In this document: positions 1 through 10,028 of the stretch, one piece after another
Layout of the letters: each line of letters opens with the position of its first letter
Numbering within the stretch: the stretch's first letter is position 1
Assembly: GCA_013378385.1 (NCBI GenBank)
Contig: JACAFS010000037.1
Span: forward strand, 1-10,028
Length of the DNA: 10,028 nucleotides
Reading direction: 5' to 3'
Source of the DNA: Nitrososphaerota archaeon
GTDB taxonomy: Archaea; Thermoproteota; Nitrososphaeria; Nitrososphaerales; UBA57
Program-made: the position numbers and the translations under genes
The notes under the pieces: model-generated
Told to the model about the DNA's origin: nothing
What the model saw: only the letters and a program-made list of their open reading frames with translations
Databases searched by the model: none

Positions 1-128
1 CTTTAGAAAAGGAAGATTTCAATCGTATTTTAAAATATCACATCAAGCCATTACTTGAGGAATATGACAAAATTTCCAGTTCTGATGGAAAACTTGTCAG
101 CATTTTAGAAGAATATCTTCTTTCATAA
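1..128 (+). CDS. 3' end of a CDS entering from the left edge (42 codons, frame from nt 3, TAA at 126-128); C-terminus resembles McrB/MoxR-type AAA+ proteins
   Basis: Open frame LEKEDFNRILKYHIKPLLEEYDKISSSDGKLVSILEEYLLS*. From memory, the I-x-P-L-L-x-E-Y motif near the C-terminus occurs in McrB-like (COG1401) AAA+/GTPase proteins. The fragment is too short for a firm call. Confidence 0.35.
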   Translation, partial: LEKEDFNRILKYHIKPLLEEYDKISSSDGKLVSILEEYLLS

Positions 129-147
129 AATTATCAAAAAATTGCAG

Positions 148-184
148 TTTTTCATGCTTATTGTTAATCAGCATGTAAATTTTT
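148..184 (+). terminator. Candidate terminator of the upstream gene: T5 run, hairpin, T5 run
   Basis: T5 at 148-152. A 6-bp inverted repeat catgct/agcatg (153-158 pairs with 170-175, 11-nt loop). T5 at 180-184. The element starts 20 nt after the TAA at 126-128. Archaeal termination typically uses oligo-T tracts. Confidence 0.35.
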
Positions 185-215
185 CAATGCAAATCCTACA
201 TTTCGTAGGTTCATG

Positions 216-251
216 TAGTCACGTACGACCATTTAGTCGCGTAAGACCATT
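216..251. repeat. Tandem direct repeat, 2 x 18 bp (tagtcacgtacgaccatt / tagtcgcgtaagaccatt), 16/18 identical
   Basis: Read directly: 216-233 and 234-251 are head-to-tail copies differing at 2 positions. Each copy contains GTC-N6-GAC. The repeat is locally GC-rich within an AT-rich 254-nt intergenic region upstream of livH. Confidence 0.8.
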
Positions 252-327
252 GTGTTTTCATATTTTTCTTCTTCACCATTGTCAACTTTTGACGGCGTAA
301 TATGATATGCCGATTTGCATAATTGAG

Positions 328-336
328 TTATATAAA
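328..336 (+). promoter_or_regulatory. Candidate TATA box for the liv operon
   Basis: ttatataaa at 328-336, about 50 nt upstream of the GTG at 383. This implies a short leader of roughly 20-25 nt if the TSS lies about 25-27 nt downstream of the box. Confidence 0.35.
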
Positions 337-382
337 CATTATCCATCAAAACTGTGAAAAGTGAGTTATGGATAATTAGTTT

Positions 383-1300
383 GTGGTCCTCGTTAATCTT
401 CCTCAGTTATTTATTGATAGCATTTTGACTGGAAGCGTCCTTGCTTTGGGAGCCATCGGACTGACTCTTGTATACCGTGTCATGAAGTTTCCTAACTTTG
501 TACATGCAGAGTTCATGACCTTCGGGGCTTATTCCGCATACGCGGCAAACCAATATCTCGGCCTTGGCCTGTTCGCTGGAAGCATCTCGTCTTTCATTGC
601 ATCTGGGATGCTGGCCGTTCTCTCCTATCGTTTTGTGTTCTCGAAACTGGAGAACGTAAGTTCGTCTGGGACGACCACCAAGCTCACATCGATGCTGATT
701 GCATCTATTGGCCTCGGTTTCATCTTTCGGCATTCCATCCAGGAAATTTGGGGTGCAAATGTTTTGTATTTCAACATCGAAGCTCCTGCAATATACGAAT
801 ACTTTACCGCAAGATTCACAAGCTTCGATCTTATAATCATACTGTCGTCCGTTCTTCTTGTTCTCTTGCTCCATGTGTTTCTGACTTACACCAATCTCGG
901 TAAAACCATTCGGGCAACTTCAGACAACCCTGGCCTTTCTCTGATCAGCGGAATAGACACCGACCGAGTGATTTACATCGTTTGGTTCCTCAGCGGAGGC
1001 ACTGCGGGATTCGCAGGTTTCCTGAGGGGTGTTGACACTCGTCTGTCTCCATGGCTTGGCTGGAATGTATTGCTGATTGCATTTGCCGTTGTCATACTTG
1101 GAGGAATAGGAAGCTTTTACGGGGCAATCATTGCAGCATACATTATCGGATTCGTTGAGAACATCGGAGTAGTTGCGTTGATCAATTTGGATCTGCCCAC
1201 AAGCTACCGACCTGCAATAGCTTTCTCCATATTGATCATCATGCTTATCTTCAGGCCCCAGGGCCTCTTCAGTACGTCAAGCACTCGGAAAGGTGGTTAG
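383..1300 (+). CDS. livH: Branched-chain/hydrophobic amino acid (HAAT family) ABC transporter permease, LivH type
   Basis: 305 aa polytopic membrane protein. N-terminus LPQLFIDSILTGSVLALGAIGLTLVY...FVHAEFMTFGAY matches the LivH/BPD_transp_2 pattern. GTG start at 383; the upstream ATG at 368 hits a stop after 3 codons. TAG at 1298-1300 abuts the next gene. Confidence 0.9.
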   Translation: MVLVNLPQLFIDSILTGSVLALGAIGLTLVYRVMKFPNFVHAEFMTFGAYSAYAANQYLGLGLFAGSISSFIASGMLAVLSYRFVFSKLENVSSSGTTTKLTSMLIASIGLGFIFRHSIQEIWGANVLYFNIEAPAIYEYFTARFTSFDLIIILSSVLLVLLLHVFLTYTNLGKTIRATSDNPGLSLISGIDTDRVIYIVWFLSGGTAGFAGFLRGVDTRLSPWLGWNVLLIAFAVVILGGIGSFYGAIIAAYIIGFVENIGVVALINLDLPTSYRPAIAFSILIIMLIFRPQGLFSTSSTRKGG

Positions 1301-2227
1301 TTGCTAAATTTCATACTCGACGCTCTGATCTATACAGGGGTATTTGGCATTCTTGCAATCAGCCTGAATATTGAAGCGGGATTCACTCGATTGATGAATT
1401 ACGGAAAGGTCGCGTTCTTCGGAGTTGGCGCATACACGTCTGCCTTGCTGGCATTGAGTGGATACAATTTCATATTCACCTTGGTTGCAGCTATTTTCAT
1501 GTCGGCCCTTGCAGGATTCCTTATCTCCTTGCCAACGCTCAGGCTTCGGGAGGATTACTTCGCAATAGTTACGGTATCTGCTGGAGAGATCCTGAGATTG
1601 TTCTTCATCAGCGAAGCCTGGCTTACGAATGGCACGCGAGGGCTTCCTGGCATACCTAGGCCATTGGCTGAATTCATTCCTACCAACAACTATCTTCTGT
1701 TCTACACCCCGGTGGTTCTCATATTCCTGTTTGCATGCTATCTTATCGCCACTCAAATCGTAAACTCTCCGTTCGGACGAGTTCTGAAATCTATACGAGA
1801 GGATGAAGTTGCGTCAAAGTCTCTTGGAAAAGACATCTTCAAATTCAAAACAAAATCGTTGATTATCGGATCATCCATGGCCGGTGTCGCAGGGCATCTA
1901 TTTTCATACCATCTTCGATTCATCTCTCCCGACATGTTCTTTCCAGTCCTTACATTCACTATCTGGACGATGATGATTATTGGAGGAATTGCAAATATGA
2001 AGGGCTCGATTCTTGGAGCACTGCTCGTGCAAACTTTTGAAAGAGGAATGTCAATTGCTAAAGATTATGTCTCTCTGCCGATCGACCCGCTAAACTTTAG
2101 GATCATCGTTATCGGCTTTATCCTGATATTGTTTATGATGTATCGGCCCGAAGGCATTATTCCCGAAGAAAAAACTAAATCTATCTATACGAGGTTGGAA
2201 GAAAATGGAACAGCTGAAACTAAATAA
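1301..2227 (+). CDS. livM: HAAT-family ABC transporter permease, LivM type
   Basis: 308 aa membrane protein with LNIEAGFTRLMNYGKVAFFGVGAYTSA, typical of LivM. A TTG start at 1301 directly follows the livH stop. The first in-frame ATG would remove the conserved N-terminal segment. Confidence 0.85.
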   Translation: MLNFILDALIYTGVFGILAISLNIEAGFTRLMNYGKVAFFGVGAYTSALLALSGYNFIFTLVAAIFMSALAGFLISLPTLRLREDYFAIVTVSAGEILRLFFISEAWLTNGTRGLPGIPRPLAEFIPTNNYLLFYTPVVLIFLFACYLIATQIVNSPFGRVLKSIREDEVASKSLGKDIFKFKTKSLIIGSSMAGVAGHLFSYHLRFISPDMFFPVLTFTIWTMMIIGGIANMKGSILGALLVQTFERGMSIAKDYVSLPIDPLNFRIIVIGFILILFMMYRPEGIIPEEKTKSIYTRLEENGTAETK

Positions 2228-2969
2228 TATCCATAAATCCTTTGGAGGAATAGTTGCACTGGACGGCGTTGATTTCTCTGTGAAAAAGAAATCAATTACG
2301 GGACTGGTTGGACCTAATGGCTCTGGAAAAACCACGCTGTTCAACAGTATCACCGGGTTCATCCCTGTAGACGAAGGTTCTATAAAGTTCAATGACATCG
2401 ATATAACCAATCTGTCTCCTGATAAAATCGCTAATCACGGAATAATCCGCTCATTTCAAATTCCTAGACCTTTCTCTAAGATGACAGTTCTGGAAAATGT
2501 ATTGTTGAGCGCGAGAAATCAACTTGGAGAGAATATTATTCCGCTGCTCTTCCGTAAAAAAGAAGTAATCAAACAAGAGACTGAGAACCATGAACGCGCA
2601 AAGGAAATATTGGAACTCCTCGATTTGTCGCATCTCACCAATGAATATTCTGCAGGCCTGTCTGGCGGACAGAAAAAACTTCTTGAACTTGCCCGAATTC
2701 TCATGGCCGATCCTGAAATAATCCTTCTTGATGAACCTATTGCAGGTGTGAATCCCACCTTGGCCAACAAGATATTTGAGAAGATTATCGATATGCGTGA
2801 CAAATACGATAAGACCTTCTTGATTGTAGAACACAACATAGACGTCGTTCGCGATTATTGCGAATACATTGGCGTGATGAATCGTGGAAAAATCATTGCC
2901 GACGGGGATCCTTCTAAAGTCTTTGCCGACGAAAAAGTCCTGAACATATACTTGGGGTTGGAAGATTAG
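2205..2969 (+). CDS. livG: HAAT-family ABC transporter ATP-binding protein, LivG type
   Basis: Walker A GPNGSGKTT, signature LSGGQKKLLELAR, Walker B ILLDEPIAGV, H-loop VEHN, and a LivG-like C-terminal extension. The ATG at 2205 overlaps livM by 23 nt and follows the SD-like gaggt at 2191-2195. Confidence 0.93.
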   Translation: MEQLKLNNIHKSFGGIVALDGVDFSVKKKSITGLVGPNGSGKTTLFNSITGFIPVDEGSIKFNDIDITNLSPDKIANHGIIRSFQIPRPFSKMTVLENVLLSARNQLGENIIPLLFRKKEVIKQETENHERAKEILELLDLSHLTNEYSAGLSGGQKKLLELARILMADPEIILLDEPIAGVNPTLANKIFEKIIDMRDKYDKTFLIVEHNIDVVRDYCEYIGVMNRGKIIADGDPSKVFADEKVLNIYLGLED

Positions 2970-2971
2970 AC

Positions 2972-3676
2972 ATGTTCAAAGTATCGGGTCTGCATTCTGG
3001 ATATGACGGCACAATCATCATTGAAGATATTGATCTCAATGTACAAACTGACGAGATTGTTACTATTATCGGCCCCAATGGTTCAGGTAAAAGTACCTTG
3101 TTGAAAAGTATATTTGGAATTGTCAAACCACAGCAGGGTCAAATAGAATTCCTAAACGAACAAATTACTGGAATGAAACCATTTCGAGTTTTTGAAAAAG
3201 GCATCTCCTATGTACCGCAAGTAGAGAATATCTTTTCTAATCTTACAATATCCGAGAATCTTGATATTGGTTTCTATACTTCAAAAATCAAAGACACTAA
3301 AGATGAATTGGATAAAATATATTCTATCTTTCCTCAACTCAAAAACAAGAACTCAATAAAGTCGGGTAACTTGAGTGGAGGCGAAAGGCAGATGCTGGCA
3401 ATCGCAAGGGCATTGATCGGAGACCCTAAACTATTATTGCTGGATGAGCCCACTGCCAGCTTGGCTCCAAATCTAGTTAATGAAATCATGCAAAAATTAA
3501 TTCAGATTAAGGAGTCTGGAACCTCTATTTTATTAGTTGAACAGAATGCAAAGAAGTCCCTGGCAATCTCTGATCGCTGTTATGTACTGGCAATGGGAAA
3601 GAATTTCTTCGATGGCAAAGCATCTGAAGTTATTAATAATAAAGAATTAGGCCGTATGTTTTTAGGAAGTAAATAA
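2972..3676 (+). CDS. livF: HAAT-family ABC transporter ATP-binding protein, LivF type
   Basis: Walker A GPNGSGKST, signature LSGGERQMLAIAR, Walker B LLLDEPTASL, LVEQN. 234 aa, typical LivF length. The ATG lies 2 nt after the livG stop. Confidence 0.93.
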   Translation: MFKVSGLHSGYDGTIIIEDIDLNVQTDEIVTIIGPNGSGKSTLLKSIFGIVKPQQGQIEFLNEQITGMKPFRVFEKGISYVPQVENIFSNLTISENLDIGFYTSKIKDTKDELDKIYSIFPQLKNKNSIKSGNLSGGERQMLAIARALIGDPKLLLLDEPTASLAPNLVNEIMQKLIQIKESGTSILLVEQNAKKSLAISDRCYVLAMGKNFFDGKASEVINNKELGRMFLGSK

Positions 3677-3683
3677 AAAAAAA
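3675..3683 (-). terminator. Oligo-T (T9 on the minus strand) terminator candidate for the binding-protein gene
   Basis: A9 on the + strand (3675-3683) reads as T9 in the minus-sense transcript. It lies 14 nt downstream of the SBP stop (3697-3699) and overlaps the last two bases of the livF stop codon. Confidence 0.45.
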
Positions 3684-3696
3684 GAGTTTGACGATA

Positions 3697-4878
3697 CTAA
3701 GAAAGACTGACGCCCGAAGGGTCCCAGTTTCCGATATCGACAAACGCTCCGCTTACGATTCTCCAGATGCTGTAGGTTCCGCCTACGTCTCCGTTTTCAT
3801 CGAATGTTTTGTCGCCTGATGCTCCAACATAGCCATTTGCTACGCTGATTAATGCATCTCTGATAGCTTCTTTAGTTGCATCTGCGCCTGCCTCATCAAT
3901 TGCCATTAGGGCTAATTTGGCTGCGTCATATGCCTCTGCCGAATAGAGTCCTTCTTCCAATCCATTAGCTGCTAATAGATCTAAGAAAGCTGCCTTTCCT
4001 GGTGATTCAGGTGAAGCTGGACGTGTTCCTATCATTCCTTCTGTTGCTTCAGCAATTCCTGGTGCTGCGAATATAGCATCATCTGCTATTCCATCGCCGC
4101 CAAGCCATTGTGCTGTAATTCCAAGTTCTGCTGCTTCTCTGAATATGATTTGTCCGTCATCTGCATACGAGACATCGAGTATGATATCTGGATTCGTAGC
4201 TTGTATTTGTGATAATTCAGTGCGGTATGTTGCCATTTCTAGCTCATATGCTATTGCAATTGTTATTGTGCCTCCGTTTGCTATGAATGATTCTTGAAAT
4301 ACATCAGACAATCCTTGTCCATATTGATTATTTACAAAGATTACTGCTGCAGTTCTGTGTCCTTGTGACCAAGCTAGATCTGCCATTGCAACGCCTTGTA
4401 GTGCGTCACTTGGAGCAGTTCTGAAAATGAAGTCACCTGCATTTGATACATCAGGTGATGTAGAAGCTGGAGAAATCATGATGGTTTTAGCATCTTCAAC
4501 AATTGGTGCTGCTGCTAGTGTTGATGAACTTGCATATACACCGACTATTGCATGAACTCCGTCAACTTCAACCAATTTCTTTGCCGCTGCTGCTGATGCA
4601 GCTGGATCTGTTGCTGAGTCTTCTTCTATCAGTTGAACAGTACAGCCGTCAATACCACCTTGGTCGTTTGCTTCTATCACAGCAGCTTGAACTCCTGCTT
4701 GGAAGCCTCCTGCATATGCTGCAAGTGGACCACTTGTTGGTAGTATGTGTCCGAGTTTTACTACACAATCTCCGTCATTTGACATCTGAGTGAAGTAAAA
4801 TCCTCCAACTAATACTGCTACGACAATAATTCCTATGATAATATAGTTTTGAGGTATACTACCTGAGTTACTTGCCAT
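3697..4878 (-). CDS. Type I periplasmic-binding-protein fold substrate-binding protein (Leu/Ile/Val-binding family, Peripla_BP_6-like), membrane anchored
   Basis: 393 aa. N-terminal hydrophobic anchor IIIGIIVVAVLVGGFYF. Family-like segments include KLGHILPTSGPLAAYAG, AKKLVEVDGVHAIVG, ISPASTSP, FRTAPSD and YDAAKLALMAI. It lies convergent to the livHMGF operon. The substrate cannot be read from the sequence. Confidence 0.85.
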   Translation of the reverse strand: MASNSGSIPQNYIIIGIIVVAVLVGGFYFTQMSNDGDCVVKLGHILPTSGPLAAYAGGFQAGVQAAVIEANDQGGIDGCTVQLIEEDSATDPAASAAAAKKLVEVDGVHAIVGVYASSSTLAAAPIVEDAKTIMISPASTSPDVSNAGDFIFRTAPSDALQGVAMADLAWSQGHRTAAVIFVNNQYGQGLSDVFQESFIANGGTITIAIAYELEMATYRTELSQIQATNPDIILDVSYADDGQIIFREAAELGITAQWLGGDGIADDAIFAAPGIAEATEGMIGTRPASPESPGKAAFLDLLAANGLEEGLYSAEAYDAAKLALMAIDEAGADATKEAIRDALISVANGYVGASGDKTFDENGDVGGTYSIWRIVSGAFVDIGNWDPSGVSLS

Positions 4879-4900
4879 AATCGTGTATACCGTTTGTTGG

Positions 4901-4910
4901 TTATAAATTT
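4901..4910 (-). promoter_or_regulatory. Candidate TATA box for the binding-protein gene (leaderless or near-leaderless mRNA)
   Basis: The minus strand reads aaatttataa, centred about 27 nt upstream of the ATG (4878-4876). This is the classic archaeal TATA-to-TSS spacing. Confidence 0.4.
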
Positions 4911-5156
4911 CGTCAACTAATATGATTGTTTCAAGTATTCATTGATGTATTGGACAGATGTATTCATAGAATTAATTTCAATGAACGTATGACTCAAATT
5001 TTCATTTTTATTAGTAAACAAGAATTGAATAATCCATATATTCTGACTATAATTATTATGTGCTTAAACCATGGACGATTGTTATTGTGCTTTCGACATT
5101 CATTTATTAGGCACAGAAAATTTTTTGTATTGTGTGCCGGGGCAAGAAGCCGGGGT

Positions 5157-5169
5157 TTGTTTACTCGAA
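5157..5169 (+). other. tRNA intron 1, 13 nt, position 8/9
   Basis: BHB-type fold. The 4-bp helix 5151-5154 (cggg) pairs with 5164-5167 (ctcg, one G-U). The 3-nt bulges are 5155-5157 and 5168-5170, with junctions after the second bulge nucleotide. The flanking helix is 5148-5150 with 5171-5173. Splicing yields U8-A9. Confidence 0.7.
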
Positions 5170-5193
5170 AGCTCAGCCTGGTTAGAGCGCCAG

Positions 5194-5214
5194 CCTCCAT
5201 AGTACAAGGGCGTT
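5194..5214 (+). other. tRNA intron 2, 21 nt, position 30/31 (inside the anticodon stem)
   Basis: hBHBh' fold. The central helix 5188-5191 (cgcc) pairs perfectly with 5209-5212 (ggcg). The bulges are 5192-5194 and 5213-5215. The outer helix is gag/ctc (5185-5187 with 5216-5218) and the inner helix is ct/ag (5195-5196 with 5207-5208). Splicing restores the A31-U39 pair. Confidence 0.75.
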
Positions 5215-5243
5215 ACTCATAATCTGGAGGTCGTGGGTTCGAA

Positions 5244-5256
5244 ATTTATACGGAAG
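5244..5256 (+). other. tRNA intron 3, 13 nt, position 59/60 (T-loop)
   Basis: The 4-bp helix 5238-5241 (ttcg) pairs with 5251-5254 (cgga, one U-G). The bulges are 5242-5244 and 5255-5257. The T-stem (5233-5237 with 5258-5262) serves as the flanking helix. It has the same 1+6+4+2 nt layout as intron 1. Confidence 0.7.
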
Positions 5257-5275
5257 ACCCACTCCCGGCATTCAA

Positions 5276-5806
5276 TTACATTAATAATTCTATTCCGAAG
5301 AATCCAGTATATGCATACATTAAATTTAATGCAATCTTGCCAAGTATTGCAGCTATTAGAGCTCTTAATTTTGGATAACCCATGACTCCCAGCGGTATCC
5401 AAAGAATATCGTCTGGTGTCAATGGCGTCGCTGCAAAAATAAAAATTAGTCCTACTCCGTACTTCCTTATTTTTTCTTCCCAATCTATTGGTTCTCTATT
5501 TCGTTTGTAAAATTTTGGAAATTTAAATTTTCCTAGGGAAATTTTTTTTCTAGCCAAAAAATCATTTTCAAATAATTTTCTTCCTCCGACTCCGATATAA
5601 TAATGAAGAAACTGTCCAACTCCTGCACCAAGTCCTGCCATTATTCCAACTAATAGGGGATTCAATTGCGATCCAATTATTGGAATTGTTATGAACGACG
5701 GAAATACCGAAAAGAATAATGAACTGGAACCCAGAAATCCTGCTAATAAAGCTCCGAGATATCCTAATCCAGATAAATTTTCTATAAAGATAGCAAATAA
5801 ATCCAT
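5276..5806 (-). CDS. DedA/YqaA-like (VTT/SNARE-associated domain) integral membrane protein
   Basis: 176 aa with several hydrophobic helices. The G-rich helix GIMAGLGAGVGQFLHYYIGVGGRK and the later YGVGLIFIFAATPLTPDDIL segment resemble my recollection of COG1238/DedA-type proteins. No enzymatic motifs seen. Confidence 0.55.
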   Translation of the reverse strand: MDLFAIFIENLSGLGYLGALLAGFLGSSSLFFSVFPSFITIPIIGSQLNPLLVGIMAGLGAGVGQFLHYYIGVGGRKLFENDFLARKKISLGKFKFPKFYKRNREPIDWEEKIRKYGVGLIFIFAATPLTPDDILWIPLGVMGYPKLRALIAAILGKIALNLMYAYTGFFGIELLM

Positions 5807-5861
5807 GGTTCTGCACTATTGATTTACCCTGCATTGGATATATCTGTTATATGATTTATTT

Positions 5862-7106
5862 CTAGATTTTAGTGATACTTACTTTATCAGCAGTATTATT
5901 CTCAACTTCATCCACAACAAATAACAACCCGCTTGTTTCTATTTTGTCTCCCTTTTTTGGAATATCCTTTAAGAAATCATGAAGTATTCCATTCACATTT
6001 GAAAAGTCATATTTTCCACTTTTCTTGAAATCCATCTTGAAATACTTCTCTATTTCCTCGATCTTCGTTTCGCCAGTGGCTATTATTGTATTGTGATCCG
6101 CGCGTTTTATCGTAGGAAACACATTCTCACTTTCATCTATTATTTCACCGACAATCTCTTCAACCAAGTCTTCTAGAGTTAACAATCCCTCAACACCTTC
6201 GAATTCATCCAATACTATTGCCATGTGAACCCTCTTTGATTGCAGTTCTCTGAGTAAATCTCCTACTATTTCTCTTTGAGATACAAATATTGGTTTTCTT
6301 GATATTCGTAACACTCCTTCTTCTCCCCTGCCTTTCTTTTGCTCAATGAGCATCTGTTTCAAATGGACAATTCCTACTACATTATCCTTGGATTCGTTTA
6401 TGAGTGGCGCTCTAGTATATCCGCTATCTATCATTTCTGTTATGGATTGATTGACGTCCATTCTTGAATCTAGAACAAACATCTTTTTCCTCGGAATCAT
6501 TACCTCTCTAGCAGTAGTATCTCCAGATTTCAATACACCTCTGATGTATTCTTTTTCATGTTTTTCAATAATATTTTCTTGTTCCCCTACATCCAATATT
6601 GTTTTTATCTCGTCTTCTGTTAATGTGGGGTTTACATCTTTACTTGAATCCCCTAGTAGGAAATCTGACAATTTCATTAATGGTATTGTGAATGGCGATA
6701 ATATCTTCACGATAATCTCTATCGGTCTCGAAATAACTAATGAAAATCTTTCATTGTTAACGGTGGAATATGATTTTGGAATTATCTCTCCAAAAATCAA
6801 TATTGTCAAAGTCATAAACCCTGTAGCTATTCCCAGTCCATTTGATCCAAATTCTTCAATCGCTATGCTTGTCGCTAATGATGCAGCACTGATATTTACA
6901 AGATTATTCCAAATTAATATGGTCGTAATCAATTTTTTTGGCTCTTGTTTTAATCTAAATAACGATCCAGAACCTCTCTTTTTTTGTTCATAAAGTGTTT
7001 TTACTTTAATCTTGTTTAATGAAACTAACGCAGTTTCACTTCCTGATGAAATTGCTGATAAAATAACTAAAACAACTAATACTGTTAAACTAACAAAGTC
7101 TACCAA
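5862..7106 (-). CDS. CNNM/CorC-HlyC family transporter (DUF21 membrane domain + CBS pair + CorC_HlyC domain), putative Mg2+/Co2+ efflux
   Basis: SAISSGSETAL and FGEIIPK mark the DUF21 domain. The CBS pair includes TAREVMIPRKKM and HMAIVLDEFEGVEGLLTLEDLVEEIVGEIIDE. The C-terminal transporter-associated domain ends ADKVSITKI. TTG start at 7106; no in-frame ATG before the conserved region. Confidence 0.9.
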   Translation of the reverse strand: MVDFVSLTVLVVLVILSAISSGSETALVSLNKIKVKTLYEQKKRGSGSLFRLKQEPKKLITTILIWNNLVNISAASLATSIAIEEFGSNGLGIATGFMTLTILIFGEIIPKSYSTVNNERFSLVISRPIEIIVKILSPFTIPLMKLSDFLLGDSSKDVNPTLTEDEIKTILDVGEQENIIEKHEKEYIRGVLKSGDTTAREVMIPRKKMFVLDSRMDVNQSITEMIDSGYTRAPLINESKDNVVGIVHLKQMLIEQKKGRGEEGVLRISRKPIFVSQREIVGDLLRELQSKRVHMAIVLDEFEGVEGLLTLEDLVEEIVGEIIDESENVFPTIKRADHNTIIATGETKIEEIEKYFKMDFKKSGKYDFSNVNGILHDFLKDIPKKGDKIETSGLLFVVDEVENNTADKVSITKI

Positions 7107-7160
7107 ATTTTTATTACAATCTTTATCTTTTTTGCTTGAATATATCTTTTTGTTAAAACA

Positions 7161-7167
7161 TTAATAA
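7161..7167 (+). promoter_or_regulatory. Candidate TATA box for the RidA-cofE pair
   Basis: ttaataa is centred about 25-27 nt upstream of the ATG at 7189, consistent with a leaderless transcript. It sits in the 82-nt divergent region shared with the CNNM gene. Confidence 0.3.
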
Positions 7168-7188
7168 CACAACTGCTTAAAATCACTC

Positions 7189-7641
7189 ATGATTGAGGAA
7201 AAGTTAGTTTCACTTGGGCTTACACTCCCAGGAGTTCCAAAACCCGCAGGCTCATATATTCCGTCACTTAGAATAAATGACCTTGTTTTCATTTCTGGAC
7301 AGGTTCCTTTTATTGATGGCAATCTTCTTACAGGAAAATTGGGTTCTGACATATCCGTGGAAGAAGGTTATGATCGTGCAAAAGTCTGTGCCTTGAACGC
7401 TTTGAGTGTGATTAAAGCAGAAATTGGATCTTTGGATAATGTTAAGCGGATTGTTAAAGTTTCTGGATATGTTAACTGTGTCGATACTTTCGTAGACCAT
7501 CCCAAAGTAATCAATGGAGCATCTGATTTGTTTGGTAAACTATTCGGAGAAGCCGGACAACATACAAGAATTGCAATTGGCAGTAACTCTCTCCCAATGG
7601 ATTCTTCCGTCGAATTGGATGTTATATTTCAAGTTGAATAG
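7189..7641 (+). CDS. RidA/YjgF/L-PSP family protein (reactive intermediate/imine deaminase family)
   Basis: 150 aa. LGLTLPGVPKPAGSYIPS...LVFISGQVP at the N-terminus, VKVSGYVN, and C-terminal HTRIAIGSNSLPMDSSVELDVIF. This includes the Arg equivalent to the catalytic Arg of RidA. Confidence 0.88.
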   Translation: MIEEKLVSLGLTLPGVPKPAGSYIPSLRINDLVFISGQVPFIDGNLLTGKLGSDISVEEGYDRAKVCALNALSVIKAEIGSLDNVKRIVKVSGYVNCVDTFVDHPKVINGASDLFGKLFGEAGQHTRIAIGSNSLPMDSSVELDVIFQVE

Positions 7642-7657
7642 ATGAAAAGTTAGAACC

Positions 7658-8434
7658 TTGAATCAAATTAAATTATTGCCTATTAAAGTTCCAAGACAGG
7701 ATACAAAATTCAGCCTGCTTGATTTGATTTCCAAATCACTTGAAAGCAATTCCACCGAGTTAAAAGACGGAGATATACTTTGCATTTCTAGTAAATTTGT
7801 TGCATTGTCTGAAGGCCGATACGTTAAACTCTCTGATGTAGACGTAAGTTCTTACGCAACTGAAATAGCTGAAAAATATAATATCGACCCTCGTTTATCT
7901 GAGTTGATAGTTCAAGAATCTGATAAAATCTTCTATGGCTTTGATGGATTTGTCCTAACTTTCAAAGACGGCATTCTGGTCCCTAATGCGGGAATTGATA
8001 CGTCTAATATAATGCCCGGCTATGCAATTCTATATCCAGAAGATTCCTTTCAATCCGCAAAAATTCTAAAGTCTGAAATTAAAAAATTATTCAACACTGA
8101 AAATGCAATTATTATTACTGATAGTAGGTTGATGCCTACTCGTATTGGCACTACCGGCGTGGCTATTGCCTCTTCTGGAGTAAAACCCATTGAAGACGAA
8201 CGTGGAAAAACTGATCTTTTTGGCAATTCTATTCGTGTTACTCAAAAAGCTATTGCCGACGATTTGAGCTCGGCAGCTCAATTGCTCATGGGTGAATGTG
8301 ACGAATCTGTTCCTATAGTGATTATACGCGATAGCAACCTGCTAGTCTCTGATAATGATCAATCTAGTCAGACATTCTCTGTTGGGTTTGACGAATGTAT
8401 ATTTATCAAGGGACTTTCTAATTCTAAAATCTAA
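7658..8434 (+). CDS. cofE: Coenzyme F420-0:L-glutamate ligase (CofE)
   Basis: CofE hallmarks: ISSKFVALSEGR, NAGIDTSN, IITDSRLMPTRIGTTGVAIASSG, ERGKTDLFGN...VTQKAIADDLSSAAQLLMGE, PIVIIRD. TTG start at 7658 (alternative TTG at 7676); no usable ATG. The gene begins 16 nt after the RidA stop, so it is probably co-transcribed. Confidence 0.85.
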   Translation: MNQIKLLPIKVPRQDTKFSLLDLISKSLESNSTELKDGDILCISSKFVALSEGRYVKLSDVDVSSYATEIAEKYNIDPRLSELIVQESDKIFYGFDGFVLTFKDGILVPNAGIDTSNIMPGYAILYPEDSFQSAKILKSEIKKLFNTENAIIITDSRLMPTRIGTTGVAIASSGVKPIEDERGKTDLFGNSIRVTQKAIADDLSSAAQLLMGECDESVPIVIIRDSNLLVSDNDQSSQTFSVGFDECIFIKGLSNSKI

Positions 8435-8435
8435 T

Positions 8436-8597
8436 TTATTTCTTAATTATTTCTGTCTTAAATTCTCTTTTTGAAAATGCACTATTACAACTTCTACATT
8501 TTCCACTATTTGATTTGATAACATCGTTAACATATCTTAATTCCATTCCTTGATATATCATATGTCCACAATTATCACAAATTACTTCAAAAGTCAA
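8436..8597 (-). CDS. Small zinc-ribbon protein, 53 aa (CxxC-x23-CxxC), not in the supplied ORF track
   Basis: Hand translation of the minus strand gives (M/L)TFEVICDNCGHMIYQGMELRYVNDVIKSNSGKCRSCNSAFSKREFKTEIIKK*. A TTG at 8597-8595 immediately follows an in-frame TAA. TAA stop at 8438-8436. The ORF fills the otherwise empty 187-nt gap and begins 24 nt downstream of the HAD gene on the same strand. Confidence 0.5.
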   Translation of the reverse strand: MTFEVICDNCGHMIYQGMELRYVNDVIKSNSGKCRSCNSAFSKREFKTEIIKK

Positions 8598-8621
8598 TTA
8601 TAGTATACTGGTGTAAATTTA

Positions 8622-9242
8622 CTAATAAAACTTTTTTATCATGTCCGGAATCATGTCAAATGACGTTGCTTGATATTTTGCATCTACTTCATTGAATTGT
8701 TCTGCCGTTGAACCTTTGTCCACTAATGCAATAAATTCTGTACCCGAATTCATCGCTGTTTTATAATCTCTTACTGTATCTCCAATGTAAACACATTCTT
8801 CTGGTTTAACTGATAATTTCTTACATGCCAAGTGCATCGGTTCTGGATCTGGCTTCTGTTTCACGGTTTGTTCTGGAGTTATCAACACTGCGAAATAATC
8901 ATTCAATTCTCCTAATACTTCAATTGCATTTGCCTTTCTTTTTGACGTCACAATTCCCATTGGCAAGTCTATCTTCTCTAAAGTCTCTTTAACATGAGGC
9001 AATGTGGGTAAATTCTCATGAGTCTTTACTACCACTTCATTATAAATTGGCCTTGCATCCTTATTGTCTCCAAATAGTAAGGGCAAATTCAAATGTGAAG
9101 GCTGACCTAATAGGCCTCTTAGAACTTCTATATCAGGAGGTTCTACTCCCAGCTTAATTGCCACTTGTGTATATGTCTGAAATATTGCATTGTTGGAATC
9201 TATTATCGTCCCATCTAGATCAAATAATACAGCTTTTAACAT
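8622..9242 (-). CDS. HAD-superfamily (subfamily IA) phosphatase, phosphoglycolate phosphatase/PpaX-like
   Basis: Motif I LFDLDGTIIDS, motif II GIVTSK, motif III KPDPEP, motif IV GDTVRD. I start it at the ATG at 9242-9240 (MLKAVLFDLDGT), not the TTG at 9344 in the ORF track. The 34 extra residues are unconserved-looking and would overlap the uS10 start. Confidence 0.88.
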   Translation of the reverse strand: MLKAVLFDLDGTIIDSNNAIFQTYTQVAIKLGVEPPDIEVLRGLLGQPSHLNLPLLFGDNKDARPIYNEVVVKTHENLPTLPHVKETLEKIDLPMGIVTSKRKANAIEVLGELNDYFAVLITPEQTVKQKPDPEPMHLACKKLSVKPEECVYIGDTVRDYKTAMNSGTEFIALVDKGSTAEQFNEVDAKYQATSFDMIPDMIKKFY

Positions 9243-9328
9243 TGAGCTATAGATTTTTTCATTTGTATTTGTTCTTTTCGCACAAATGTAAAATTCAAAT
9301 ACCCGAACATACAATATAATAAAGAAAT

Positions 9329-9643
9329 ATGGCTCAAACCGCAAGGATCAAATTAACAAGCAGTAACCTTCCTAACCTACAGGTCGTTTGCAAGGAGATC
9401 AAAGACATTACCGACCGTACTGGCATCAAAGCACGAGGTCCACAGCCACTTCCTACAAAAAAACTCAAAATTACCACTCGAAAGGCCCCGTCTGGAAACG
9501 GCACTAGCACTTTCGATAGATGGCAGCTACGTATCCACAGGCGCCTGATTGACCTGGATGCCGACGACCGAACCATGAGACAGCTCATGCGACTCAAAGT
9601 TCCTGAAGACGTATTCATCGAAGTCAATCTTTCAAGTAAATAG
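9329..9643 (+). CDS. rps10: 30S ribosomal protein uS10 (archaeal S10)
   Basis: 104 aa. ARIKLTSSN...GPQPLPTKKL...RLIDLDADDRTMRQLMRLKVPEDVFIEV matches the archaeal S10 pattern. ATG start. GC-richer than its neighbours. Confidence 0.95.
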   Translation: MAQTARIKLTSSNLPNLQVVCKEIKDITDRTGIKARGPQPLPTKKLKITTRKAPSGNGTSTFDRWQLRIHRRLIDLDADDRTMRQLMRLKVPEDVFIEVNLSSK

Positions 9644-9656
9644 TTGACGCCGTCAA
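9644..9656. terminator. Palindromic hairpin in the 15-nt gap between convergent rps10 and the HTH gene
   Basis: ttgac-gcc-gtcaa forms a 5-bp stem with a 3-nt loop and is followed by attt. It lies between the stop codons at 9641-9643 (+) and 9659-9661 (-). Confidence 0.4.
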
Positions 9657-9658
9657 AT

Positions 9659-10012
9659 TTAATTTGAGACTATCTTCAAGATATTCTCGGAATTCTCCAT
9701 GATTATTCCTTTACGTCTTTGTTTTCCAGCCTCCTGTTTATCATCAACAAGACGCTCTGCAAGACTTTTTATTATTTTCATTACTTGTTTGTTTTTCAGG
9801 AACTCATCAGAGAATATCGCATCATTTCTTTTTTCATTTGTGTATTTTGTTATTAGAGCAGGCGTTACTCCTAAAATCTTTGAAACGTCCGTTTTTGTAA
9901 CTTTATGCTTATCGAATAATTCCTTTGCCAATAAACATCGCACCGATGGTAAAATTTTGTATTGAACTGCTTTTACGTTCTGTAAAGGTTGTATGGGGTC
10001 TGCTTCACACAT
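9659..10012 (-). CDS. Small helix-turn-helix transcriptional regulator (archaeal COG2522-like)
   Basis: 117 aa. ILPSVRCLLAKELFDKHKVTKTDVSKILGVTPALITKYTNEKRN resembles the N-terminal HTH of small archaeal predicted regulators that start MCE... and carry an ..SQYL..KRG-type segment. This match is from memory and is not verified. Confidence 0.55.
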   Translation of the reverse strand: MCEADPIQPLQNVKAVQYKILPSVRCLLAKELFDKHKVTKTDVSKILGVTPALITKYTNEKRNDAIFSDEFLKNKQVMKIIKSLAERLVDDKQEAGKQRRKGIIMENSENILKIVSN

Positions 10013-10028
10013 TACGCATAACTGTGAA

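Follow-up and report, generated by a model that had tools for sequence, protein, structure and literature searches.

A four-exon tRNA(CAU) gene

The window, i.e., the whole stretch of 10,028 nucleotides analysed here, encodes a branched-chain amino-acid ABC transporter operon, a VTT-domain membrane protein, a CNNM/CorC transporter, RidA, an F420 gamma-glutamyl ligase and a HAD hydrolase. These are the neighbours of a plus-strand locus that reads as a functional tRNA(CAU) gene of the elongator type, for either tRNA-Met or tRNA-Ile2. Its host belongs to the Nitrososphaeria (Thaumarchaeota) and is a marine archaeon of the ammonia-oxidiser type. The gene is made up of four exons. Exon 1 (5149-5156, 8 nt, GCCGGGGU) supplies tRNA positions 1-8, and exon 2 (5170-5193, 24 nt) supplies positions 9-30, that is, the D arm and the 5' part of the anticodon stem. 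Exon 3 (5215-5243, 29 nt) covers positions 31-59 with the anticodon CAU at 5218-5220, the variable loop, the 5' strand of the T stem and the T loop, and exon 4 (5257-5270, 14 nt) covers positions 60-73 with the 3' strand of the T stem, the acceptor 3' strand UCCCGGC and the discriminator A73. CCA is not encoded at the 3' end. The sequence of exon 2 is identical in more than 100 metagenome loci, and an exact-match scan with exon 3 recovered at least 119 GTDB species, the matches listed all belonging to Nitrososphaeria.

When joined, the exons read GCCGGGGTAGCTCAGCCTGGTTAGAGCGCCAGACTCATAATCTGGAGGTCGTGGGTTCGAAACCCACTCCCGGCA, which is folded by ARAGORN into a canonical 75-nt tRNA(CAU) with an acceptor stem of 7 bp, a D stem of 4 bp, an anticodon stem of 5 bp and a T stem of 5 bp. 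U8, A14, G18G19, a TTCGAAA T loop and A73 are all present as invariant tRNA features. A first, sequence-only reading of this DNA had proposed that removal of 5157-5169, 5194-5214 and 5244-5256 leaves a 75-nt cloverleaf with a CUCAUAA anticodon loop, and the ARAGORN fold agrees with it. The same reading had stated that no uninterrupted tRNA can be recognized at the locus, and both tools returned empty results: ARAGORN reported no tRNA in the unspliced window, its intron search included, and the unspliced locus gave no match to the Rfam tRNA model at gathering score or at E<=10. With a lowered threshold, ARAGORN gave only a mis-registered call on the unspliced locus.

To judge by its base pairs, the tRNA(CAU) of the window is not an initiator tRNA-Met. 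It has G1:C72 and not A1:U72, and its anticodon stem (CCAGA/UCUGG) is without the three consecutive G:C pairs that the initiator has at the bottom. For comparison, a true initiator, with an acceptor strand starting AGCGCGG and with GGG/CCC in the anticodon stem, was found in loci L171, L191 and L226. The GCCGGGG acceptor strand of the window tRNA presumably resembles that of archaeal elongator tRNA-Met, which is taken as a lean, and the CAU tRNAs with a GGGCCCG acceptor strand (L133, L216) have an Ile-like look, likewise as a lean only. The literature searched held no usable archaeal rule for telling tRNA-Met from tRNA-Ile2.

Intron positions and BHB motifs

The introns were evaluated with a single BHB rule, in which four paired nucleotides are followed by a 3-nt bulge and each strand is cut behind the second nucleotide of its bulge. 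This is in line with BHB geometry as published, where nucleotides 34-35 fall within the 4-bp helix and the splice sites within the flanking 3-nt bulges (PMC4090602). At the register of the rule, 4/4 pairs were obtained for all three introns (CGGG/CTCG, CGCC/GGCG and TTCG/CGGA), and sliding the registers by 1-4 nt gave at most three pairs for every intron, so that the central helix predicted for each intron in the sequence-only reading is matched by no slid register. The reading had also judged that three such helices would hardly arise by chance; intron shuffling produced all three in ~1e-5 of the trials. The splice positions are set by the mature sequence, with the exception of intron 3, which could equally be written as 60/61 and was placed at 59/60 because the BHB register selects that site. 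With mature sequence and BHB register taken together, the coordinates first given for the introns at 8/9, 30/31 and 59/60 proved exact.

Intron 1 (5157-5169, 13 nt, position 8/9) takes a relaxed hBH-loop form. Its central helix is formed by 5151-5154 and 5164-5167 (CGGG/CUCG) and is flanked by an outer helix of 5148-5150 with 5171-5173 (AGC/GCT), with the 3' bulge at 5168-5170 and the 5' site in a 9-nt loop. Intron 2 (5194-5214, 21 nt, position 30/31) is a near-canonical hBHBh' motif, with the central helix 5188-5191/5209-5212 (CGCC/GGCG), the outer helix 5185-5187/5216-5218 (GAG/CTC) and the inner helix 5195-5196/5207-5208. Intron 3 (5244-5256, 13 nt, position 59/60) is again a relaxed hBH-loop; its central helix is 5238-5241/5251-5254 (UUCG/CGGA) and its outer helix is the T stem itself (5233-5237/5258-5262). 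All three introns lie on the plus strand. In introns 1 and 3 the 5' bulge is fused with a 6-nt loop, and the miniature layout attributed to the two 13-nt introns is indeed common to both. The relaxed hBH-loop form has been described for heterotetrameric splicing endonucleases, and the thaumarchaeal endonucleases are of the alpha2-beta2 type, which accepts relaxed motifs (both from PMC4090602). The expectation that processing would require an endonuclease of broad specificity appears well founded; the window itself encodes neither a splicing endonuclease nor an RtcB ligase.

Conservation and intron history of the gene family

An exact-sequence search found no record of the neighbouring VTT-domain protein. 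Relatives of the gene were found through close homologues of this protein, which are assigned to Nitrososphaerales or to "Thermoproteota archaeon" wherever they are named. On contigs carrying VTT homologues (94-70% identity), the gene order is kept and the tRNA, with the same three introns, lies in the matching intergenic spacer. Sixteen distinct sequences of three-intron homologues were compared, all from Nitrososphaeria (marine, groundwater and others). Exon 1 is invariant in the 16 sequences; exon 2 is invariant by construction, as the parser demanded an exact exon 2. Exons 3 and 4 differ only at position 66 and at one compensated T-stem pair, the change from GTGGG/CCCAC to GCGGG/CCCGC being found in L178. 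The introns occur in 8, 12 and 10 variants (introns 1, 2 and 3, respectively), with changes mostly in the loops.

The central helices are kept through these changes. Across the family, the 8/9 helix pairs CGGG with CTCG, CCCG or CCTG, with pairing maintained throughout, and a tRNA-Thr with an intron at the same position has CTCG/CGAG. The 30/31 helix consists of TGCC with GGCA or GGTA versus CGCC with GGCG or GGTG, and the majority of the tabulated distinct intron sequences have it 4/4 paired; the 59/60 helix consists of TTCG with CGAA, CGGA or CGAG and is 4/4 paired throughout. Identical exons in the homologues, together with varying introns and covarying BHB helices, strengthen the three-intron tRNA(CAU) reading that had been made from the single locus. 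In addition, the sequences that are joined by splicing here are contiguous in the intron-less homologues L206 and L181, for which the Rfam tRNA model returns 69-74 bits. With the same model, no match at gathering score was obtained for the multi-intron homologues in related loci.

Most Nitrosopumilaceae, Nitrosotalea and Cenarchaeum copies of the gene have just one intron, which lies at 30/31 and measures 11-20 nt or 40-41 nt. The 30/31 intron is therefore the ancestral, family-wide intron of tRNA(CAU) in Nitrososphaeria, and most loci of the family carry it. The sequence-only reading had overlooked this status. Further lineages have extra introns at 8/9, at 45/46, at 59/60 or elsewhere in the T loop, and several three-intron combinations occur. 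The combination of the window gene (8/9, 30/31 and 59/60) was found in marine metagenomes and in the GTDB marine MAG Nitrososphaerales archaeon ALOHA_A2.5_79, as well as in an uncultured Nitrosopumilales MAG (L037), in two groundwater Thaumarchaeota MAGs (L040, L088) and in related metagenome contigs.

A replica of the acceptor strand in the leader

A second GCCGGGG begins 13 bases upstream of exon 1. This leader replica (5136-5142, plus strand) is a copy of the 5' acceptor strand and is complementary to 5263-5269. It is separated from exon 1 by a spacer (5143-5148, CAAGAA in the window) that ranges from 1 to 16 nt across lineages and is not conserved in sequence. The replica, part of the same predicted transcript, had been overlooked in the sequence-only reading. 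A TATA-like promoter box (TTTATTAG, 5103-5110, plus strand) is conserved in the syntenic homologues, and from the standard archaeal spacing between TATA box and start, transcription is predicted to begin ~30 nt past the box, at ~5132-5135, just ahead of the leader repeat. In 36 genes with the duplication, the TATA-like hexamers begin at -29 to -33 when counted from the leader copy; for 135 single-copy genes, the corresponding range, counted from G1, is -31 to -33. Thus, the promoter is phased on the replica as it otherwise is on G1, which would place the transcript start directly before the replica.

The replica is kept in 16/16 three-intron homologues, where the spacer occurs in 10 variants of 2-16 nt. 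In the family as a whole (143 unique sequences), the replica accompanies the 8/9 intron in 30/30 cases and occurs in 4/113 sequences that have no such intron, a count that is descriptive in view of the phylogenetic relatedness of the sequences. Those 30 sequences probably go back to one or few origins, and so the independent support for the association comes mainly from its occurrence in two tRNA families. Two lineages (L147-type and L231/L234) have the replica but no 8/9 intron.

The replica also tracks the variants of the acceptor stem: GCCGGGG, GCCGGGA and GCCGAGG are found in both copies, matching the 3' strand each time. Replica bases that deviate from exon 1 retain their pairing to the 3' strand, as A1-U72 in L201 and as U2.G71 in L248; the one exception is position 7, which lies at the helix end and is free. 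The same design is seen in an unrelated tRNA-Thr(GGU) with the strand GCCTCGG (L144, L136). In L144, whose host is a close marine relative of the window organism, the repeat (508-514), a spacer (515-518), exon 1 (519-526) and a 13-nt 8/9 intron (527-539, helix CTCG/CGAG) follow each other in the same order; the L136 gene lies on the minus strand. Beyond tRNA-Thr, no additional 8/9-intron tRNAs were found in 135 kb of related loci (partial Rfam hits).

Of the two copies, 5149-5156 was taken as exon 1 and the replica as auxiliary, because exon 1 pairs perfectly with the 3' strand throughout and is the sole copy that is followed by U8. Taken together, these patterns mark the replica as an auxiliary RNA element apparently selected for pairing with positions 66-72. 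No earlier description of such a leader replica was found in the literature searched, the coverage of which is incomplete, so that absence is no proof. RNAfold places the replica on the 3' acceptor strand both in the free MFE structure and under enforcement of the three BHBs, in a helix of -13.2 kcal/mol. The 8/9 BHB is absent from the unconstrained MFE. Nearest-neighbour folding predicts that the replica still wins the 3' strand over exon 1 once the introns are gone.

Several other readings of the upstream sequence were tried and rejected. A single large intron from the first copy to 5169 would delete U8 or replace it by C, A or G. Cutting of the leader by the splicing endonuclease finds no helix at the required register before 5149, and leader-trailer pairing is contradicted by trailers that are unconserved and not complementary. 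A permuted or split gene does not fit either, as the four exons are colinear within 122 nt and the upstream piece is a duplicate of the 5' strand.

A tether model for processing, and its alternatives

The explanation that we favour, at a probability of roughly 75%, is that of a functional three-intron tRNA(CAU) gene with a leader replica that tethers exon 1 during splicing. Transcription would begin 1-4 nt upstream of 5136, and the introns at 8/9, 30/31 and 59/60 would be excised by a splicing endonuclease of the broad-specificity (alpha-beta)2 type of the phylum, the exons being rejoined by an RtcB-type ligase. The BHB of the 8/9 intron would engage C3-G6 of the 8-nt exon 1 as a strand of its central helix, so that exon 1 could not pair with the 3' acceptor strand while the endonuclease acts, and after both cuts it would be held by only ~3 bp. 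With the replica (5136-5142) seated on the 3' acceptor strand, exon 1 would remain covalently attached to the body of the tRNA until it is ligated. Once joined to exon 2, it would displace the replica, aided by tertiary contacts that need U8 beside the stem; RNase P would then trim the leader at 5148|5149 and CCA would be added. As the replica is predicted to out-compete exon 1, this hand-over would need tRNA tertiary structure or RNase P as its driver.

The tether model would account for the association with the 8/9 intron in two tRNA families, for the covariation with the 3' strand and for the freedom of position 7 and of the spacer. It would also account for the lack of any such element for the 30/31 and 59/60 introns, the exons of which are held by other stems. 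A replica retained without an 8/9 intron is explained under the model only as recent intron loss. A stronger version can be formulated tentatively, at somewhat less than even odds: the replica may act in cis as a dedicated splint, a 5'-strand copy that is discarded after guarding the 8-nt exon 1 between cleavage and ligation, and would as such be an undescribed class of pre-tRNA processing element. If this is true, the splint is what permits introns at 8/9 at all, and it explains the constant pairing of repeat and 8/9 intron in Nitrososphaeria, in at least two tRNA families. More generally, the constant company of 8/9 introns and a copied acceptor strand in the leader suggests a physical constraint, namely that very short terminal exons need to be held during protein-catalysed splicing. 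This would amount to a simple and testable rule on the positions at which introns can persist in archaeal tRNAs.

It is also conceivable, but rather unlikely, that the three-intron gene is real and the leader repeat a functionless scar, left by the duplication or insertion that brought the 8/9 intron or by an att duplication, and lost with the leader. The repeat lies at the ancestral G1 distance from the promoter, as if spacer, exon 1 and intron had been inserted behind it, it is kept without the intron in two lineages, and integration of mobile elements is a proposed route to tRNA disruption (PMC3293823). However, a 7-nt G+C-rich repeat has stayed intact in A+T-rich intergenic DNA in which the spacer shows 10 variants and the intron loops drift; the repeat follows the changes of the acceptor stem, its own substitutions keep the 3'-strand pairing, and it recurs in a second tRNA family. 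Irrespective of function, the phasing of the promoter on the replica suggests how the intron may have originated, by insertion of a spacer, an exon copy and the intron behind the original 5' strand, and such an insertion bears on models of intron gain by local duplication.

More improbable still is a gene with four introns, in which 5136-5142 would be the true 5' acceptor strand, a 13-nt intron (5143-5155) at 7/8 would be excised via a CCGG/CCGG hairpin (5137-5140/5150-5153), and U8 (5156) would remain as a one-nucleotide exon between two adjacent introns removed sequentially. Such a gene would be a record. The phasing of the promoter on the first copy is exactly that seen for G1 where there is a single copy, the helix between the first copy and the 3' strand is the more stable one, and in the window the strict BHB rule also holds at 7/8, where the 13-nt layout recurs; also, closely spaced introns that need sequential removal are provided for in tRNAscan-SE 2.0 (PMC8450103). 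The CCGG/CCGG helix is nevertheless automatic for a duplicated palindrome and thus not independent evidence, and for the strands GCCGAGG (L147-type) and GCCTCGG (tRNA-Thr, L144 and L136) no helix was found at any of eight equivalent registers. Moreover, the first copy differs at position 7 in four lineages, which gives a 7:66 mismatch where the second copy always pairs, spacers of 1-2 nt (L132-type, L040) are too short for bulge and loop, and the outer helix is absent.

Finally, that the locus resembles a tRNA by chance, or is a gene in decay whose work is done by an intact copy elsewhere, the outcome that the sequence-only reading had named as its undoing, agrees with the silence of the standard finders at the locus and is very hard to credit, since the exons are kept while the neighbouring protein falls to 70% identity and introns and flanks vary, the T stem and BHB helices change in compensatory fashion, the promoter is conserved, the intron-less homologues are contiguous with 69-74 bits, and, among the matches listed, there is one exon-3 match per GTDB genome with the gene type.

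Comparison with known systems

In kind, the gene of the window belongs to an established group, as BHB introns at non-canonical positions (30/31 and 59/60 included), relaxed motifs and genes with as many as three introns are all on record (PMC4090602; PMC4033280; PMC8450103). The tRNAscan-SE 2.0 census of 2021 (Table S7) lists 16 genes with three introns, all from Thermoproteales, and among its 11 thaumarchaeal genomes there are 39 genes with two introns and 0/498 with three (PMC8450103). Given these counts, a tRNA with three introns is known in kind and new for Thaumarchaeota relative to the census. For annotation, this means that general-purpose tools (ARAGORN, Rfam tRNA model) completely miss an essential CAU tRNA in marine and terrestrial Nitrososphaeria, and genomes would therefore seem to be without an elongator tRNA-Met or tRNA-Ile2.

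The closest counterparts are the multi-intron tRNAs of Thermoproteales, with which the window gene shares up to three short BHB or relaxed introns at non-canonical sites, including 30/31 and 59/60, a broad-specificity heterotetrameric endonuclease (attributed here by phylum) and a record of being overlooked by default gene finders (PMC4090602; PMC4033280). An example is tRNA-Pro(UGG) of Pyrobaculum islandicum, with introns at 25/26, 37/38 and 56/57 (same sources). In contrast to these, the window gene comes from a mesophilic marine member of Nitrososphaeria, has no canonical 37/38 intron and combines an 8/9 intron with a leader replica; for Thermoproteales tRNAs, no description of a leader replica was found in the literature searched. 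With the thaumarchaeal tRNAs that tRNAscan-SE 2.0 handles by a clade-specific BHB covariance model it shares phylum and intron type, and the program anticipates introns near the 5' end as well as closely spaced ones, but the thaumarchaeal genes of the census have at most two introns where the window gene and its relatives carry three (PMC8450103). Outside the Archaea, an algal elongator tRNA-Met is similar in type and in having three short ectopic introns; this gene is eukaryotic, and the available part of the source (PMC4090602) reports no leader replica for it.

Two further systems resemble the proposed tether in principle. In the split tRNAs of Nanoarchaeum equitans and Caldivirga, as would be the case here, sequence that is not part of the mature tRNA base-pairs to hold the pieces for endonuclease and ligase and is later discarded. 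There, a complementary leader and trailer join two transcripts and form the BHB (PMC4090602; PMC4033280), whereas the window gene yields one transcript, in which the replica duplicates a strand of an exon and, lying outside the BHB, has the 3' acceptor strand of the mature tRNA as its partner and no other flank. In the permuted tRNAs of Thermofilum pendens, as in the window, an odd distance between promoter and tRNA betrays tRNA-derived sequence before the apparent 5' end; their upstream piece is the true 3' half, joined via a circular intermediate (PMC3218864), while that of the window is a redundant copy of the 5' strand in a gene of normal order.

Leader copy of the 5' acceptor strand and its retention among homologues

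Directly 5' of exon 1 of the window tRNA(CAU) gene, window positions 5136-5148 hold a sequence identical to the 5' acceptor strand (GCCGGGG), followed by a 6-nt spacer. This leader copy, complementary in sequence to the 3' acceptor strand, sits at the predicted transcript start and is kept in all homologues with an intron at 8/9. In five of the related loci (L147, L149, L233, L231 and L234), the copy of the acceptor strand is retained without an 8/9 intron, a pattern that may reflect either a recent loss of the intron or a role of the leader copy that is independent of it.

A gene of the same tRNA(CAU) family in the hot-spring archaeon SpSt-1190 (L075, about 200-300) has no intron at 30/31 or 59/60 and carries GGCGGGG-CTACCTCCCAA-GGCAGGG-T in its 5' region. 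Of the two copies there, the first (GGCGGGG, upstream) matches the 3' strand perfectly, and the second (GGCAGGG, downstream) forms an A4.C69 mismatch with it. A CTTG/CAAG helix in this locus predicts an 18-nt intron at 3/4.

The design of the window gene is also found in tRNA-Thr(GGU), in L144 (508-608, plus strand) and in L136 (on the minus strand; reverse-complement coordinates about 3765-3950). In both loci, a leader copy GCCTCGG is followed by a spacer of 4-6 nt, exon 1 and an 8/9 intron of 13 or 19 nt, and a further short intron lies in the anticodon loop. The Rfam match to the L144 gene covers model positions 8-63 only.

Genomic surroundings of the window gene

Just 5 nt separate the 3' end of the tRNA (A73, 5270) from the stop codon (5276-5278, minus strand) of a convergent gene for a VTT-domain membrane protein, and therefore the tRNA trailer and the 3' end of the VTT mRNA must overlap; no obvious oligo-T terminator was seen between the two (5270-5276). 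Two mechanically called ORFs, of 98 aa (4926-5222, plus strand) and 88 aa (5217-5483, minus strand), overlap the tRNA gene. Both are almost certainly spurious and, if mis-annotated as hypothetical proteins, could mask it.

Intron combinations across the tRNA(CAU) family

tRNA(CAU) of the window type is a hot spot for introns throughout Nitrososphaeria. Seven metagenome loci from other lineages (L132, L135, L151, L159, L160, L154 and L201) carry three-intron sets unlike that of the window, namely 8/9, 30/31 and 45/46; 8/9, 45/46 and 59/60; or 8/9, a 30/31 intron of roughly 90 nt and a T-loop intron. On the contig of another locus, L141, a CAU tRNA without interruption accompanies an archaeal RNase P RNA (277-622; Rfam RF00373, 109 bits). 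Separately, on the minus strand of L124 (about 4218-4400), a unit of 12 nt (GGAGTTGGTTCT/A) forms a long tandem array that probably codes for a repeat in a Nitrosopumilus protein.

A second gene type, possibly a paralogue of the short-intron type or its counterpart in a Met versus Ile2 pair, found in L016, L018-L020, L023 and about 30 further Nitrosopumilus, Nitrosarchaeum and Nitrosopelagicus loci, has a conserved 30/31 intron of 40-41 nt (consensus TTnAATTGGTAAACTCTAnCGGTTCTTCCAAAAAAGGCAAT), which, because of its length and conservation, could carry a function of its own.
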